Below are positions 1-64,000 of a stretch of 64,000 bases of DNA, in pieces. Position 1 is the stretch's first letter; every line of letters begins with the position of its first letter. The position numbers and the translations under genes were made by a program. Origin of the DNA: Candidatus Saccharimonadales bacterium (GTDB lineage Bacteria > Patescibacteriota > Saccharimonadia > Saccharimonadales > EFPC-124); assembly GCA_035280845.1 (NCBI GenBank), contig DATEFB010000004.1, forward strand, positions 18,341 through 82,340, read 5' to 3'. Below the pieces are notes generated by a model, which had not been told where the DNA came from, did not search any database, and saw only the letters and a list, made by a program, of their open reading frames with translations.

Positions 1-201
1 CAGCGGCTGGCGTACGGATACTTCTACGTGCGCAACGACATGCCGGACATGAGCGTGCGGTTCTTCCGTGACGCTCTGGCCAACCTGGTCAAGTACGGCT
101 TCATCGGACGAGCTGGCGACTGGATTTGGCTCTTGCCGTTCGCGGTGGAGCGCTGCCAGGTTCCGGTCAGCTGGTCGGAGGACAACGTGCTTCAGTTCTG
201 A
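1..201 (+). CDS. 3' end of a GC3-rich gene cut by the window edge; product unknown
   Basis: Frame 1 is open from nt 1 to TGA at 199-201 (...YFYVRNDMPDMSVRFFRDALANLVKYGFIGRAGDWIWLLPFAVERCQVPVSWSEDNVLQF*). Almost every codon ends in G/C, unlike the neighbouring 296-784 gene. No family recognised. Confidence 0.5.
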   Translation, partial: QRLAYGYFYVRNDMPDMSVRFFRDALANLVKYGFIGRAGDWIWLLPFAVERCQVPVSWSEDNVLQF

Positions 202-204
202 CGT

Positions 205-228
205 CCCGGTGCGCGCGAGCGCACCGGG
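205..228 (+). terminator. GC-rich hairpin after the island gene (no U-tract)
   Basis: Perfect 10-bp stem cccggtgcgc/gcgcaccggg with 4-nt loop, 4 nt after the stop codon. Confidence 0.5.
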
Positions 229-244
229 CACCTCCTAGATATTT

Positions 245-278
245 ATAAAGAGCACCAGAACTTCCTGGTGCTCTTTAT
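245..278. terminator. Bidirectional intrinsic terminator
   Basis: Perfect 14-bp inverted repeat ataaagagcaccag / ctggtgctctttat with 6-nt loop and A/T-rich flanks. It lies between the convergent genes ending at 201 (+) and 296 (-). Confidence 0.6.
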
Positions 279-295
279 TTGTCAGGCTAAAATTA

Positions 296-784
296 TTATT
301 CGCCTCTGTAAGCCTTTTCAAGCTCAGCTTTATCCAACTTCCCTTCCATACCAAGCATGGCAGCACTCACCCGATCGGCTTTCGCCGTGTCGGAATCACG
401 CATCATCTCGTCCAAGTTGTCCGGCACAACCTGCCAGGTTACGCCATATTTATCTGTAAGCCAACCGCAAGACAGTACTTTGCCGCCTTTGGCGAGCGTG
501 TCCCAGATTTTATCAATCTCTTCCTGGTCTTTGCAGGCCACTAGCACCGAGGTAGCCTCAGTCCGCTTGTAATACGGACCGCCATTGAGCGCGGTAAAGT
601 TTTGGCCAGCCAGTTCAAAGTCCACAGTTGATACAGTTCCAGGTTCAACGCCGGCTTCTTTAGCCACAGCCTCTGTAACGAGCACTTTATTAACTATTTT
701 TGCATCTTTAAACAGCGATACATACAAGTCTGCCGCTTCCTCTGCGTGGCCTTCGAGCCAAAAGAAAGTTACTATTTTTCTCAT
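296..784 (-). CDS. VOC-superfamily protein, PhnB / 3-demethylubiquinone-9 3-methyltransferase-domain type
   Basis: 162-aa ORF. MRKIVTFFWLEG..., GQNFTALNGGP and SCGWLTDKYGVTWQVVP are characteristic of this glyoxalase-fold family. Confidence 0.8.
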   Translation of the reverse strand: MRKIVTFFWLEGHAEEAADLYVSLFKDAKIVNKVLVTEAVAKEAGVEPGTVSTVDFELAGQNFTALNGGPYYKRTEATSVLVACKDQEEIDKIWDTLAKGGKVLSCGWLTDKYGVTWQVVPDNLDEMMRDSDTAKADRVSAAMLGMEGKLDKAELEKAYRGE

Positions 785-861
785 ATAAATTATCCTTTTT
801 ATAGTTTACGGTCGTTAGTATAACGGGCAATAAACTATAAAGATTGAATATTTTGGACACT

Positions 862-1542
862 TTAAGATTTATATGGCCATTGGAGCAATTCTTTGGGAGT
901 ATGCCCCAAAAATTGTTTGGCTGCACGGGCTAGGTGCGCTTGATCTGCGAACCCTAATTCAGAGGCAACGGCAGCGGCTGGCATACCTTGCCGAAGCAAG
1001 CGGAAAGCCTCGGCCATACGCTGCATCTGATGCAATTTATAAGGTGAAAGCCCAGTGTTGCGCTTGACGTACCTGGAGTAGCTTTTGGACGACATGTCTT
1101 GATTAGGCGATTCCTGGCTATTTATGACCTTGCCGCTTATGAAACCTAAATCGTACATCTGTTCAACGAGCTGTTCGACGTTCTCGAAGTCGGGAAATTG
1201 CAGTTGGGTTCCCCCAAACTCAAATTGTCCGTTACTGTCGGCCGACAACGTTCGGAAGTTGTTGGTCATCTGTTGAGTCGAGAAGTTCTTTAGCTGCATG
1301 CCTGGCCGCAAGCGGATGCCAGTCCAGGTGTAGCCGGGCATAATAATGTCGCCGCGTGGTTTCGTCTCGGGTCCTCTTATTATTACTTCCGCGCTTGTCT
1401 TACTTTTTACGAGGATGATAGAAATGCACGGGTCGGCAAGTACTGTTCGTGGCGTTATTTCTGATGCAGAACCAGTCCACACCGAATCTATGGCTTCCAA
1501 CTCCGAGGCACGCTCTTTCCAGTTAAGCTTATTCTCATTCAT
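862..1542 (-). CDS. AraC-family transcriptional regulator
   Basis: 226-aa ORF with a C-terminal AraC/XylS HTH region (YKLHQMQRMAEAFRLLRQG...VASELGFADQAHLARAAKQFLGHTPKEL). Confidence 0.8.
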   Translation of the reverse strand: MNENKLNWKERASELEAIDSVWTGSASEITPRTVLADPCISIILVKSKTSAEVIIRGPETKPRGDIIMPGYTWTGIRLRPGMQLKNFSTQQMTNNFRTLSADSNGQFEFGGTQLQFPDFENVEQLVEQMYDLGFISGKVINSQESPNQDMSSKSYSRYVKRNTGLSPYKLHQMQRMAEAFRLLRQGMPAAAVASELGFADQAHLARAAKQFLGHTPKELLQWPYKS

Positions 1543-1650
1543 GCTTATATATTACTACTGGCAGCGTAGTGTCAGAAAAAATCCTCATGCGGTCATTGAA
1601 TGGCTCATTATTGCTCATGCTATGCCCTGCTAAACTTCGCGCACCCTTTA

Positions 1651-2700
1651 TTAATAACGGCTAACTTTGTTAAAGGTGTAGCCGGCTCTCAACAGTAGCA
1701 GGCCCATGCAAAGAACAAGCGCGAATAGCACATACGCAACTGGGCCTTCCATATACGGGCCCGCAATGACACGCAGGACATATTGGTACAGCACGACGGC
1801 GATAATCCCGAACATAGCTTGGTGTAAGTGGTGCACTGGCGGCTTGTACAGTTCGGGCAAACGCCGCAGCGCCATGCGCAAAATAATAGCCGAAACAATT
1901 GGAGTAAGAAGCATCCAACCCCACATTATTGCTGTTAGATGAAAGATAAAGGGTGGTTCTTGCACGGGCATATGAGGCAACAGCAGCGTAATAAGCGTTA
2001 AGGGTACGCCGGCAATTACGATTGGCCAAGCTGTTGTCCAGAAGTTTTTAACTCCTACGAGTTTCGCAAACATAACGTTACCGGTGTGAAAAAGAATCGC
2101 AGCAATAAATATTGGCAAAGAATATAAAATGCTTGTAAGCGGATAGTGGCGAAGGTCAAACACTTCCATGATAGGCTGCCCAAGTAAGCTGAGGCCCAAT
2201 AATGTGACTCCGCTGCATATAACAACAAAAGCACGGCGCAGTTCCGACTTAAAAGAAGTGAGCGCCGTTAAAAACAACCATGCTGCGCCGACTGTTATTA
2301 GGCTAAAGGTGGTTGCGCCAAACACTAGGCCTCGTTGTTGTAGGTCCGATAAAAAAGGAAGCGAGGCCGCTATGGCTGCGCTAGCGAGCGCCACAGAGAT
2401 CACTATGTATGCCTGTGTCCGACTTTTATGACCTACGTTGCCTTGCATGTGCTGGTCGATTTGAAGTTGCAGCGATTGAAGTGTGAAGCGGCGTAGTGAT
2501 TCACGTGTCACTAAATAGTCTTCGAGTTGGTGCTGCACGCCTTGTAGTGTTGTCTGCTGGTCTGCCGAGAGCGGCTGTGATGGGTCAGAGTCAGATGTTA
2601 TCCTACGAACCGGATCTAACATCGTATCAATATCTTCAAATCGCGTTGCGAGCGATGCCGTGTAGGTAATGCGTTCGATCATTTTGCCTGCCGGTTCCAT
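1651..2700 (-). CDS. Integral membrane protein, family unknown
   Basis: 349-aa ORF: about 110 aa of soluble N-terminus followed by about 8 long hydrophobic segments. Confidence 0.6.
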   Translation of the reverse strand: MEPAGKMIERITYTASLATRFEDIDTMLDPVRRITSDSDPSQPLSADQQTTLQGVQHQLEDYLVTRESLRRFTLQSLQLQIDQHMQGNVGHKSRTQAYIVISVALASAAIAASLPFLSDLQQRGLVFGATTFSLITVGAAWLFLTALTSFKSELRRAFVVICSGVTLLGLSLLGQPIMEVFDLRHYPLTSILYSLPIFIAAILFHTGNVMFAKLVGVKNFWTTAWPIVIAGVPLTLITLLLPHMPVQEPPFIFHLTAIMWGWMLLTPIVSAIILRMALRRLPELYKPPVHHLHQAMFGIIAVVLYQYVLRVIAGPYMEGPVAYVLFALVLCMGLLLLRAGYTFNKVSRY

Positions 2701-2876
2701 GACCTCATTATAGCAAAGCGTGGGCTAGAGCGGCTTCATTATCGTTATTGAGCTTAATTAAAGATAAAAGTCATGGCAGCGGCCAGTCAAGTTAGTAAGT
2801 TTTTCGATTTTGAAGTTTGTTAGTTCTTTATTTTCATGCTGCTGTGTGGGGAGGCCGGACGTTCTAGCTTACCGGA

Positions 2877-3758
2877 CTAGTAACGCGTGACAACTATGTC
2901 GGTGTCGTCTTCGAGAACAATAACAATACGCTGGGCGGTCGCATCAAAGCCGGGCGAAGTGAGAGTATTGCCTTTCCGTTCTAGACCAAGCGAGGCATAG
3001 TCGCCATTCAGTGGCTCGCCCGCTTCCGCAGGCAGTAGCTGCAGGGCTACGCCTTGGGGTATGCGCACGTTTACGGCTGCGTTGTCGCAGTCCATTTCTA
3101 CGCGCTGCGTCGCATTTCGCTCTCCGAGCATAATTGTAGTGTCGGTATTATCATTATCGCAATCAAGAATGAGACGCTCCAAGGTAAGTTTGCGGAGATC
3201 GAGCATAGCGCTCGCCTTATTGATCTCCACCTCAAGCGCCAATGGTACTCTAGGATTTATTGCCGAGTAAAGCGTTCGCGTGGCGCCCCCAAAGGGCTGT
3301 TGAATCATAGTCAGTGAGGCCTGGGCCGCATCATCCTTGCTAGTGATGCGCTCGTTCAAACGAAAGCCCTGGGCTGTAGCCGTGTAGAGTGAGCTGCTAT
3401 TCGTGTCTAGCGCACCCACCGTAACATCGACGTCATTTGTATCTATCTTGAGTTCGAGTCGTGAAACAGTTGATGCCGGTCGGGTAATGCTCGACTCACC
3501 TATGAAACGCGCCCTTGCCTCGGGGATTAAAACTATAGCGGCAAACACCAGCAGTACCACTCCTGCAGCGACCCACGCACGCCACTGACGTTTGGGCAAA
3601 AGCAGCCATAATCCGAGGATAATCTGAAGTGTCGTACCGAATAGTCCTACGTAGAGCCAATTCCAACTAAAATGCCAGAAATTATTACTGCTGCCTAAGA
3701 ATAGAACTCCCACAACTACTAAGATGGTGCCCAGGGTGAGCTTGATGCTGGACCTCAT
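2877..3758 (-). CDS. Membrane-anchored protein with LiaF-like / toast-rack type beta-rich C-terminal domain
   Basis: 293-aa ORF: four N-terminal hydrophobic helices, then a repetitive beta-strand-like region (DVDVTVG..., ALEVEINKASAMLDL..., VEMDCDNAAVNVRIP...). The start overlaps the stop of the upstream small gene by 1 nt. Confidence 0.5.
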   Translation of the reverse strand: MRSSIKLTLGTILVVVGVLFLGSSNNFWHFSWNWLYVGLFGTTLQIILGLWLLLPKRQWRAWVAAGVVLLVFAAIVLIPEARARFIGESSITRPASTVSRLELKIDTNDVDVTVGALDTNSSSLYTATAQGFRLNERITSKDDAAQASLTMIQQPFGGATRTLYSAINPRVPLALEVEINKASAMLDLRKLTLERLILDCDNDNTDTTIMLGERNATQRVEMDCDNAAVNVRIPQGVALQLLPAEAGEPLNGDYASLGLERKGNTLTSPGFDATAQRIVIVLEDDTDIVVTRY

Positions 3759-4009
3759 TATTTTTGACGCCCCAAGATGACAATCAGTCCTACGGATATA
3801 AGAATCAACGGCCAGCCTTTACCCCAGACGTCATAGCCTGTTAGTAGTTGCATGAGTGTTAGTGACCCTGTTACGACCAAGATGCCACCCGCATACACTC
3901 GCAACCGATTCAAGAGTTTGCTCGGCTCGATACTCGTTTTAAGCTGACCCGCAGCCTTATTTTTTATCATTACGTTCATCATAGCACAGCAGAGGTCGCA
4001 GCCCTCCAT
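3758..4009 (-). CDS. Small membrane protein (LiaI/LiaF-type TM region), co-transcribed with 2877-3758
   Basis: 83-aa ORF with two hydrophobic helices (GGILVVTGSLTLMQLL, GWPLILISVGLIVILG) and a TAATG overlap with the downstream gene. The true start may be an internal Met. Confidence 0.45.
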   Translation of the reverse strand: MEGCDLCCAMMNVMIKNKAAGQLKTSIEPSKLLNRLRVYAGGILVVTGSLTLMQLLTGYDVWGKGWPLILISVGLIVILGRQK

Positions 4010-4288
4010 TGTTCCTTTTGCTACAGTTACAACTCAGGATTCTCGGGCATTACCCCTGCATTTCGCAGAACGGCCACAGACCTTTTATTTGATTGTATTT
4101 CTTGGTCAAATACGTCGCGGGAATAAAGGATATTGCCGTCAAGCGTAACCCCTTCCGGAATGGAATGGTGTCGCTACCGTTGATGTTATTGCTAATAGTC
4201 GTCCAAGCCGCACCATAATCAGCAGCAAGCCGTGTGGCACTCCCTGTTGGCGCGAGTCGGGGCTCTAAAGAGGCGCTAGCACGCTAAT

Positions 4289-4657
4289 CTACTGCGCGAT
4301 GTAACGATCCACAATCCCCTGCTCGGTCGCGTACCGCTTACCCCACTCTGCCAGTGCTTCTAAGGAATCGTTTAAAGTATACCCGGCTTGTGACAGCGAA
4401 TAGTCAACACGAGGCGGCACTTCGTGATACGCCTTTCGCACGACAATGCCATCGGCTTCCATTTCCCTCACCTGCTGGATAAGCATTTTTTCTGTTATGC
4501 CCGGTATACGCCGTTTGAGCTCGCCAAAGCGGAGCGGCTTTTCGTGGAGTTCCCATAAAATAACCGCCTTCCACTTGCCGCCAATGACATCGAATGCCGG
4601 GCCAAGCCCGCACGAATAGGGTTTGTCTGTTTTGGGCTGGATAGCAATTCTTACCAT
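4289..4657 (-). CDS. HxlR-family transcriptional regulator
   Basis: 122 aa. CGLGPAFDVIGGKWKAVILWEL...RFGELKRRIPGITEKMLIQQVREMEADGIVVRKAY.EVPPRVDYSLS is the canonical HxlR wHTH. Confidence 0.85.
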   Translation of the reverse strand: MVRIAIQPKTDKPYSCGLGPAFDVIGGKWKAVILWELHEKPLRFGELKRRIPGITEKMLIQQVREMEADGIVVRKAYHEVPPRVDYSLSQAGYTLNDSLEALAEWGKRYATEQGIVDRYIAQ

Positions 4658-4770
4658 AGGGCTTGTCCTCTGTTATGCGTAGCATTGTACCATTACTTAC
4701 AAAAAAGTAGGTACTTGCCGTAAAGTAAGTAAAACGTACCATGGAAGAGTAAGGTAAAGAGGAAAATTGT

Positions 4771-5166
4771 ATGAACCCCGTGACTTGGTTTAGCATCCCT
4801 GCAGATGATATTGAGCAGGCTAAAGATTTTTACAATAAAGCCTTTGGGTGGGAAATCCAACCCGAGACCAAAGAGGCCGACGACCGCTACTCATTTAATA
4901 TCGCCCTGACCACGCCCGATAATGACGCTGAATTCAATCCAACAAAACCAGCGATCGTAAATGGCTGCATCGTTAAAAAAGCAATTGGTGTTACGACGCC
5001 GGTTGTACTGTTGCAGGTGGAAGATCTCGACGCTGCCATGCAAAGGGTTAAAACCGCGGGCGGTAGCATTGTGTCAGAAAAAATACCGATGGGATCTTTA
5101 AATGGCTCATTTGTTCTAGTAAAGGATCCCGAAGGTAATATGCTGGAACTTTTTGCCAGCAACTAA
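4771..5166 (+). CDS. VOC/glyoxalase-fold protein
   Basis: 131 aa: WFSIPADDIEQAKDFYNKAFGWE... and C-terminal KDPEGNMLELF. Divergent from the HxlR gene. Confidence 0.8.
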   Translation: MNPVTWFSIPADDIEQAKDFYNKAFGWEIQPETKEADDRYSFNIALTTPDNDAEFNPTKPAIVNGCIVKKAIGVTTPVVLLQVEDLDAAMQRVKTAGGSIVSEKIPMGSLNGSFVLVKDPEGNMLELFASN

Positions 5167-5207
5167 GCTGAGGGCTCCACGACACTTCCCATGGCTTCAA
5201 TGATATA

Positions 5208-5708
5208 TTGAAAAGCATGACCAATACATATTTTCTGATCGGACTCATTATCGCTATTGTTATGCTCGCATTAGTGCTTGGAGTATTCTCGCTGTGGGCG
5301 CGCACAATCATGCGAGCGCTTAAGGGGATGGATGACGCCGCATTCATAAAGTCGTTCCAAGCTTTGGATAAAGCCATTGTAAGCTCGGTATTTATGGTTC
5401 AGTTTTTTGCGCCTGTGCTTGTGCTAGGTGGGCTGGTTTGGTATGCGTACAGTCAGAGTATGTCGGGCGCTGGGTTTGTGCTCGCGGGTTTTGTTCTTTA
5501 CCTGGCGGCTATTGTGGGGACTATGGCGATCAACGTACCGCTGAACGACGGACTGCAAAAAGTCGATCCTGCCGCCGACAAGGAGTCGCTGGCGCGAGCA
5601 AGAAAAGCCTTTAACGAACCCCGCTGGATGGCAGGCAACGCGCTGCGAACATATGTAACGCTCGGCGCCATTTGTTGTTTGTCTGCGGCGCTTTACCTGC
5701 AGCTTTAA
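5208..5708 (+). CDS. DUF1772 (anthrone-oxygenase-like) membrane protein
   Basis: 166 aa, four hydrophobic helices, AINVPLNDGL motif region typical of DUF1772. Confidence 0.65.
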   Translation: MKSMTNTYFLIGLIIAIVMLALVLGVFSLWARTIMRALKGMDDAAFIKSFQALDKAIVSSVFMVQFFAPVLVLGGLVWYAYSQSMSGAGFVLAGFVLYLAAIVGTMAINVPLNDGLQKVDPAADKESLARARKAFNEPRWMAGNALRTYVTLGAICCLSAALYLQL

Positions 5709-5788
5709 TACTGTCTTGTTATTTTTTGGTTGGGCTCATGCGCAAGTCTAATCCAGTGCGCTAAACATTTACATGCAACCCTAGGGTT

Positions 5789-6073
5789 ATGTATCATAGG
5801 AAGATGGATGATGTCTACGAAGCACTTGCCGACTCAACGCGTCGACTTATGCTTGACGAGTTGGCTGAACGAAAGGAGCAGACTTTTTACGAATTGTACG
5901 CACGTTTAGTGATGAAGCATCAGATTAAGGTCTCGCGGCAGGCTATTAATAAGCACCTCTCGGTGCTCGAGAAGGCTACCCTCACTACTTCGGTTCGCCG
6001 CGGTAAATATAAACTTATTTGCTTCAATGATGCGCCTTTAAGAAGACTTGGCGAACGTTGGGTAAAAGGATGA
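5789..6073 (+). CDS. ArsR/SmtB-type winged-helix regulator
   Basis: 94 aa: ALADSTRRLMLDELAERKEQTFYEL...VSRQAINKHLSVLEKA. Confidence 0.75.
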   Translation: MYHRKMDDVYEALADSTRRLMLDELAERKEQTFYELYARLVMKHQIKVSRQAINKHLSVLEKATLTTSVRRGKYKLICFNDAPLRRLGERWVKG

Positions 6074-6471
6074 ATAAGGGAGAACGTATGAAGCAATCTA
6101 CTGCACCAAAAGAAGACGGCCCAGCCAAGGGCTATTTTAGCGACGGCACCTTAGAGAGTGAGGGCTCCTGGATGGATCGCAAACGAGTCGGTCCTTGGAA
6201 GTTCTACTACAAGAATAGTCAAGTAAAGGCCGTTGGTACGTACACAGTGAATGGCGAGTTTACGGGCTCTTGGAAGTGGTGGCGCGAAAATGGCCAAGTG
6301 CTGCAATATGGCGATTTTAAAGATAACAAGCAGGTTGGACTATGGAAGCGATACCACGGCAATGGGCAGCTTATGGATGAAGGTAGCTATGGCCAGGATG
6401 GTAGTAAGATTGGCGAATGGAAGACCTACAACCCTGACGGTTCACTGAAATCAACCAAAGTATATAAGTAA
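6058..6471 (+). CDS. MORN-variant (YwqK-type) repeat protein
   Basis: Repeated units GPWKFYY, GSWKWWRENG, GLWKRYHGNG, GEWKTYNPDG. Start uncertain (ATG at 6070 or 6088 also possible). Confidence 0.65.
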   Translation: MGKRMNKGERMKQSTAPKEDGPAKGYFSDGTLESEGSWMDRKRVGPWKFYYKNSQVKAVGTYTVNGEFTGSWKWWRENGQVLQYGDFKDNKQVGLWKRYHGNGQLMDEGSYGQDGSKIGEWKTYNPDGSLKSTKVYK

Positions 6472-6481
6472 AGGAACGACG

Positions 6482-6868
6482 ATGAAAATAGTGCTGACGC
6501 AAGTTTTTGTAGACGATCAGGGCAAAGCCTCAAAGTTTTATACTGATGTGCTGGGTTTTATAAAGAAACAAGACTTCCCTATTGGCGAGTTTAAATGGTT
6601 AACGGTTGTATCGCCCGACGACCCCGACGGCGTTGAGCTACTCTTGGAGCCGAGCGACAACCCGGCTACGGTAACATTTAAAAAAGCTCTCTTTGAGCAA
6701 GGCATTGCGGCCGCTTCGTTTGGCGTCGAGGATGTACAAAAAGAGTACGAGCGCTTGAAGGTCCAAGGTGTCAGCTTTACTATGCTCCCTACTTTGATGG
6801 GCGAGGTCACGCTGGCGGTTTTTGACGATACGTGCGGTAACCTCATCCAGATTGCTCAGAGGTCGTAG
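6482..6868 (+). CDS. VOC/glyoxalase-fold protein
   Basis: 128 aa: VFVDDQGKASKFYTDVLGF...FDDTCGNLIQI. Confidence 0.8.
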   Translation: MKIVLTQVFVDDQGKASKFYTDVLGFIKKQDFPIGEFKWLTVVSPDDPDGVELLLEPSDNPATVTFKKALFEQGIAAASFGVEDVQKEYERLKVQGVSFTMLPTLMGEVTLAVFDDTCGNLIQIAQRS

Positions 6869-7089
6869 ACAAACCTATTCGCCATACGCGCACGACATAC
6901 CGGACTCGCGGCAAAGGCTGACGCGTCTACACTTATTACTAACTGGTGGTGGCGACCTTAGTGCCGATCGCACTCTTTCTGTGCTAGATGACTCCACCAC
7001 TCAATGGCCTCGAATCAGCGAAGGCGGCGCTGTAGTTGGTACGCGACACTGTTTATCGGGTGGGGCGTGCCGTTGTAAGCCATCTGTCG

Positions 7090-7668
7090 TTAGCTTTTGG
7101 GCTTATAGTACAATCCAACCACACCATTCTCATACGTTTGAGCGCTCAATAGCTCAAGATCGCGCTTGTCCTCAATTTGGTCAAACCATGCTGCGCCTTT
7201 CGACACGGTAGGATAGACAAAGAAATGGTACTCATCTACCAGGCCGAGACGAATAATAGATTGCGCCAGCCTGGCTCCTCCTGATAAATGAATATTACCG
7301 CCATTCTGTGCTTTAAGTTGGTTCACAAAGTTCACCAACTCCTCATCGTTGTGCACGAGAGTATGCTCGGCATTAGCCCACGCCAGTGTCTGCTTCTCTG
7401 GAGCGTCAGAAATGACATACTTTTTGTAAGAGTTCATTTTACGGGCCATGCTCCGTGTTGTTTCGGATTCAGCCTCATTCGTTTCGGCGCCAGGCCAGTA
7501 TTCGTGCATTTCATCGTAGGTAGTCTGGCCAACTAAGATGGTGTCGAAAGCCGCATACTGCTTGTCGATTTCTTTATAATGGCTTTCGCCAATTCCCGAT
7601 ACCCAAACGCCAGGATCATCTAACCGGCCATTCAGGGTTGTCATCATTTGAAACACTATTTTACGCAT
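7090..7668 (-). CDS. RibD_C / dihydrofolate-reductase-like family protein
   Basis: 192 aa: MRKIVFQMMTTLNGR..., ILVGQTTYDEM, GGNIHLSGGARLAQSIIRLGLVDEYHFFVYPTV. Confidence 0.8.
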   Translation of the reverse strand: MRKIVFQMMTTLNGRLDDPGVWVSGIGESHYKEIDKQYAAFDTILVGQTTYDEMHEYWPGAETNEAESETTRSMARKMNSYKKYVISDAPEKQTLAWANAEHTLVHNDEELVNFVNQLKAQNGGNIHLSGGARLAQSIIRLGLVDEYHFFVYPTVSKGAAWFDQIEDKRDLELLSAQTYENGVVGLYYKPKS

Positions 7669-7673
7669 TGTCG

Positions 7674-8267
7674 TTACCTTTCTTTTACTACTTTGTACGG
7701 TTCAATAACTGCCTGCAGAAGCTCGCCTACCCATTCTTCGATCGGCTTTTGTTGGTACACTGCCCAGGTTATAATCCCACCTTCGTACATTGCCTGAAGA
7801 GCCTGTGCAAGGGCGCGCGTATTGCAAGGTCGCAGCTCTTTTAGGACGACCGCGCTATTCAGCAGGCGTTCCATCTCATCTCTGGTGCTCGCCATAGTCG
7901 AGCGCAACCTATGAGCAAGGTCCGGGTTAGTCAGGCCTAGTTGCAGGAAGGCTTGCCCGTTGGCAAATGCTTGCACGCTTGTGACTGCCCCAGCCAGAGA
8001 CATTAATCCTTGAGTGAGCGCCGCAAGCGGTGAATCGTTCTGCTGCACTACCTCCTTGAACGATGACTCCATTCGCTGCAAGCAGTAGCTTGTCGTAGCA
8101 GAAAGCAATCCCTGCTTGGTTTTAAAACGCTGCACAAGCGTAGGGGGTGCCAGACTTGTGGCCTGGCCAAGTGATGCAAAGGTAAGACTTGCGACACCAA
8201 AGCTGCTAACCAGCTGTATTGCGGCTTCGAATACTTTTTGGTCTGTGATTATACGTGTGCGAGGCAT
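7674..8267 (-). CDS. TetR-family transcriptional regulator
   Basis: 197 aa with an N-terminal TetR HTH (AAIQLVSSFGVASLTFASLGQATSLAPPTLVQRFKTKQGLL). Only 5 nt separate it from the downstream RibD_C gene. Confidence 0.8.
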   Translation of the reverse strand: MPRTRIITDQKVFEAAIQLVSSFGVASLTFASLGQATSLAPPTLVQRFKTKQGLLSATTSYCLQRMESSFKEVVQQNDSPLAALTQGLMSLAGAVTSVQAFANGQAFLQLGLTNPDLAHRLRSTMASTRDEMERLLNSAVVLKELRPCNTRALAQALQAMYEGGIITWAVYQQKPIEEWVGELLQAVIEPYKVVKER

Positions 8268-8390
8268 GGGACTCCTATTTATGAACGTTTGTTCATATAT
8301 TATTCTGTTTTATGTTTTTTGTAAAGCAGCATGTGGGCGCTCGCCCTGTTAGCGTTGACTTATATAAGCCTAGACTAATATAATGGCAAC

Positions 8391-8711
8391 ATGGATACAC
8401 TCTCGGCTCTTGGCGTTCCCGTCCGGCGAAATATTATTGAATTGCTTGCAAAGCGTGGCCGCCTTTCGGTGACCGAGATTAGCAAGCAGTTTGACATAAC
8501 ATCGTCTGCAATTTCGCAGCACCTTGGGGTACTGCGCGAAGCCCGGCTTGTAAATGTTACCCGTCAGGCTCAACTGCGTATGTACGGGATCAACCCTGAA
8601 GCGCTGACAGACATTGAAGCTTGGGCCAAAACCACGCGTCAAATTTGGGAAACAAAACTCGACTATTTAGACACACTCATTCAGGCCGAAAAACAACATG
8701 ACAGCAAATAA
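8391..8711 (+). CDS. ArsR-family transcriptional regulator
   Basis: 106 aa: LSALGVPVRRNIIELLAKRGRLSVTEISKQFDITSSAISQHLGVLREARLV. Confidence 0.85.
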   Translation: MDTLSALGVPVRRNIIELLAKRGRLSVTEISKQFDITSSAISQHLGVLREARLVNVTRQAQLRMYGINPEALTDIEAWAKTTRQIWETKLDYLDTLIQAEKQHDSK

Positions 8712-9189
8712 GGCAGACATAACTATCGTGAAAACGTTTGATGCGCCCGTGCAGTCGGTATGGAAGTACTGGTCCGACCCGGTCTATTTTAGGCAATGGT
8801 GGGGGCCAGCCGACGCCACATGCATAGCATGCGATATGGATTTTACGATTGGCGGGACGTTTCTTAACTGCCTGCAGATACAAGATGCAGACGGCAAACC
8901 CATGGACGTATGGGCTACGGGCACCTACAAAGTGATTGAGCCTTACAAAAAGCTTGTTTTTACCGACAGCTTTGCTGATAAAGACGGCAACATCGTGTCC
9001 TCGTCTTATTACGGTATGAGAGGAATCGACGACGAGCTGGAAGTCGACCTTACCTTTGAGTCATTGGGCGACATGACCAAAATGACACTCCGGCACACGA
9101 AACTGGGCGAAACCACGCAAGCAGCTCGCGACGCTATGGACGTCAGCTGGAAAGAATCACTCAATAAAATAATGAGGATATTAGAATGA
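8698..9189 (+). CDS. SRPBCC (AHSA1/Aha1-like) domain protein
   Basis: 163 aa: FDAPVQSVWKYWSDPVYFRQWWGP.... Overlaps the ArsR gene by 14 nt and the next gene by ATGA. Confidence 0.8.
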   Translation: MTANKADITIVKTFDAPVQSVWKYWSDPVYFRQWWGPADATCIACDMDFTIGGTFLNCLQIQDADGKPMDVWATGTYKVIEPYKKLVFTDSFADKDGNIVSSSYYGMRGIDDELEVDLTFESLGDMTKMTLRHTKLGETTQAARDAMDVSWKESLNKIMRILE

Positions 9190-10529
9190 AAACACAAACG
9201 CAAATCGACTTACAGCAAGCGTTCACTGGGACTATTATTCTGCCTGGCGACAAAGCCTACGACGAAGCTAGGTCTATCCTGTTTCGCAGGGGCTCGCCTG
9301 CCCTTATTGCTATGGCCGAAACGAGCGATGATGTAGCGCTCGCCCTTAATTACGCTAAGCAACACGAGCTCGTCATATCGGTCCGTAGTGGTGGCCACAG
9401 TAACGCTGGTCTCAGCACGAACGATGGCGGCATTATTATTGATGTCAGTCGCATGAATACAGTTGAAGTTATTGACCACGCCGCTGGACGGGTTCGCATT
9501 GGCGCGGGTGCCCATTGGGGTGATATCGCTAAAACGTTGCACGCTTCAGGATTGGCAATCAGCTCTGGCGATACCAATACGGTAGGCGCAAGTGGCTTGA
9601 TGTTGGGCGCGGGAATCGGCTGGATGGTGCGCAAGTACGGCCTGGCTATAGATAGTTTAGTGCGCGCCGAAGTCGTTACCGCGGACGGGCAACTGGTTGT
9701 AGCCGATGCCACGACTAATCCTGATTTGTTTTGGGCGGTTCGCGGTGGAGGCGGGAATTTTGGCGTTGTCGTATCACTGGAGTGCATTGCCCATAAGGTT
9801 TCCGATGTCTTTTTTGGGTCGATTACGTACACGCCCGATGACCCCACTGCTTTGCTTACGGGCTGGCGGGATTACATGCGTTCGGCTCCAGAAGATTTGA
9901 CGACAACGGCGCTTTTATTGCCCGCCAATATGATGGGCGAGCATCCTGCCATGTTTGTTATTACCTGCTGCTGGGCGAACGATCAGGAAGCAGCCGCGAA
10001 TGCTGCATTGGAGCCACTGCGCAAACTTGGCATCCCACTACATGACGACATTAAGCGGAAGGCATATTATGAGGCGCTCGAGGATGCCCATACGCTGCCC
10101 GACGGTGTGCACAGTGAAGTGAACAATGCACTCTTCCCCGACTTTAGCGATGCGGTCATTAAGAAAATAGTTACCGCCTATAGCCAACACGGCCGCATGT
10201 CGCAGATCCGGGGTCTCGGCGGTGCTATGAGCCGGGTTGCTGCTGACGCCACGGCGTTTGCCCACCGCGATGCCGAAGTCATGGTTCTTATGCCTATATT
10301 CATGCCAGCAGGCACAACAGAGGAAGAGATTCAGAAAATATTGCAGCCATGGCGCGAGATCGCCACAGATGCTACCGGAGCATACATAAACTTCTTTAGC
10401 CGCGTAACGGACCGCGAGCGCGCAGCCTCGTACCCGCCAGCAACATATAACCGGCTTGCGGTAATTAAGGGGCGGTATGACCCGGACAATGTTTTTAACC
10501 AGAACCTCAATATAGAGCCGAAGCATTAG
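9186..10529 (+). CDS. FAD-binding (PCMH-type) oxidoreductase with BBE-like C-terminus
   Basis: 447 aa: SVRSGGHSNAG, GAGIGWMVRKYGLAIDSL, WAVRGGGGNFGVV, C-terminal RLAVIKGRYDPDNVFNQNLNIEP. Confidence 0.85.
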   Translation: MKTQTQIDLQQAFTGTIILPGDKAYDEARSILFRRGSPALIAMAETSDDVALALNYAKQHELVISVRSGGHSNAGLSTNDGGIIIDVSRMNTVEVIDHAAGRVRIGAGAHWGDIAKTLHASGLAISSGDTNTVGASGLMLGAGIGWMVRKYGLAIDSLVRAEVVTADGQLVVADATTNPDLFWAVRGGGGNFGVVVSLECIAHKVSDVFFGSITYTPDDPTALLTGWRDYMRSAPEDLTTTALLLPANMMGEHPAMFVITCCWANDQEAAANAALEPLRKLGIPLHDDIKRKAYYEALEDAHTLPDGVHSEVNNALFPDFSDAVIKKIVTAYSQHGRMSQIRGLGGAMSRVAADATAFAHRDAEVMVLMPIFMPAGTTEEEIQKILQPWREIATDATGAYINFFSRVTDRERAASYPPATYNRLAVIKGRYDPDNVFNQNLNIEPKH

Positions 10530-10544
10530 GCGGAGATATATAAC

Positions 10545-10772
10545 TTGGGAGCCACAGGGCCAGCCAAGGATTATCTCGCAGGATTGGCTCTGCTCGAGGC
10601 CGTGGCGGGCAACGTAACGGTGCTTATCCCAGGTCATGGATCTGTCGGTGACGCCGATGACCCTCGCCTGACAACTGGGCCGCACAAAGAATGGTTGCCC
10701 GACATCCATGACTGGCAGGCCCGGCAAATCACCGAAAAAAGCATGAACGGCAAGACGACTGCGCAGGGCTAG
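10545..10772 (+). pseudogene. Possible C-terminal remnant of an MBL-fold hydrolase
   Basis: 75-aa ORF with no plausible N-terminal domain. VLIPGHGSVGDADD resembles the last metal-ligand segment of the metallo-beta-lactamase fold. Confidence 0.3.
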
Positions 10773-10775
10773 CGC

Positions 10776-11672
10776 CTATCCTTGTTGGATGAACTTGTAA
10801 ATCTCTTCGGCGACAAGTGTTGGTTTGCCGCCCATGTTAGAGTTGCCCGAACCGCCATGTGCGACTCCTGGTATAATCACGCGTCGCACATGGGGCAAGA
10901 CTTTTTCCAGGGCGTCTACGCTTGCCGTTTGAAATGCAGGGCTGTCGCTCCCGCCCATTAGCAGTATCTGCGCAGATACATTTTTGAATGCCTCAGGAGT
11001 GCCATCCGGCCGCTCCCTCATCTCGATAAAAAGACTCACGTCATTATGGAGAGTGTGGGATAGCACATCCCATTTAACGTACCCCTCTGGTGCGCTTTTC
11101 CTTTCGACAGAAAACTGCCACCGGGTCATTGCTTCAAGAAGCCGGCTTGGGATAGCACGCATGAATGGCGGCCCCATCTCTGTCTCCTTCATGGCAAAAA
11201 CCATGGCTTTGGCAATCGTGCCTTCTGCCATCATGCGGTCATACTCTTTTAACCAATCCAGTGGTGGAACTGTTTTGCTTAGGGGCAGGCCGGGTTCGTA
11301 AATAATGGCTTTTTCGATCGAAGGTAATGCGCGTGTCGCTTCGAGCGCAATGAGGCCACCGGTGCTCACTCCAAAAATAGTATGAGTTCCGGTCTTGGCA
11401 AGTACGGCTCCCAGATCTTCCATCTCTTTTTGCATATTGTGAGTTCTGGCGTAGGGGCCGCTGTGGCCGTGGCCACGACGTGAATAGAGATAGACGGTAA
11501 AGTGACTTGCTAGCGCCTCGGCAAGCTCGATGTGGCTTTGGGCAGATTCCATACCGCCGTGTATAAGTACTACGCCCGGTCCCTGTCCGATCTGCCAGTA
11601 CTTGATGACGGTTCCATCTTTTGAATTGACGGAGGCGGCCTTGTAGATATCGTTAAAATAGGTGAACTTCAT
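10776..11672 (-). CDS. Alpha/beta hydrolase
   Basis: 298 aa: VVLIHGGMES, nucleophile elbow GVSTGG, C-terminal IPGVAHGG. Confidence 0.8.
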   Translation of the reverse strand: MKFTYFNDIYKAASVNSKDGTVIKYWQIGQGPGVVLIHGGMESAQSHIELAEALASHFTVYLYSRRGHGHSGPYARTHNMQKEMEDLGAVLAKTGTHTIFGVSTGGLIALEATRALPSIEKAIIYEPGLPLSKTVPPLDWLKEYDRMMAEGTIAKAMVFAMKETEMGPPFMRAIPSRLLEAMTRWQFSVERKSAPEGYVKWDVLSHTLHNDVSLFIEMRERPDGTPEAFKNVSAQILLMGGSDSPAFQTASVDALEKVLPHVRRVIIPGVAHGGSGNSNMGGKPTLVAEEIYKFIQQG

Positions 11673-11770
11673 GGCTCCCTTTCGTAATATTTTTAATTAT
11701 GATAGAATTATCTTATCTACTAACTATCTTAGCTACTAAGATAAAATGTGTCAAATAATACTGGAGCAAC

Positions 11771-12223
11771 ATGAACCATCGTAGAGAATTGCTCACCCTT
11801 ATGTACAAGTTGGGCGAGGTATCGAGTACGGAAACTGCCCTTTTCCATCAGGTTGCAGCGTCTAAAGTGGGCTTAGGAGTTACCGAGATGAAGACACTGT
11901 CGGTGCTCCTGCAGGAGGGGCCCGCTTCGGCTGGGCAAATTGCTGCGCGTCTTAACCTGACGAGCGGAGCGGTTACGGGTATTATTGACCGACTCGTGAG
12001 AAAAGAATTTGTATCGCGCCGTCCAGACCCTAAAGATCGGCGTAAAATCATCGTGGTTTTAAATAGGCAAAAGCTTCAGCTTCAGAATACGGCGTACCAT
12101 TCTATGGGTGCGGCATTCACAGAGCTGCTTGAAAAGTATTCGACTGAGGAATTGGAATTCTTAGTGCGTTACTACCAGGCCACAATCGAGTTGACGAAGC
12201 AAGAAATTGCAAAACTTTCATGA
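11771..12223 (+). CDS. MarR-family transcriptional regulator
   Basis: 150 aa: GPASAGQIAARLNLTSGAVTGIIDRLVRKEFVSRRPDPKDRRK. Confidence 0.85.
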   Translation: MNHRRELLTLMYKLGEVSSTETALFHQVAASKVGLGVTEMKTLSVLLQEGPASAGQIAARLNLTSGAVTGIIDRLVRKEFVSRRPDPKDRRKIIVVLNRQKLQLQNTAYHSMGAAFTELLEKYSTEELEFLVRYYQATIELTKQEIAKLS

Positions 12224-13303
12224 ATTTTTAGTCCGAGGTCGAACCAGCCCGTACTCGTCATCTTGCATATCTTTGGTCTGCCGGTCCATACTCTTCTTTG
12301 ATTTTTTGTTGGTCTGGCGTTCGCGCGCGACGTTTTTTATGCGCAGGCTGCCCAGCTCGGCCTTCATTTTAAGGTAGTCATTGTAGTGAGCGATCTGAAG
12401 GTGCCCGTTCTTAAGAGCAGCCTGAATGGCGCACCCCTGCTCGTCGCCATGACGGCAGGTGGTGTACTTGCATTGGCGAGCCAGTGCGGCGACGTCATCA
12501 AAGTTTGTGTCCAGATCTTCTTGTGTACCCCACAGCTGTAGTTCGCGGACACCCGGGGTATCGATGAGCAGCCCTCCACCGGGCAGCATAAACAGTTCGC
12601 GGTGCACTGTGGTGTGCCGGCCGGTATCGTCTGTGGACCGTACGGCTTGGGTGGCTTGCACCTCGCGTCCCAGTAATTGATTGATGAGGGTTGATTTGCC
12701 AACGCCCGACGATCCCAGTAAAATTGCTGTCTGACCCGGCGCAATATGGCTAAGGATGTCGGCGACGCCAGAGCCCGTGGTGGCAGTGGCAATAATAATC
12801 GGTAGGCCTAGTGTTTGTACGTCGGCGAGATACGGCGCAATATCTGCCGCCTTGTCGGCCTTATTCAGTACAATGACTGCGCGCACGTGGCTGACCGAGA
12901 GTTGGTAGAGGAAGCGTTTCAGACGCTCAATGCTAAAGTCGTTGTCGAGTGCCAGTAGCACAAAGGCAACATCTACGTTTGCGGCAATAACTTGCTTAAC
13001 GGCCTGCTTGCCCGCGACTTTGCGGGCGATTTCGCTCTGCCTGGGCAGTACCGCCTCCACTACGGCAGTACTGGTATCGAACCGGCGGACGGCCACCCAA
13101 TCCCCTACTTTTGGCGCGTGCTCGCGGCCGGTGTAGTGCGAGAGCTTGCCTGATAACTCGGCAGAAATGCGGGCGGGAGTCACGACCTTTACAGAGGTGC
13201 CAAAATCAGCGACCACTCGTGCGGGCACGACTCCACTGAGCCCGAGCTGCTTCCAGTTGTCTGCCTGTGTGTCTGTCCATCCAAACTGTGCCAATGATTC
13301 CAT
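12218..13303 (-). CDS. rsgA: Ribosome small-subunit-dependent GTPase A
   Basis: 361 aa: circularly permuted GTPase motifs NKADK, GSSGVGKSTLINQLLG, DTPGVRE and a zinc knuckle CKYTTCRHGDEQGC. Confidence 0.85.
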   Translation of the reverse strand: MESLAQFGWTDTQADNWKQLGLSGVVPARVVADFGTSVKVVTPARISAELSGKLSHYTGREHAPKVGDWVAVRRFDTSTAVVEAVLPRQSEIARKVAGKQAVKQVIAANVDVAFVLLALDNDFSIERLKRFLYQLSVSHVRAVIVLNKADKAADIAPYLADVQTLGLPIIIATATTGSGVADILSHIAPGQTAILLGSSGVGKSTLINQLLGREVQATQAVRSTDDTGRHTTVHRELFMLPGGGLLIDTPGVRELQLWGTQEDLDTNFDDVAALARQCKYTTCRHGDEQGCAIQAALKNGHLQIAHYNDYLKMKAELGSLRIKNVARERQTNKKSKKSMDRQTKDMQDDEYGLVRPRTKNS

Positions 13304-13412
13304 ATATGACTAGTATTGCATTAATGGGCGCAGGCCGAAACTGGGAGATAAAAGAAAGGGTATTTATATTTAGGTATTGACCTAATTAGGCAACTACCAT
13401 ATTATCGTTGGT

Positions 13413-13745
13413 ATGAGTACATTCATGGCTCTTGCCGACCCAACCAGGCTTCAAATATTTGAGCTTATAGCCAAAGGCGAAAAAAGCGTCGGTGATATTG
13501 TTGCGCACTTTAATTTTAAAGCGCCAACTATCTCGGGGCACTTACGCACGCTGAAGGAAGCAAAGCTTGTACGTGTGCGCGCCGAGGGGCAGCGTCGTTA
13601 TTACGCCGTTGATCCCGCAGGGCTTAAAGAAATAGAAGTGTGGCTTTCGAACGTTTCAAAAGAATGGAATGGCCACCTCGATGCCCTGGAGGCGGTACTA
13701 GCAGAAGAACAACGTAATAATAAGGAACGCACGAATGCAAAATAA
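13413..13745 (+). CDS. ArsR-family transcriptional regulator
   Basis: 110 aa: ALADPTRLQIFELIAKGEKSVGDIVAHF.FKAPTISGHLRTLKEAKLV. Confidence 0.85.
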   Translation: MSTFMALADPTRLQIFELIAKGEKSVGDIVAHFNFKAPTISGHLRTLKEAKLVRVRAEGQRRYYAVDPAGLKEIEVWLSNVSKEWNGHLDALEAVLAEEQRNNKERTNAK

Positions 13746-14175
13746 ACTCCCCGAGCCACTGGTAATTACCAGGACGCTCAATGCGCCGATAGCGAGTGTT
13801 TGGAACGCCCTTACCGATCCAACAACGCTTAAAAAATGGATGCCATTCTTCCCTGATTTTAAGGCCGAAGTAGGCTTTGAAACCCGCTTTATGCTTGGGG
13901 CAAGTCCCGACAGGCAGTACGAACACATTTGTCATGTCACCGAAGTTGAAACCGAAAAGAAGCTCACCCACAGCTGGCGCTACGAAGGAATTCCTGGCGA
14001 CGCCTATGTAACCTACGAGCTTGCCCCGGCTGGCGAGCAAACCCACTTGACGTTGACCTACCGCATTACAGAAATGTTCCCAGTGAACGACGAGAACCAG
14101 GACCTCGATATCAAGAATGCCGTGTACGGCTGGAATCACTTTGCTGACAGCCTTAAAGAATTTGTGGAAGCGTAA
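13735..14175 (+). CDS. SRPBCC (AHSA1-like) domain protein
   Basis: 146 aa: LNAPIASVWNALTDPTTLKKWMPFF.... Overlaps the ArsR gene by 11 nt, the same architecture as 8391-9189. Confidence 0.8.
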   Translation: MQNKLPEPLVITRTLNAPIASVWNALTDPTTLKKWMPFFPDFKAEVGFETRFMLGASPDRQYEHICHVTEVETEKKLTHSWRYEGIPGDAYVTYELAPAGEQTHLTLTYRITEMFPVNDENQDLDIKNAVYGWNHFADSLKEFVEA

Positions 14176-14179
14176 TTAT

Positions 14180-14770
14180 ATGAGAAAAATAGTTGTTACT
14201 GAATTCGTTACATTGGATGGAGTCATGCAAGCGCCCGGTGGCGCCGAAGACGGTTTTAAATTTGCTGGTTGGAGCGCGCCATATTACGACGCCGCACTCG
14301 ATGAAATCGCAGAAAAGCAAAAGAAGCCTGCCAAAGACTTCCTTTTGGGCAGGAAAACCTACGAGATCTTTGCTTCCTTCTTCCCGTCGGAACAAGGCCA
14401 GCAAATTTGGCCCGGCAACAATGACATTACAAAGTACGTTGTTTCTAAGACCATGAAGAAAGCTGATTGGAAAAACACAGTAATCCTGAGTAGTGTCGAA
14501 GATATTGGAAAGCTTAAGGATTCAGAAGGCTCTGACCTTCAGGTGAGTGGCAGCGGTGTTCTGGTTCAGACACTGCTCAAGCATGATTTAGTAGACGAGC
14601 TATGGCTTCTTATTCATCCGTTGACGCTCGGCACTGGTAACAAATTATTCGCCGACGGCACGATTCCCGCAGCGTTCAAACTGGTAGAGAGCACGCCAAC
14701 ATCGAGCGGAGTCATTTGCGCCCACTACGAGCGTGCTGGCGATGTTACCCTAGGGACAATGGGAGGCTAG
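14180..14770 (+). CDS. RibD_C / dihydrofolate-reductase-like family protein
   Basis: Starts at MRKIVVTEFVTLDGVMQ (ATG 14180). The longer track ORF from 14117 overlaps the previous gene. LLGRKTYEIF, LQVSGSGVLVQTLLKHDLVDELWLLIHPLTLG. Confidence 0.8.
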   Translation: MRKIVVTEFVTLDGVMQAPGGAEDGFKFAGWSAPYYDAALDEIAEKQKKPAKDFLLGRKTYEIFASFFPSEQGQQIWPGNNDITKYVVSKTMKKADWKNTVILSSVEDIGKLKDSEGSDLQVSGSGVLVQTLLKHDLVDELWLLIHPLTLGTGNKLFADGTIPAAFKLVESTPTSSGVICAHYERAGDVTLGTMGG

Positions 14771-15192
14771 CCAAAAACTGACCCGCCACCGCGAACTGTT
14801 TCCTGGATGCGGGGAATGAGCGCACTGCGCTGCTCGCGTACCGACTGCAGCCATTGCTGCGGCAGGTTCTCCTGGGGCACTCGCTTTGCGCCCCACTCGG
14901 CCAGCTCAAGAAGCACGGGGACAAGCTCTAACCCGTCTTCGGTGAGCTGGTATATTTCTTTGCGCCCGTCTTGCGGGTGGGGCTTCTTTACAAGCAGGCC
15001 TTTCGCTTGTAGCTGCACCAGGCGGTTAGCGAGGATGTTGCGCGCAATCCCCTCGTCTGACGCCAGGAATTCATTATATGTTTTTTTGCCAAAGTAAACG
15101 ATGTCTCTGAGAATAAGCAGAGACCAGGCGTCCCCAACCATTTCTAGCGAGAAAGTGATTGGGCAATTTGATCGTGGTTTAACGTGACTCAT
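14767..15192 (-). CDS. HxlR-family transcriptional regulator
   Basis: 141 aa: CPITFSLEMVGDAWSLLILRDIVYFGKKTYNEF.... Paralogue of 58740-59201. Confidence 0.85.
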   Translation of the reverse strand: MSHVKPRSNCPITFSLEMVGDAWSLLILRDIVYFGKKTYNEFLASDEGIARNILANRLVQLQAKGLLVKKPHPQDGRKEIYQLTEDGLELVPVLLELAEWGAKRVPQENLPQQWLQSVREQRSALIPRIQETVRGGGSVFG

Positions 15193-15273
15193 AATTTATT
15201 GCTTTTACTATACACATAGTATACTATTTAGGTTGTAAAATGCAACCTAACATGAAAAAGAAGGATTAATTTA

Positions 15274-15825
15274 ATGGGAACGTTACTGGCATTCGAATGG
15301 CTGAGCGCAGATGGCGTTTTTGACGCCAACAACATGGACGAATGGTTTTTTCCATACGACAGCGCCGAGCGGCGTGCAGTTATTAAAGACGCGTACCAAC
15401 AGGCCGATGTGCTATTGATGGGCCGCAACACCTACGAAATGCTTGCGCCGTATTGGTCGGGGCTTCCGGACGATGATAAAGATGGCCTGGCGGGTGTGAT
15501 TACCCATACGCCAAAATTTGTCGCTTCGGACGGGCCAGTGGTAGCCAAGTGGGGCGAGACGACCCTGCTTAAGGGTGACGTTGAGGCCGAAGTTGAAAAG
15601 CTAAAAGACACCGTGGGTACTGTTTTGATTATTGGCAGTGCCACATTGGCTGAATCGCTGGCTCAGGCCGGACTCGTTGACGGATATAAATTGTTGGTCC
15701 AGCCATTTATAATGGGAACCGGCAGGCGTTTCTTTAGCAATGCAATGAAAGCCCCGGTAGAGCTTGCTGGAGTCAAGGAATGCGGCCAGGGCATATTGCT
15801 GCTTGATTATCAGGTTAAGCATTAA
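15274..15825 (+). CDS. RibD_C / dihydrofolate-reductase-like family protein
   Basis: 183 aa: LLMGRNTYEMLAPYW, LIIGSATLAESLAQAGLVDGYKLLVQPFIMG. Confidence 0.8.
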   Translation: MGTLLAFEWLSADGVFDANNMDEWFFPYDSAERRAVIKDAYQQADVLLMGRNTYEMLAPYWSGLPDDDKDGLAGVITHTPKFVASDGPVVAKWGETTLLKGDVEAEVEKLKDTVGTVLIIGSATLAESLAQAGLVDGYKLLVQPFIMGTGRRFFSNAMKAPVELAGVKECGQGILLLDYQVKH

Positions 15826-15852
15826 GTACCTCTAAGTCATAAAAGGAGCAGC

Positions 15853-16440
15853 ATGCGAAAATTATTACTACAGATGCAAACCTCAATCGACATGTTTGTC
15901 GGTGATGATGACGGCGATACTAGTTGGATGAAGTGGCATTGGAACACCGATTGGACCTGGAGTACCGAGCTGCAACAGTATCATATTGATACGACCGCCG
16001 CTGCCGATTGCATATTATTGAGCGACAAAATGGCCGAAGAAGGCTTTATCGACCACTGGGGAGCCATGGCTAAGCAAACCGGTAACCCGGAATCTGCTTT
16101 TGCCAGGAATATCACCAACGCCCAAAAAGTTATCTTCGGGACTTCCCTGAAGGACGCGCGGTGGGAAAATAGCACCATAGCCAAGGGGGATCTTGCTTCT
16201 GTCGTGCACAGCTTAAAGCAAGCCCCAGGCAAGAACCTTTTGGCATTTGGCGGCGCGCGATTCGCCTCGTCACTTATTAACGCAGACCTTGTAGATGAGT
16301 TTCATTTAATTGTTAACCCGACCGTTCTTGGCTCCGGCTTGCCCATATTCAGCACAATTCCATCTGCCAGGGATCTGACCCTGGTAAGCGCTACTCCCTA
16401 CCCAGACGAGGTGGTTGTTTTGCGGTACGCCAAAAAGTAA
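15853..16440 (+). CDS. RibD_C / dihydrofolate-reductase-like family protein (divergent)
   Basis: 195 aa: MRKLLLQMQTSIDMFV, LLAFGGARFASSLINADLVDEFHLIVNPTVLG. Confidence 0.75.
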   Translation: MRKLLLQMQTSIDMFVGDDDGDTSWMKWHWNTDWTWSTELQQYHIDTTAAADCILLSDKMAEEGFIDHWGAMAKQTGNPESAFARNITNAQKVIFGTSLKDARWENSTIAKGDLASVVHSLKQAPGKNLLAFGGARFASSLINADLVDEFHLIVNPTVLGSGLPIFSTIPSARDLTLVSATPYPDEVVVLRYAKK

Positions 16441-16457
16441 TAGAATGTAAGTATTAC

Positions 16458-16670
16458 ATGAAAAAGTTAGACATTCGTCTCTTGGCCCTATATATGATCG
16501 GCGCGATTATTGTGAGCGTCATTGTGCAGTTTGTCTTGGATGGCCTGCAACTTACCCCGGGCTGGGAGCTACGCAACCTCCTCGTTGGGTCAGGAATAGG
16601 CATCATGCTGTACGTGTGGGATTTTATGAAGGCGCAAAAAAAGAGCGAATTACCCGAAGATAAATCCTAG
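16458..16670 (+). CDS. Small two-helix membrane protein
   Basis: 70-aa ORF with two hydrophobic helices, tightly packed with neighbouring genes. Confidence 0.45.
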   Translation: MKKLDIRLLALYMIGAIIVSVIVQFVLDGLQLTPGWELRNLLVGSGIGIMLYVWDFMKAQKKSELPEDKS

Positions 16671-16690
16671 CTGCAGGCAGTAATTTTAGT

Positions 16691-17320
16691 GTGCCAATAT
16701 GGCATACTAGAGCAATGCAAACAGCACTCATAGTTATTGGAAGCCTTATAGCGGCTTTGGGCACATTACCCTATATTATTGCAACGGTTAAAGGAGACGT
16801 GAAGCCACGGCTTGTTACGTGGCTAACGTGGGCATTACTTACGGGAATAGCGGGAGCCGCGGCGCTGAGCGCGAATCAGTTAGGGAGCGCCTTATTCGCG
16901 TTTTTGGGAACGCTCGCCACAGGCTCGGTAGTCGTTGCCGGGTTCAGGTTTGGCGACCGCACGTTTAAAACGCTCGACGTTGTAAGCTTGGCAGGCGTAG
17001 TGGTTGGATTGGCGCTGTGGTATGTGCTGGACGATCCTGCCTATGCTGTTTTGGCGGCTATCGCCATTGATTTTGTGGGGCTGCTCCCTACTCTGGCACA
17101 TGCCTGGACGGCTCCGCGCGAGGAAGCACCAAGCGCCTTCGTATGCGTCGGAATTGGTGGTGCAATTACTGTCGCTGCTATTATTATGAGCGGCGATTTT
17201 TCGTTGACTGCGCTGGGCTACCCGCTGTATGCTGCGGTATCTATGGGCATTTGTGCAGCAATTATTTTGGTACGTGGCAGGATCGTGCTGCCGCCCATCA
17301 AAGAAGAAATGGCAGGATAG
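16691..17320 (+). CDS. Polytopic membrane protein (about 6-7 TM), family uncertain
   Basis: 209-aa ORF (GTG 16691; ATG at 16715 also possible). Hydrophobic throughout. Its stop lies 4 nt (17321-17324) before the GTG start of the next gene. Confidence 0.6.
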   Translation: MPIWHTRAMQTALIVIGSLIAALGTLPYIIATVKGDVKPRLVTWLTWALLTGIAGAAALSANQLGSALFAFLGTLATGSVVVAGFRFGDRTFKTLDVVSLAGVVVGLALWYVLDDPAYAVLAAIAIDFVGLLPTLAHAWTAPREEAPSAFVCVGIGGAITVAAIIMSGDFSLTALGYPLYAAVSMGICAAIILVRGRIVLPPIKEEMAG

Positions 17321-17324
17321 CTCT

Positions 17325-18455
17325 GTGGGTGTAGGTGAACACACATATGGCATACTGCATGACCATGGTTATGACCCACGGGCCACTGCCGAGCTCGATC
17401 CATTGGGCCTTGATGATTTTTTTACGGGCGGAGAATTCCACGCAATTAACAGTAGCGAGATCGATCCTGCCGAGGCACGCAAGCGCATCGGAGATGTGGC
17501 AATGCGTGTCGGGCACATGATTGTCCGGCATAGGTTGATCGACCCAACGATTCCCGAGCTCAATTATGCTGCAATTCGCGATGCCGATATGGTGCTGGGA
17601 AGTGCCCTGCTGCATGGCCACAGGCCGGTGGGACGGGGCGGTTTTATGCCCGGGCTTGGCGACCTGCCCCATGCGCTTGTTAGGCTTGGCGCTGCTACCC
17701 AAGGCGTGCCTCGTGGCACTTTTTACACGTACACCGACATGAATCCGGGTGACAGGCTGCGGCGTTTTACCAACTTAGATGGCGAAGAAGTTTTTATTGG
17801 TGCTCTACGTGATTCGTCGTTAAAACTTGGTGCGGCGCTGCTGACTCTTTGCCACGCCGATGCCGAAGATCCAGACCAAACCCTTGCGGCACTACAGCTG
17901 ACCCAAGAGGGCATGTCTGCTACTGTTCAATCCATGGTGACTGTCAGAAGGAACCAGGAACTCGGCAAAAAATTTGGCGCGTACATTCAACCTTTCTTCC
18001 GGGATACGCTTATAGGCTTCCGTCGCCATTTTGCGCCAGGAGGCAGCCAACTGCCCAGTTCGGCACTCACCTACATTCTTGAAGGCCGCGACGAGCCTGG
18101 CCAGGCCGGAGAGCGGGCGCGTGCGCTGCATGCAGGGACGTACAGATACCTGCCCCGGGTATTCCGCGATGCAGTTGATACCTGGGAGCGCGCGCACGGA
18201 GACGCAAGCCTGCGCACGCTGCTGCACGAGCAAGGGGTCCCGTTGGATGATCCCCGGCAGGTTGCCATGCATGGCATTCGGGATCTCCATACCAAGTTTA
18301 GAACGGTGCACTTGGCAACGGCAGTCGATAGCTTTAACCAGCGCCCAGACAACGCGCGCGGTAGTGGCGGCGGCACGCCCGGAGAGCTGAACGAGCTGAC
18401 TAATGATGCGCGACTGCGTCGTGGTATCCCAAGGCAAAGGACAGCCGATGTCTAG
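17325..18455 (+). CDS. TDO/IDO/PrnB-like (DUF1864-type) putative heme enzyme
   Basis: About 376 aa from GTG 17325 (AGGA 7 nt upstream); the track ORF from 17229 overlaps the previous gene. The C-terminal segment FRTVHLATAVDSF...ARGSGGGTPGE resembles the proximal-His plus GTGGSSG segment of the tryptophan-dioxygenase superfamily. The family call is by eye only. Confidence 0.5.
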   Translation: MGVGEHTYGILHDHGYDPRATAELDPLGLDDFFTGGEFHAINSSEIDPAEARKRIGDVAMRVGHMIVRHRLIDPTIPELNYAAIRDADMVLGSALLHGHRPVGRGGFMPGLGDLPHALVRLGAATQGVPRGTFYTYTDMNPGDRLRRFTNLDGEEVFIGALRDSSLKLGAALLTLCHADAEDPDQTLAALQLTQEGMSATVQSMVTVRRNQELGKKFGAYIQPFFRDTLIGFRRHFAPGGSQLPSSALTYILEGRDEPGQAGERARALHAGTYRYLPRVFRDAVDTWERAHGDASLRTLLHEQGVPLDDPRQVAMHGIRDLHTKFRTVHLATAVDSFNQRPDNARGSGGGTPGELNELTNDARLRRGIPRQRTADV

Positions 18456-19566
18456 TTTTTTGTCTCCGCAGGATAGCAAGCGACTGCACGATTATATTGC
18501 CCACGTCGATGCAGGCATCGGGCACATGATTGGCTATCCGATGGCCATTGATTTTGATTACAGCGAGACTTACCCTTTGTTCGCCCACGAGCTCAACAAC
18601 ATCGGCGACCCTTACATTGATCCGACGCATATTGCCCACAGCAAAGAGATGGAGCGCGAGGTGGTGGAATTCTACGCTGATTTATTCAGGGCTCCTAAAA
18701 ACGATCGGTGGGGATACGTAACCGGTGGTGGTACCGAAGGAAACCTGTACGCGTTGTACACGGCGCGCGAAGCCTTGCCCGACGCCATTACGGTATATTC
18801 GGCGGCTGCGCACTACAGCGTCGAGAAAGCAATCCATATGCTGCGCATGCCCAGCATTAAAATTGACACCCAGCCGAGCGGCGAAATAGATTACCAAAAA
18901 CTTGAACACGCGTTGGGCAATTATCCCAATAGGGCGGTCATTATGGTTGCAAACATCGGCACAACAATGACCGAGGCAAAAGATAACGTGCAGACAATTC
19001 GAAATATATTAGCGGCCCAGAAAGTGCTTCACCATTACATCCATAGTGACGCGGCTTTCGCCGGCATCTACACGTCGCTCATCCGGCCCCGCCATCCATT
19101 CGACTTTGCGGATGGCGCCGACAGCGTGTCTATTAGTGGCCATAAGTTTATTGGCTCACCTATTCCTTGTGGTGTGATTGTGACCCGGAAAAGCCACCAC
19201 GATTCCCTGAACCGTACTATAGAATACACAGGCTCCCCGGACGCGACAATTAGTGGGTCGCGCGATGGCCATACGGCTGTCATGATGTGGTATGCCATAA
19301 AACGCTGGGGTGTAGAGGGCTTTCGCAAGCGGGCGCAGGAAAGCATTGCGCTCGCTGACTACACCCAAGAGCGTCTGATGGACATTGGCTATAGCGTGCT
19401 TCGTAATCCAAATACGCTCACGATATCTTTTGAAACGCCGCCCGAAACAATCCGAAAAAAATGGCAGCTCGCGACCGAACACGGGTGGAGCCATATTATT
19501 TGCTCGCCTGGAATGACCCGGCAACAGATTGATGACTTGGTCCGGGATCTTACGGCGCCTGTGTAA
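18448..19566 (+). CDS. PLP-dependent group II decarboxylase, histidine-decarboxylase-like
   Basis: Collinear with enterobacterial HdcA: GYPMAIDFDY, WGYVTGGGTEGNLYA, ANIGTTM, SISGHKFIGSPIPCGVIVTRK (PLP lysine), ISGSRDGH. ATG 18448 overlaps the upstream stop (ATGTCTAG). Confidence 0.85.
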   Translation: MSSFLSPQDSKRLHDYIAHVDAGIGHMIGYPMAIDFDYSETYPLFAHELNNIGDPYIDPTHIAHSKEMEREVVEFYADLFRAPKNDRWGYVTGGGTEGNLYALYTAREALPDAITVYSAAAHYSVEKAIHMLRMPSIKIDTQPSGEIDYQKLEHALGNYPNRAVIMVANIGTTMTEAKDNVQTIRNILAAQKVLHHYIHSDAAFAGIYTSLIRPRHPFDFADGADSVSISGHKFIGSPIPCGVIVTRKSHHDSLNRTIEYTGSPDATISGSRDGHTAVMMWYAIKRWGVEGFRKRAQESIALADYTQERLMDIGYSVLRNPNTLTISFETPPETIRKKWQLATEHGWSHIICSPGMTRQQIDDLVRDLTAPV

Positions 19567-19583
19567 GATGGTACTATCAAGCT

Positions 19584-20150
19584 ATGAATACTCCGCACCC
19601 GACCTTTTTTGCAACGCAGTCCGACTTTAGGCAGTGGCTCCAGGCAAACCACGCCAGCGCCACCGAGCTGCTCGTTGGTTTTTACAAGACAACTAGCGGC
19701 AAGCCAAGCATGACCTGGCCGGAATCTGTTGACCAGGCGTTCTGTTTTGGTTGGATCGACGGTGTCCGCAAGTCTATCGACGAAGCCAGTTACAGTATTC
19801 GTTTTACACCCAGAAAACCCACGAGCATTTGGAGCGCGGTTAACATTGCAAAAGTTGAGCACCTGACCAACCAGGGCTTAATGCAGGCTGCCGGCCTTGC
19901 GGCTTTCTCGCTCCGCAAAGAAGAAAAATCAAAGATCTATAGTTTCGAGAACGAAGCCATGCAACTAAGCAGTGCCTTCGAGGCAACCTTTAAGGCTGAT
20001 CCAGCAGCCTGGGGCTTCTTTACGGCGCAAGCACCCTGGTACCAAAAATCCACCATTCACTGGATCATGACCGCCAAGCAGGAAGCGACGCGACTATCCC
20101 GGCTCCAGAAAACAATTGTCGCAAGCCATTCTCAGAAAAGACTCGCCTAA
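19584..20150 (+). CDS. YdeI/OmpD-associated family protein
   Basis: 188 aa: FRQWLQANH, FGWIDGVRKSIDEASYSIRFTPRKPTSIWSAVNIAKVE. Confidence 0.75.
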   Translation: MNTPHPTFFATQSDFRQWLQANHASATELLVGFYKTTSGKPSMTWPESVDQAFCFGWIDGVRKSIDEASYSIRFTPRKPTSIWSAVNIAKVEHLTNQGLMQAAGLAAFSLRKEEKSKIYSFENEAMQLSSAFEATFKADPAAWGFFTAQAPWYQKSTIHWIMTAKQEATRLSRLQKTIVASHSQKRLA

Positions 20151-20327
20151 GCCTGCATTGTGTGGTTAAATGCCAGTAAAGTGGTCGTCCTCACTACCAC
20201 CATGCGCCACTCATTCGGCGAACATCATGGACGGACGCAATGACCGCTAAGAATGAGTAGGCCCGCGCTACTCAAGGATGTCGTCGAACCTGTGTAGCAC
20301 AGGCCCTCATAATTAATAAGGGACACT

Positions 20328-20507
20328 ATGGCACATCAGCACAAAAGCCCGCAGGAGCAAGATAGCTTCTGGTACGAGAACAGCCTGAAGCACTGGCGCC
20401 GCTATGGCTCATGGTTCAGCTGGGGCAGCCCGGTGGGACTTGGCCTGTTCTGTATTTCAGTAGCGGTAACGCTCTGGATTCTGAGCAAGGCCTTTGGCTG
20501 GAGTTAA
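20328..20507 (+). CDS. Possible 59-aa membrane peptide (below ORF-track cutoff)
   Basis: ATG 20328 to TAA 20505-20507 (MAHQHKSPQEQDSFWYENSLKHWRRYGSWFSWGSPVGLGLFCISVAVTLWILSKAFGWS), with one C-terminal TM helix. A perfect terminator hairpin follows directly. Confidence 0.35.
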   Translation: MAHQHKSPQEQDSFWYENSLKHWRRYGSWFSWGSPVGLGLFCISVAVTLWILSKAFGWS

Positions 20508-20520
20508 CCTCCAACCATCG

Positions 20521-20551
20521 AAACGGCACCGTCATTTGGCGGTGCCGTTTT
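20521..20551. terminator. Intrinsic terminator between convergent genes
   Basis: Perfect 11-bp stem aaacggcaccg / cggtgccgttt with an 8-nt loop. The A/T runs are included in the arms, so it is usable on both strands. Confidence 0.6.
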
Positions 20552-20563
20552 ACGTGGGTGTCG

Positions 20564-21766
20564 TTAGTCGGCAGCCTGCTCTTTAAAATCCTTGGCTGTT
20601 GCCGTTTTAATAAGCAGTGCTGCAATAATGGCGGCCGATATCAGGACCATCCAGCCTCCTCTAAATACGCCAAGCGAATCGGTAATCCACCCGAACAACA
20701 GCGAGAACGGCACGAACGCCATCCACGCGAACGCGCTGACACCAGAGGCTACGCCGCTGCGGATTTTAGAAGGAATCTCGTCGTGCATGAGCCGTGTAAA
20801 GAGTACACTTATTACAATAACAAGGGTGATAATAACAATCTGGGCCGCCGAGACAACCAGCGCGTCCCGCACAAAAACCATCGCCAGACTGCTTAGCAGG
20901 AGCGCGGCAATAACCAACCCCAGCTGTAGTGGCTTGTGAAACTTAATTCTTCCGGCAAGCAGACCGCCAAAACCAAGCGCCGCAGTAAGCCCACCAAAGG
21001 CAAGCCCGTACAGTGCTGTTGACGTATTAAGCTCAACCAACCATAGCTGGCCAAACTCCAGCAGGACCTGCACCAGCATAGAGGTAAGCACGAGGATTGC
21101 TACAATTGGCAGGCTTTTGCCTCTCTTAAGGATTGTTTTGTAAGTAACGGCTATTTGAGAAGTGAATGATTCAGCAACTTTGCTTTTATGCAGCTGCGGT
21201 TCTTTAAACTTCCAAAGCGCCCAAACAGAAATAGCTACTGCTGGGATGGTCGCAAAGAACGTTGCCCGTGGCGACAGGGCGGTAGCAATAAGCCCGCCGG
21301 TGATTGCCGCGATAAGCCCGCCGATGCTACTGAATAGCCGGACTTTGCCGATGCTTTTCTCGAATGACTTGCTGTCTTTTTCTTCTTCGAGCACCGTGTC
21401 GTATACTACCGACTCGAACGTGCCCGATGCTAGCGCAAAGAAAATGCCTAAAATCAGCGCGCTGACAAAATAGGCTGGCACGCCGTAGCTTAAGCCGCCA
21501 ACCAACGCGCTTGCAATTGAGGCTACACTTGCAATAATAAGTACGTTTTTGCGGCTCCAGCGGTCAGCCAAAATACCCGAAGGGATTTCTATGAGCGGTA
21601 CAAACACGGCGTATACGGCGGCCATCAGGCCAATGGCTGCGGCATCGAAGCCAATTTCGGTCATAAAAAGTTTTTCGGTAGCGACCCAGAACGTCATCCA
21701 CTGAAAAAATGAAGCCACATATAATGGCAAGAGTCTTCGCTGCACACGGCTGCTAAATAATTTCAT
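20564..21766 (-). CDS. MFS transporter
   Basis: 400 aa, 12 hydrophobic segments, MFS loop motif GILADRWSRK. Confidence 0.85.
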   Translation of the reverse strand: MKLFSSRVQRRLLPLYVASFFQWMTFWVATEKLFMTEIGFDAAAIGLMAAVYAVFVPLIEIPSGILADRWSRKNVLIIASVASIASALVGGLSYGVPAYFVSALILGIFFALASGTFESVVYDTVLEEEKDSKSFEKSIGKVRLFSSIGGLIAAITGGLIATALSPRATFFATIPAVAISVWALWKFKEPQLHKSKVAESFTSQIAVTYKTILKRGKSLPIVAILVLTSMLVQVLLEFGQLWLVELNTSTALYGLAFGGLTAALGFGGLLAGRIKFHKPLQLGLVIAALLLSSLAMVFVRDALVVSAAQIVIITLVIVISVLFTRLMHDEIPSKIRSGVASGVSAFAWMAFVPFSLLFGWITDSLGVFRGGWMVLISAAIIAALLIKTATAKDFKEQAAD

Positions 21767-21877
21767 AATTTCAAACTGGACCTCTTTTATGCGGTTGTCA
21801 TGGCCAGTATAGCAGTTTGTGCGTTACCTTTTGGACTGGCGTGTAGTAAAAATCAGCACAATAATATTATTGACCAT

Positions 21878-21923
21878 ACGCTATATCGCGTACTATTATG
21901 AACATAAGCGCTATATATGGTGT
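21878..21923. promoter_or_regulatory. Putative tandem NrdR boxes
   Basis: acgctatatcgcgtac (21878-21893) and gcgctatatatggtgt (21908-21923), 30 bp apart. The second matches 13/16 positions of an acacTATATATagtgt-type NrdR palindrome. Located upstream of the nrd operon. Confidence 0.45.
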
Positions 21924-21964
21924 GAACAGCAGCATCATAGCGCCAGAGATATCGGGCTTCAGAA

Positions 21965-22078
21965 CCCGGGTAGCATCACGCTAGTATAGGGGAATGTGGT
22001 GAAAGTCCACGCTATGCCGTATCTGTGAAGCCGAATGCCTGCCTGTCAGTCATATCGGATAAGCCAGCCTGCCTATTA
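21965..22078 (+). promoter_or_regulatory. Cobalamin (AdoCbl) riboswitch-like leader
   Basis: The core tAGGGGAAtgtGGTGAAAGTCCacGCtatgCCGtatCTGTgAAG ... GTCAGTCA ... AAGCCAGCCTGCC follows the conserved cobalamin-riboswitch layout (GGGAA/GGTGAAA.TCC/..CTGT.A/..AGCCAG..CCTGCC). Confidence 0.6.
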
Positions 22079-22139
22079 TCGTCAATTCTTCGAGCAAGGA
22101 GCCTGGCGTTTAGTAGCAACATCTAAGCAGACACTCCAT

Positions 22140-22161
22140 CCACCTCGAAGGTGGCCTTTTT
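22140..22161 (+). terminator. Leader terminator (candidate riboswitch expression platform)
   Basis: ccacc-tcgaa-ggtgg followed by ccttttt, about 60 nt after the riboswitch-like core and 200 nt before nrdB. Confidence 0.5.
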
Positions 22162-22232
22162 AATACCAACTAAGTAGGTTTTGGTAAGAAAACCAAAAGC
22201 CTTGTTTGCCAGTACAAAAAATCAGGAGGGGT

Positions 22233-22349
22233 ATGACTCATCGCACTGGCTTCTCGCCGCGGCGTAAGACATCGCCAACCAATAGCGAACTCATGGGAAT
22301 GAGTGTCTTGCTGGCGGGTATTGTTGCCGTCGGCATAATCATCAAATAA
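22233..22349 (+). CDS. Possible 38-aa leader/membrane peptide
   Basis: ATG 22233 is preceded by aGGAGGggt. [38 protein letters not shown] ends at TAA 22347-22349, 17 nt before nrdB. Confidence 0.3.
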
Positions 22350-22366
22350 AAAATCACGGAGGAATC

Positions 22367-23359
22367 ATGACCGAAAAAATGTCACAAAACGAACCGCTTT
22401 TAACTGAAAACGAAAACCGCTACGTGCTGTTCCCGATTGAGAAAGCCGATATTTGGCAGTGGTACAAAAAGCACGAAGCGTGCTTCTGGACGACCGAAGA
22501 AGTTGACTTGTCGAGCGACCAAAATGACTGGGACAAAAAGCTTAATGACGACGAGCGCCACTTTATTAAGCACGTCCTCGCCTTTTTTGCCGCCAGCGAC
22601 GGCATTGTAAACGAGAACCTGGCAGAGAACTTTATAAACGAAGTGCAATATACCGAAGCTAAATTCTTTTACGGTTTTCAAATTATGATGGAAAACATCC
22701 ATTCCGAAACATACTCGTTGCTGATTGATACCTACATTAAAGACGACGCCGAAAAGAAGAAGCTGTTCCGGGCGATCGAGAATTTTCCAGCTATTAAAAA
22801 GAAAGCCGAATGGGCAATTAAGTGGATTGGCTCACCAAATTTTCAGGAGCGTCTTATTGCCTTTGCGGCGGTAGAAGGTATCTTTTTCTCGGGCAGTTTT
22901 TGCGCGATTTTTTGGCTGAAGAAACGCGGCCTTATGCCTGGCCTCACCTTTAGCAATGAGCTTATTTCGCGCGATGAAGGTATCCACCGTGACTTCGCCT
23001 GCCTGCTCCACAATAACCACATCATCAACAAGGTGCCTAAAGAGCGCATTAAGGAAATTCTTGCCAGTGCACTCGAGATTGAGCGCGAGTTTATTACCGA
23101 GGCGCTCCCCTCTCGCCTGATTGGCATGAACGACAAGCTTATGGCCGAATACCTTGAGTTTGTAACCGACCACCTGCTGGTGTCGCTGGGCTGCCCCAAG
23201 GCGTACAACACAAAAAACCCGTTCGATTTTATGGAGATGATCTCGCTGCCTGGCAAGACCAACTTTTTTGAAAAGCGCGTTGGCGAATACCAAAAAAGCG
23301 GCGTCATGGGCTCGGCAAAAGAAGAGAAAAAAGACATTAGTTTTGACACGGATTTTTAA
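22367..23359 (+). CDS. nrdB: Ribonucleoside-diphosphate reductase small subunit (class Ia R2, eukaryote-like)
   Basis: 330 aa with di-iron/tyrosyl regions [43 protein letters not shown] and the C-terminal tail ISFDTDF. Confidence 0.95.
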
Positions 23360-23376
23360 TAAAAAGGAACCATAGT

Positions 23377-25743
23377 ATGACAATGCATGTTATTACGCGG
23401 AGCGGCAAAGAAGAGGCAATGAGCTTCGATACCATAACCAGGCACATCACAAAACTGAGCAAAGGGCTCGACGCGCACGTTGACCCGGCAAAGGTCGCCC
23501 AGCAGACAATCGAGGGCTTGCGCAGCGGCATGACAACACAGGAGATCGACGACCTGGCGGCAGAAGTCGCCGCCACCATGGCGGCAAACCATCCAGACTA
23601 CGGCATGCTGGGTGCCCGTATTGCGGTGGCAAGCCTGCACAAACGCACAAAAGATAGCTTCGCAGAAGTGGTTGAAGCGCTTCATGCCTACATTAATCCA
23701 AAGACCGGCCAGCCAGGTCCGCTGATTGCCGATGACGTATACAAAACGATCAAAAAACACGCTACAAAAATAGAAGCCACCATCGATTATAGCCGCGACT
23801 TCACCTACGATTTCTTTGGCTACAAAACGCTGGAGCGCTCATACCTTTTAAAGATAAATGGCGAGATTGCCGAGCGCCCGCAGCATATGCTCATGCGCGT
23901 TTCGGTTGGTATTCATGGCGACGATATTGACGCCGCCCTCGAAACCTACGACATGATGAGCCGTAAACTCTTTACGCATGCCACCCCTACCCTCTTTCAG
24001 GCTGGTACTCCAAAGCCGCAGATGTCTTCATGCTTTTTGGTGACCGTTAAAGAAGACAGCATCGCTGGCATTTACGAGACACTCCGTGACACTGCGCTTA
24101 TTTCGCAGTCGGCTGGCGGCGTGGGTATGAGCGTGCATACTATTCGGGCAACCGGCTCGTACATCCGCGGCACAAACGGTGTTTCTAATGGGCTGGTACC
24201 AATGCTAAAAGTGTATAACGATACCGCCCGGTACGTTGACCAAGGCGGCAACAAACGCAAAGGCGCCTTTGCCGTGTACTTAGAGCCATGGCATGCCGAC
24301 ATCTTTGAGTTCCTCGACCTTAAAAAGAACCACGGTAAAGAGGAATTGCGCGCCCGGGACTTATTTTACGCACTCTGGATTCCTGACCTATTTATGAGGC
24401 GCGTCGAAGCGGGTGAAGATTGGACACTGATGGACCCTAACGAATGCCCTGGCCTTGCCGACGTGCATAGTGAAGCATTCGAAGCACTGTATGCAAAGTA
24501 CGAAGCCGCCGGAAAAGGCACGCGCACCGTTCCTGCCCGGGATTTATGGACTAAGATACTCGAATCACAAATCGAAACCGGCACGCCATATATGCTGTAC
24601 AAGGATCATGCGAATAGCAAGTCCAACCAGAGTAATTTGGGTACGATTCGCTCTTCCAACCTTTGCACCGAGATTATTGAATACTCCGCGCCAGACGAAA
24701 TTGCGGTGTGTAACTTGGCGTCTATTGCTCTGCCGCAGTGCGTCGAAGACGGTGCCTTTAACCACAGGAAACTTTACGAGATCACAAAAAAAGTGGTGCG
24801 TAACCTTAACGCCGTCATTGACCGCAACTACTACCCTGTCCCGGAGGCTAGGAATTCTAATATGCGGCACCGGCCGGTGGGCCTTGGTATTCAGGGTCTG
24901 GCGGACGCATTTGTTATGTTGCGACTGCCATTTACGTCTGACGCGGCCAAACAGCTCAACAAAGATATTTTCGAGACGATGTATTTTGCGGCGTTGGAAT
25001 CTTCTATGGAAATTGCCCAAAAGGAGGGCGCGTATAAAACGTTCAAGGGCTCGCCGCTCGACAAGGGCTTTTTTCAGTGGGAATTCTGGGGTGTCACCGA
25101 AGAACAGCTATCTGGCCGGTGGGACTGGCAGCGACTTGCTGCGGACATTACGGCTCATGGCGTCAGGAATTCGCTGCTTATTGCGCCAATGCCCACGGCG
25201 TCGACATCGCAAATACTTGGCAATAATGAGTGCTTCGAACCATTCACCTCGAACATCTACGTGCGGCGGGTGCTCGCCGGTGAATTTGTTGTGGCGAACA
25301 AACACCTCATTAAAGACCTGGCCGAACGCGGTCTGTGGAATGAAACGATAAAAAACCAGCTCATCCGCGATAACGGTTCAGTGCAACACATCGCCGAGAT
25401 TCCAGACGAGCTGAAGGAGTTGTATAAGACCGTGTGGGAGATGTCTATGAAGGACATTATTGACATGGCGGCTGACCGCGGTGCGTTTATTGACCAGTCC
25501 CAATCGCTCAATATGTTTATTGGAGAGCCCAACTTTGGCAAGCTGACCTCTATGCACTTTTATGCTTGGAAGAAAGGGCTTAAGACGGGTATGTATTATT
25601 TGCGGACACAGCCCGCCGCGCAGGCAATTAAGTTTACGGTCGCGCAGGAGGCGGTCGCCGCGCCCCAAACACCAGTCGACTTTAACGTGCATATTCCGGA
25701 AGTTGCCGCCGAAGAAGATGGGTGCGTATCGTGCGGCAGTTAA
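23377..25743 (+). CDS. nrdA: Ribonucleoside-diphosphate reductase large subunit (class Ia R1 with ATP-cone)
   Basis: 788 aa: N-terminal ATP-cone ([20 protein letters not shown]), SSCFL, active site [26 protein letters not shown], and a C-terminal redox tail CVSCGS. Confidence 0.95.
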
Positions 25744-25755
25744 AATGGAGGCTGT

Positions 25756-26007
25756 ATGCCTAAAAAAATTACCATCTACACCAGAACAACCTGCCAGTAC
25801 TGTGACAAGGTAAAAAAGTATCTAACTTCCAAGGGCTATGCCTATGAAGCGATTAATCTTGATGACGAACCGAAGCGGCAACAGGAGGCGCTTACATTAA
25901 GCGGGTCGCTTACAGTTCCCGTGACGGTCGTTGAACAGACCGACAATACAAAGTCGGTCGTGGTCGGATTTAACCTGCAACGGCTTGTGCCTGTGCTGAC
26001 ACGCTAG
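25756..26007 (+). CDS. Glutaredoxin/NrdH-like small redoxin
   Basis: 83 aa: KITIYTRTTCQYCDKVKKYL (CxxC), TVPV motif. Immediately downstream of nrdA. Confidence 0.8.
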   Translation: MPKKITIYTRTTCQYCDKVKKYLTSKGYAYEAINLDDEPKRQQEALTLSGSLTVPVTVVEQTDNTKSVVVGFNLQRLVPVLTR

Positions 26008-26077
26008 CTATCGGTTTCCACAAAGTCGCGCAGGGCGACCAGTCGCGTATCCCACTGCGCTTGCTCGCTACAACCGA

Positions 26078-26625
26078 CTAATTGTCCTGAGGCTCTACCG
26101 AGCACGCAAACGTACCGTCGCTGGTGACGATTCGCAGGTAGTCGCTCGTATCCAAAAGTATAGACTTCTCGAAGTCAGCAGCATTAAAACCAATCCTTGC
26201 ATGATGCACCAATGACTCGTCAATAAAGGTGAAAGCCACGCCTGGGAAAATCGGCCGTCCAAAGGGCGGCATTTTCCCTGGCTGCATGCCGCGGGCCTGG
26301 TGCTCCATTTCTTCAGGTGTAGCGAATCTGAACCCTCGGCATCCTGGTACTCTCGCCTTCAGTTCCTGCTTGACCGCCTTGGAATCGAGCTTATTAAAAC
26401 CCGGCAGGATAATGACTGCGAATGCAGGGCTGTCTTTTATGTCGATCTTTATAAGCAAAGCCTTCGCGCCCGTTACGCGTTCGCCCGAGGCCTTATAGCG
26501 AGCCTCCATGCTTTCTCGCTCGTTTTGCTCTGAGGGTGGCTGAATAGCTTCGCCGAAGGAGCCTCTTTTAACACAAAATAAACAAGTTCTTGGTGTACCT
26601 GGGTAGAATCCAAATTGTTCTTCAT
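26078..26625 (-). pseudogene. YbaK/ProX-type aminoacyl-tRNA deacylase, apparently split by a 1-nt frameshift
   Basis: The C-terminal 143-aa ORF (26078-26509) carries the YbaK domain (GAKALLIK..., PGKMPPFG). The expected N-terminus (MKNNLDSTQVHQELVYFVLKEAPSAKLFSHP) is in another frame (track ORF 26473-26697). The frames join at the GGG/CCC run at 26534-26536. Confidence 0.5.
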
Positions 26626-26738
26626 TGCTTTAGAATATAGTCTTGACTGTCTTTTGTGCACAGTTTCTTGGATTATTTTAACCAAATACTGAGACATATC
26701 TCACAGACACTCTGGTATGCTGATCGCACAATTAAACC

Positions 26739-27152
26739 ATGAAACAAATCAATATTTGGGCACTTCTGGCTGCGAGCGTTCTTAGCTATGCGGTCAACTT
26801 TGTATGGTTCATGTTTATTTTTAGCGAGCCGTACTTGCAGGGACTGGGTAAAACAGACGAAGAGCTGGCGCTTGGGCCGAATGGTATTGAGGCGTCAATT
26901 ATGCAACTTGTGGGCAATGTGGTTATGGCCTTTGTTTTGAGCTGGCTAGCTGTAAGAATGGGTATGCAGACCGCCCTTCAGGGTGCCAAGCTCGGCGCTA
27001 TTGCATGGGTTGGTTTTGTGGCCGCCGTACTGGGGCCAATGTATGCTTTCCAGGCGTTCTCGCTTGCCTTCTTCCTGATTACGGCGGGTTCCGTGTTGTT
27101 AACTTTTGTGATTACTGGGGCAATTGTGGGCGGATGGCAGGCTAAAAAGTAA
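26739..27152 (+). CDS. DUF1761 membrane protein
   Basis: 137 aa, four helices, N-terminus MKQINIWALLAASVLSYAVNFVWF typical of DUF1761. Confidence 0.65.
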   Translation: MKQINIWALLAASVLSYAVNFVWFMFIFSEPYLQGLGKTDEELALGPNGIEASIMQLVGNVVMAFVLSWLAVRMGMQTALQGAKLGAIAWVGFVAAVLGPMYAFQAFSLAFFLITAGSVLLTFVITGAIVGGWQAKK

Positions 27153-27218
27153 AACGAGGCATTATAAGATATAATGTTTTCGGCATCCGTCCCATCCCTC
27201 AGATGAAAGAGGTTTGCG

Positions 27219-28511
27219 TTGATCAAGCGTTTGGTGCCCGCGGCTCTTGTCGCGGTAAGCACCATGGTGCTGACGTTGTCCGTATCGGTTCCTGCAGCAG
27301 CGAGCGACCGTAGCGTCGTGGTGGATTCGGCCTCGGCCGAACATTGGACCGGCAAGGTCCAGGCCACGACGCCACACATCAAGCACGTCCCCGAGTGCCA
27401 GAACACCGGTTGCGATTCGGTCAGCCTGCGGGTTGACCTGCCGCGCCGGCTCGAAGGCGCGCCGGGTGGCGTGCACGTCAAGCTCCAGCTCCTGGGCGCC
27501 ACGCCCGACGACAGTGTCGGTCTGGTGATCTACAACAAGAAGCAGGTCGTTGCGCACTCGTCGGCGCAGATCGGGCCCGCGCGGTCCGTCCTGTTGCCTA
27601 GTGTGGACGCCAGGTACACCGTGTACGTGTACTACAACCCCATGGCGCGCGAGCTGGGTTCGCCCAGACTCAAGTACGAAGCGTACGCGCGCTACGAGGC
27701 CAAGCCCACGTACCCGGGCCCGACGAGTGAACTGCTCCCGGACCTCCAGGCGCTCCCGCAGCGCTACGTGACGTTCGAGAGTCCGGTCACGTTCTTCGAT
27801 GACACGGTGTCGTCGGAGTACCCGTCGTGCTTCAGAAGTGAAGCAGAGGAAGAGCCGTTCGCCAAGCTCTGCTTCCGATTCGGCCAGGCCATGGCCAACA
27901 TCGGCAAGGGCCCGATGGACGTGCGGTACTCGACGCCTCCTGGCGACAGGCCGCACGAGGTGGCCGGCTACCAGCGCGTCTACCGCACCGACGGTACGTT
28001 CTACGACCTGCCGTCGGTCGGCACCATGCACTACCACGAGATTCACTCGCACTACCACTTCGAAGACTTCGCGGTCTCCGAGTTGTGGACGGTGGATTCG
28101 AACGGCAACCTGGCACAGAAGGTCGCCAGTGGCAGCAAGAACGGGTTCTGTGCTGCCGACACCGAGCTGTTCTGGTGGAACGCGAACGGCCCGCGGGCCG
28201 ACGTGCAGTCGTTCCCGGCGCCGCGCTGCCTGGAGCCGCAGACCGTCGACCCCGACGGCACTGCGCACTTCAAGCACGGCATCAGCACCGGCTGGGCCGA
28301 CGAATACTGGTGGGCGCTGCCCGACCAGATGATCGACGTGCACGGTCTGCCCGACGGGACCTACGCGCTCGTTACCAAGGTCGACCCGGCCGGGAAGATC
28401 AAGGAGACGGACGACAGCAACAACTGCAACCGCATCACCGTGACCCTGAGCGGACTCGCCACTTCGGCCCCAGCGGCCGCCGCCCTGGCTGGTTCTGCTC
28501 GCCCCTGCTAG
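27219..28511 (+). CDS. Secreted lysyl-oxidase-family (copper/LTQ amine oxidase) protein
   Basis: 430 aa, TTG start with GAAAGAGG upstream, signal peptide ...SVPAAASD. The C-terminal half is collinear with the animal LOX catalytic domain: LPDLQALPQRY, MHYHEIHSHYHFEDF (Cu site), SKNGFCAADT (LTQ Lys), GWADEY (LTQ Tyr), DGTYALVTKVDP...ETDDSNN. Confidence 0.8.
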   Translation: MIKRLVPAALVAVSTMVLTLSVSVPAAASDRSVVVDSASAEHWTGKVQATTPHIKHVPECQNTGCDSVSLRVDLPRRLEGAPGGVHVKLQLLGATPDDSVGLVIYNKKQVVAHSSAQIGPARSVLLPSVDARYTVYVYYNPMARELGSPRLKYEAYARYEAKPTYPGPTSELLPDLQALPQRYVTFESPVTFFDDTVSSEYPSCFRSEAEEEPFAKLCFRFGQAMANIGKGPMDVRYSTPPGDRPHEVAGYQRVYRTDGTFYDLPSVGTMHYHEIHSHYHFEDFAVSELWTVDSNGNLAQKVASGSKNGFCAADTELFWWNANGPRADVQSFPAPRCLEPQTVDPDGTAHFKHGISTGWADEYWWALPDQMIDVHGLPDGTYALVTKVDPAGKIKETDDSNNCNRITVTLSGLATSAPAAAALAGSARPC

Positions 28512-28546
28512 GCCCCTGGCACACCAGGGACGGACTGCCAACTAAA

Positions 28547-28580
28547 GGCGGGCGAGGCATCGAGAGATGCCTCGCCCGCC
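28547..28580 (+). terminator. GC-rich hairpin terminator of the LOX-like gene
   Basis: Perfect 15-bp stem ggcgggcgaggcatc / gatgcctcgcccgcc with a 4-nt loop, 35 nt after the stop. Confidence 0.65.
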
Positions 28581-28694
28581 GCCCCTCCTGGACTTATTTG
28601 TTTTAGAATCCGCTCTTAGAAGCGCTAATCACCCGGTCGTTTAATTAACGCTGCGCTTTGGCATCCTGGCCTGCGTGTGGATTATACTGTGAGC

Positions 28695-29720
28695 ATGAAA
28701 CTCACAATCCCCGAACTGCAGTCCTTATTAACCAAAGCGGCAGAACGTATTGTTTCGCCAGAAGAGGCGGCATATTTTGCCAAAGAGACCATCGAAACAC
28801 ACCTGCGTAAATCGCCCCGAAGCAACCCGTTAAAGGCAGCGATCGGCGACCTAGAGGCGAGCCTTAAGCACAAAGACACACCAATCCATTACAGGACTGA
28901 CTTGCCAGGCTTTTTCTCGGTCAATTTTGAGGGCCACGGCCCGCTTGTATACATGCAGCGCATACATAACGAGCTCGAACAACGTTCATTAAAAAACGGC
29001 ATTGCAATGGCGGCATTTACCAACTCCCAAAGCATGCACACGCTGCATGCCTGGGTGCAAGGCCTGGCAAAACGCGGCATGCTTGCGATTGCAGTATGCA
29101 ATGGCGGCCCGGCAGCAGTCATACCTTTTAACGGTACAAAAGGTTTGTTGGGCACCAACCCAATGGCGTATGGCATTCCGGGCGAGAATGGTGACATTTT
29201 TTGCGTAGACATGGCCACATCAGAGATCCCCTACTTTGATATCCTGGATGCCAACAAAGCTAAGACGCCACTGCGCGACGGCGTTGCAGTAGACGAAACC
29301 GGTACATTTACCACAGATGCCAGTAAAGCGCTCGATTTTAGTAAGAGCCAATCTGACCCCGTGTCGAATATTGTGCCCATGGGCGGTGGTTACAAGGGCT
29401 ACTACATCGTGTACTTGATGGAGATTCTTACGTCGGCGCTGGTCGGCATGCCTTCTGGTCCCGAGTTGAGCGATGATTACGTGGCCGAAGAACACGGCTC
29501 AATTATCATTGCCTTTAACCCCAAAGCTATGGGTACGGAAGCGTCGTTTCAGGCGTCAGTCCGAGCCTTGCACGCTGCGCTAAAAGCGCAAGAACCAAAG
29601 AAGGGCCAAACTATTCGTATACCTGGTGAAGAAAACAGTAGGCACTATGCCGCACAAAAAAATGAGCCCGTAGAACTTGACGATGCGCTCGCCGCAAGAC
29701 TCGACGCGTTATTGGTCTAG
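28695..29720 (+). CDS. Ldh_2 family (malate/L-lactate/L-sulfolactate dehydrogenase type 2) oxidoreductase
   Basis: About 341 aa from ATG 28695: GTNPMAYGIP, DMATSEIPY, VPMGGGYKGYYIVYLMEILTSAL. Confidence 0.8.
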   Translation: MKLTIPELQSLLTKAAERIVSPEEAAYFAKETIETHLRKSPRSNPLKAAIGDLEASLKHKDTPIHYRTDLPGFFSVNFEGHGPLVYMQRIHNELEQRSLKNGIAMAAFTNSQSMHTLHAWVQGLAKRGMLAIAVCNGGPAAVIPFNGTKGLLGTNPMAYGIPGENGDIFCVDMATSEIPYFDILDANKAKTPLRDGVAVDETGTFTTDASKALDFSKSQSDPVSNIVPMGGGYKGYYIVYLMEILTSALVGMPSGPELSDDYVAEEHGSIIIAFNPKAMGTEASFQASVRALHAALKAQEPKKGQTIRIPGEENSRHYAAQKNEPVELDDALAARLDALLV

Positions 29721-30260
29721 TAACAACGCAAGCGTTTTAAAGGTAGAGGCCGGAAACGCATGCCTCATAACAATCCACGCGCTACAGCCGTCATAGAGTA
29801 GCAGCAGCTGTTCGGCTAGCACGGTTGGATTTTTGGCGCCCAAACGCGTGGCCTGTTCCAGAAAATAGTCATACAATTTGGTTTTAAACTCGGTGACTAC
29901 TTTAACACCGGCCACGTAGGTACTGCGTAGTTCAATGCTCGTGTTCATTAAGATGCAGCCATAGAAATCTTCCTTCTCGGCCATGGGCTCTACCATGCTA
30001 AAGACGTGCATTATGCGCTCTTTGGGGTCGTCGGATTCCGAGGCTGTACACGCTTCAAACCATGCTTCTCCCAGCGAAGACATTGCTGCAACCACCAGAT
30101 TTTCTTTGGTTGCAAAGTGCGCATACAGTGTGCGCTTAGACACGTTCGCGGCCTCAGCAATCTGAGCAACGCCCACTGCGTTTATGCCGTGCGCGTAAAA
30201 AAGTTTTGCCGCCGTAGTAACAATGCGGTCTCTGGGCTTCTGCCTGGTGGGCTCATTCAT
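29709..30260 (-). CDS. TetR-family transcriptional regulator
   Basis: 183 aa: RDRIVTTAAKLFYAHGINAVGVAQIAEAANVSKRTLYAHFATKENL. Confidence 0.85.
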   Translation of the reverse strand: MNEPTRQKPRDRIVTTAAKLFYAHGINAVGVAQIAEAANVSKRTLYAHFATKENLVVAAMSSLGEAWFEACTASESDDPKERIMHVFSMVEPMAEKEDFYGCILMNTSIELRSTYVAGVKVVTEFKTKLYDYFLEQATRLGAKNPTVLAEQLLLLYDGCSAWIVMRHAFPASTFKTLALLLDQ

Positions 30261-30347
30261 GCACGAATTATACCAAAAGTACTTGCAAAAGTAAACCGAT
30301 CGGTTTACTATAACAATTAGTTACTAATAACAAAGGATTTTTATAGC

Positions 30348-30821
30348 ATGAGCGCGCAAAGTTACACCACTTCTTTTACAGTGGACCAGTCGCCCGAGGA
30401 AGTATTTAAGGCCGTCACAAACGTTCGGGGATGGTGGTCAGAAGGTATTCAGGGCGGCACTGAAAAACAGGATGACGAGTTTGTCTTCGAAGTACCAGGC
30501 GTCCACTTCTCCAGGCAAAAACTGGTAGAGGTCATTCCTGGGGAGCGTGTTGTTTGGCTTATCACCGAAGCTACCATGACATTCATACAGCAAAAGGACG
30601 AGTGGGTCGGCACCAAAGTTATTTTTGACATTACCAAGGAGGGCGACAAAACCAAGCTCACCTTTACGCACGAGGGTCTTGTTCCGCACATTGAATGCTA
30701 CAAGTTTTGCATGCCAGCCTGGGAACAATACGTAGATGGCAGTTTGTTTAAGTTAGTGACGACCGGTCGGGGAACGCCAAACCTCGAAGGCTCTTCTATA
30801 GAGAAGCCGGCCGAAGTTTAG
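30348..30821 (+). CDS. SRPBCC domain protein
   Basis: 157 aa: FTVDQSPEEVFKAVTNVRGWWSEGIQG...; divergent from the TetR gene. Confidence 0.75.
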   Translation: MSAQSYTTSFTVDQSPEEVFKAVTNVRGWWSEGIQGGTEKQDDEFVFEVPGVHFSRQKLVEVIPGERVVWLITEATMTFIQQKDEWVGTKVIFDITKEGDKTKLTFTHEGLVPHIECYKFCMPAWEQYVDGSLFKLVTTGRGTPNLEGSSIEKPAEV

Positions 30822-31175
30822 TTATTGCTTCCGCAGAATTTTTTCCATGGCTTTCCCGTTTGCCAGCTCGTCAATGAGCTTGTCTAGGTAACGGATCTCT
30901 TTCATGGTCGGTTCCTTAATGTCTTCTACACGCACGCCGCAAATCATGCCCTTAATTAAGGCTCGCGAGGGGTTGAGCTTGGGCGCTTCGTCAATAAAAC
31001 GCTGGAACTCAGTTTGCTTTTCTAGCTGTGCATCTAACTGTTTCTGGCTGTAGCCCATAAGCCAGCGGATGATTTCATCGACTTCTTCTTTGGTGTGGCC
31101 TTTTCTCTCTACCTTGGCAATGTACAGGGGATAGACGCGCGAGAAGCTCATTCTATAAATGCGGTCGTTGTTCAT
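30822..31175 (-). CDS. DUF2200 family protein
   Basis: Starts at [42 protein letters not shown] (ATG at 31175). The longer track ORF up to 31217 would run through the island-C hairpin. Confidence 0.7.
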
Positions 31176-31206
31176 ATTGTTTAGCTTATCACGGTGGATG
31201 TGAGGT

Positions 31207-31242
31207 GTGACGTCCATGCTGCTTGCGCGGCATGGACGTCAC
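31207..31242 (-). terminator. GC-rich hairpin after the lipoprotein gene
   Basis: Perfect 13-bp stem gtgacgtccatgc / gcatggacgtcac with a 10-nt loop, 2 nt after the stop (31245-31247). Confidence 0.6.
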
Positions 31243-31244
31243 TG

Positions 31245-31649
31245 TCATTGCGTGCAGCCCAATCTTTCGGCGACGCCCGGGACCGCCCTGAGGCTTGCCG
31301 CCGTCATGTTGGTGGTGTCGGTGCCCGGGCTGATCTCGGCCATGGGCTTTCCGCCGATGCTCAGCACCGTGAACGACGTGGGCATTGCGGCCTCTGGTGC
31401 CACCGGCCCCGCGATCGTGATGTTGGTGCTGCACCCCTGTAGCCGAACATTGGACAGCCAGCGGGTTGATTCGTAGTAAGGAATCCCCGCCACGCCGTAG
31501 CCGGCGGCCACAGTTTGCCGCGTCAGGACATTCTGCTGTTCCTGTGGGACGAAGCCTGCTGTAGTGGTAGGTGCAGGCTCGGGCTCGGACCCGCTGCATC
31601 CCGCAAGCAATACTGCTGCCACGCTTAGTGACAACAAGAGGGCTTTCAT
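31245..31649 (-). CDS. Lipoprotein, function unknown
   Basis: 134 aa. The signal peptide has a lipobox (MKALLLSLSVAAVLLAGCSG), followed by a Pro/Thr linker. AAGGAGAG Shine-Dalgarno upstream; GC3-rich codons. Confidence 0.7.
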   Translation of the reverse strand: MKALLLSLSVAAVLLAGCSGSEPEPAPTTTAGFVPQEQQNVLTRQTVAAGYGVAGIPYYESTRWLSNVRLQGCSTNITIAGPVAPEAAMPTSFTVLSIGGKPMAEISPGTDTTNMTAASLRAVPGVAERLGCTQ

Positions 31650-31869
31650 TCGCTCTCCTTTGGTCGGATGACAATGTAAGTTATATCATTATATTCAAGG
31701 TTTGCAAAGTAATTTTAGAACATGCCTAGTGGTGGCTCGGGTGCTTCGCCTCTTCCTCTTTGCGGAACAGGGCGATTTTTTTGACCACTTCATAGGGAAA
31801 TGGCTCGGAATACGGCAGATGAAAGGCGACCCATTGTCCCCTTTCTGCTAAATCTGCTACGCTCTACTC

Positions 31870-32208
31870 ATGGAAATATTGAAGTTTATGAACCTTGCTT
31901 TGGCCTTTCTGCTAGAGTTGGCAGTCGTTGCCGCATACGCCTACTGGGGTTTTGGTTTGCAGGCAAATGCTTTTGTGAAGGTGTTGGCGGGCATTGGCAT
32001 TCCACTTGCTGTTATTGTGCTCTGGGCGTTCTTTTTTGCGCCAAAAGCAGGCTATCGGCTGGATATGCCCTGGCTCATGATTGGCAAGGCGCTTATTTTT
32101 GGAGGCGCGGCAGTGTGTTTGTACACCCGTGATGCCTCGCTTGGCTTGGCGCTCGGAGGTATTATTATCGTCCACCTGGCGCTTGCCATGGTGTGGGACC
32201 AAAAATAG
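31870..32208 (+). CDS. DUF2568 (YrdB-like) small membrane protein
   Basis: 112 aa, four helices: MEILKFMNLALAFLLELAVVAAYAYWGF. Confidence 0.6.
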   Translation: MEILKFMNLALAFLLELAVVAAYAYWGFGLQANAFVKVLAGIGIPLAVIVLWAFFFAPKAGYRLDMPWLMIGKALIFGGAAVCLYTRDASLGLALGGIIIVHLALAMVWDQK

Positions 32209-32298
32209 AAGAAGCTTATCCCCATCTTGCGCCAACGGTCGCAGGCAAGTGGGCTCGCATTAAAGTGAGCGATGCCCATTGTATAGATATGAAAGAGG

Positions 32299-32652
32299 TT
32301 ATTTATCTGACCACACCGCAAGCTGGTTGCCGGCAGGATCAGTAAACGCAAAGCGCCTTCCGCCCGGGAAGGCGCTTATTTTGTGGGTGATAGCGCCGCC
32401 CTCGCGCACAATAGTTGCTTCAGTAGCTTCCAGGTCTTCAGCGTAAATGACTGCCAATGGCATGGTCTGCTCTTTGGTTTGACTGCCGTTTACTGCGGCG
32501 GCGACACCGCTGTCGTGGGTATCTGAATACGTGTCTCCCCACTCTTTAAACCGCCAGCCAAAGACGGCGCTAAAGAATTTTGAAACCGCTTTGGTTTCTT
32601 CGGCGGAAGAGGCAGGAAACTCAACGAGATCGATGTGGTTGTTTGTGCTCAT
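32299..32652 (-). CDS. VOC/glyoxalase-fold protein
   Basis: Starts at MSTNNHIDLVEFPASSAEETKAVSKFFSAVFGW (ATG 32652); C-terminal TDPAGNQLAVW. Confidence 0.75.
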   Translation of the reverse strand: MSTNNHIDLVEFPASSAEETKAVSKFFSAVFGWRFKEWGDTYSDTHDSGVAAAVNGSQTKEQTMPLAVIYAEDLEATEATIVREGGAITHKISAFPGGRRFAFTDPAGNQLAVWSDK

Positions 32653-32722
32653 GATGTTATTATACTGGGCTGGTGCGAAAAATCCCCCGTCCCTATTGCC
32701 TGCAAAATGTATACTTGAAAGC

Positions 32723-33106
32723 ATGAAGATAACTCACATTAACCCCGACGAATTATACAAAAGCCCCGTGTTCTCGCAGGCAGTGCTGGCCGAAGGCGGC
32801 AAGACATTATACATAGGTGGCCAGGATGGCATTTTGCCTGATGGAAAAATGGCCGGCGATACCTTTGCCGCCCAGACTGCGCAGGCATTAAAGAATGTGC
32901 TCGCAATACTGGCCTCGGTTGGCGCCACACAAGAAAACGTTGTTAAGCAGACTATTTATGCGGTAAAAGGCCAGGACATTCAGGAAGGGTTCGCTGCCGC
33001 AAAAGAAGTGTGGGGCAATTTTCCGTCAGCTGTCAGCTTTGTGTTCGTTGAATCACTCGCCGTACCCGGTGCACTGGTAGAGATCGAAGCCATCGCCGTC
33101 GTATAG
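32723..33106 (+). CDS. RidA/YjgF/L-PSP family protein
   Basis: Starts at MKITHINPDELYKSPVFSQAVLAEGGKTLYIGGQ (ATG 32723); C-terminal PGALVEIEAIAV. Confidence 0.8.
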   Translation: MKITHINPDELYKSPVFSQAVLAEGGKTLYIGGQDGILPDGKMAGDTFAAQTAQALKNVLAILASVGATQENVVKQTIYAVKGQDIQEGFAAAKEVWGNFPSAVSFVFVESLAVPGALVEIEAIAVV

Positions 33107-33125
33107 GCCGCTCTTCTGGTATGCT

Positions 33126-33683
33126 GTGTTCATGAAGAACCATACGCTTAAGCAGCGTTTTAAAGCGCTTTTTCTGGACTATTTGATCATCCTGCTGTGG
33201 ATGGCTGTTCTTGCGGCCGTTAATGTAATTCTGTTTATTGTGATCTTCGATGGATTCCCTGATTACCTTGGTATGTTCGGGCCATTTTGGACGCAGCTTA
33301 TATTCTTTGGCGTCCTGACACTTCCTGTGGGATTGTTCTTGTATTGCTCGGAGGCGGGCCCCCGGCATGCTACATTCGGGAAGCGGAAAGCTCATCTAAA
33401 AGTTGTCTCTACCGATGGGTCTTGGGCAACCCGCAAACAAACCGCCGTGCGAACAGTTGTAAAGTTGCTTCCCTGGGAATTGTCCCATGCGTTCATATGG
33501 CAGATGCAATACGTGTTTTACGAGCATGGCTACGAGGCGGCGGTTCCGGCTTGGATTTTTGTAGGCCTCAACGTCGCTACTCTGATGGCTCTGGTGTATG
33601 TCATGCTGGTTGTTGTTCGCAAAGACCGCCGTTCGGTGCATGATTTGGTCGCGGGCACGAAAGTTGTCTCGAGCAACAAATAG
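33126..33683 (+). CDS. RDD-family membrane protein
   Basis: 185 aa, three helices. ATFGKRKAHLKVVSTDG and SVHDLVAGTKVV are RDD-family hallmarks. Confidence 0.65.
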   Translation: MFMKNHTLKQRFKALFLDYLIILLWMAVLAAVNVILFIVIFDGFPDYLGMFGPFWTQLIFFGVLTLPVGLFLYCSEAGPRHATFGKRKAHLKVVSTDGSWATRKQTAVRTVVKLLPWELSHAFIWQMQYVFYEHGYEAAVPAWIFVGLNVATLMALVYVMLVVVRKDRRSVHDLVAGTKVVSSNK

Positions 33684-33690
33684 ATAGTCG

Positions 33691-33954
33691 CTAAGGGCGG
33701 CCCGTCAGGTGTACCGTAATGGTGTCCCCGGGCTGCTTTTGCATGGCTTTAAGCATCTTTTTGCTGACTGGTAAAAACTGTGTGCCATCGCCCCAAGGCA
33801 TAAAGGCGGTTTGAAACTCCACGCCACCCATTGTGCCCATAACTTTCACTGATTTGGTGGAGCCAAAGAAATCAACCGATTCTGGCCAGACCACGCAGAT
33901 CCATCCGTTTCGGTCTTCGATAATTGCTTTGAATGTTTTTGGAAATTCTTTCAT
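33691..33954 (-). CDS. DUF1905 family protein
   Basis: 87 aa: FKAIIEDRNGWICVVWPE...VKVMGTMGGVEFQTAFMPWGDGTQFLPV. Confidence 0.65.
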   Translation of the reverse strand: MKEFPKTFKAIIEDRNGWICVVWPESVDFFGSTKSVKVMGTMGGVEFQTAFMPWGDGTQFLPVSKKMLKAMQKQPGDTITVHLTGRP

Positions 33955-33971
33955 GAAGCCATTGTACTAAC

Positions 33972-34508
33972 TTGACAAAATTTTGTCAAACTTGTACAAT
34001 GCTGAGTATGAGTTCAACAAATGTGCCAAACGATCCATTTAGTCTTTTTTCATTGAGCGTTTTTGCGGTTAACGGTGTACTTATGCGTTCGGGTGATATT
34101 ATTACGCGCTCCCTGGGCCAAAGCAGCGCCAGGTGGCAAGTGCTAGGCCGCGCCGGATACCAGCCGCAAACCGTCTCGCAGATGGCTCGCGACATGGGCG
34201 CCTCTCGTCAGAGCGTGCAATACACCGCCGATACCCTCGCCAAAGAAGGCCTTATTCTGTACGCCGACAACCCCGCCGACCGCCGCGCGCGGGTTCTGCG
34301 GCTCACGCCAAAAGGCAGTGATGTACTGGCGGCTATTTATGCCCGCGACCATGTATGGACACAGCGCGTCATGGCCGACCTTAACCCTGCGCAGCTTTTA
34401 GAATTGGCGCAGGCGCTAGAAAGTGTTACGCGTATTGTCGAAACCCACCTCGACCGTGATATCTCAGCAAAGAACAAGGAGCACAACCATGAAGACAACA
34501 ACATCTAA
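33972..34508 (+). CDS. MarR-family transcriptional regulator
   Basis: WQVLGRAGYQPQTVSQMARDMGASRQSVQYTADTLAKEGLILYADNPADRRA. Start uncertain (several Met/TTG near 33972-34011). Confidence 0.75.
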   Translation: MTKFCQTCTMLSMSSTNVPNDPFSLFSLSVFAVNGVLMRSGDIITRSLGQSSARWQVLGRAGYQPQTVSQMARDMGASRQSVQYTADTLAKEGLILYADNPADRRARVLRLTPKGSDVLAAIYARDHVWTQRVMADLNPAQLLELAQALESVTRIVETHLDRDISAKNKEHNHEDNNI

Positions 34509-35274
34509 AGACGGCACCGTCCTTGCCTATGACGTGTATGGTAGCGGGCCGGCGCTCATTTATATAACTGGCGCGAGCTGTTTCCGCAATTTTATGCCGA
34601 TTGTGCAAGACGCAAAGGTGTTCGGCCAAGAGTTCACTGTGTATAACTATGACCGGCGCGGCCGCGGTGACAGCGGCGATACGCAGCCGTGGTCTGTTGA
34701 GCGTGAAGTCGAAGACATTGAGGCAATGATTGATGCTGCCGGAGGCAAGGCGGTGCTGTACGGCCATTCTTCGGGTGCGGTATTGGCGCTTGAGGCAAGC
34801 TTGAGGCTGGGCGATAAAATTACAAAAGCCGTCATGTACGATGCGTCATACGTACACGACGAAGCCGAGAAGGCAGAATACGCTGTACTTGTCCAAAAGA
34901 TCCGCCAATTGCTTGATGCGGGCAAAAACGCAGCCGCGATGAAAGGCTTTTTGCAGGGTATTGGCATGCCAAGGCTGTTTGTTTCGTTGCTGCCAGTGTT
35001 CCCCGGCTGGAAAACAATGAAGGCGCTCGCACCAACCCTCGCCTACGACATGGCTTTAACAAGCGATGTTCCGCCCGTGGGACGGGCAGCGACCTGCACT
35101 GTGCCGATTCAGGTTGTCGTTGGACAAAAAAGCCCTGCGCGTCTGCAGGGCGTGGCGGACCAGTTGGCAAAAGCAATCCCTGGCGCTACATGCATACAAT
35201 TGGCGGGCCAGGATCACATGGTCGGGGCAAAAGCACTGTTGCCTATTCTGGTGAACTTCTTAAAAAAGACATAA
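34489..35274 (+). CDS. Alpha/beta hydrolase
   Basis: ATG 34489 preceded by AAGGAG. MKTTTSKDGTVLAYDVYGSGPALIYITG, nucleophile elbow GHSSGA, C-terminal GQDHMV. Confidence 0.8.
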   Translation: MKTTTSKDGTVLAYDVYGSGPALIYITGASCFRNFMPIVQDAKVFGQEFTVYNYDRRGRGDSGDTQPWSVEREVEDIEAMIDAAGGKAVLYGHSSGAVLALEASLRLGDKITKAVMYDASYVHDEAEKAEYAVLVQKIRQLLDAGKNAAAMKGFLQGIGMPRLFVSLLPVFPGWKTMKALAPTLAYDMALTSDVPPVGRAATCTVPIQVVVGQKSPARLQGVADQLAKAIPGATCIQLAGQDHMVGAKALLPILVNFLKKT

Positions 35275-35289
35275 AAATGTGATTTGACA

Positions 35290-35320
35290 CCGCGCGGAGG
35301 GCAAATGCTCCTCCACGCGG
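35290..35320 (-). terminator. GC-rich hairpin downstream of the island-D gene
   Basis: 11-bp stem ccgcgcggagg / cctccacgcgg (one G-U pair on the minus-strand RNA) with a 9-nt loop, 16 nt after the stop. Confidence 0.5.
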
Positions 35321-35336
35321 CGTCACCGATCTGCTC

Positions 35337-35837
35337 TTATGGCAGGTTGATCTGAGGTGCTGCGCGCTTGAACTCTGCGACCGCCAGACCGAGCGGGGCA
35401 ATCGCTATCGCCCGCAGGTACACGACGCGCTCACCCTTTGCCTGGGTGTCGCCGACCATGTACATGGCCACAGGCAGTTGGAAGCTGACGCTCGTGGCAC
35501 AGGCCAAGGCCCATCGCTGAACGTCAGATGTGCCAGGGCCGACATACTGTTCGGCAACACGGTCCTGGTCGCGCACCTTCTCGGGGCTGATGGTTGTGTC
35601 GGCGATGATCTTGCGAAGGTCAGCCGCGCTGATCCCGCGTCCGGGCCACATGCCCGAGTTTGCCGCGATGTACAACCCCTCCGCCGGGTACAGGCACGCG
35701 TACGTGTGAAACATGGTGGGCTCTACGACATCACCATGCAGCATCGGGCCCGAGATGTGGACGTCGTAGCACGACACCCGCTCGTTGGGCGGCAACTGGC
35801 CAAGGTGCCAACGTATCGCCCGCTCGATTGTTCTCAA
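35337..35837 (-). CDS. Hypothetical protein, no family recognised
   Basis: 166-aa ORF (MRTIERAIRWHLGQLPPNERVSCYDVHISGPMLHGD...). This frame has the G/C-ending codons; the overlapping + strand ORFs look like antisense artefacts. Confidence 0.55.
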   Translation of the reverse strand: MRTIERAIRWHLGQLPPNERVSCYDVHISGPMLHGDVVEPTMFHTYACLYPAEGLYIAANSGMWPGRGISAADLRKIIADTTISPEKVRDQDRVAEQYVGPGTSDVQRWALACATSVSFQLPVAMYMVGDTQAKGERVVYLRAIAIAPLGLAVAEFKRAAPQINLP

Positions 35838-35889
35838 AGTCTACCCCTTCTACGAGTATCGGTCAGACCAGTATACCACTGGCGCCCCG

Positions 35890-36717
35890 TTATGGCTTTG
35901 TCAGATGAAGGCGAATGTATTTCGTGGGCGATATGCCCATGACTTTTTTAAAGTCGTTTACGAAGTGCGACTGAGTGCTGTAGCCAAGCTCGGCGGCAAT
36001 GGTGGTCCAGTTAAGGCTGCTGGGGTTGTGCGCATGCCGAATGGCCTCAAGCAAGCGAAGACGCATAATCACCCACTTTACGCCAATGCCAGTGTAGGTC
36101 TGGAAGAGCACTTGCAGCGAACGCTCACTTACTGCAAATTGCCGGGCTACGGCACTGGTTGTTGTAAGCGCGGGCGTGGTTTCGATTGCATCGATTATGT
36201 GGTCGATGAGGTCGATTTTTGGGTCGGGTTTGGGGTTGCGAGCTTTTAGCAATGCCTCGAATGCTGCAATGATGGACGGATCGTCGAGCGCAAGCACCTT
36301 TTTTGTAAACGTCTCGTCAGCCGCTGGAAAGATATCGGAGACCGGGACAGTTCGCTCGGCAAGGTTGGCCATGGCGCCAGGCCAAAATCCATGGAATCCA
36401 CCCGACTTAAAACGGATGCCTGCATAGCAGCCCTTGCCCTTCAGGGTCATGGCGCGCCGGGCGGTCATGACGCCCATAATAAAAGATTCGTGAGGCGCAA
36501 AAACAACATGGACGTCTGGCTCGGATAGTACATCGGAGGCTTCGTATCCGGCCTCGCCAACATTAAACCTGGCAACAAAATAGTGGCTCACAAATGGCGC
36601 GAGTTCGACTGATGGTTCGTAGATCTCCATCTGTACATGTTTGGCAAAACCCTCTGGATCGATCACGCCAACATTCTTGCGGTAAAATGCTGCGGTTTTT
36701 TGCAAGTTTTTAACCAT
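35890..36717 (-). CDS. AraC-family transcriptional regulator
   Basis: 275 aa with a C-terminal double HTH (VARQFAVSERSLQVLFQTYTGIGVKWVIMRLRLLEA...IAAELGYSTQSHFVNDFKKVMGISPTKY). Confidence 0.8.
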   Translation of the reverse strand: MVKNLQKTAAFYRKNVGVIDPEGFAKHVQMEIYEPSVELAPFVSHYFVARFNVGEAGYEASDVLSEPDVHVVFAPHESFIMGVMTARRAMTLKGKGCYAGIRFKSGGFHGFWPGAMANLAERTVPVSDIFPAADETFTKKVLALDDPSIIAAFEALLKARNPKPDPKIDLIDHIIDAIETTPALTTTSAVARQFAVSERSLQVLFQTYTGIGVKWVIMRLRLLEAIRHAHNPSSLNWTTIAAELGYSTQSHFVNDFKKVMGISPTKYIRLHLTKP

Positions 36718-36766
36718 GTTACGCGTTATTATACCGCACAGTGCTCATGAGGCACTAAGGAGAATT

Positions 36767-37984
36767 ATGATAACAAATGTGACCTTACTCGAGGTGAGCG
36801 AGCAGATTCGCACCCAGAAAGTCACGCCCACCGAAGTGACTGAGGCGTGTTTGGCGCGCATCGAACAGCTCAACCCGACACTGAATGCGTTTATTACGGT
36901 CATGGCCGAGGAAGCGCGTGCCGCAGCTAAAACGGCAACGCAAGAGATCGCTGCTGGTAATTGGCGCGGACCGCTGCACGGCGTGCCGATTGCATTTAAG
37001 GACATGTACGACACCGCTGGCATAAAAACGACTGCGGCGTTCGAGCATTTTGCGCACCGCGTACCACCTCGCGATGCGGTTGCTGTACAGAAAATGAAAG
37101 AAGCTGGCGCGGTCATTGTGGGCAAGACCAACTTACACACACTGGCAATGGGCACAACGTCTACGGTGAGTGCTGCCGGTCCCGTGCATAACCCTTGGAA
37201 CACCGACTACATTGCCGGTGGGTCGTCGGGTGGTTCGGCCGCGGCAGTTGCTGCAGGTATGTGTTTTGCCACCATAGACACCGACGCTATAGGCTCTACC
37301 CGCTTGCCCGCCGCCTGCTGCGGCGTGGTTGGCTACAAATGCACATGGGGCAAGCTAGACAACACCGGCGTTTTGGCTGGCGAGCAAGCCGACCCTGTTG
37401 TGCTGCAGCTTGCCACAGTGGGCATTACTGCCCGCAGCGCCGCCGATGTTGCGGTTGTTGCCGATGCACTGGGTGGCGCAGATATGGCCGCACAGATTGC
37501 CGAACCGCAACCGAAACTCCGCGTTGGTGTGGTCACTAATTTTGGTGGAACAGAACAAGTGCGCACCAGTTTTGAGCACGCCCTTCAAATTCTTCGAACA
37601 CTTGGCTATATGTATGAAGATGCCGAAGCGCCATTCACCGAGCAGCCCGACATGGCTGGCATGGAAGCCATGCGCGCAACCGCCAACGACCGCATCTTTA
37701 AGGATGTCGATATTCTTGTGCTTCCTACGCTGGCTGCAGAAGTCCCCACTATCGCCGCGGCCGGCACTCAAAACCCGCAGGCGCTTTCGCCCCAAAACAC
37801 CTTTTTTGCCAACTACGAAGCACTGCCCGCCATAAGCGTGCCCGTTGGGCTTGACGCCCACGGTTTGCCGCAGGGCTTGCAGATTGTTGGCAGGCAAGGC
37901 GCTGACGCCACAATACTGACCGTGGCTCAGGCATTTTTAAACAAGGCTCCCCTGATTCACCCTAAAGAAATAACGAAAGGATAG
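36767..37984 (+). CDS. Amidase (amidase-signature family, GatA-like)
   Basis: ATG 36767 preceded by AAGGAG. GPLHGVPIAFKD and the AS motif GGSSGGSAAAVAAG. Confidence 0.85.
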   Translation: MITNVTLLEVSEQIRTQKVTPTEVTEACLARIEQLNPTLNAFITVMAEEARAAAKTATQEIAAGNWRGPLHGVPIAFKDMYDTAGIKTTAAFEHFAHRVPPRDAVAVQKMKEAGAVIVGKTNLHTLAMGTTSTVSAAGPVHNPWNTDYIAGGSSGGSAAAVAAGMCFATIDTDAIGSTRLPAACCGVVGYKCTWGKLDNTGVLAGEQADPVVLQLATVGITARSAADVAVVADALGGADMAAQIAEPQPKLRVGVVTNFGGTEQVRTSFEHALQILRTLGYMYEDAEAPFTEQPDMAGMEAMRATANDRIFKDVDILVLPTLAAEVPTIAAAGTQNPQALSPQNTFFANYEALPAISVPVGLDAHGLPQGLQIVGRQGADATILTVAQAFLNKAPLIHPKEITKG

Positions 37985-37987
37985 ATT

Positions 37988-38470
37988 ATGAACGACATGG
38001 TAACAACCCGCACAATTGAGGCTCCAGTAAGCGCCGTTTGGCACGCCTGGAACACGAGCGACGAAGTAAAACAGTGGTGGGGCCCGACCGGCTTCACCTG
38101 CCCGGTAGCAGAAATGGACGTACGCGTTGGTGGCAGTTCGCTGGTGTGCATGCGCGCTCCACAAGAATATGGTGGCGGCGACATTTATAACACCTGGACA
38201 TACACTGTTGTTGAGCCAGAAACAAAGCTTGAATACCTGGCGCACTTTACCGACGAAAAGCGCACGAAGCTCGACCCGGCAGCTATGGGCATGCCTGCGG
38301 GGATTCCTGCAGAAGTCCCGCACAGCGTGACATTTGTCGATAAAGATGGCAAGACAGAGGTTACTGTGGTCGAGAAGGGCTACGCAACTCCAGAAGCTGC
38401 CGAGATGTCGAAGCAAGGCATGGACCAGTGCCTCGACAAATTAGAAGCCGCACTGAAAGCTGCCGTATAA
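37988..38470 (+). CDS. SRPBCC (AHSA1-like) domain protein
   Basis: 160 aa: IEAPVSAVWHAWNTSDEVKQWWGPTGFT. Confidence 0.8.
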   Translation: MNDMVTTRTIEAPVSAVWHAWNTSDEVKQWWGPTGFTCPVAEMDVRVGGSSLVCMRAPQEYGGGDIYNTWTYTVVEPETKLEYLAHFTDEKRTKLDPAAMGMPAGIPAEVPHSVTFVDKDGKTEVTVVEKGYATPEAAEMSKQGMDQCLDKLEAALKAAV

Positions 38471-38477
38471 TACGACT

Positions 38478-39134
38478 ATGACAACCGCCACCGAGTTTGA
38501 GCACGCACTCGCCCAGCTTGTCGCCCGAAAGGGTGACGGGCTGGGAATGGGCGACCTCTTTGCACTTGCTAAGGAACACCAACAAATGGAACCGGGCGAG
38601 ATTGAGCACTTACTCGAGCAGCCCGAGCACACCCTGCGCGTATGCGCCGTGAGCATTATGGATTTTCAGGCCCGCAACAAAAAGACGACGCCTGAACGCC
38701 GCCGTGAATTGTTCGATCTGTACATTCGTCGCCACGACTGCATAAACACCTGGGATCTTGTTGACCGTTCTGCGCCTTATGTGGTTGGAGGTTACCTGGC
38801 CGACAAGCCCCGCGACATTTTATACAAGTTGGCGCGCTCCCCGCGCATGGCCGAGCGACGCACTGCAATTGTAGCCACCTATTTCTTTTTGCGCCAGAAT
38901 GACCTCGACGACACCTATAAGATTTCCGAGATCCTTATTAATGACCACGAGGACCTGATTAATAAAGCAGTTGGCGGCTGGTTGCGCGAGGCTGGTAAAA
39001 AAGACCTCGCCCGGCTTATGGAGTTCCTAGACAAGCATGCCGCAACAATGCCTCGTGTTACCTTGCGGTACGCCCTAGAGCACTTCCCTGCCGACCAAAA
39101 GGCGCATTATATGGGACTCAAGAGCGCCGCCTGA
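38478..39134 (+). CDS. DNA alkylation repair (AlkD-like HEAT-repeat) protein
   Basis: 218 aa: INTWDLVDRSAPYVVGGYL, ERRTAIVATYFF, LINKAVGGWLREAGKKD. Confidence 0.75.
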   Translation: MTTATEFEHALAQLVARKGDGLGMGDLFALAKEHQQMEPGEIEHLLEQPEHTLRVCAVSIMDFQARNKKTTPERRRELFDLYIRRHDCINTWDLVDRSAPYVVGGYLADKPRDILYKLARSPRMAERRTAIVATYFFLRQNDLDDTYKISEILINDHEDLINKAVGGWLREAGKKDLARLMEFLDKHAATMPRVTLRYALEHFPADQKAHYMGLKSAA

Positions 39135-39219
39135 CGTTTGCAGTTGGTGAGAGACCGCTTTGTTTGACGGTAGTCATGCACTATACTGATTTTAAACATT
39201 AGCGGTATTTCAAAATTCT

Positions 39220-40146
39220 ATGGCGCGACTGCCTACTTCTGGTTCTGACGACGGTGTATGGGGTGAGATCCTCAATGATTTTTTGTTGCAGGCACATCAG
39301 CCAGATGGGCAGATTAAGCCTGGTGCAATCGGAGCGGGTGCGATCGCCAATGGTGCGGTCCAGGAAAGCCAGTTATCGACGGCTGTCCAGTCAAAGCTGA
39401 ACGCGACTGCACCAGTTACGAGTGTCGCCGGCAAGACCGGTGTGGTGACGCTTGATAAAAACGACGTTGGTCTGGCGAATGCCGATAACACCTCTGACGC
39501 GAATAAGCCAATAAGTACCGCCACGCAAACCGCACTTAACGGTAAGGTTGGAACAGCCCGGGCGGTCAACACCAGTAACTCAATTACGGGCGGTGGTGAC
39601 CTGACGGCCGACCGCACAATCAGCCTTGTTAACGATGCAGCCGCTCCAGGGAATAACCAGTATTACGGCACAAATGCCAGCGGTACAAAAGGTTACTTTG
39701 CACTGTCGGCGAGCGGCGAAAGCAATACGGCAAGCAACGTGGGCGTTGCCGGCGTGGGAGTATTTAAGCAGAAAACTGGTGTTAACCTTGAGTTTAGGAA
39801 CATTAATGCCGGCAGCAACAAAGTAACCGTCACAAATGACACCGGCAACAACGAGATTGACGTCGACGTTAATCCTGCCAACTTTACCGATATTCCCCAG
39901 AGCGCAGTTACTAACCTGGCAAGCGACCTGACGGCAAAAGCCGACAACAGCGCTGTTGTTCATATCAGCGGTGACGAGACAATATCTGATACTAAGACAT
40001 TTAGTAACGCCCCAAAGCTCACAACAAGTTCAACGACTGGGCAAGTCTGGACGGCAAGCAGTAACGATGGAAGTGGAAACTGGGCCGACGCCCCAAGCGG
40101 CGGCATCAGCGAAGAATTGGCGATGGCATATTCCATTGCCCTATAG
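39220..40146 (+). CDS. Phage tail-fibre-like repeat protein
   Basis: 308 aa with the N-terminal module [20 protein letters not shown] shared with 45069-45602, and fibre-type repeats ([34 protein letters not shown]; [13 protein letters not shown]; [18 protein letters not shown]). Confidence 0.6.
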
Positions 40147-40149
40147 AAC

Positions 40150-41478
40150 ATGAAGAAATTAGTCACTAGCTATACTTTCAATGCGGGGGCCAAGACAGTT
40201 GATGCTGCCGACTTTACGGCGCTCGAAAAAATCCTGCTCATTACGAATGTAACGACTAATACAATCATTTACAATTTTGCCGATTCGGCTAAGGGCGGCA
40301 GCCTTGCTGGTACCGTTCTGACCCTCACCTACAACACCGCCCCAATGAGCAACGGCGACAAGCTGCAAATATTCATAGACGATGGCGCTACCGCGCAGGC
40401 AGTCAGCGGAACAGTTACGGCGAACCTCGGCTCGAGCGTCCAGGGCGTGCAGCTGAACGCATCGCAAACTACTACCACAGGCACAATCACTACGGCCACC
40501 AGCGTTGTGACTATGGCCGACTTGGCGGGCGTAGGCGCGGTGACGGTTACTATTTATGGTACCTACGCTGGCGTGAACGTAACTTTTGAAGGGTTCGATG
40601 GTGTTAACTGGGTTTCCGTGGCTGCCCAGCAGGCTGCATCGCTTACGCCAAGCGTTGTTATGACAACGGGCGTGCTGACCACAAACTCAGTGAACCGCTG
40701 GAATGTCTCGCCACTTTTGGGCGTTGGACAGTTCCGCGTGCGGGCAACGGCATGGACGTCGGGTACTGCGAACGTTATCATTGAGCCGTCTGCCCAGTTC
40801 ACTCAGTACCAGGTAAACGTCGCGACGATGCCAACTACTACCGTATCGGGCACGGTAACGGCCAACCTGGGTACTGGCGGAACTGGCGCCACATCACTTG
40901 GTAAGGCCGAGGACGCCGTGGCGGCTTCGGGCGATGTCGGTGTTGCTACGTGGGGGGTTCGCCGGGATGGCGCAATCACAACCTCTCCAACAACCGCCGC
41001 TGGTGATTACACCGAAATGGCGGTCGACACCTACGGACAAACCCGTATTGCCGTACAGTCCCGTACGACCAACCCGACTGCGGGTGCCGATGGCAATGGC
41101 GTTATACTCATGGCCGACAAGTTAGGTAAGCTGGTAACTGTTGGTTCGGTGCGCGATTTAAAGGTAAACCAGACGACCACCATTACAGCCTCGACCAGCG
41201 AAACGACGGTTTTGACCGCGGTTGCCAGTACATTTTTAGATGTGTATGGCGTGCTTGTGGCCAATACCTCAGCGAGTGCCGTGAGCGTTGCCTTTAAAGA
41301 TGCCACAGCGGGAACAACTCGGTTCACTATGCAGATTCCAGCCGGCGACCAGCGCGAGATTATGTTGCCGGAGTCGGCGGCAATAACACAGGCGGCCATT
41401 AACAATAACTGGACGGCTACAGTATCGACATCGGTAACATCGGTTGTTATTACGATGCTCGCTGTCCGCAACACGTAA
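40150..41478 (+). CDS. Phage structural/fibre-like protein
   Basis: 442 aa, 3 nt after the previous gene. The N-terminus YTFNAGAKTVDAADFTALEKILLITNVTTNTIIYNFAD...LTLTYNT...DKLQIFIDDG recalls a widespread phage fibre N-domain. Ser/Thr/Gly/Ala-rich, with an internal repeat SGTVTANLG x2. Confidence 0.5.
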   Translation: MKKLVTSYTFNAGAKTVDAADFTALEKILLITNVTTNTIIYNFADSAKGGSLAGTVLTLTYNTAPMSNGDKLQIFIDDGATAQAVSGTVTANLGSSVQGVQLNASQTTTTGTITTATSVVTMADLAGVGAVTVTIYGTYAGVNVTFEGFDGVNWVSVAAQQAASLTPSVVMTTGVLTTNSVNRWNVSPLLGVGQFRVRATAWTSGTANVIIEPSAQFTQYQVNVATMPTTTVSGTVTANLGTGGTGATSLGKAEDAVAASGDVGVATWGVRRDGAITTSPTTAAGDYTEMAVDTYGQTRIAVQSRTTNPTAGADGNGVILMADKLGKLVTVGSVRDLKVNQTTTITASTSETTVLTAVASTFLDVYGVLVANTSASAVSVAFKDATAGTTRFTMQIPAGDQREIMLPESAAITQAAINNNWTATVSTSVTSVVITMLAVRNT

Positions 41479-41501
41479 CAGTGAGTAATGGAGAAAACAG
41501 T

Positions 41502-42395
41502 ATGCAAAAAATTGTCCCACATTTATGGTTCGACACCCAGGCAAAAGAGGCCGCGCAGTTCTACGCGTCTACGTTTGGGGGTGACTCGAAGGTTACCTAT
41601 AGCGGTGAGCTGCACGACACGCCTTCTGGCGACACCGATATGGTTTCGTTTACCGTGCTCGGATATGATTTTATGGCGATTAGCGCCGGCCCTGTGTTTC
41701 AGTTCAATCCGTCGATCTCTTTTGTGGTCGTAAGCCGCGACGCAGACGAAATTGATGGCTGGTGGAAGACGCTCAGCGAAGGCGGCACCGCCCTCATGCC
41801 TTTAGGTGAATACCCATTCAGCGAAAAATATGGCTGGATCCAAGACAAATATGGCGTTTCGTGGCAGCTGATGTCTGTGGCGCAAGCACCAAACCCTCCA
41901 ACCCAGCGCGTCCTGCCGACCCTTATGTTTGTGGGTGACGTCTGCGGCAAAGCCGAAGAAGCGGTCGCATTTTATACAACCGTCTTCCCTGACTCAGAAG
42001 TTGGCGAAGCAATGCGCTATGGCGCAGGTGAAGAGCCAGACATTGCAGGCACAATCAAGCATGTTGATTTTAATCTGTTCAATGAGCAGTTCGCGGCAAT
42101 GGATAGCGCACAGATGCACGGCTTTACCTTTGGTGAAGCAGTGTCGCTGCTCGTAAACTGTGAAGACCAGGCCGAAATTGACAGGTATTGGGGCAAACTG
42201 TCGGCTGTGCCCGAAGCCGAACAATGCGGCTGGCTGAAAGACAAATACGGTGTCTCGTGGCAGATTGTCCCAATAGAGATGAACGAGATGATGGCTAAGG
42301 CTTCACCAGAGCAGATGGCGCGGGTCACTAAGGCCTTCCTGCAAATGAAGAAGTTTGATGTTGCCGAGCTTCGCCGCGCCTTTGAAGGTAAATAG
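41502..42395 (+). CDS. Tandem-duplicated PhnB / 3-demethylubiquinone-9 3-methyltransferase-domain VOC protein
   Basis: Two repeats of the motif set seen in 296-784 (MQKIVPHLWFD...KYGWIQDKYGVSWQL; VLPTLMFVGD...CGWLKDKYGVSWQIVP). ATG 41502; the track start is GTG 41481. Confidence 0.8.
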   Translation: MQKIVPHLWFDTQAKEAAQFYASTFGGDSKVTYSGELHDTPSGDTDMVSFTVLGYDFMAISAGPVFQFNPSISFVVVSRDADEIDGWWKTLSEGGTALMPLGEYPFSEKYGWIQDKYGVSWQLMSVAQAPNPPTQRVLPTLMFVGDVCGKAEEAVAFYTTVFPDSEVGEAMRYGAGEEPDIAGTIKHVDFNLFNEQFAAMDSAQMHGFTFGEAVSLLVNCEDQAEIDRYWGKLSAVPEAEQCGWLKDKYGVSWQIVPIEMNEMMAKASPEQMARVTKAFLQMKKFDVAELRRAFEGK

Positions 42396-42398
42396 CGG

Positions 42399-42752
42399 TT
42401 AGACTTTTTCGAAGAACACAAGCTTGTGGCCGTCGGGGTCTACGACAAGTAGCTCCTTGCGGCCCATGGCCGATTGGGTCGGATCGGTTGCTGGCGTAAT
42501 GCCCTTGGCGACCAGTGTGCTCTGCAATTCGTCGACAGAATCGACGCTGATGTATATGAATGCGCCCGATTCCTTGTTTGTCTTTACGTCCGAGCCTTGG
42601 CCGTGGAATTCCAGCCAGAACCAGTTCACGTAAACGGTGACAGTGTTACCCTCTTGCTTGCCTGCCCGAAAGCCCAGCTTGTCGTAGAACGCTGCGGTTT
42701 TTTGAAGGTCCTGTACGTAATATACTGCGCCCGAAATACTTTTTAGTTTCAT
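42399..42752 (-). CDS. VOC/glyoxalase-fold protein
   Basis: 117 aa: VYYVQDLQKTAAFYDKLGF...VVDPDGHKLVFFE. Confidence 0.8.
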   Translation of the reverse strand: MKLKSISGAVYYVQDLQKTAAFYDKLGFRAGKQEGNTVTVYVNWFWLEFHGQGSDVKTNKESGAFIYISVDSVDELQSTLVAKGITPATDPTQSAMGRKELLVVDPDGHKLVFFEKV

Positions 42753-42829
42753 GATCCACTCCTTATGCAGATTGCATTCTTTTTAATTTATCTTTATAAT
42801 CAAGATACTTTAATACGGTTATTGAGTCA

Positions 42830-43300
42830 ATGAAAAAGTTGGAGAATGAAGATTTGAAGCAGCATGTCATCCGTGGCGGCCGAGAATACGGCATCAGCAC
42901 GGTACTATTCAGGCATACCGTTGGCTCAGCAATTGGTGTGAATGTCACCGACATGGAATGCCTGGGACTGCTCTTTTTTAAGGGCATCTCTACGCCGTCG
43001 GAGCTTTCGGAGCATACGGGACTCAGCTCGGGCGCAACCACCGCTATGCTGGACCGCCTGCAGCGCGCCGGGCTCATACAGCGTAACCCTAACCCGCAAG
43101 ACCGCCGGGGCTCGCTTATTTCTATCGCGCCAGGATCTAAAAAGACCATTGGCCCCATGTTTGCTTCGGTGCGCGCCGCGCAGGACGAGCTGGTTTCTAG
43201 CTTCTCGCCAGAGGAGCTACGGGTCATTGACCGCTATTTTACTGAATCTGTGGCCATGTGGGAGTCGGAGCGTCGCAAGCTGCAAAACACTATATCCTGA
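42830..43300 (+). CDS. MarR-family transcriptional regulator
   Basis: 156 aa: STPSELSEHTGLSSGATTAMLDRLQRAGLIQRNPNPQDRR. Confidence 0.8.
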   Translation: MKKLENEDLKQHVIRGGREYGISTVLFRHTVGSAIGVNVTDMECLGLLFFKGISTPSELSEHTGLSSGATTAMLDRLQRAGLIQRNPNPQDRRGSLISIAPGSKKTIGPMFASVRAAQDELVSSFSPEELRVIDRYFTESVAMWESERRKLQNTIS

Positions 43301-43336
43301 AGTTTGGTATGATGAGGTCATTCAATCGGAGGACCT

Positions 43337-44158
43337 ATGGATTACAGTACCTTTCTGGAGCGTGAGCTAACGAAAGCGGCCGTGACCGCACGCACATTTT
43401 TTGGCAAAGTAAGCGGCGCGGTAAAGGCTGGCGACAACAACCAGGTGCTGACCGAGGCGGATGTCGCCATTGGTAAGCAGCTCGTCGCTGCCGTACAGGC
43501 TGCCTATCCCGACCATAATGTGGTCGACGAAGAGGCTGGCGCTATAGACAAAAAATCGCGGTTCACGTGGGTGATTGACCCTATCGAGGCGACAAGTAAC
43601 TTTGCGGCCGGGTTGCCACAGTACGGCATAATGGTGGGCCTTTTGGAGGACGCCACCCCAATTGCGGGCGGTATTATCGCTCCGGCTTACAATACGTTAT
43701 ACCTGGCCGAGAAAGGCAAAGGTGCAACGTGTAATGGCGAACCTATGCACGTGACCGACCAGTCTGATTTACTGAGCGTGCTTGTGTCGTATGGTATTGA
43801 TGGCCACCAGGAAGATCCCGAGCGCACCATACAGGAGTGCCGCGTTATGGCCGATATCATCCTGGGTTGTCGCAACATGCGCAACACCGGCTGTGAGGCG
43901 TTGGATCCAATGTACGTTGCCGAAGGGCGGTATGGTGCCCGGGTGAACACGACGTCAAAAATTTGGGACAACGTGGCGCCACAGATTATTGCCCAAGAGG
44001 CGGGCGCGCTGTGGACGACAGCCAATGGCGAGCCGCAGGATTACTCTCGCCCACTCACGCGCATGGACGAGAACTTCACCTTTTGCGTCGCCAGCCCTGT
44101 GCTGCATGCCCAGTTGCAGACAATTATTAAAGGACGCCTCGGGAGCTACAATGCCTGA
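43337..44158 (+). CDS. Inositol-monophosphatase-family phosphatase
   Basis: 273 aa: VVDEEAG, WVIDPIEATSNFAAGLP, WDNVAPQIIAQEAG (IMPase-fold motifs, with E-A replacing the usual D-G). Confidence 0.7.
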   Translation: MDYSTFLERELTKAAVTARTFFGKVSGAVKAGDNNQVLTEADVAIGKQLVAAVQAAYPDHNVVDEEAGAIDKKSRFTWVIDPIEATSNFAAGLPQYGIMVGLLEDATPIAGGIIAPAYNTLYLAEKGKGATCNGEPMHVTDQSDLLSVLVSYGIDGHQEDPERTIQECRVMADIILGCRNMRNTGCEALDPMYVAEGRYGARVNTTSKIWDNVAPQIIAQEAGALWTTANGEPQDYSRPLTRMDENFTFCVASPVLHAQLQTIIKGRLGSYNA

Positions 44159-44603
44159 TCCGCACGGTATTGTGTTGCACGGCCCGAATGCCACCCGCCG
44201 GACAGATTATTTATACCGAGTGTCGCTAAAGTGCTTGATTCGCAACGAGCAGGGCGAAGTGCTGGTAGTAAAAGAGACCGGCCGCCATTGGTGGGATCTG
44301 CCGGGCGGCGGTATGGACCACGGTGAAAGTATCGCTACGGCCATTGCCCGCGAAATGAAGGAAGAAGTAAACATGGAAGGCGATTTTACCTTCCGTATTC
44401 TTGATGTTGATGAGCCTGCCCTACTTAGCCCCCAGAATTTTTGGCAGCTTCGGCTGGTCTTTGCCGTTACCCCTGAACGCATGGTATTTAGCGCGGGCGA
44501 TGACGGCGACAAGATTGCCTTTATGTCCCCTTCAGCATTTAAAGGGTCAGAAATCGCAACCGAGAAACGAATCTTCGACTACGCGGCTTTGGCCGGGCTT
44601 TGA
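44151..44603 (+). CDS. NUDIX hydrolase
   Basis: ATG 44151 overlaps the upstream stop (ATGCCTGA). Nudix box GGGMDHGESIATAIAREMKEEVNM. Confidence 0.75.
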   Translation: MPDPHGIVLHGPNATRRTDYLYRVSLKCLIRNEQGEVLVVKETGRHWWDLPGGGMDHGESIATAIAREMKEEVNMEGDFTFRILDVDEPALLSPQNFWQLRLVFAVTPERMVFSAGDDGDKIAFMSPSAFKGSEIATEKRIFDYAALAGL

Positions 44604-44986
44604 GGTCGCAGGATGCTGTTGGCGATCTCGTCGACTTGACCGTACTGGAGATTGGCTTTTACTGAATAGCCCGCAATGCCCAGGTCGCGTAAACCAACTG
44701 GTGCTTGTGCTTCGCTGAGGTTCGAAATAACGTAGACAGGAATATCTTTGCCCCATGAGCTGCGGCGCATGGTCCGCAAGACGTCTCCACCCGAGATGTC
44801 GGGGATCATAAGGTCGAGCAATACCAAATCGGGTGTATCCTTCTGAATAAAATAGAGCGCGATAATGCCGTTGTAGGCCACGAAACAGGTATAGCCCTGG
44901 AGCTCGAGCCGGGTTTTGTAAATCTCGGCAAGGGCGGGGTCGTCTTCTACGAGTACGATTTTTTTTCGTGGCTGGTCGGTGTCCAT
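44579..44986 (-). CDS. Stand-alone response-regulator receiver domain (CheY-like)
   Basis: 135 aa: KKIVLVEDDPALAEIY, phospho-acceptor context DLVLLDLMIPDISG, and K in YSVKA. No output domain and no kinase gene in the window. Confidence 0.8.
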   Translation of the reverse strand: MDTDQPRKKIVLVEDDPALAEIYKTRLELQGYTCFVAYNGIIALYFIQKDTPDLVLLDLMIPDISGGDVLRTMRRSSWGKDIPVYVISNLSEAQAPVGLRDLGIAGYSVKANLQYGQVDEIANSILRPQSPAKAA

Positions 44987-45068
44987 ATGTTGATTCTAAT
45001 ACGTCTGGCGTGGTAATGCTAATTGTCCTCAAAACGCTTTCGCTAAGCGCCCATAAAGAGTAAACTGT

Positions 45069-45602
45069 ATGCATATGCCACGCCTGCCGCAGCCCGGAGC
45101 CGACAATGGCACATGGGGCGATGTACTCAATGATTTCCTAAGCGTCTCTTTAAGCGGAGATGGCTCAGTTAAGCCAACCGCTATTAGCTCGAAACTCGAC
45201 GCCTCGCAGAAAGGCCAACCCAACGGTGTTGCTGCACTTGGCAGTGATGGCCGGGTCCCTGACGCGCAGGCTCCAAGCACCCAAGCTGGCGTAAGCTTGT
45301 GGACTCAAAAGGGTGATGTTGTTGTAGCCGCCGATACAAACATGCCGACTGCGCTGACCGTTGGAAGTGATGGCCAGGTCCTGACCGCAGATGCTGCCCA
45401 AGCAACAGGCGTCAAATGGGCCGCACCTTCGGTAAACAATGGCAACGAGCTTGCCTGGGACGGCAGTGATTACGTTCCTTCCAGCCTCAAGGCCGACACC
45501 TCTAAGCCGCGAACATTTAAGGGGCCGGTAAACCCATCGACCGTGCCCGGTGTGGTTATGAATAGCAGCGATTGGTTCGACAGCTGGGTGGGCGGTTCGT
45601 GA
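45069..45602 (+). CDS. Fibre-like protein sharing the N-terminal module of 39220-40146
   Basis: 177 aa: PRLPQPGADNGTWGDVLNDFL...GDGSVKPTAI, LDASQKGQPNGVAALGSDGRVP, GSDGQVLTADAAQATGVKWAAP. Confidence 0.55.
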   Translation: MHMPRLPQPGADNGTWGDVLNDFLSVSLSGDGSVKPTAISSKLDASQKGQPNGVAALGSDGRVPDAQAPSTQAGVSLWTQKGDVVVAADTNMPTALTVGSDGQVLTADAAQATGVKWAAPSVNNGNELAWDGSDYVPSSLKADTSKPRTFKGPVNPSTVPGVVMNSSDWFDSWVGGS

Positions 45603-47053
45603 GCAAAGTCCGCACGTGGACCGGCACTACGTGGCGGGTCATGTCTGGAGGCACGCCCGACCTGCGCGTACCAACAAGCATTCGCGACCTGGCTGTTACA
45701 TCGTTGAGCGGACAATTCGATATTGCCTGGAGCCCTCCATACGATACGGGCGGCACAACGCTGACCGGCTACCGGCTGACGGTAAACCCGGGCGGATTGG
45801 TGCAGAACCTTGGCCCTGGTACTACCACCGCCTCGGTGAACGGGCTTTCTAACGGCACGCCGTATTTTATAAACATCCTTGCCATTAACAGTGTTGGCGA
45901 TGGCCCGGCAATCGAAGTCATCAACTCACCTACTGGGCCGTGGGCGCTTGGCGGCACGGGCGCATTGGTTGGCGCGCCTGGTGGGTGGGGTGGCAATGGG
46001 GGCGCCAACAATCTTCGGGGCGCGTATGCGGCCACTGCTCCTCCGGCCGGGGTAACGAACGGCTACCAGATCGGGGCTGACCAGTGTGGCGTACTCCCCT
46101 TTTTGCAATCTCAGAACAAAAGCTATAGCGACCTGACGCCGGTAACCAGCGCGGGCACGCTGTTTGATGCGACCGGTCAGGCGTCGGGCAGCATTTCGTA
46201 CGATTCAGCCACAGGGCTTGTAGGTGTGACCGTAACCCGCGACGGCGCGATCCTGGAATACCTAGACATTACCGGCCAGATTTTTGTAAACGCCAACAAC
46301 GTAACCATTCGTTATTGTCGGGTGAACGCTACGAACGTTGTGACATCTGGTTCGTATGTTATTAAAACGTACACGCAATATACCGGCCTGTTGGTGCAGT
46401 ACTGCGAGATTATCTGCGGCCACAAAATCAGCGCCGCCCTGCCACCATACGGCGAGTACATTGCCCGCTACTGCGACGTGCACAATATTGGCAATGACGC
46501 CTTTAAGGTGGGAGATAACACCTTGGTTGAATTCAACTGGGTGCACGGCCTGAACAAGGCGCCGGGCGCGCATTCCGATGCGTTGCAGTGTACGGCTGGC
46601 GACAACATCTCGGTACGCTATAACCGCTTCGAGCCGTACGAAGGCAGTGCTAATCTCGAGGCATACCAGCTGCCCGACCTTGGCAATGGCGCCACGATTA
46701 CAGGTAAAATGACCGGCAATTCATCGTGGTTTACGTTCGAAGATAATTATGCCGACGGCTGCACTATTCCAGTCCGTGCGGGCACACCATCGCCAGATTC
46801 CAAAGGCTGGGTCACGCACGACCACTTTTGGCGGCGCAACCGCATTGGCCGCAAGTTTGCCTTTGGGCCAATCGCCGACAGCACCACATCTTCTGCGAAC
46901 CAGCTGTTCGACGATGCTACGAACATTTGGCATGAATCTGGCCAAACGTATCACTATTCTAATTCCAGTGGCATTTGGTACTACGCACAGGTGGTGCTGG
47001 CTGGCCAGCCAGCTAAGACCTGGAGCTCGACACATAACGGGCAGGTAACATAA
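45599..47053 (+). CDS. FN3 plus right-handed beta-helix protein (tailspike/polysaccharide-depolymerase-like)
   Basis: The GTG 45599 start overlaps the upstream stop (GTGA). FN3 segment (DIAWSPPYDTGGTTLTGYRLTV...ILAINSVGDGPA), then beta-helix rungs (NVTIRYCRVNATN, VQYCEI, ARYCDVHNIGNDAFKVG, HSDALQC). Confidence 0.6.
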   Translation: MSKVRTWTGTTWRVMSGGTPDLRVPTSIRDLAVTSLSGQFDIAWSPPYDTGGTTLTGYRLTVNPGGLVQNLGPGTTTASVNGLSNGTPYFINILAINSVGDGPAIEVINSPTGPWALGGTGALVGAPGGWGGNGGANNLRGAYAATAPPAGVTNGYQIGADQCGVLPFLQSQNKSYSDLTPVTSAGTLFDATGQASGSISYDSATGLVGVTVTRDGAILEYLDITGQIFVNANNVTIRYCRVNATNVVTSGSYVIKTYTQYTGLLVQYCEIICGHKISAALPPYGEYIARYCDVHNIGNDAFKVGDNTLVEFNWVHGLNKAPGAHSDALQCTAGDNISVRYNRFEPYEGSANLEAYQLPDLGNGATITGKMTGNSSWFTFEDNYADGCTIPVRAGTPSPDSKGWVTHDHFWRRNRIGRKFAFGPIADSTTSSANQLFDDATNIWHESGQTYHYSNSSGIWYYAQVVLAGQPAKTWSSTHNGQVT

Positions 47054-48069
47054 TGGCACTGCAGATTCGCGGCACAGCTTTTAATAGTTCCAGTGCCAAC
47101 GGCACATTGGCAACTGTAACGATTCCTGCTGCGACCCAGGCTGGCGACCTTATTCTGGAATTCATTGAGGTTACCGCTAACGGCCTTGCGCAAACTGCGC
47201 CCGGCGGTTGGACGAATATAACTGCGCTGACCGCTTCTAACTCAAGTAGTAGCTTGCGGGGCGCGCAGCGGATCGCACAGGGCGGCGATGCCAACACGGT
47301 TGCTAGCTTTACACTTAATACGACCGGGCGCTGGGCAATTACTTTGATTGTGCTCTACGATGACGCCGGTGGTACGGCCCGTATTGAGCAGCTAACACAA
47401 GCAACAGCGGGCAACACCACCGCACCGCAGACGCCAGCCATAGACCCGCAAAACACGAATGATATATTGCTGGCAATTATGAGTGGTACGGCATCTACGG
47501 TGGCTGTGCAACCCGTGTATTCGGCGGGAGCAACCACAGCCATGCAGGTGCAGGCCACGTCCACCAGCGGTACATTACGTAATGCGTCAATAGGTATTGC
47601 TGCACGCACTCTGACCGATGGGAATGCGCTGGGAGCGATAACCCACAGCGTCACGCAAACAATTACGCCAGCGAGCGCATCGGTTCTTATTTCGAACCAG
47701 AACGTGGGGCCGGTTGCCAATGCCGGTACAGACCAGGCAGTAAATCCTGGGGTGACCGTTACGCTCGATGGCACGGCTTCGAGCGATTTTGACGGTACAA
47801 TCACGGGGTATAGCTGGAGCCAGACAAGTGGCACGGCGGTGACACTCTCGAGCAGTGCTGTGGCTCAACCGACATTCACTTCACCGGTTAGTGTGAATGG
47901 TGCGACATTGGTATTCAGCCTGACTGTCAGCGACAACGAAAGTGCCACAAGCGCCCCCGACACAGTCACTGTTACCGTTGGCGCGAGTCCAAACCAGCAG
48001 GTTTGGATGGGCGGCTCAATGCAAAAACAGCCGGTTCGGCACTGGGTCGGCGGCGCGTGGGTAGCTTAG
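47053..48069 (+). CDS. Phage minor-tail-like protein with C-terminal PKD/Ig-like domain
   Basis: ATG overlaps the upstream stop (TAATG). PKD-like ANAGTDQAVNPGVTVTLDGTASSDFDGTITGYSWSQTSGTAVTL...TVSDNESATSAPDTVTVTV; C-terminal RHWVGGAWVA. Confidence 0.55.
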   Translation: MALQIRGTAFNSSSANGTLATVTIPAATQAGDLILEFIEVTANGLAQTAPGGWTNITALTASNSSSSLRGAQRIAQGGDANTVASFTLNTTGRWAITLIVLYDDAGGTARIEQLTQATAGNTTAPQTPAIDPQNTNDILLAIMSGTASTVAVQPVYSAGATTAMQVQATSTSGTLRNASIGIAARTLTDGNALGAITHSVTQTITPASASVLISNQNVGPVANAGTDQAVNPGVTVTLDGTASSDFDGTITGYSWSQTSGTAVTLSSSAVAQPTFTSPVSVNGATLVFSLTVSDNESATSAPDTVTVTVGASPNQQVWMGGSMQKQPVRHWVGGAWVA

Positions 48070-48100
48070 TGGTACTATAAAAGCATAAAGAGGTTATAGT

Positions 48101-48304
48101 ATGACAAAAAGCGACAACTCACTAGTAAAAATTACGCACGAGCATGGGCCGAGCGGTTTTGTGTTCTTTGCGGCCTATATTGGCGCGGTTGTGTATTTCT
48201 TTAACCAGTCGCCAGATGTGGGCGGATTCTTTTTGGCTCTTCTTAAGGCGATTGTCTGGCCTGCGTTTGTGGTCTTTCATGGCTTACGAGCGCTTGGCGC
48301 GTAG
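48101..48304 (+). CDS. Small two-helix membrane protein
   Basis: 67-aa ORF with two hydrophobic helices, AGAGG 8 nt upstream. Confidence 0.45.
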   Translation: MTKSDNSLVKITHEHGPSGFVFFAAYIGAVVYFFNQSPDVGGFFLALLKAIVWPAFVVFHGLRALGA

Positions 48305-48347
48305 GCTTCACACCGGCACGCGCCTGGCGTGCGCAAGATAGTTACGG

Positions 48348-49271
48348 TTGTATCATGACCTGTCATGGTATATTGTGATGTCAATGTCAAACTTTCTGCT
48401 GCCTGGACCCGATGAAGCATATAGAGCGCTTCGTTTAAGGGGCGAGCAATTCTCTGACGAACCCGAGGCGCTACACCCGCTCGGCGAGCGCACGTTCGAA
48501 CACTATGAGCGCGGCCAGCAGCCCGTTATTATTGACGCCCGCGTTGCCGCAGCCAATGGTCGTATGTACGCCGATGAGTCGGCCCACGCCGACTTGCGTG
48601 AGCACGGCGCTCGTACTGGCACGTTGGCTGACGCGGCCGATGTTATAGAGCGTCACATGTCTGAAGACGAACTTATGTGGGGATTCTCTGGCTTTGCAAC
48701 AGCCGGGCCGGCGTTTACAACCGAAGCCCGAGGGATGAGTCGCCTGTTTGAGCAGCTGGAGCAGCAAAATCGTTTGCCAAGCCTGGTGTCGGACGGGGCT
48801 GCCCGCGCAGGAATCCTGGGTCTTTGCGGTGTTATTGCCCGGCGGCACGGCGTCCCCACGCTAGGCTTCACGCCGTGGCAAGGGCTCAGCACCATGGCAC
48901 CCCGCGACCACATGGTGGTTGCCTACGACACGTACATGGAGCGTGAAGACCTGGTTGGTATGACGCCAGATATTTTAGTATGCGTTGGCGGAGGCGATGG
49001 CGCGCGCCGGGAGTGCCAAGCAGCTATTCGTTTTGGTGGTGCCGCTCTTCTTTTGGCACTTAAAGATTATGGACCAAAACTCCTGACTGGCTCATTCGAA
49101 CAATTTGAGGATTTAGCTCAGGCCCATGCTGATGGCCGGCTTGTGGTCGCCCGGTCGCTTCGTGGCTTGCCAAAGGCGCTGCGAGAGGCACAAGAGGCTG
49201 GCGAGCATGCCGGTGCGAGTCGCACGAGCCGCTTGAACGCACTCCGCGAAGCGCTTGTTCAACGTTCGTAG
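48348..49271 (+). CDS. Protein with C-terminal LOG/TIGR00725-like (SLOG superfamily) Rossmann domain
   Basis: 307-aa ORF (start uncertain). VSDGAARAGILGLCGVIARRHGVPTLGFTP and DILVCVGGGDGARRECQAAIRFGGAALLL parallel the GG.G-MeA and PGGxGTxxE segments of LOG-type proteins. The N-terminal ~150 aa are unassigned. Confidence 0.45.
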   Translation: MYHDLSWYIVMSMSNFLLPGPDEAYRALRLRGEQFSDEPEALHPLGERTFEHYERGQQPVIIDARVAAANGRMYADESAHADLREHGARTGTLADAADVIERHMSEDELMWGFSGFATAGPAFTTEARGMSRLFEQLEQQNRLPSLVSDGAARAGILGLCGVIARRHGVPTLGFTPWQGLSTMAPRDHMVVAYDTYMEREDLVGMTPDILVCVGGGDGARRECQAAIRFGGAALLLALKDYGPKLLTGSFEQFEDLAQAHADGRLVVARSLRGLPKALREAQEAGEHAGASRTSRLNALREALVQRS

Positions 49272-50473
49272 GTTTGTGCTGCCGAGGTGAACTCGCCCAC
49301 CTGATCGGCAGTTTTGCCAGGAAATTTTTCCACTTTGAGCTTTTCGCCAGACTGCACCTCGAACATGATTGTTCCTTCGGTGCCGCCAATGGCTACCGGG
49401 TGCATGTTTTGCGCGCCGCTGTTTTGCACAGGCTGGTTGTTGGGGCCGGCGTACGAAAACTGCGTCAGCTCGTATTTTACGGGTGTGCCTGAACCTATTT
49501 TCGAGGGGTCAACATCGCCCTTGACCAGGAACTGCTTGGCATTACCCGTCCAGTTGCCTATTGAAACAATAGTGTAGCTTGGGTTTATGTAGTCGGGCAC
49601 AACGGCCAAGTGTCCATCCCAGTAGCGGCCGCCGCCATCACCCTGTTGCTGGCCGCCCGCGTAGCCATTTGTGCCTTCACGGAACCAGTTGCCGACGAGT
49701 TTGCCAGGCTGGTCGTAATCTATCTTGCCGCCGATTGGCGGTATGGTGCGGGTGCTTTTGGCTTCAAGCTGTTTTTTTAGGTCGCCGGTATATAAGTCGT
49801 ATGGGCTGACAGTGTGGATTTTCCAGGACTCGCTTTTGTACAGGTCGGGCGTAATGTACCCGCTAAGCCTTGACTGGGTGTCTACGGGCGTCCAGTCGAA
49901 TGACGATCCGCCAATGTAGCCATATGTATCGCCCGCCTTCAAGTCGACTGAAACAGATTTTGACTCGTTCGGTTTGAGCGTACCAACTGCGGCCGCTACA
50001 GCATCGCTTAATTTGTGGATGTGGATAAATACTGCAGAATAGCGACAGCTAAACGATACAACCATGCGGTGGTCTTCCTGTGGCAGTTGCACGCCCTGGC
50101 GGTCGCCAACGTATTGGTCGGGCATGCGGCTGACTTCTACAACCGTGCCATCGGCCGGCATAAGTACTGGGTAGGTGTTGTCGGGCACGTCTTGTTTAAT
50201 GGGCGTTACATACACGTGGTCGGTTGGTGTGACATGGCCATCGAGCATTGCGCCAAGTGGCCTAATGTAACCAAGGTCTTCCATGCGCATTGGTGGTGAC
50301 GTAAAGGCCACGTCGCCATTTTTGCAATTACCATTAAATGACGCCTGGAAATCGTTCTTTTTATCTTGTATTGTGCTAATTACCCGCCAGGCAACAAGTC
50401 CAATCAGCCCAATGACCGCGACAATAATAAGAAGTGGGACAAAATGAAAACCTGATTCATTCCGCTTATGCAT
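49259..50473 (-). CDS. Membrane-anchored extracytoplasmic protein, possibly a degenerate M23/LytM-like barrel
   Basis: Starts at MHKRNESGFHFVPLLIIVAVIGLIGLVAW (ATG 50473); the longer track ORF to 50794 overlaps the DUF1697 gene. HVTPTDHVY, VLMPADGTVVEV and FIHIHKL loosely resemble M23 segments. Confidence 0.5.
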   Translation of the reverse strand: MHKRNESGFHFVPLLIIVAVIGLIGLVAWRVISTIQDKKNDFQASFNGNCKNGDVAFTSPPMRMEDLGYIRPLGAMLDGHVTPTDHVYVTPIKQDVPDNTYPVLMPADGTVVEVSRMPDQYVGDRQGVQLPQEDHRMVVSFSCRYSAVFIHIHKLSDAVAAAVGTLKPNESKSVSVDLKAGDTYGYIGGSSFDWTPVDTQSRLSGYITPDLYKSESWKIHTVSPYDLYTGDLKKQLEAKSTRTIPPIGGKIDYDQPGKLVGNWFREGTNGYAGGQQQGDGGGRYWDGHLAVVPDYINPSYTIVSIGNWTGNAKQFLVKGDVDPSKIGSGTPVKYELTQFSYAGPNNQPVQNSGAQNMHPVAIGGTEGTIMFEVQSGEKLKVEKFPGKTADQVGEFTSAAQTYER

Positions 50474-50531
50474 GCCATCACTATACGGCCATGTACCAAA
50501 AACAACAACCACCGAATGGTACAATGAAATC

Positions 50532-51065
50532 ATGACAAAGTACATTGCCCTTCTCCGTGGTATTGCCCCCATGAACCCCAATATGCGTAACGAGAAACTG
50601 CGCGGCCTGTTCGAGGAACTGGGATTTAAGAATGTGAAGACGATTATTTCTAGCGGCAACGTCGTGTTTGAGTCGCCCCAAACAGATGTTCCGGCGCTCG
50701 AGGCAAAGCTCGAAGCGGCTTTTCCCGAAAAGCTCGGGTTTACCAGCACTACTATTATTCGAAGCCAGCAGCAAATCCAAGACCTGGTAGACAAGCGGCC
50801 GTTCGGGGACCGCGAACACTCTAAAAAGACGTCATTGAACGTGACGTTCCTGAAGAACGAGCCAAAAGATTTGCCTAAGACGCCATTTACACCCGAAGGC
50901 CGCGACTATCTTTTTGTAGATATGAGCGACCGGGCAATTTGCAGCGTTGTTGACACTACGCTTAACAAGACGCCCGACCTAATGGCGTGGCTCGAAAAAC
51001 GGTATGGCCGGGAAATCACCACGCGCACCTGGAAGACGGTCGAGCGGATCCTCAATACTTTCTAG
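50532..51065 (+). CDS. DUF1697 family protein
   Basis: Starts at MTKYIALLRGIAPMNPNMRNEKLRGLFEELGFKNVKTIISSGNVVFES, the canonical DUF1697 N-terminus. Confidence 0.7.
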   Translation: MTKYIALLRGIAPMNPNMRNEKLRGLFEELGFKNVKTIISSGNVVFESPQTDVPALEAKLEAAFPEKLGFTSTTIIRSQQQIQDLVDKRPFGDREHSKKTSLNVTFLKNEPKDLPKTPFTPEGRDYLFVDMSDRAICSVVDTTLNKTPDLMAWLEKRYGREITTRTWKTVERILNTF

Positions 51066-51475
51066 TGGGCGTCGAGCGTCGCTAGCCACTGCTGCATACA
51101 GGCCTGAACCTGGGCTTCTTTGGATGCTACATCTTTGAGGTTGTAAAACCGAAGCAGCCTGCGGCCGTCGGCGTAGGTTCCTTCAAAAAAGCCCGATCCG
51201 TCATCGACGCGTGCACCACTTGGCCACACTAGCATAATGTGGTCTTTGGCATGCACATTCGAGACGATAAGGTAGCGCTTAAACAACTTCGGGTCAGATT
51301 TTGCCATCTCGCCAGTGTAAAAGAAAGTCGGAGCATTCCATTTTACCTCTTCGCCAATGGCGGGGTCGGTTGCAAGGATAATGCCGCGTAGGGCTTGCAT
51401 GACATCTTTAAGCGGATGCTGGAACTGTATCATATAAGCGTCTACTTGTGCGGTTTGCGTAGGCTGTGTTTGCAT
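51062..51475 (-). CDS. DUF1801 (YdhG-like) domain protein
   Basis: 137 aa: LRGIILATDPAIGEEVKWNAPTFFYTGEM. Confidence 0.6.
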   Translation of the reverse strand: MQTQPTQTAQVDAYMIQFQHPLKDVMQALRGIILATDPAIGEEVKWNAPTFFYTGEMAKSDPKLFKRYLIVSNVHAKDHIMLVWPSGARVDDGSGFFEGTYADGRRLLRFYNLKDVASKEAQVQACMQQWLATLDAH

Positions 51476-51517
51476 ATTCTTATTCTAGCAAATGCTGCCG
51501 TTTGTTATGCTTAAGCT

Positions 51518-52153
51518 ATGGCGTTATTCTCTTTATTCCAACGACTGTGGGGCGGTAGTAAGAAGCAGGCCGTACAAGATGTCGTAGAGCGCGCAAAGCT
51601 TGACCGTGATTATTTTGTGCTGCTCACAGGTGCGATCCTGCTGGCGATTGGCGCCATCTTTACGGACAGCATCCCACTGCTTATTGCCAGTATGATCGTG
51701 GCGCCGCTTTCGGCGCCAATTCTGGCGCTGGGGCTAGGGTTGGCAGAGGGAAGCGTTAAGCTAGTGGGCCGCTCACTGGCCGCCCTTGTAATTTCATGTG
51801 CGTTGGCGCTGGGAATCGCCATGGTGGCAGCGATGCTGTTTGGCGATGCACGCACCACAGACATACTCATTTCATTTAATGGCAATATGTACATCGCGTT
51901 TTGCGTTGCAGTGATCTCGGGGGCTATTGCGGCCTACGGTGCTATGCGGCCAAAGGTATCGACCGCGGCAACGGGCATTGCCATTGCCGTGTCGCTCATG
52001 CCGCCGCTTGTGGCGACAGGAATTGGACTGGCTCCAGGCAGTGAAGCGTTTGCCGGGGCTGCACTACTGTTCGCACTTAATGTAGCAGGGATTGCTGCGG
52101 CAAGCGCCATAACATTCGCGGCCAGTGGTGCGGCGCGCAGCTATCGGGATTAA
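51518..52153 (+). CDS. DUF389-like integral membrane protein
   Basis: 211 aa, about 6 helices, MIVAPLSAPILALGLGL pattern. Confidence 0.55.
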   Translation: MALFSLFQRLWGGSKKQAVQDVVERAKLDRDYFVLLTGAILLAIGAIFTDSIPLLIASMIVAPLSAPILALGLGLAEGSVKLVGRSLAALVISCALALGIAMVAAMLFGDARTTDILISFNGNMYIAFCVAVISGAIAAYGAMRPKVSTAATGIAIAVSLMPPLVATGIGLAPGSEAFAGAALLFALNVAGIAAASAITFAASGAARSYRD

Positions 52154-52539
52154 TCCTCTATGACAGAAAGAACGTTGCCGGACGGGTCTTTAAACCAGGC
52201 GATATCAGGGCCTTCGTTGGCTGCTTTGCCACGCATAATGCCACGTTCGTCCTGCTTGGCGGGCATTTCGTCGTAACGGTCGAAAGTGATGCCTCGCTCA
52301 ACGAGCTCATCGACGGCTGCGTTAATATCTTTTACGACAAAATTTAGAATCGTGAACGTTGCCGGTGTGTGGTCTTTGCCTTTTGGATACGCAAAAACAT
52401 GGCCGCCACCGGGCAATTGAATGTTAAGTCCCATGCCGTTGTCTTCGACAGTCAGGCCGAGTGTTTTGCTGTAAAACTCGAGTGTTTTTTCTTGGTCATC
52501 GAATGAGAATCCACTGAACGCTGATACTGGTTCGAACAT
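52150..52539 (-). CDS. VOC/glyoxalase-fold protein
   Basis: 129 aa: FSFDDQEKTLEFYSKTLGL...FKDPSGNVLSVIE. Confidence 0.8.
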   Translation of the reverse strand: MFEPVSAFSGFSFDDQEKTLEFYSKTLGLTVEDNGMGLNIQLPGGGHVFAYPKGKDHTPATFTILNFVVKDINAAVDELVERGITFDRYDEMPAKQDERGIMRGKAANEGPDIAWFKDPSGNVLSVIED

Positions 52540-52651
52540 ATGTGCCCCTTGCTTAGTATTTCCAGCATAGCATGGTCACTTCGATGATAGAAGTTGTGCG
52601 GTGCGGGGCCGCGATTTGTATTCAGGGCTGGCTCGTAGCACAATAGGCGTA

Positions 52652-53431
52652 ATGATTATTCTGATTCACTCATCCAAGACCATGAAACAGCGGCCCGTTG
52701 CCGAAACCCCGCACCAACCGCAACTGCTTGCCAAGGCCCGGCAACTCGACGCGTACCTTAAGACATTGCAGCCCGCGCAGCTTGCGAAAGTCATGGGTAT
52801 TTCTGGCGCGCTGGCGCAAAAGACGCATAGTGCAATTGCTGATTGGAACGACACGCCTGCAGAACAGTCGCTGGCAATCGACACATTTGTTGGAGACATA
52901 TACAGCGGCCTGCGTGGCACTGACCTTTCGCCTGCCGACCGCGCTTATGCCGACACTGTGCTGCGGATTCTTTCGGGTTTGTATGGGATTCTGCGCCCGC
53001 TCGATGGTATTAGCCCCTACCGACTAGAGATGGGGTACAAGCTCCCCTCCCCCGATTACGCCGATTTGTATCGATTCTGGGGCAAAGACATTGTGCAGAC
53101 GCTCCCGACAGATGGCCTTATTGTGAACGTCTCGTCTGTTGAGTATTCAAAAACAATCACGCCTTTTGTAGACCAGTCGCGCGTGGTGACTCCCCAATTC
53201 CTGACAGTGAGCCCAGACACGGGTGAGCCAACATTCGTAGTGGTGCACGCTAAAATCGCCCGGGGCGCATTTGCCCGCTGGCTTATTACGACTCGCATAA
53301 CCAATGCAGCCGATTTTACTCAGTTTGCCGAGATCGGCTATGTATACGATGCGGCGCTCAGCACTCCCCAGGCCCCTGCGTTTGTAGCACAGGAATTTGG
53401 TGGCAAAGGCCTGAGCATGCGCCTTAGTTAG
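52652..53431 (+). CDS. yaaA: Peroxide-stress protein YaaA (UPF0246/DUF328)
   Basis: Starts at MIILIHSSKTM (ATG 52652). GDIYSGL, SGLYGILRPLDGISPYRLEM, HAKIARG. Confidence 0.8.
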   Translation: MIILIHSSKTMKQRPVAETPHQPQLLAKARQLDAYLKTLQPAQLAKVMGISGALAQKTHSAIADWNDTPAEQSLAIDTFVGDIYSGLRGTDLSPADRAYADTVLRILSGLYGILRPLDGISPYRLEMGYKLPSPDYADLYRFWGKDIVQTLPTDGLIVNVSSVEYSKTITPFVDQSRVVTPQFLTVSPDTGEPTFVVVHAKIARGAFARWLITTRITNAADFTQFAEIGYVYDAALSTPQAPAFVAQEFGGKGLSMRLS

Positions 53432-53696
53432 TACCGAATCGAATTGCAGCCCGGGCCCGAGCTTTTGCCGCCTCTTCTTCGCGGTTGTGTGGTTCGGCGT
53501 GGGTCGTCAGTGAGCCGAGCAGCTCTTTTGCCACCTTGGCTGTTTGTTCTATGGCCTTGTTGAATGCTACTTCGTTGACCTGCGACGGCTCGTGAAACCC
53601 AGACAGCTTACGCACAAATTGCAGCGCGGCGTTATGGATTTCTTCGTCGGTTGCTGGCGGGTCGAAGTTGAATAGTGTTTTAATGTTGCGGCACAT
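53424..53696 (-). CDS. DUF2277 family protein
   Basis: 90 aa: MCRNIKTLFNFDPPATDEEIHNAALQFVRKLSGF. Confidence 0.7.
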   Translation of the reverse strand: MCRNIKTLFNFDPPATDEEIHNAALQFVRKLSGFHEPSQVNEVAFNKAIEQTAKVAKELLGSLTTHAEPHNREEEAAKARARAAIRFGTN

Positions 53697-53705
53697 AGCG
53701 CCTCC

Positions 53706-55943
53706 TTAAATATAGTTTGCAGTGAGCGAGTGCGGTGCTTTTTGCAGGTCGCGCGGCGTGCCTTCAAACATGACTGTGCCGCCTTTGCTGCCACCTTCGG
53801 GCCCCATGTCTATAATCCAGTCGGCGTTGCGGATAACGTCCAGGTTGTGCTCAATGACAATCACGGTGTTACCGCTATCTACTAGGCGGTTCATTATTTC
53901 GAGCAAATGGGCGACATTCGACATATGCAGGCCGGTTGTCGGCTCATCCATAACATAAATGCTCCCTTTTTTGTGTAGTTCGCTGGCAAGTTTAATGCGC
54001 TGGCATTCACCGCCCGACAAAGTACTGAGTGGCTGGCCAAGTGTCAGGTAGTCCAAGCCGACATCGCTCATTGCCTGAAGGCGTTTCGCAACTTCTTTGA
54101 TTTCAAAGAATTGGAGCGCTTCGGCAACTGTCATCTCGAGCACGTCGGCGATTGACTTTCCCTGTAGTGTGTACGCGAGCACTTCATCTTTGAAGCGTTT
54201 TCCATGGCAGACGTCGCAGGGTAATTTAATACCATCCAGGAACCCAAGGTCGGTGTAGGTGACACCGAGGCCTTGGCAGTTTTCGCAGGCGCCCTTGCTG
54301 TTAAAACTGAACAGGCCGGGCTGTACCTTGTTGGCCGCGGCGAATGCCTTGCGGACATCATCCATGATGCCCGTGTACGTTGCCGGGTTGCTGCGGGTAC
54401 TGGTGCCGACAGCAGCCTGGTTAATAACAATGGCTTCCGGGTGCGCAGGCACGAATACCTGGTTTATCAGTGAGCTCTTACCCGAACCGGCCACACCCGT
54501 AATGGCCGTCATGACGCCCATCGGAATGGTAACGCTTACGTCGTGCACGTTGTTTTTTGTGGCGTGTTCTATGGGGATAGCACCTTTTGCCTGTCGTACA
54601 GTTTCTTTAAGCGGCAGGTGCTGTTTAAGGTGGTTGCCGGTGAGCGTACCCGATGCAAGGAGGCCCTCATAGCTGCCTTCGTACATAATCTGTCCGCCAG
54701 CCGCTCCGGCATGGGGGCCAACATCGACAACGTGGTCGGCAACTTTTATAACGTCGGGATCATGCTCTACGACAATAATGGTATTACCTTTGTCGCGAAG
54801 TTTTACGAGCATTTCATTTAGGCGGTGCACGTCACGCGGGTGCAGGCCGACACTTGGCTCGTCGAAAATATACATCACGTCGACAAGGCTGCTGCTAAGA
54901 TGTTTAACCATTTTGATGCGCTGCGACTCGCCGCCGCTAAGCGTGTCTGTTTCGCGGTTGAGGCTCAGGTAGTCCAGGCCAATATCAGCGACATGCTGCA
55001 GGCGCTCCAGCAAAGTCTGTACCATCGTCTTGGCTTCGGGCTCATCGATAGTGCGGATTACGTCGATGAGTTCGCCAACTTCCATTTTAGAGAGTTCGGC
55101 AATGGTGTGGCCGCCTACTTTTGCGCTGAGCGCAGCCTGGCTTAGCCGGTCACCTTTACACAGCGGGCACTCACCCATTTGAATGTATGGAGCCACTGCT
55201 TTTTGAGTGCGTTCGCTGAGCGTTTTTAAGTCGCGCCGGATGTACGAGTTGGTGAGCTTCTCGATGATACCCATGTATGTTGCATTCATGGTGCCGTTGC
55301 CGACAGTCAACTTAAACTTGCGGTCTTTGCCGTGCATCAGCAGGTCCATTTCTTCAGCGGTAAAGTCACGCAGTTTCTTGTCGTTATCAAAAAAACCTGA
55401 CTCTTTATAGGCGTTTGATTCCCACCCAACCAAAAGCGGTACCTGGATGCCGCCTTCGTTAATGGATTTGTCGAGATCCAGGAAACCATCGGATTTGATA
55501 GTCATCTTTTTACCAAGGCCGCCGCACTCGGGGCACATGCCAGCCGGGTCATTAAACGAAAACGCGTTGCTATAGCCTACATATGGCTTGCTCACGCGCG
55601 AGAACAGCAGCCGCAGGACCGAATAAATATCGGTGATGGTTCCCATGGTCGAGTGTGACCCGCCACCCAGGCGTTTTTGGTCCACGACTACCGACATGCT
55701 CAGGTTTTCGATCGCATCGGCTTCTGGCTGGGGGTAGCGTGGCAGGAAGTTCCTAATGAAAGTACTAAAGTTCTCGTTCAGCTGGCGCTGGGCTTCGGTT
55801 GCAATGGTATCGAACACGATTGACGATTTGCCCGAACCCGATACACCCGTAAAAATAGTGATCTTCCGTTTTGGAATGCGCAAAGACACGTCTTTTAGGT
55901 TGTTCTCGCGTGCTCCCCTGATTTCGATGAATTCTTGTGCCAT
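53706..55943 (-). CDS. Short UvrA paralogue (excinuclease-ATPase-like, lacking the UvrB-binding region)
   Basis: 745 aa: two ABC modules (GVSGSGKSS...LSGGESQRIKM; GVAGSGKSS...LSGGECQRIKLA), zinc modules CPECGG, CPLCKG, CENCQG, CDVCHG. About 200 aa shorter than canonical UvrA. Confidence 0.85.
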   Translation of the reverse strand: MAQEFIEIRGARENNLKDVSLRIPKRKITIFTGVSGSGKSSIVFDTIATEAQRQLNENFSTFIRNFLPRYPQPEADAIENLSMSVVVDQKRLGGGSHSTMGTITDIYSVLRLLFSRVSKPYVGYSNAFSFNDPAGMCPECGGLGKKMTIKSDGFLDLDKSINEGGIQVPLLVGWESNAYKESGFFDNDKKLRDFTAEEMDLLMHGKDRKFKLTVGNGTMNATYMGIIEKLTNSYIRRDLKTLSERTQKAVAPYIQMGECPLCKGDRLSQAALSAKVGGHTIAELSKMEVGELIDVIRTIDEPEAKTMVQTLLERLQHVADIGLDYLSLNRETDTLSGGESQRIKMVKHLSSSLVDVMYIFDEPSVGLHPRDVHRLNEMLVKLRDKGNTIIVVEHDPDVIKVADHVVDVGPHAGAAGGQIMYEGSYEGLLASGTLTGNHLKQHLPLKETVRQAKGAIPIEHATKNNVHDVSVTIPMGVMTAITGVAGSGKSSLINQVFVPAHPEAIVINQAAVGTSTRSNPATYTGIMDDVRKAFAAANKVQPGLFSFNSKGACENCQGLGVTYTDLGFLDGIKLPCDVCHGKRFKDEVLAYTLQGKSIADVLEMTVAEALQFFEIKEVAKRLQAMSDVGLDYLTLGQPLSTLSGGECQRIKLASELHKKGSIYVMDEPTTGLHMSNVAHLLEIMNRLVDSGNTVIVIEHNLDVIRNADWIIDMGPEGGSKGGTVMFEGTPRDLQKAPHSLTANYI

Positions 55944-55958
55944 ATCCTAAATTCTACG

Positions 55959-57302
55959 TTATTTTGTAAGGTATTGGGCCGAAAGCTGGCGGTAATATTT
56001 TGAACTTAACGCCATGAGCGTGACAATCAAACCAATAACGCCCGCGATAACAAACACCAGCGCGATGCCACGGTTGGCACCCGTGCCGAACCAGCTCCCT
56101 ATTGCCTGTGCGCCTGCTCCGTCGGTCATGAACGGAATAAAGAACAATTGCGTCAGCGGGCCAATCAAAAATGCTGTTAGGGGTGACGCGGCCTGCTCAA
56201 CACTCTGGGCAAAGCCGAATACGCGGCCCTGCCGTTCGTGTGGCACGACTTTTTGCAGGATGGTTTGTTCGGTTGCCTCGACAATTGGCATAAGACACAT
56301 GTACACAAAAATACCAACGCCAAGCAGCCAGATCCATGGCTGGATGGTGAACAACGCCGAGATTACCCACAACACAACGTTGGCCAAAAGCATTGTTTTG
56401 AGCGGGTTTTTGCCCAGGCCCTTTTTAGCAATAACAAGCCCGCCCGCAATGAAGCCCAGGCTCACCACGCCCCACAAAAAGCCCCACATCTGGACTGACA
56501 TAAGTGACAGGCCGTAGGCGTCCATGAGCGCCATAAAGCCGCCGCCCAAAAAGTTGTTGAATGTCGTGAACAGAATCAGCGCGACTAGGCCGGGAATGCC
56601 CACGACAATCTTCCATGTGCCCTTGAGGTCTACTTTTTTTGGCGCTGCATCGGTGTGGACGATTCTCTTTTCGGGTACGGTAATAACTCCCAAATGCACT
56701 AAAGCAAGCAGCGTTGCGAAGATCGCCAGAATCAGTACGTAGAACATGCCGCCCCAGCCAACAAGCACACCACTAATAAATGACGTCACTAACATGGCGA
56801 TGCCCATGGTGCTTCCCACGAGGCCGTTGGCTTTGTCGCGCCTGCCTTCGGGAATCAGAATGGTCACGGTGGTCGGCAGCGCAATGTTGCGTATGTTCCC
56901 TACCAGTACGCCAAACATGACCACGCTAATAAGCACCCAGAGCGATACGCTCGCCGGGTCCTTAAACGTTGTCTGGTCGGCTAGCTGGTAGATGGCGAAC
57001 GCGACTATATAAAAGACGAGCGAGACAAGGCTCGACCACATCATGATTTGTTTTTTGCGGTGATGGTCGACCAAGCTGCCGAACCAAATGCCAGTCAGTG
57101 CCGTAAAGACCACGTAAATACCAGCGATCACGCCCGTTACAAATACGGACTGGGTCTCAAGGTAAGCGTAAAATGTTATCGCGAACCAGACCGTAAAGTT
57201 AATGATTGATGCCAGCAAGGTGTTGCTGAGCAGGTGGTAAAACGACCGCAGGCCGCCCGCCGGAGTGTCTTTTAATGGAGTTGTTTTTGTAGGTGATGCC
57301 AT
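55959..57302 (-). CDS. MFS transporter
   Basis: 447 aa, 12-14 hydrophobic segments, 15 nt downstream of the UvrA paralogue. Confidence 0.85.
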   Translation of the reverse strand: MASPTKTTPLKDTPAGGLRSFYHLLSNTLLASIINFTVWFAITFYAYLETQSVFVTGVIAGIYVVFTALTGIWFGSLVDHHRKKQIMMWSSLVSLVFYIVAFAIYQLADQTTFKDPASVSLWVLISVVMFGVLVGNIRNIALPTTVTILIPEGRRDKANGLVGSTMGIAMLVTSFISGVLVGWGGMFYVLILAIFATLLALVHLGVITVPEKRIVHTDAAPKKVDLKGTWKIVVGIPGLVALILFTTFNNFLGGGFMALMDAYGLSLMSVQMWGFLWGVVSLGFIAGGLVIAKKGLGKNPLKTMLLANVVLWVISALFTIQPWIWLLGVGIFVYMCLMPIVEATEQTILQKVVPHERQGRVFGFAQSVEQAASPLTAFLIGPLTQLFFIPFMTDGAGAQAIGSWFGTGANRGIALVFVIAGVIGLIVTLMALSSKYYRQLSAQYLTK

Positions 57303-57314
57303 GCAGGTCCTTGC

Positions 57315-58652
57315 TTACGGTTCAATATTATAGTTTTGACGGAACAGGTTGTCTGGGTCATATGTACGCTTTATGACGGCCAGTTTTTCGTGCGTAGCGG
57401 TAGGGTATGCAGCTGCCAAATCATGCGCGTCGGCTTGGCTTAGCAGGTTGGCGTATGCACCGTTGCCCGTTGCGGACAGTGCTTTCCAGGGCTGCAGACC
57501 TTGTTCAATTGTTTCGGCACTGGCGTCTCCCGGAAAGAACGACGCTCCAACCAGCAGAATTTCGCTACTGCGGTGCGCAAATGCCGTAGCATCGGACGCG
57601 ATCCGGTTCATAGCGCCGCCCACGCTGCGGATTTGCAAGACTGGCGCGGGCGCCCCTTCTTTGTAGAGTGCAGCTATATCATGAATAAGCTCGTCGGTCA
57701 TGGCGTCCATAAACACGTTTTTGGCGACGACGTGCATGCCTCCTGGCGGATGTGCTTCTTGCAGAACGTCGGCGTAGGCCATTGGCTTAATATCTGTCAC
57801 AGGGTTGTTGCCCAGCTTTGTGAGCGGCGCAATAGTGGCGTTTGCCTCGGCTTCGTCGGTGCTGGCATAACAGACTGCAATAGTGGCATTGGCGGGCGCA
57901 TTGGGGCCAAATGACGGGAATGTTATAAGCATGCTGCTTAGCTTTTCGTCGGCGGTGCGCATGGTGTCGCGCCAGCCTGTTAGTACGGCGGGCAAATCCT
58001 GTATGCCGTATTTAATTGAGCCAGATACGACCCCTTCTAATGGGTGCGCTGTAAAGTCAAAATGAGTAACGACGCCGAAGTTTCCGCCGCCGCCGCGAAT
58101 GCCCCAGAACAGGTCTGCGTTTTCTTGTGCGCTTAGCCGCAGGACTTCGCCGCTGGCTGTGACAATTTCTGCCCCGACCAAACTGTCGATAGCCAGGCCA
58201 TATTGCCGCACCATCCAGCCAATGCCGCCGCCGAGGGTTAGCCCCCCAACACCTACAGTGGTTGTGTCGCCCGAAGAGAGCGCCAGGTTGTGTTCACCCA
58301 GGGTTTTGGCAACGGCGCCCCATTCTGCTCCGGAGCCAATCCGCACCAGACGGGCGTGGGCATCAAGAATCTCTACTGAGTTCAGGGCGCGCACGTCTAT
58401 AACAATGCCGCCTTCGTTTGTGCCAAACCCGGGGCCACTGTGTCCGCCGCTGCGCACCGAGAGCGGGCCGCCAACTTCTTTTGCGTAGGCAATCGCCGCA
58501 ACAACATCCTCCGTGGTGTGTGGTTGCAATACAACGGCTGGCGATCCTGTCCGCATCATGGTTTTGCGGGCTTCCTCGTAGCCGGAATCCTCTGGGAGAA
58601 TAATGTTCCCGCTGAATGTTTGCTTGAGGGTGACGATGGCGTTGGTGCTCAT
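57315..58652 (-). CDS. FAD-binding (PCMH-type) oxidoreductase with BBE-like C-terminus; paralogue of 9186-10529
   Basis: 445 aa: SVRSGGHSGPG, GGGIGWMVRQYGLAIDSL, WGIRGGGGNFGVV, KLAVIKRTYDPDNLFRQNYNIEP. Confidence 0.85.
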   Translation of the reverse strand: MSTNAIVTLKQTFSGNIILPEDSGYEEARKTMMRTGSPAVVLQPHTTEDVVAAIAYAKEVGGPLSVRSGGHSGPGFGTNEGGIVIDVRALNSVEILDAHARLVRIGSGAEWGAVAKTLGEHNLALSSGDTTTVGVGGLTLGGGIGWMVRQYGLAIDSLVGAEIVTASGEVLRLSAQENADLFWGIRGGGGNFGVVTHFDFTAHPLEGVVSGSIKYGIQDLPAVLTGWRDTMRTADEKLSSMLITFPSFGPNAPANATIAVCYASTDEAEANATIAPLTKLGNNPVTDIKPMAYADVLQEAHPPGGMHVVAKNVFMDAMTDELIHDIAALYKEGAPAPVLQIRSVGGAMNRIASDATAFAHRSSEILLVGASFFPGDASAETIEQGLQPWKALSATGNGAYANLLSQADAHDLAAAYPTATHEKLAVIKRTYDPDNLFRQNYNIEP

Positions 58653-58739
58653 GCGGCTTCCTTTTTAGGTTTTTGCAATCAGATACAAACTAGTCTACCC
58701 ATTTTACTTTTATCAAGCAAGTATGCTAGGTTATCACCA

Positions 58740-59201
58740 GTGAAACGAGCAGATAACAAATCTCACTGCCCTGTCAACTTTGCTCTCGAGTCTTTTGGCG
58801 ACCCGTGGACCCTTTTAATTGTCCGCGACATTGCCTATTTTGGCAAAAAAACGTATGGCGATTTCTTGGAGTCTGAAGAAGCGATTGCCACCAGTGTTCT
58901 TGCCAGCCGCCTTATTGCCATGGAACAAAAAGGAATCCTGCTTAAAACCCAGCACCCGACTGACCGGCGTAAAGAAATCTACACGCTAACCGAAAAGGGC
59001 CTAGATTTGATTCCAGTGATCCTGGAGATGTCGGGTTGGGCCACGCATTACGACCCTCACACTGGCGCACCAAAGCAGTTTGTCGCCGCTGTCTATGCCA
59101 ACCGTGACGCTATGTTTGCCCTTGTTCGCGAGACCGTTCAAGCTGGCGGTTCCATTTTTGTCGGGCCCAATAGCGTGGTCCGCAAAATGGCCGCACAGTA
59201 A
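58740..59201 (+). CDS. HxlR-family transcriptional regulator
   Basis: GTG 58740 (VKRADNKSHCPVNFALESFGDPWTLLIVRDIAYFGKKTYGDF...). The longer track ORF from 58440 is antisense to the FAD oxidase gene. Confidence 0.8.
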   Translation: MKRADNKSHCPVNFALESFGDPWTLLIVRDIAYFGKKTYGDFLESEEAIATSVLASRLIAMEQKGILLKTQHPTDRRKEIYTLTEKGLDLIPVILEMSGWATHYDPHTGAPKQFVAAVYANRDAMFALVRETVQAGGSIFVGPNSVVRKMAAQ

Positions 59202-59217
59202 CTGGTATACTAAAGGT

Positions 59218-59946
59218 ATGAAGAAGTTTGTCATTATTGCTATTGCAGTTGTTGTGCTTGCCGGTGGTGGCATTGCGGCTTTTATGTTCCTGAATAAAAA
59301 AGAAGAGACTCAGGCTCCGCAAACGCAGCAGCCTGCGAAAGATGCTTTTAATAAAACGCAATATTCTATTACCGAACCGGGCAGCCCTTGGTGGCTTGTC
59401 AACAAGCAGCGGCCAATCGCCGACGACGACTATGCTCCTGGTGAGCTGGTCGCGCCAAATATCAAGTTACGATGGGCGCCAATCGCCGAATCCATGCAGG
59501 TAAGTAAGCAGATTGCGCCAGCACTCGAACAAATGTACAAAGGGTCGCAGACGGCAGGGTTTGACCTAATGCTGATCAGCGGCTACCGTTCGGCCAAAAC
59601 CCAGAAAGAACTGTACGATGGCTACGTGGCGCAGCACGGCCAGGCAGAGGCAGACCGGTTTAGTGCCCGTCCCGGAACCAGCGAGCACCAGACTGGCCTG
59701 GTTGTAGACCTCGGTCGTGCCGACAAAAATTGCGAGCTCGAGACCTGCTTTGGCGAAACGGCCGAAGGCAAATGGCTGGCAGAGCACGCTCACGAGTATG
59801 GTTTTATCATCCGTTACCCGCAAGGCAAAGAAGCTATTGTGGGGTATCAGTACGAGCCATGGCACTTGCGCTACGTTGGCCCTGAGCTGGCGGCTGAATT
59901 ATTCCGGACTAAACAAACGATGGAAGAATTTTTCGTAGGCAGGTAA
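59218..59946 (+). CDS. M15B D-alanyl-D-alanine carboxypeptidase (VanY-like), membrane anchored
   Basis: ATG 59218 (MKKFVIIAIAVVVLAGGGIAAF). SGYRSAKTQKELY, ARPGTSEHQTGLVVDL, EYGFIIRYP, YEPWHLRYVG. Confidence 0.8.
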   Translation: MKKFVIIAIAVVVLAGGGIAAFMFLNKKEETQAPQTQQPAKDAFNKTQYSITEPGSPWWLVNKQRPIADDDYAPGELVAPNIKLRWAPIAESMQVSKQIAPALEQMYKGSQTAGFDLMLISGYRSAKTQKELYDGYVAQHGQAEADRFSARPGTSEHQTGLVVDLGRADKNCELETCFGETAEGKWLAEHAHEYGFIIRYPQGKEAIVGYQYEPWHLRYVGPELAAELFRTKQTMEEFFVGR

Positions 59947-59997
59947 GCAAAAAACCCGCCACCGGGATGGCGAGCGGGGTGTCTGATATTTGAGCTG

Positions 59998-60042
59998 GCC
60001 GTGGCCACGAGTGCCGGTGTCCGAGCAATTCGTGGCCACGGC
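59998..60042 (-). terminator. GC-rich hairpin downstream of the HIT gene
   Basis: Perfect 13-bp stem gccgtggccacga / tcgtggccacggc with a 19-nt loop, 10 nt after the stop. A second weaker stem with a T-run on the minus strand lies at about 59947-59975. Confidence 0.55.
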
Positions 60043-60052
60043 TGTGGCAGCG

Positions 60053-60475
60053 TCAGGCGTGGCTGCCGCACAAGGTGTGCGCAGCGGCCATCTGGTTCAG
60101 CAGTTCGATGATCGCCGCCATGCCCAGTTCGAACGACGCCATGGTCTCATCCTCGTGGTCGCGCGTCAGGACCCAGAAGTGCACGTGTTGCACTCGCTGG
60201 CCCGCCCGACGACCGACGTTGATGCTGATGTTGTAGTTCTCATGCGATTCCGGGACCTGGTCGATCAGATCCATCAGCGTCTGCATCCAGAACTGCGGCA
60301 GGTCGCGCAGCGACTCGATGTGCTCCTTGGGGATCACGAAGTATGCGTGTTCGATCACCTCGGTCGTCCCCGGACGCAGCACGGCGATCAGGTACGCGTC
60401 ATCATTCTGCGCGATGAGCTTGACCATGCCGTTCGCAACACAGAACGGACAACGTGGCCGGGCCTGCTGGCCCAT
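60053..60475 (-). CDS. HIT-family (histidine triad) nucleotide hydrolase/transferase
   Basis: 140 aa: CPFCVANG, FVIPKEHIESL, histidine triad VQHVHFWVL. AGGAGG 5 nt upstream of the ATG. Confidence 0.8.
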   Translation of the reverse strand: MGQQARPRCPFCVANGMVKLIAQNDDAYLIAVLRPGTTEVIEHAYFVIPKEHIESLRDLPQFWMQTLMDLIDQVPESHENYNISINVGRRAGQRVQHVHFWVLTRDHEDETMASFELGMAAIIELLNQMAAAHTLCGSHA

Positions 60476-60560
60476 GGTCCACCTCCTGGTGTGATGGAAT
60501 TTCAGACGTTGTTGATTATATAATCTTATTGAAATTTTTAAAATAGAGTTGTATCAAATA

Positions 60561-60589
60561 TTGACATAAACGTAATATAATTATATTAT
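60561..60589 (+). promoter_or_regulatory. Sigma70-like promoter overlapped by a 16-bp perfect palindrome
   Basis: TTGACA (60561-60566), 17 nt, TATTAT (60584-60589). The palindrome taatataattatatta spans 60573-60588, about 25 nt upstream of the channel ORF. Confidence 0.4.
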
Positions 60590-60614
60590 ATTTTCGTCAA
60601 CCTTCAAGACACGA

Positions 60615-61148
60615 TTGGACGTGATTAAGGTGTTGCGTACTGTGTTGGGGCCTCTTGCCCGCTTCATCGTCGCAATGACCAGCAGGCTCTACTGGGTGCT
60701 TCTGGCCTACGTCATCACCCGCGCCATCGCCGTGCTGGTGATGATGAAGCTGGAGGGCTGGAAGCCCGTTGAGGCGTACTGGTGGGGCGAGGTCTCCTCG
60801 CTGACCATCGGTTACGGCGACTACGCGCCGAAGTCAACTACGGGCCGCCTGTTGGCGGGTCCCTTCCAGTTCTTCTGGGTGTTCTACTGCGGTCCAGCCA
60901 TCATCGGCCATGTCGTGGCGTTCCTGTTCCGAAACATCCACATCCTGACGCACAGCGAGCAGGAGTGGCTCTTTCGGGTGACGGGCATCGTGTACGACTG
61001 GGTCCGGTGGATGGTTCTGGTCCTTCAGAAGATCGCCCTCAAGCTAGGTGTCAGTGACCTGCCACCGCTGCCACACGCCGACGGGAGCGGTCTTCCCAGG
61101 CTGTGCCCGGAACAGGCGCCTGACACCGATTTCGCAGAGCAAGTCTGA
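60615..61148 (+). CDS. Minimal two-TM potassium channel (KcsA/Kcv-like pore)
   Basis: The K+ selectivity filter SLTIGYGDYAP is flanked by two hydrophobic helices, followed by a ~70-aa tail without a recognisable RCK/CNB domain. Start uncertain (TTG 60615, GTG 60621/60630, ATG 60675). Confidence 0.75.
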   Translation: MDVIKVLRTVLGPLARFIVAMTSRLYWVLLAYVITRAIAVLVMMKLEGWKPVEAYWWGEVSSLTIGYGDYAPKSTTGRLLAGPFQFFWVFYCGPAIIGHVVAFLFRNIHILTHSEQEWLFRVTGIVYDWVRWMVLVLQKIALKLGVSDLPPLPHADGSGLPRLCPEQAPDTDFAEQV

Positions 61149-61313
61149 CATGCTCCACTCGTCCCTACGAGGGCTGACGCAGGCCTTTCCCATACCCGGG
61201 AGAGGCCTTCGTCATATCTTGGTATAAAAATGGCCTCGCTATGGAGGCATGTATTGCAAAATCTAGCCCGTGACGGGCGGCCGGCAGAACGCCAGGCCAC
61301 CCGTCACGAGTTG

Positions 61314-61949
61314 TCAGTGCCCTTGCTGTATCAGCTGGGCAGCCGCGCAGGCCAGACGGATCATCCACTGGTGGTCGGGCTCGCGCTGGGCGAGCTTCTC
61401 ACCGTGCGCACCGTCCAGGAGTGCCAGGATGTCTGCGATGCTCATCCACTTGAAGTCGAGCACCTTGCCCTCTTCGAGCGGCATCGTCGTCGGGTCGAGG
61501 TCGGGCAACACGAGCAGGAAGTTGTGCGAGAACGAGCGGTCCTGCCACCCGTCTTCGGTGGTGAAGTTGCCGCGCGTGACGCCGATGTACCGGCAGAGCG
61601 GCGTGTGGATGATGTCACGGGTCAGACCAGTGACGCCACCCTCTTCGTTCCCCTCCCGGATGCCCGTGTCGAAGGCGTGCAGGATGATGTCCAGCGGCGG
61701 CTCGTTGCCAAGCGCAGCCGGCACTCGTGCCGACATGTGCCCGGCCCAGCCGATCGGGTCACGCGCATCCCGCATGTGACCGCACTGCGGACCCCGGAAC
61801 TGCGTGAGCAGGTTGCCCCGCCCATCGGTCACGAAGAAGTGCACACAGGCGTGGTAGTCGCCGTCGGCGTGGACCTTCTTCTTGCCCTTGACCTCGCCGG
61901 TGGGTTCACCAGCGGAAGTCAGGACCTCGATCAATTCGTCTGCCACCAC
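61314..61949 (-). CDS. NUDIX hydrolase (divergent Nudix box)
   Basis: About 211 aa from GTG 61949/61946 (GAAAGGA upstream). VHADGDYHACVHFFVTDGRGNLLTQFR and Nudix box GH...IREGNEEGGV. The track ORF extends artefactually to 62342 across the neighbouring gene. Confidence 0.7.
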   Translation of the reverse strand: MVADELIEVLTSAGEPTGEVKGKKKVHADGDYHACVHFFVTDGRGNLLTQFRGPQCGHMRDARDPIGWAGHMSARVPAALGNEPPLDIILHAFDTGIREGNEEGGVTGLTRDIIHTPLCRYIGVTRGNFTTEDGWQDRSFSHNFLLVLPDLDPTTMPLEEGKVLDFKWMSIADILALLDGAHGEKLAQREPDHQWMIRLACAAAQLIQQGH

Positions 61950-61988
61950 AGGTCCTTTCTCGGTGTGTGGCGTGTGTAGAGCCTGGCG

Positions 61989-62036
61989 TGTAAAATCAAA
62001 GTAAGTAAAGTTGATTTTACAAAAACTGATTTTACA
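61989..62036. promoter_or_regulatory. Candidate operator: inverted plus direct repeats of TGATTTTACA
   Basis: tgtaaaatcaa (61989-61999) and ttgattttaca (62011-62021) form a perfect 11-bp inverted repeat with an 11-nt spacer. A third copy, tgattttaca, lies at 62027-62036. All sit in the divergent spacer between the two Nudix genes. Confidence 0.45.
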
Positions 62037-62069
62037 ATATTTTCGACAAAAAAGGAAGTAGAATACAAT

Positions 62070-62729
62070 ATGCACTATCTGCAAAAATACATTCTTGATA
62101 GGTTGCGGTTTGAACAGCCTCTTAGTTACAGTGCAATGCTTCCCGATAATGTCGAGAGCAGCTTGTTCCAATATCACCTGAAGCTGCTGCAAAAGGATGG
62201 CCTGGTAGAAAAGCAGGGCCGCGGCATTTATGCGCTGACCCACGAGGGCCAGGCGGCACTCGAATATATGTCTATTGGCCGGACCACGCAGGTTCGCATG
62301 CCAAAGGTCATTACGTATACCCTGCTGACGCATAAAGGCCAAGCTCTATTGCTTCGCAAACAAAAAGAACCCTACCGCAACCTGCTAGAGCTGATTGGCG
62401 GTAAGCTTCATTTTGGCGAATCGGCCGAACACGCGGCTCAGCGTGATGTGCACGAGAAATCCGGACTTTCCATCCCCCTGCCTGTACTTGCCGGGGTTGC
62501 AAATGTTATGATCTTGCAGCAGGGCAAGCCGCTTACTCACATGATTGTGTACGTGCATACTCGTGAATTGGCTGCATTGCCGCAAGAATTGCCAGTCACC
62601 GTTCAATTTTACCCAACTGATAGCCTGGCTGGCCGCGATGACCTTGCGCCCACAACTCTGCCTCTGCTCAACGCGATTGCTGCCCGCGGCAAAACGCCCT
62701 TTGTCCTGACGTTGAACGTCGAACTTTAG
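62070..62729 (+). CDS. Winged-helix plus NUDIX two-domain protein (putative ligand-sensing regulator)
   Basis: 219 aa with an N-terminal wHTH (LSYSAMLPDNVESSLFQYHLKLLQKDGLVEKQGRGIYALTHEG), then a Nudix fold with the box GGKLHFGESAEHAAQRDVHEKSGL. Confidence 0.7.
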   Translation: MHYLQKYILDRLRFEQPLSYSAMLPDNVESSLFQYHLKLLQKDGLVEKQGRGIYALTHEGQAALEYMSIGRTTQVRMPKVITYTLLTHKGQALLLRKQKEPYRNLLELIGGKLHFGESAEHAAQRDVHEKSGLSIPLPVLAGVANVMILQQGKPLTHMIVYVHTRELAALPQELPVTVQFYPTDSLAGRDDLAPTTLPLLNAIAARGKTPFVLTLNVEL

Positions 62730-62734
62730 ACCCT

Positions 62735-63484
62735 ATGGAAATTCCCAAACCAGAACACACCGGTATTACTTTTGAGCGCAACTACGGCAGCCGTCACATA
62801 GAGCTGCCCGACGGGCGCACGGTCACCAGCATGTCAGATCCCAGTTGGGATGAGTTTGCCATGTCGTTTATTGACCTCGAGGTGCAGGGCGGGCCAGGCG
62901 ATTATATAATTACCCCCGAACTTATAACTTCGGCAGAATTTGCGCCCGCAGACACAGCCGAATCAATGTACGTGGTGCATGAGCGCACGCGGTTTGCCCA
63001 ACGGCTCACCACACTGTACCCAGAGACCACGCTCCTTCTTGGTACGGCGGTGATAGATCCTGCATATGCAAAACCCCGAAACGCCATTTTATTTTTACAG
63101 AACGGCCAGGAGGTCGGCCGGACGTACAAAACGCCTACGCTCAACCGTGCGGAGGGCCTGGCGTTTCATCAGCCAGAGTACCCGCAATTAGCGCGGCCAG
63201 AGCCCGGCATTATGCCTATTATTTGCTCGGACTTGGTGAACAATCCTCAGGTAGACGCACGCGTGCACACGCTTTTGGTGAGCGCATGTTGGGGAGCTCC
63301 GGCCGGGCATCCGGGCGTACTTGCCTCGCCCGAGCACCGGCATTTGCAGTTGCTGGCTGGCATAACTGCCGACCTTTTTGCTAGCAACGCTGGACTGCGC
63401 ACTATTGTTATGGCCGACCGAGTGCCGCCAACCGGCATCTCGGCCTCGCCATTCAACTTTGTTGCGCGGCCTAGTGCACGCTAA
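62735..63484 (+). CDS. Carbon-nitrogen hydrolase (nitrilase superfamily)-like protein
   Basis: 249 aa with a candidate Glu-Lys-Cys triad in IITPEL, RTYKTPTL and PIICSDL. 5 nt after the wHTH-Nudix gene. Confidence 0.5.
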   Translation: MEIPKPEHTGITFERNYGSRHIELPDGRTVTSMSDPSWDEFAMSFIDLEVQGGPGDYIITPELITSAEFAPADTAESMYVVHERTRFAQRLTTLYPETTLLLGTAVIDPAYAKPRNAILFLQNGQEVGRTYKTPTLNRAEGLAFHQPEYPQLARPEPGIMPIICSDLVNNPQVDARVHTLLVSACWGAPAGHPGVLASPEHRHLQLLAGITADLFASNAGLRTIVMADRVPPTGISASPFNFVARPSAR

Positions 63485-64000
63485 TTGCTTCAGAGATTTG
63501 CTGGCCAACTGACTTTTTTGGTTGGCGAATCACGAATATTGCAACAAACAGTGCGGCTACCATGAGCATCGCTGCCCAGAAGAACGCTTGCTGGTATCCT
63601 TGCAGGCTCGCCTGGAGTTCTGTCATGCCGCTTGCAACTCCGGCTGCAGCGCCGGTGCTGGCAACGACTGCCAAGATAGCAATGCCCAACGCCCCGCCAA
63701 TTTGCTGCGAGGTATTAATGAGCCCAGATGCCAAGCCCGATTGTTCCGGCTTCACACCCGACGTCGCGGCAATAGTGACCGATACAAACGACAAGCCCAA
63801 GCCAACACCCATCAGAATAAAGGCAGGCAGCAGGTGGAAGACGTACGATGATTCGGCGCCAAGGAAGCTCAGTAGCAAGGTACCAAGCGCGGTCAATGAC
63901 ACGCCAGTCACCATTAAGGCCTTAAAGCCAAAACGTTCAATCAACTTTGGTGAGCGGGTCGAAACCAGGCCGATGATTATAGGGATCGGCAGGAAGCTCA
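63471..64000 (-). CDS. MFS transporter, C-terminal part (gene continues beyond window)
   Basis: The frame is open to nt 64000. Hydrophobic helices with a DHA-type pattern (GLASGLINTSQQIGGALGIAIL). Confidence 0.75.
   Translation of the reverse strand, partial: SFLPIPIIIGLVSTRSPKLIERFGFKALMVTGVSLTALGTLLLSFLGAESSYVFHLLPAFILMGVGLGLSFVSVTIAATSGVKPEQSGLASGLINTSQQIGGALGIAILAVVASTGAAAGVASGMTELQASLQGYQQAFFWAAMLMVAALFVAIFVIRQPKKSVGQQISEAISVH

Follow-up and report, generated by a model that had tools for sequence, protein, structure and literature searches.

A PrnB-family heme-fold protein gene overlapping a PLP decarboxylase gene in a soil Saccharibacterium: a candidate amine-forming and amine-remodelling pair

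In a soil Saccharibacterium, a gene for a divergent PrnB-family heme-fold protein (g3) overlaps the gene for a group II PLP decarboxylase (g4), and we propose, rating the chances as about even, that the two enzymes constitute a pathway in which the decarboxylase acts first, expressed together with two membrane proteins specific to the lineage. The recurrence of the pair in unrelated high-GC bacteria points to an undescribed two-enzyme route in which, if the proposal is true, an amine (probably tryptamine-like) is made and then remodelled.

Gene order and family assignments

The locus lies in a 64-kb window (the whole stretch of DNA analysed) of a MAG contig assigned to 'Candidatus Saccharimonadales bacterium'. 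ORF calls place five close-set genes (locus tags VJM32_01350-01370) on the + strand at 16458-20150, encoding two membrane proteins, g3, g4 and the YdeI-like g5 (Table 1). The NCBI records name g3 a 'hypothetical protein' (HKX72640.1) and g4 a 'histidine decarboxylase' (HKX72641.1). An initial annotation of this DNA had described tightly packed same-strand genes, with the decarboxylase ATG overlapping the upstream stop and a GTG start 4 nt past the membrane-protein stop, and the ORF coordinates and junctions agree with it on each point. The g4 ATG and the g3 TAG both fall inside ATGTCTAG (18448-18455), an overlap of 8 nt; the g2 stop and the g3 GTG are 4 nt apart, g4 and g5 are separated by 17 nt, and between g1 and g2 there are 44 nt if g2 starts at its ATG (as in both NCBI and JGI) or 20 nt if it starts at the alternative GTG. 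The same-strand array begins upstream of g1, with a RibD_C gene that ends at 16440, 17 nt before it. Tight spacing is the norm in this genome, however, so that gene packing is by itself weak evidence for a functional link: by crude gene calls, same-strand gaps in the window have a median of 17 nt (n=43 neighbours), and 25 of the 43 are ≤30 nt.

Table 1. Positions in the window of the five genes and of three g3 codons discussed in the text
Feature	Position	Strand	Description	Basis
g1	16458..16670	+	70-aa small membrane protein, HKX72638.1	ORF and hydropathy
g2	16715..17320 (ATG) or 16691..17320 (GTG)	+	201/209-aa polytopic membrane protein	hydropathy
g3	17325 (GTG)..18455	+	376 aa, divergent PrnB-family (IDO-fold) heme-type protein	phmmer, AF2, Foldseek
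g3 Gln222 codon	17988..17990	+	stands at the family's conserved Arg, 'lRPYF' column	
g3 His329 codon	18309..18311	+	predicted proximal heme ligand; aligns with His of PfPrnB FRAPH	
g3 Ser347 codon	18363..18365	+	GSGG loop; counterpart of FbPrnB Ser319 and TDO/IDO GTGG Thr	
g4	18448..19566	+	372-aa group II PLP decarboxylase	Pfam, NCBIfam, PDB matches
g5	19584..20150	+	188-aa YdeI/OmdA-family protein	Pfam OmdA 54.2 bits

The identification of g3 as a heme enzyme had been made by eye and was the weak link of the initial annotation; it is now borne out by both homology search and structure prediction, which find the PrnB fold and a conserved axial His in this ORF. In a phmmer search of the PDB, g3 matched PrnB (2v7i) at E 2.9e-10, with residues 82-360 aligned, and its AlphaFold (AF2) model (pLDDT 88.8) matched PrnB in Foldseek with TM 0.73-0.80 and E 1e-12, SO4414 and IDO1 being the next best. 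All 23 of the invariant columns in a 31-member family alignment are retained. The FRTVH motif of g3 is aligned on FRAPH of PfPrnB, in which the His, counted in the phmmer alignment, is residue 313, reportedly the proximal heme ligand in the PfPrnB structure. The His329 column is invariant (100%) in about 148 family sequences. The g3 GSGG sequence aligns with the PrnB GSGG loop, in which FbPrnB Ser319 has its role (PMC11791213) and which corresponds to the GTGG loop of TDO/IDO (PMC5758539), and g3 keeps both Gly240 and Ser347. Both motifs quoted in the initial annotation are present, FRTVH...GSGGG at g3 325-350 and SGHKFIGSPIPCG at g4 230-242. Sequence and model comparisons thus confirm g3 as a divergent PrnB-family protein with a predicted His-ligated heme fold. 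Its Pfam PrnB score (16.5 bits) is under the gathering threshold of 27, its closest non-self relative in a search of 1.84 billion representatives is only 31% identical, and PfPrnB and FbPrnB, at 23-24% identity, belong to another clade, with g3 on a long branch; as judged from sequence, g3 is an outlier of the PrnB family rather than an ordinary PrnB. No heme-related genes were met in the scanned parts of the window, a point against the proposed heme chemistry. The composition of g1-g3 carries no sign of recent import.

Family matches identify g4 as a group II PLP decarboxylase, within the HDC/serine-decarboxylase subfamily. The protein scores 93.9 bits against Pfam Pyridoxal_deC and 442.6 bits against the NCBIfam HDC model NF002748 (cut-off 305), its best PDB matches are almost level (HDC 7erv, 285 bits; plant SerDC 8jik, 270 bits), and it carries PLP-Lys233 and loop Tyr260. 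The likeness to histidine decarboxylase seen in the initial annotation therefore holds for the family and for the PLP lysine, but not for histidine as the probable substrate. All four validated HDCs that we compared (AngH of pJM1, the A. baumannii and Klebsiella enzymes, and P. phosphoreum 7erv) have Glu as the third residue of the YP-x motif together with NNCGDW, and neither feature was found in g4 or any of its 120 closest relatives; where the validated HDCs have Glu, g4 has Met32. Since g4 is without this GYPE/NNCGDW signature, histidine is doubtful as its substrate, and the most likely one would be Trp or some other amino acid of hydrophobic or aromatic character. We know of no characterised member of the subfamily with Met at the YP-x specificity position. 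In plant SerDC/AlaDC the third YP-x residue decides between Ser and Ala (PMC11407765), and SDC-like enzymes with Phe, Met, Leu and Trp as substrates are known (PMC4177580).

Hydropathy indicates one or more hydrophobic segments in g1 and about 6-7 hydrophobic/TM helices in g2, which is possibly a transporter. No match was found for g1 in Pfam, NCBIfam or PADLOC; it is present on the contig of a 94% relative and missing from all other PrnB-like or decarboxylase loci examined. For g2, Pfam gave nothing even at E≤10, no PDB relative was found, and no transporter family was matched in Pfam, NCBIfam or PDB; its AF2 model is unusable (pLDDT 46), no internal repeat was detected (z = -0.8), and it is 94.5% identical to its counterpart in the JGI relative. 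g5 follows g4 in close relatives only, and is missing downstream of the gene of the 82% decarboxylase relative. At the loci compared, neither the membrane proteins nor YdeI stay with the PrnB-like/decarboxylase pair.

Recurrence of the pair and a replaced arginine

A survey of gene neighbourhoods, as the initial annotation had suggested, met a PrnB-like/decarboxylase pair in two further loci, L036 and L040; in both, the genes overlap by 4 nt. The two points on which that annotation had staked its reading, a relation to the PrnB fold and the occurrence of such a pair in other genomes, were thus both found. In L036 (JAESGR010001579.1, GC 73%) the stop of the PrnB-like gene (Pfam 50.7 bits) overlaps the gene for a 499-aa decarboxylase (Pyridoxal_deC 295 bits), whereas in L040 (Ga0679461_0033377, GC 69%) the order is inverted, and the stop of the gene for a 470-aa decarboxylase overlaps that for the PrnB-like P0073. 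Both decarboxylases are of AAAD type, with TyrDC (420 bits) and Catharanthus TDC (383 bits) as top PDB matches; they are just 25-29% identical to g4, across part of its length, and are thus non-orthologous partners. Both have Ala and Gly where CrTDC has Ala103 and Gly370, residues that in CrTDC favour unhydroxylated substrates and indolic over phenolic ones, respectively (bioRxiv 10.1101/404970). On the best explanation, high-GC bacteria use the same enzyme logic, but with a decarboxylase that is of tryptophan type and not orthologous to g4.

Of 148 family sequences, 134 carry the 'lRPYF' Arg; g3 and P0001 have Gln in its place, L036 has Leu and L040 has Val. In a profile alignment this column falls on IDO1 Arg231, at FFSVLRIYLSGW; Arg231, like the equivalent hTDO Arg144, ion-pairs with the L-Trp carboxylate and so acts as a clamp (PMC5758539). 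For PrnB, a clamp role would be by analogy with IDO/TDO only, and the crystal structures of FbPrnB have the carboxylate bound by Gly210, Gly211, Ser319 and a heme propionate, with the Arg unmentioned (PMC11791213). Among loci with readable flanks, a decarboxylase adjoins three of four Arg-less genes and none of 22 Arg-bearing genes (Fisher p = 0.0015, or 0.01 if L036 and L040 are taken as one), a correlation that rests on just 2-3 independent events; the Arg is replaced in all three decarboxylase-coupled PrnB-likes (g3, L036 and L040). The exception is the Arg-less P0023 (Gln), whose neighbours are a glycosyltransferase and an NRPS C domain; no decarboxylase was seen beside it. Gln222 could also reflect general drift, g3 being on a long branch. 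Canonical PrnB, in which the Arg is kept, binds Trp at 4 uM but needs 411 uM for tryptamine; the nitrogen of the amine serves as the heme iron ligand (PMC11791213).

Within Saccharimonadales the pair is limited to one species-level clade, comprising near-identical strains and the one 94% relative. There g2, g3 and g4 are equally diverged from the JGI relative (94-95% aa identity), implying that g3 is maintained like its neighbours. No PrnB-like neighbour stands beside any of five close decarboxylase relatives examined (82, 62, 57, 57 and 57% identity), and most saccharibacterial PrnB-like genes belong to another cassette. At locus L004 a RibD_C gene (71% identical) is followed, after a 290-nt spacer and without g1-g3, by the decarboxylase gene (82% identical). 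The direct adjacency of the orthologous genes there gives g1-g3 the appearance of an indel, from which the g3-g4 junction could have arisen by accident. On our preferred explanation the pair is a lineage-specific acquisition, made by a single soil species of Saccharimonadales.

A possible pathway and its alternatives

In the pathway that we propose, g4 would strip the alpha-carboxylate from an amino acid, most likely Trp or another hydrophobic or aromatic one, to give an arylalkylamine such as tryptamine. The chemistry that we infer for g3, whose fold and ligand residues are shown above, is O2-dependent and directed at the aromatic ring: ligated by His329 and lacking the clamp Arg, g3 would bind the amine and carry out either a PrnB-type indole-to-aminophenylpyrrole rearrangement, with the built-in decarboxylation no longer needed, or an IDO-type ring opening to (formyl)kynuramine. 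g1 and g2 might import the precursor or export the product. PrnB activity itself has, to our knowledge, never been reconstituted in vitro.

Could the adjacency be accidental? In that case g4 would stand alone, g1-g3 would be a membrane-associated heme-protein module that was inserted before g4 or lost elsewhere, and co-transcription would be due solely to genome compactness. The L004 arrangement, the solitary state of the other close decarboxylase relatives, the short gaps throughout the window and the different cassette of most saccharibacterial PrnB-like genes all fit this explanation, and we regard it as unlikely but deserving of serious weight. It does not account for the overlapping pair being found twice more, in high-GC contigs of unrelated origin where the decarboxylase is not orthologous to g4 and the gene order is inverted between the two, or for the loss of the clamp Arg that goes with a decarboxylase neighbour; moreover, the entire L004-type spacer is missing here, where the g3 and g4 ORFs overlap, and the composition of g1-g3 is not that of a recent import. 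A reversal of the steps, with g3 acting on free Trp or His in the manner of PrnB, IDO and TDO, and g4 then decarboxylating the amino acid so modified (kynurenine to kynuramine, for instance), agrees with the gene order here and in L036, and with the retention of Gly240 and Ser347, whose FbPrnB counterparts touch the substrate carboxylate (PMC11791213). We nevertheless think it improbable: the Arg aligned to the IDO1/TDO clamp is missing in exactly the decarboxylase-coupled members, L040 has the opposite order, and the L036 and L040 partners resemble ordinary AAADs of Trp type, whose pocket is indole-sized, rather than enzymes for ring-opened products. In addition, a PrnB-type rearrangement, if it follows the accepted PrnB reaction, would place the alpha-amine nitrogen within a ring, where it could not serve a PLP decarboxylase.

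The coupling of a decarboxylase to an antiporter is a familiar design (PMC8465708), and with the NCBIfam call of g4 as a histidine decarboxylase, above cut-off, and a polytopic membrane protein in the array, the locus might sustain pH homeostasis or the proton-motive force as a decarboxylation-antiport system for histidine/histamine (or another amino acid/amine couple), with g2 as antiporter, g4 as a true histidine decarboxylase and g3 accessory or unrelated. This is most doubtful, since g4 lacks the signature of the validated HDCs and is equally near to plant serine decarboxylase, g2 is unlike any transporter family searched, a transporter partner is missing beside the decarboxylase relatives, and g3 and its recurrence with decarboxylases elsewhere are left unexplained. 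Least probable by far is that g3 is a canonical PrnB in a pyrrolnitrin-type pathway. PrnB is indeed its top match in both PDB and Pfam, yet the sub-threshold Pfam score, the low identity and the separate clade all stand against this, and no halogenase (prnA, prnC) or Rieske N-oxygenase (prnD) gene flanks g3 in the part of the window scanned (about 9.2-25.7 kb, and ten large ORFs further along).

Comparison with known systems

Our preferred reading, with decarboxylation first, places the locus beside several known systems. With PrnB (monodechloroaminopyrrolnitrin synthase; PDB 2v7i, 9dfg; PF08933) g3 shares its fold, proximal His, GSGG loop and an 'APGG' segment, and in its pocket has a Tyr where FbPrnB has Tyr104; it differs in its divergence, its Gln at the 'lRPYF' Arg and its lack of prn neighbours. 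Since its partner is a PLP decarboxylase, the substrate of g3 is probably an amine, not 7-Cl-Trp. IDO1, TDO and SO4414 share the superfamily fold with g3 (Foldseek E 1e-7 to 1e-5), as well as His ligation and a homologous glycine-rich substrate loop, but are much farther from g3 than is PrnB; g3 is without the Arg231/Arg144 clamp, and kynurenine-pathway genes (kynB, kynU) are not near it. The closest sequence relatives of g3 (27-32% identity), which are from its own phylum, belong to an uncharacterised PrnB-like/GHMP-kinase cassette (L008-L011, L019-L035), where the partners are a GHMP-fold protein, a P-loop kinase, Ham1 and methyltransferases; there, unlike in g3, the Arg is kept and a decarboxylase is never coupled.

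For g4, the bacterial HDCs (Morganella/Klebsiella Hdc, Vibrio anguillarum AngH, Acinetobacter BasG, P. phosphoreum 7erv) are of the same subfamily and length, collinear, and share the PLP-lysine motif SGHK-IGSPIPCG; identity is 36-39% to the AngH, A. baumannii and Klebsiella enzymes, the three recovered by tblastn. In contrast to their GYPE, NNCGDW and SGHKM, g4 has GYPM, NNIGDP and SGHKF, and it has no link to siderophore genes or an HdcT-type transporter. The plant SerDC-like enzymes (AtSerDC, 270 bits; CsAlaDC, tomato AAAD, Medicago/Cicer aldehyde synthases) are as near to g4, share its NN-L/I-GDP motif and show the YP-x residue switching Ser, Ala, aromatic and hydrophobic substrates within the subfamily; they are eukaryotic and have a zinc finger, and the specificity residue of g4 is Met. 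The L036 and L040 pairs, of actinobacterial type and uncharacterised, differ from g3/g4 in their aromatic (DDC/TDC) type decarboxylases of 470-499 aa, compared with 372 aa for the HDC/SerDC type, in PrnB-likes only 29-30% identical to g3, in their high-GC host DNA and in having no homologues of g1, g2 and g5. Like g3/g4, however, they join a PrnB-like gene by overlap to one for a group II PLP decarboxylase, with a neutral residue replacing the clamp Arg and, in L040, a membrane protein following.

Gene array and the PrnB-like protein

Five closely packed forward-strand genes had been proposed at 16458-20150 in the initial annotation, and this arrangement is borne out by the ORF listing and by direct reading of the sequence (table). 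The database proteins for the array are HKX72638-72642, with the third (g3) labelled 'hypothetical' and the fourth (g4) 'histidine decarboxylase'; the fifth, g5, has a C-terminal OmdA domain (PF13376, 54.2 bits against a threshold of 25.6). The start of g3 differs between sources, giving 400 aa in NCBI (HKX72640.1) and 376 aa in JGI and ENA, while the longest ORF, of 408 aa from the ATG at 17229, overlaps g2 by 92 nt. Among the candidate starts at 17229, 17253 and 17325, the family alignment and a confidently predicted N-terminus in the AlphaFold2 model favour the last of these.

Coordinates of the gene array, its surroundings and the loci compared with it
Feature	Position	Strand	Description
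g1	16458-16670	+	70 aa, hydrophobic
g2	16691 (GTG) or 16715 (ATG) to 17320	+	209 or 201 aa, about 6-7 hydrophobic helices
g3	17325-18455	+	376 aa; GTG start, 4 nt past the g2 stop
g4	18448-19566	+	372 aa; start ATG within ATGTCTAG, 8-nt overlap with the g3 stop
g5	19584-20150	+	188 aa, YdeI/OmdA-like
Three paralogous RibD_C-domain genes	14180-16440		Dihydrofolate-reductase-like; directly upstream of g1
HxlR-type regulator	14767-15192	-	With the RibD_C genes, upstream of g1
FAD_binding_4 oxidase	9186-10529	+	Also has a BBE (berberine-bridge) domain
FAD_binding_4 oxidase	57315-58652	-	
MFS transporter	20564-21766	-	
MFS transporter	55959-57302	-	Directly adjoins the oxidase at 57315-58652
High-GC pair, contig L036 (JAESGR010001579.1)			GC 73%; stop of PrnB-like gene (Pfam 50.7 bits) overlaps a 499-aa Pyridoxal_deC gene (295 bits) by 4 nt
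High-GC pair, contig L040 (PrnB-like protein P0073)			GC 69%; stop of 470-aa decarboxylase gene overlaps the PrnB-like gene by 4 nt; a hydrophobic ORF follows
Saccharibacteria PrnB cassettes	L008:7362-13611; L009; L010; L011; L001:9391-14898; L002:4934-10076; L019-L035		All outside the window
Cytochrome bd oxidase subunits I and II	L001:5012-6852		Contig with a Saccharibacteria PrnB cassette
Streptomyces sp. 3211 plasmid p3211-2	L039:11734-13727		Arg-bearing PrnB-family gene overlapping its partner
Streptomyces sp. NBC_01717 plasmid	L038:11287-17267		Arg-bearing PrnB-family gene overlapping its partner

The close packing of g1-g5 is undistinctive for this genome, in which crude gene calls give a median same-strand gap of 17 nt, with 25 of 43 gaps at 30 nt or less. 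Promoter and terminator counts across 15700-20700 are at the level of shuffled sequence, so that an operon boundary is not definable, and the window contains no Rfam family and no tRNA. One RibD_C gene ends 17 nt before g1, another lies before that, and the HxlR regulator is on the opposite strand. Amidase and Ldh_2 dehydrogenase genes are also found within the window, a region that is presumably rich in accessory genes by the standards of a Saccharibacterium.

For the membrane protein g2, the stretches 'LPYI...' and 'LLPTL...' first suggested a PQ-loop/SWEET-type 3+1+3 transporter. This reading was rejected, there being no repeat between the N- and C-terminal halves (27, against 31.9 ± 6 for shuffled sequence) and no Pfam match at E ≤ 10; the AlphaFold2 model of g2 has a pLDDT of 46. 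A reading of the array as a defence system was likewise discarded, as PADLOC returns nothing beyond generic PLP-fold matches for g4.

The assignment of g3 to the heme dioxygenases had been made by eye and was right, as matches to PrnB in sequence, alignment, model and motifs all indicate. By sequence, phmmer against the PDB places PrnB on top (2v7i, E = 2.9e-10 over residues 82-360; 9dfg, 1.4e-6). In an alignment of g3 with 30 relatives, every invariant column is kept in g3, including Arg85, Asp86, Pro129, Asn140, Arg146, Glu154, Phe325, Arg326, His329, Arg340 and Gly346-Ser347-Gly348. The Pfam PrnB family (PF08933, of the HDAO superfamily) is matched at E ≤ 0.01 by all 31 members and the IDO family by 17 of them; g3 itself matches PrnB weakly, at 16.5 bits under a gathering threshold of 27, and has no match to the Pfam IDO domain. 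The AlphaFold2 model built from this alignment (pLDDT 88.8, pTM 0.88) has the IDO-like all-helical fold with its N-terminal cap, and Foldseek against the PDB ranks PrnB first (TM 0.73-0.80, E about 1e-12), followed by Shewanella SO4414 and then human IDO1, the match to IDO being weaker than that to PrnB.

The motifs of the predicted heme site are also present. His329, invariant in the family, aligns on the histidine of the FRAPH motif of the crystallised PfPrnB (residue 313 by count in the phmmer alignment), the proximal heme ligand of that enzyme, and is the predicted ligand in g3. The GSGG loop (G346-S347-G348-G349) is kept in the alignments; in the second crystallised enzyme, FbPrnB, Ser319 of this flexible loop contacts the substrate (PMC11791213), and TDO and IDO carry a GTGG loop as its counterpart (PMC5758539). 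The gene for g4 thus overlaps that of a predicted His-ligated heme-fold protein of the PrnB family, both lying in a compact run of same-strand genes that also encodes two membrane proteins.

Within its family, however, g3 is an outlier. When 1.84 billion cluster representatives were searched exhaustively with HMMER, 194 relatives were recovered, one at 94% identity and the remainder at 36% or less, the best of these having 31% identity with E = 1e-23. A word-index protein search returned one cluster, and peptide patterns located no close relative in 185,579 GTDB genomes or in JGI metagenome contigs. A neighbour-joining tree gives g3 a long branch, of 0.87 substitutions per site, apart from the small clade that contains both crystallised PrnBs; its identity to these enzymes is 23-24%.

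The decarboxylase and the conserved arginine

The g4 protein belongs to the group II PLP-dependent decarboxylases (PF00282, 93.9 bits against a threshold of 27). Its earlier description as histidine-decarboxylase-like stands as far as the subfamily is concerned, and the NCBIfam histidine decarboxylase (HDC) equivalog NF002748 scores 442.6 bits against a cut-off of 305. Among PDB sequences, Photobacterium HDC (285 bits) and a plant serine decarboxylase (SerDC; 270 bits) are nearly level. The PLP lysine, K233 in SGHK, and the catalytic-loop Y260, in IEYTG, are both present, the latter being a position that is important in this decarboxylase group (PMC11407765); g4 should therefore be a genuine decarboxylase and not an aldehyde synthase.

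What does not stand is the signature of a histidine enzyme. The four validated HDCs that we compared (AngH of pJM1, the A. baumannii enzyme and Klebsiella Hdc from the plasmid collection, and 7erv from the PDB alignment) have GYPE-S, NNCGDW and SGHKM in common, whereas g4 has GYPMA, NNIGDP and SGHKF and its relatives have GYP-[M/V/I/L/A/G], NN-[I/L]-GDP and SGHKF. The third residue of the YP-x motif sets serine versus alanine specificity in plant enzymes (PMC11407765), and substrates within the g4 subfamily are Phe, Met, Leu, Trp, or Tyr/DOPA/Phe/Trp (PMC4177580). Met32 of g4 would suit a hydrophobic or aromatic amino acid better than histidine, and g4, a member of the HDC/SerDC-like subfamily, is probably not a histidine decarboxylase. 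The best 120 of its 2,979 homologues (P0173-P0291) are labelled 'histidine decarboxylase' wherever the source names them, in hosts that include Chitinophaga, Pedobacter, Saccharimonadales and Methylomirabilota. These 120 resemble the plant SerDC-type enzymes, and lack the Glu (0 of 120 at the third YP-x position) and the NNCGDW of validated HDCs. The name has probably been over-called by annotation for g4 and these closest 120 of 2,979.

When g3 and the L036 protein were compared with about 145 family members, both departed from the family at the arginine of 'lRPYF', one of the best-conserved columns; 134 of the 148 sequences, canonical PrnB among them, have Arg there. The column holds Gln222 in g3 and likewise Gln in the relative at 94% identity, while L036 has Leu and L040 (P0073) has Val. 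In an alignment of the family profile to IDO1 it falls on FFSVLRIYLSGW, where the IDO1 residue is Arg231. This arginine is the counterpart of Arg144 in hTDO, which forms a bidentate ion pair with the carboxylate of L-Trp (PMC5758539). The heme protein of the array is thus without the carboxylate-clamp arginine of its superfamily.

At the 26 loci with readable flanks, a decarboxylase gene overlaps the PrnB-like gene in three of four Arg-less cases and in none of 22 Arg-bearing ones (p = 0.0015 by Fisher's test, rising to 0.01 when L036 and L040 are taken as one event); the Arg-less P0121, P0122, P0066, P0094, P0115, P0116 and P0132 lie outside this count. The exception is P0023, Arg-less with Gln, which adjoins a glycosyltransferase and an NRPS condensation domain. 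At these loci, then, loss of the putative active-site arginine tracks decarboxylase partnership. In canonical PrnB, which keeps the arginine, the binding values are 4.1 uM for Trp and 411 uM for tryptamine, the amine nitrogen coordinating the iron; as a caveat, the carboxylate contacts described for the binary complexes of FbPrnB are Gly210, Gly211, Ser319 and a propionate, the arginine not being among them (PMC11791213).

Occurrence of the pair and other contexts of the family

Like pairs occur elsewhere. The neighbourhood survey that had been proposed for the pair found it beyond the phylum, on the high-GC contigs L036 and L040. The decarboxylases of these two contigs are 69.5% identical to one another and their PrnB-like proteins 42%, the gene order being inverted between them; each decarboxylase is 25-29% identical to g4, over part of its length. 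They fall in the aromatic-L-amino-acid decarboxylase family (PDB matches to TyrDC, 420 bits; Catharanthus TDC, 383 bits; human DDC, 371 bits), and are named 'aromatic-L-amino-acid/L-tryptophan decarboxylase' by JGI. Both have Ala and Gly at the equivalents of CrTDC Ala103 and Gly370; the former gives a preference for unhydroxylated substrates and the latter for indolic rather than phenolic ones (bioRxiv 10.1101/404970). Since the decarboxylases are not orthologous to that of the window, a PrnB-like gene has been joined to a decarboxylase gene at least twice. No published link between a PrnB-family enzyme and a decarboxylase partner was found in the literature searched.

The nearest relatives of g3, recovered from GTDB genomes and JGI metagenomes by means of a family alignment, are mostly from Saccharibacteria and lie in a different conserved cassette; no decarboxylase neighbour occurs at their loci. 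The cassette comprises a ~175-aa protein (MKIFFASS..., of no family), the PrnB-like gene, an overlapping GHMP-kinase-fold protein of ~363 aa, with weak homoserine-kinase and beta-RFAP-synthase matches, a P-loop nucleotide-kinase-like protein, a Ham1/RdgB NTP pyrophosphatase on the opposite strand, and one to three SAM methyltransferases, accompanied in some cases by NUDIX or NDK. It looks like an uncharacterised pathway, one possibility for its product being a ribosylated or phosphorylated aryl-amine. The cytochrome bd genes on L001 imply that at least some of these organisms use heme proteins.

In the plasmid collection, PrnB-family genes are exclusively Arg-bearing and are partnered by GNAT or by a flavin oxidoreductase and a ketosynthase. 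On one of the two Streptomyces linear plasmids the partner is a GNAT N-acetyltransferase. The gene on the second plasmid is partnered by a flavin-dependent oxidoreductase; a ketosynthase and a carrier protein come after it, and DoxX is encoded upstream. Clustering at 50% identity divides the family into about 194 groups, of which most are uncharacterised and many come from Saccharibacteria. The family seems to be one of general tailoring enzymes with context-specific partners, and with its own partner enzyme in each context PrnB would be one case of a wider tailoring family.

Proposed chemistry and comparison with known systems

How might the two enzymes act together? We propose that the decarboxylase would act first, giving an arylalkylamine: tryptamine for the high-GC pairs, and tryptamine or another hydrophobic amine for the pair in the window. 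The heme enzyme would then bind the amine and carry out O2-dependent ring chemistry. This could be a PrnB-type rearrangement, converting tryptamine to 3-(2-aminophenyl)pyrrole with PrnB's own decarboxylation step unneeded, or an IDO-type cleavage to formylkynuramine, with g1 and g2 serving import or export. Taken as a whole, this decarboxylase-first reading seems to us about evenly balanced between right and wrong.

The main alternative is that the adjacency is accidental, the result of an indel in a compact genome. On contig L004, an orthologue of the RibD_C gene upstream of g1 (71% at the amino acid level) directly precedes the decarboxylase (82% identical to g4), with a 290-nt spacer between; compared with that genome, the 2-kb stretch of g1, g2 and g3 is therefore an indel. 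The order there is HxlR - NmrA - RibD_C - decarboxylase, and the decarboxylase may therefore belong historically with the HxlR/RibD_C gene group. The pair is barely conserved within Saccharimonadales: the close decarboxylase relatives surveyed for context, P0173, P0175, P0176, P0185 and P0201 (82, 62, 57, 57 and 57% identical), have no PrnB-like, g2-like or YdeI neighbour. The five genes recur in the relative at 94% identity, on a JGI contig of 4 kb, and L013 is the same strain as the window (99.97% nucleotide identity). Across the lineages of the window and the JGI relative, however, g2, g3 and g4 are equally diverged, each being 94-95% identical, which implies that g3 has been maintained like its neighbours. 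No sign of foreign origin is seen in g1-g3, where GC3 is 0.52-0.62 and codon-usage distances fall among those of neighbouring genes, and there is no insertion scar, with neither an alignable remnant of the L004 spacer nor a flanking repeat. With the overlapping pairs on L036 and L040 also in view, we consider accident rather unlikely. The gene for P0176, on a 19-kb contig (JGI 3300078620), is oriented divergently to genes for an HTH_31 regulator and cytochrome P450. This places another heme enzyme close to a g4-clade decarboxylase in the same metagenome, which may be coincidence.

A reversed order, with the heme enzyme acting before the decarboxylase, appears improbable. A histidine/histamine antiport system would agree with the NCBIfam score of g4 and is very improbable given its motifs; no adjacent APC/HdcP-type antiporter was found, and g2 matches no transporter family in Pfam, NCBIfam or the PDB. 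The canonical pyrrolnitrin pathway, to which the fold of g3 might point, is effectively excluded, for neither flavin halogenases nor a Rieske N-oxygenase, the prnABCD partners, occur in the genes flanking g3 or in ten large ORFs further along the window.

If the decarboxylase-first reading is extended, the Arg-less PrnB-like proteins and amino-acid decarboxylases might constitute an undescribed enzyme class that performs PrnB- or IDO-type ring chemistry on arylalkylamines, in a 'split' pathway whose PLP enzyme does PrnB's decarboxylation and whose products are of aminophenylpyrrole or kynuramine type. The episymbiotic Saccharibacterium would have built its version from a different decarboxylase family, with a heme enzyme perhaps from actinobacterial host lineages, and its product would leave via g1 and g2 to act against host or competitors. 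All these parts together make a tentative proposal, and a somewhat doubtful one.

Bacteria of the candidate phyla radiation are known for minimal biosynthetic capacity. Among them, a small-molecule pathway that depends on heme and has dedicated membrane proteins would rank as a rare candidate effector, secreted between symbiont and host. PrnB catalyses one of the oddest reactions known for heme enzymes, and no one has yet reconstituted its activity in vitro (PMC11791213). A natural variant without the carboxylate-recognition residue, and with a separate decarboxylase, would offer a simpler substrate, the amine, for dissecting this chemistry, and Gln222 versus Arg a clear mutational handle on it. 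The interest is thus for heme enzymology and for Saccharibacteria biology, on a basis of comparison across few loci.

Compared with PrnB, g3 is related and would work in a similar way, yet it fails both the Pfam threshold and the conserved arginine, and the prn gene context is absent. Compared with IDO and TDO, it has neither the arginine that pairs with the carboxylate of L-Trp nor a Pfam IDO match. PrnB and the HDC/SerDC-like family are themselves known; what appears to be new is the pairing of a predicted PrnB-family enzyme with a decarboxylase.

Follow-up and report, generated by a model that had tools for sequence, protein, structure and literature searches.

Three adjacent high-GC3 genes for a HIT protein, a K+ channel and a Nudix protein in a Saccharimonadales genome: probably a regulator-enzyme pair and two independently acquired accessory genes

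Does a potassium channel gene flanked by two genes for nucleotide-handling proteins point to a functional module, or only to neighbors of different origin? The question is raised by three adjacent genes at positions 60053-61949 of a 64,000-nucleotide stretch of DNA from a Candidatus Saccharimonadales bacterium (the window), which code for a histidine-triad (HIT) protein, a two-transmembrane (2-TM) K+ channel and a Nudix-fold protein, termed Nudix211 below. Nucleotide pyrophosphates are substrates of both HIT and Nudix enzymes, and an initial annotation of the DNA proposed that the three genes form one foreign inserted block and might make up a K+-flux module under nucleotide control, with three unrelated cargo genes as its fallback. 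The identities it assigned were confirmed through Pfam (HIT, Ion_trans_2 and NUDIX) and through the motifs VQHVHFWVL, TIGYGD and IREGNEEGGV. The reading that we favor, and consider probable, is that these are three monocistronic genes that came by different routes and form no functional module, one of them belonging to a regulator-enzyme pair and two being independently acquired accessory genes.

The compositional anomaly reported for the genes was also borne out. Their GC3 values (0.844 for the HIT gene, 0.820 for the channel gene and 0.849 for the Nudix211 gene) lie about 4 sd above the window median of 0.573 (sd 0.063; 76 ORFs), and the six flanking genes fall at 0.55-0.64. Use of third-position bases is nearly identical across the three (A3 0.06, T3 0.09-0.12), which would also fit a common donor. 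The same gene order is present in two independent assemblies (L005, ENA ERZ27257108; L006, Logan SRR5195123), so the junctions are not an assembly artifact, and a chimera at these points was ruled out. By Pfam, the neighbors are housekeeping-type genes (VanY, HxlR and MFS). A terminator-like hairpin at 59954-59975 on the minus strand, with a 9-pair stem followed by TTTTTGCTTA, lies 3' of the HIT gene and also just beyond the VanY stop at 59946. No tRNA is present in the 64-kb window, no integrase was found, and no flanking direct repeats suggesting insertion were found around the block. An Rfam scan of 59000-63000 at a permissive threshold was empty, and thus no riboswitch is indicated.

The HIT gene (60053-60475, minus strand) encodes a Hint-like member of the HIT superfamily, 140 aa long, that scores 41.6 bits (E 2e-10) against a curated Pfam HIT cut-off of 21.5. 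As in the Hint-branch proteins H. pylori HP_0404 (4zgl), Entamoeba 3oj7 and HINT1, there is a CxxC near the N-terminus (here CPFC), and the first two triad histidines align, the nucleophile position included. The triad nevertheless departs from the H-phi-H-phi-H-phi-phi pattern. It reads H-V-H-F-W-V-L, and in the PDB alignment the tryptophan faces the third histidine of HP_0404 and 3oj7. A further difference from these proteins is that the C-terminal 30 residues have no match.

Relatives of this protein proved scarce. A word-indexed search of 5.8 billion proteins returned only the protein itself (100% identity), from the Saccharimonadales MAG, and none was present in the viral-contig scan or at any fetched locus. 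The gene was likewise not seen in the P0001 contig or in the lineage designated L001, although both contigs end upstream of the channel. Searches of a plasmid collection (tblastn) and of phage collections gave only distant HIT proteins of about 31-35% identity, those on plasmids mostly from Rhizobium. A sigma-70-like promoter (TTTAAA-16-TATAAT; 60515-60542, minus strand) is predicted for the gene in the 139-bp, AT-rich region (60476-60614, GC 0.29) that separates it from the divergent channel gene. These features are consistent with a lone, recently acquired Hint-like protein that may bind or hydrolyze nucleotides with an altered HxHxW triad.

The channel gene (60621-61148, plus strand; Pfam Ion_trans_2 E 4.3e-9, above the cut-off) probably begins with GTG at 60621 and then encodes 175 aa; an alternative TTG at 60615 would give 177 aa. 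The protein is laid out as an M0 helix, TM1, a pore helix, the filter and TM2, and TIGYGD is invariant across 12 of 12 aligned relatives. TM2 is followed by the signature of the family, LTHSEQEWLF; further on, a long helix spans residues ~111-141 of the C-terminal part and leads to a Pro-rich, acidic tail, PPLPH...CPEQAPDTD. The initial annotation was right that the protein carries no RCK or cyclic-nucleotide domain: beyond residue 92 there is no Pfam domain and no recognizable nucleotide-binding domain. An AF2 model of low confidence (pLDDT 61) places helices at 23-45, 49-59 and 73-104. Upstream lies a sigma-70-like promoter at 60561-60589 on the plus strand (TTGACA-17-TATTAT, 11/12 matches), whose hexamers and spacing recur upstream of channel homologs in L001 and L004, three lineages in total.

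The channel family is rare, with 6 cluster representatives among 1.84 billion reaching E<=1e-30 in an exhaustive HMM search; those that are named are from Saccharimonadales. Its nearest members sit in Saccharimonadales-type contigs, and the nearest relatives from elsewhere include one Micromonosporaceae protein and phage proteins. Alignment scans of viral contigs and metagenome contigs returned no relatives, and plasmid tblastn gave one remote match. Similarity to phage proteins is clear in PHROG 14690, which the channel matches at E 2.9e-20 over profile positions 3-105 of 122. The members of this group include gp314 of Acinetobacter phage vB_AbaM_ME3 (38% identity, tblastn E 3e-18) and proteins of Pseudomonas phage phiPsa397, the Aeromonas LAh phages and the Streptomyces phages BillNye and Wakanda. 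Over residues 10-115, the Acinetobacter, Pseudomonas and Aeromonas phage proteins are 31-39% identical to the channel; for the two Streptomyces phages the figure is 22-23%.

All of these phage channels share the order M0, TM1, pore helix, TIGYGD and TM2 with (F/Y)THxEQE right after TM2, and Micromonosporaceae-type relatives (HEX2417851.1 and short actinobacterial proteins) have a C-terminal LPxxPxDT motif in common with the channel. What sets the window's channel and its Saccharimonadales relatives apart is their length (165-220 aa vs ~120-157 aa in phage and actinobacterial relatives), a longer Pro-rich tail, and a hydrophobic insertion of ~14 residues, xFDWxRWxVxxLQ, that lengthens the C-terminal helix. 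They are also chromosomal whereas the PHROG 14690 relatives are phage-borne, and the window's gene, placed among housekeeping neighbors, differs on each count from a ~120-aa, short-tailed protein of a phage genome. The searched literature yielded no characterized member of these small channels, and nothing specific on phage K+ channels or Saccharibacteria K+ channels.

Among better-known proteins, KcsA of Streptomyces lividans, NaK and Listeria Lmo2059 (4h33) offer the closest comparison in plan: all are 2-TM, pore-only channels with a canonical filter, and KcsA-type channels likewise have a C-terminal cytoplasmic helix in place of an RCK or CNB domain. The pore domain matches minimal 2-TM channels in the PDB at E 1e-6 to 1e-7, KcsA not being among the 60 matches listed of 194 PDB chains at E<=1. 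Similarity to KcsA-type channels is confined to the pore, however; THxEQEW and the tail motifs are specific to the channel family, and no evidence for KcsA-like pH gating was found. The channel would appear as a constitutively promoted, passive K+-selective pore of the small phage-type family, its additional C-terminal helix and its tail being specific to its lineage. It probably works alone, and its role in this epibiont is probably K+ uptake or membrane-potential homeostasis.

The phage members of the channel family might suggest an island for phage defense or abortive infection, in which the channel would be a membrane-depolarizing effector and the HIT and Nudix proteins would handle a signaling nucleotide. 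Compositionally odd accessory genes are typical of defense islands, and in PADLOC the HIT protein weakly resembles the ThsC HIT model (E 1.1e-5), a generic similarity. Yet the channel and Nudix211 have no PADLOC match, the locus has no known system architecture, and no sensor, cyclase or TIR gene lies nearby. The combination of a signal-producing enzyme with a sensing effector, as in CBASS, Thoeris and Pycsar-type nucleotide-activated membrane effectors, is absent from the locus in PADLOC. The strong, constitutive-type channel promoter and the housekeeping-type neighbors also speak against defense, and we regard this explanation as extremely unlikely.

The third gene (61314-61949, minus strand) starts with GTG at 61949 or 61946, not at 61985, and encodes a YfcD/IDI-like protein of 211 aa that scores 22.1 bits vs the Pfam NUDIX cut-off of 21.1 (E 1.7e-4). 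All family members keep RExxEE in the Nudix box, where a conserved insertion of 13-17 residues widens the G...R spacing from the standard 14 residues to 27. The AF2 model (pLDDT 82) has the Nudix alpha/beta/alpha fold, and Foldseek gave 160 PDB matches at E<=1e-3, of which the 50 listed are all Nudix-fold. The best was YfcD (2fkb, E 1.7e-10), with IPP isomerases at ~1e-8 and TM values of 0.6-0.78. In sequence, too, the N-terminal beta-hairpin region aligns to the YfcD/IDI branch (E 0.0055). We know of no substrate for YfcD.

A homolog with 95% identity is labeled IDI by JGI. Nudix211 was ruled out as a type-1 IPP isomerase, the catalytic cysteine (E. coli C67, in xCGH) being missing. The family instead has (V/W/I)-A-G-H, which aligns to the 'vaGH' of IDI chains 1ow2 and 1hx3, so that the Cys67 position is alanine, opposite the alanine of a C67A-type IDI chain. 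Nudix211 also differs from the YfcD/IDI branch in keeping the hydrolase-like RExxEE and in the insertion in its box. Two terminator-like hairpins (61233-61278, minus strand) lie downstream of the gene in the convergent 3' spacer that it shares with the channel gene. A scan of metagenome contigs with the family alignment recovered one true member, L020, along with distant Nudix proteins. No relatives were found in viral contigs or, by tblastn, on plasmids.

The history of Nudix211 is best read from its other neighbor. As the initial annotation had noted, a wHTH-Nudix gene lies next to the block (62070-62729, plus strand; GC3 0.57). Its 219-aa product has a wHTH at residues ~25-67 (weak Pfam wHTH families) and a Nudix domain at 78-169 (Pfam NUDIX 2.1e-7) whose box is degenerate, reading RDVHEK here and REVHEK in relatives; its PDB profile matches are ADP-ribose pyrophosphatase and MutT. 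Nudix211 adjoins this gene divergently in 8 Saccharimonadales lineages and is GC3-rich in each. Apart from the window, these homologs, 37-60% identical, occur in L007/8, L010/12, L011, L013, L014, L020 and the contig carrying P0001, where the orthologous 211-aa protein is P0005. The two proteins diverge in parallel, their pairwise identities being correlated (r = 0.69, 21 pairs). All recovered genome loci with the regulator are from Saccharibacteria or Patescibacteria. More distant members of the wHTH-Nudix family adjoin a canonical Nudix hydrolase (L018) or NAD kinase (L015). On the far side of the regulator gene, orf249 (62735-63484, plus strand; no Pfam match, native GC3 of 0.60) is a conserved synteny partner, and its L001 copy, 65% identical, directly follows Nudix211.

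Between the two divergent genes lies a putative operator (61989-62036), TGTAAAATCAA-N11-TTGATTTTACA followed by a third half-site, CTGATTTTACA; the region was also detected as an inverted repeat. Exact GATTTTACA words occur three times in the 64-kb window, all within these 48 positions. In 7 related loci a TGTAAAA-N3-6-TTTTACA palindrome is present only in the Nudix211/wHTH-Nudix intergenic region, and none of 35 others has it. The window, L013 and L014 carry variants, that of the window being a split form of the palindrome. Positions 62029-62049 extend from the third half-site into the promoter of the wHTH-Nudix gene.

The wHTH-Nudix protein likely senses a ligand and regulates both Nudix211 and its own gene. 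A precedent is NrtR, the family of Nudix-related regulators of NAD metabolism, whose members combine a DNA-binding domain with a Nudix-like effector domain (PMC2330246). In both cases a winged helix is fused with a degenerate Nudix-like domain, the regulator's own upstream region holds a conserved palindromic operator (putative here, from sequence), and a nucleotide-metabolizing target gene lies alongside. The domain order of NrtR (PMC2330246) is reversed in the wHTH-Nudix protein, which has the wHTH N-terminal and the Nudix domain C-terminal, has no sequence-level assignment to NrtR, and differs from it in operator sequence and target gene. Nudix211 and the regulator would form an old two-gene unit, in which the winged helix with its catalytically degenerate Nudix domain probably binds the TGTAAAA...TTTTACA palindromes and probably controls both genes in response to a nucleotide-diphosphate-type ligand. 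By NrtR-like logic, Nudix211, presumed to be catalytically intact, would hydrolyze that ligand.

It is natural to ask whether this regulator controls all three high-GC3 genes as one regulon of separate transcripts. The genes are close together, and the 21 nt past the channel -10 (60580-60600) are 81% identical to 62029-62049. But neither GATTTTACA nor TGTAAAA/TTTTACA occurs in the HIT/channel promoter region (60476-60614), channel homologs elsewhere have no regulator nearby, and L001 has lost the regulator yet keeps the channel and Nudix211. A shared regulon is therefore a very improbable account of the locus.

The old pairing bears equally on the claim of one foreign inserted block, which was not supported. 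Its sharpest form is a recent en-bloc transfer of the three genes from a high-GC actinobacterium, inserted beside a resident regulator. Saccharibacteria usually have actinobacterial hosts, the closest outside relatives of the channel include a Micromonosporaceae protein, and the three contiguous genes share the third-position composition described above. Nudix211, however, is not a recent insert, because it stands divergent beside the regulator in 8 lineages, with a conserved operator and with divergence that runs in step. Between the window and L001, four-fold sites are saturated (13/45 identical) and GC3 is high in both. The closest channels are from Saccharimonadales-type contigs, no actinobacterial homolog of Nudix211 or of the HIT protein was found, and the marks of insertion sought at the locus (integrase, tRNA, direct repeats) are missing. 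No donor can be named because plasmid matches are remote for the HIT protein and the channel and nil for Nudix211. We judge such a transfer highly unlikely.

The initial annotation had pointed to conserved HIT/K+ channel/Nudix neighborhoods as the place to look, and had itself named homologs that never occur together elsewhere as grounds for rejecting its module. Across about 12 genomic contexts, many of them short contigs, the three essentially never co-occur. Channel homologs in seven other lineages have unrelated, varying neighbors and no Nudix211, and six other Nudix211 lineages have no channel. The two genes adjoin each other nowhere except in the window clade and in one sister lineage, L001, with the same synteny, which is a single evolutionary event. 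Given the ~60-67% identity between these two lineages, the adjacency is of long standing.

A K+-flux module, in which the channel would be gated by a dinucleoside-polyphosphate or ADP-ribose-type ligand whose level the HIT and Nudix proteins control, draws on the flanking of a channel by two such enzyme classes, on the channel's second meeting with Nudix211 in L001, and on the invariant motifs of the channel tail in the family alignment (THxEQEW, W127/R129/W130 and PxPH...DT). It is largely refuted because the HIT protein, the channel and Nudix211 do not co-occur elsewhere. Nor is there a fusion as in TRPM2-type Nudix-coupled channels, and Nudix211 is absent beside 7 of 9 channel lineages. The phage homologs with the THxEQE motif are stand-alone proteins of 120 aa, and the tail lacks a recognizable nucleotide-binding domain. 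Promoter-like and terminator-like sites are separate for the three genes, which by these sequence features are predicted to be three separate transcription units. Together with their different histories, this leaves no sign of a nucleotide-gated K+-flux module, to which we give very little probability, and supports the fallback of three unrelated cargo genes.

The probable reading of a regulator-enzyme pair beside two accessory genes leaves the composition to be explained. By their high GC3, the three genes fall into an accessory class of high-GC-like genes in these genomes, and the Nudix211 and channel families keep this high GC3 across diverged genomes, despite conserved synteny and saturated synonymous sites. 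High-expression codon bias was ruled out as the source, since rplS, beside the pair in L020, has a background GC3 of 0.48. One possibility, which we hold to be tentative and rather unlikely, is that some Saccharimonadales families, among them the phage-type K+ channel, the regulator-linked Nudix211 and several surface proteins, maintain an actinobacterium-like GC3 of 0.7-0.9 over the long term while other genes stay at 0.4-0.6. If true, it would imply continuing gene replacement at fixed loci from high-GC hosts or their phages, or gene-specific selection on codon usage in the epibiont, for example translational control through codon choice.

The HIT/K+ channel/Nudix arrangement does not stand as a new channel system gated by nucleotides and does not merit pursuit as one. 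The GC3 excess is reproducible and family-specific, and simple recent insertion followed by amelioration does not explain it; this matters for the interpretation of foreign-DNA calls based on composition in genomes of the candidate phyla radiation (CPR), to which Saccharimonadales belong. To our knowledge, almost no regulation is known in the phylum of Saccharimonadales, and the wHTH-Nudix protein and its YfcD-like Nudix enzyme, with their clear putative operator, offer a tractable regulon there. The rare channel subfamily with its invariant THxEQEW, confined to Saccharimonadales and derived from uncharacterized small K+ channels of phages and actinobacteria, offers a compact subject for structure-function studies and a means of tracing gene flow among epibionts, their hosts and phages.

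Three adjacent genes rich in third-codon-position GC (GC3) lie in this window, and the ORF listing, Pfam matches and GC3 values agree with the initial annotation's assignment of them to a HIT protein, a K+ channel and a Nudix protein. The HIT protein (60053-60475, minus strand; 140 aa) matches Pfam HIT with an E value of 2e-10. The channel (60615/60621-61148, plus strand), whose filter is TIGYGD, matches Ion_trans_2 (E 4.3e-9), and no Pfam domain was detected in its tail of ~80 residues. The Nudix-fold protein, here termed Nudix211 (61314-61949, minus strand; 211 aa), carries the box remnant IREGNEEGGV and scores 22.1 bits against Pfam NUDIX (cut-off 21.1). It is followed by a gene combining wHTH and Nudix domains (62070-62729, plus strand), termed the regulator.

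GC3 is 0.84 in the HIT gene, 0.82 in the channel gene and 0.85 in the Nudix gene, with 0.55-0.64 in six neighbouring genes and a window median of 0.573 (sd 0.063, 76 ORFs). Third-position base use is almost equal among the three, and the spacers are AT-rich (GC 0.29 between HIT and channel, 0.35 between Nudix211 and regulator). Because two independent assemblies (L005, ENA ERZ27257108; L006, Logan SRR5195123) carry the same arrangement, an assembly artefact is excluded. The three genes and their compositional anomaly are real, and they do not form one functional three-gene system.

Such a system had been suggested speculatively, in which the HIT and Nudix proteins set the level of a nucleotide ligand that gates the channel. 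A co-occurrence check recovered no conserved HIT/K+ channel/Nudix neighbourhood. Channel neighbours differ in every lineage: DUF2617 in loci L003/L004, a lipoprotein and GSP_synth in L035/L036, Exo_endo_phos in L039 and L040, an acetyltransferase in L041, and a polyamine operon in L042. Nudix211 adjoins the channel only in the window's clade and at locus L001, and because these share the entire synteny (channel, Nudix211, the regulator where retained, and the following gene, orf249), that adjacency is one event. HIT relatives were absent by tblastn from every fetched locus, the DNA ahead of the channel being cut short in the two closest contigs, and none appeared in the protein search or viral scan; plasmid and phage collections held only distant HIT proteins (~31-35% identity). 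HIT, channel and Nudix211 each have separate promoter-like and terminator-like sites, and PADLOC gave no system-level match. The nucleotide-signal K+-flux module is therefore unsupported, and the alternative of unrelated cargo genes, raised at the same time, is supported. An Rfam scan of 59000-63000 and a tRNA scan of the window found nothing.

Nudix211 does have a partner. A word-indexed search of 5.8 billion proteins returned only four relatives, and further ones were reached via regulator homologues and a metagenome scan. Nudix211 homologues (37-60% identity) divergently adjoin wHTH-Nudix homologues (55-65%) at L007/L008, L010/L012, L011, L013, L014, L020 and on the near-identical contig with protein P0001. 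Across 21 pairs, identity in one protein tracks identity in the other (r = 0.69), the pattern predicted by their co-inheritance. Nudix211 belongs with the "backbone" regulator gene and is its partner across lineages, which speaks against one foreign block inserted beside that gene. Every genome locus retrieved by searching with the wHTH-Nudix protein is from Saccharibacteria or Patescibacteria, bar one: L010/L012 (DATLJN010000036.1, 2216 bp), deposited as "Magnetospirillaceae bacterium", holds a Saccharimonadales-type pair with its putative operator and is probably mis-binned.

That putative operator, in the spacer between the paired genes, is the conserved palindrome TGTAAAA-N3-6-TTTTACA with a third half-site, ATTTTACA, behind it. 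The exact pattern occurs at seven loci, always in this spacer, and at 0 of 35 other loci. The window variant is split (TGTAAAATCAA-N11-TTGATTTTACA, plus CTGATTTTACA), and the three exact GATTTTACA words in the 64-kb window all fall within 61989-62036. L001 has lost the wHTH-Nudix gene and carries putative operator remnants (GCGTAAAATCAA...CTGATTTTACAAT) and a 45-aa ORF in its place (1434-1738), retaining channel, Nudix211 and orf249. In five genomes (window 62038-62072, L010, L011, L013, L014), a -10-like hexamer, TA(G/C/A)AAT, lies 7 nt ahead of the wHTH-Nudix ATG, too close for a Shine-Dalgarno sequence to fit between them. The transcript may lack a leader.

The Nudix211 AF2 model is confident (pLDDT 82, pTM 0.82). 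Its best PDB match by Foldseek is E. coli YfcD (2fkb, E 1.7e-10), also reached by profile search (E 0.0055), and type-1 IPP isomerases come next (E ~1e-8). In the profile search, the family's A-G-H aligns with "vaGH" of IDI chains 1ow2 and 1hx3, placing Ala at the catalytic Cys position and ruling out an IPP isomerase. Nudix211 is therefore a predicted YfcD-like Nudix hydrolase. All its aligned members keep RExxEE. The regulator has a degenerate Nudix box, which reads RDVHEK in the window and REVHEK in relatives against a consensus of REUxEE. We infer an NrtR-like logic in which the regulator is a putative ligand-sensing repressor or activator and Nudix211 its enzyme target; NrtR itself has the opposite domain order (PMC2330246). 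Distant wHTH-Nudix homologues (~40% identity) lacking Nudix211 adjoin, in L018 (5415-6350), a divergent operon with a canonical NUDIX hydrolase (E 2.4e-15) and, in L015 (2049-2885), an NAD kinase, which hints at NAD or ADP-ribose metabolism as a theme of the regulator family. One wHTH-Nudix gene occurs as two metagenome variants (L007 801-1517, 238 aa; L008 1236-1895, 219 aa), the difference being 19 aa duplicated in tandem (LEALPSPLPENIVLGTLES) towards the C-terminal end.

The channel is also rare. Four relatives emerged from the word-indexed search. When 1.84 billion representatives were searched exhaustively with a profile, only six reached E<=1e-30 and 223 reached E<=1e-10; those full-length relatives that are named come from Saccharimonadales MAGs. 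The best family match of the channel is to PHROG 14690, a group of small K+ channel-like proteins from phages (E 2.9e-20), which far outscores Pfam and any PDB channel (E ~1e-7). By tblastn, proteins of Acinetobacter phage ME3, Pseudomonas phiPsa phages and Aeromonas LAh phages are 31-39% identical, and Streptomyces phage proteins 22-23%. All share with the window channel a (F/Y)THxEQE motif directly after TM2. Short relatives, including one Micromonosporaceae MAG protein, also bear a C-terminal LPxxPxDT motif. The Saccharimonadales branch has ~14 extra hydrophobic residues in the C-terminal helix and a longer tail. L001 and L004 keep the channel's promoter-like site, TTGACA-17-TATTAT (11/12 matches). 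P0015 (312 aa, JGI contig) is a tandem two-pore member with two TIGYGD units per chain, each followed by a degenerate post-TM2 motif (WTGAEQD; WTHPRQEW). Two channel lineages (L035 3563-5696 and L036; L042 5687-10324) adjoin glutathionylspermidine-synthase-like genes and a homologous small lipoprotein, and the L042 polyamine biosynthesis operon encodes spermidine synthase, AdoMet decarboxylase and ornithine decarboxylase.

The Hint-like HIT protein bears a CPFC motif and the triad HVHFW, and is identical to a protein encoded on a 90.9-kb contig of a "Candidatus Saccharimonadales bacterium" MAG. When it is aligned to Hint-like proteins of solved structure, Trp falls at the third triad His; the middle His, which serves as nucleophile in HIT enzymes, is retained. 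Loss of the third would be expected to weaken hydrolysis, and the protein may be a slow hydrolase or a nucleotide binder.

High GC3 goes with the gene families rather than with this insertion. Nudix211 and channel genes exceed local background in all genomes examined (L001, L003/L004, L007/L008, L010, L011, L013, L014, L020, L035, L039-L042): in seven genomes Nudix211 homologues reach 0.71-0.91 and the regulator beside them 0.47-0.58, and channel homologues reach 0.66-0.89 versus 0.37-0.63 locally (in L041, 0.81 versus ~0.37). The Nudix211 excess persists despite conserved synteny and saturated synonymous sites, with 13/45 four-fold sites identical between window and L001 (~35% expected from composition). 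Expression-linked codon bias is disfavored because rplS, beside the regulator/Nudix211 pair in L020, has background GC3 (0.48). GC3 may be kept high by repeated replacement out of a pool of high-GC hosts or phages, by codon selection on particular genes, or by biased gene conversion. Three further small GC3-rich islands encode a 430-aa secreted protein carrying a Lysyl_oxidase domain (27219-28511, plus strand; 0.87), a 134-aa lipoprotein (31245-31649, minus strand; 0.74) and a 166-aa ORF that matches nothing in Pfam (35337-35837, minus strand; 0.77), so the HIT/channel/Nudix stretch is one of at least four islands in 64 kb.

Beyond the regulator, orf249 (62735-63484, plus strand) has no match in Pfam, NCBIfam, PHROG or PADLOC, and is conserved and syntenic in L001 (65% identity); motifs such as IICSDL and LLVSACWG may resemble those of carbon-nitrogen hydrolases. 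What is new is a branch of phage-type K+ channels with an extension specific to this lineage, an NrtR-like regulator whose domain order is reversed and whose putative target is YfcD-like, and a HIT protein with an HxHxW triad. Rather than a novel three-gene system, the HIT protein, the channel and the regulator/Nudix211 pair are additions to known kinds.
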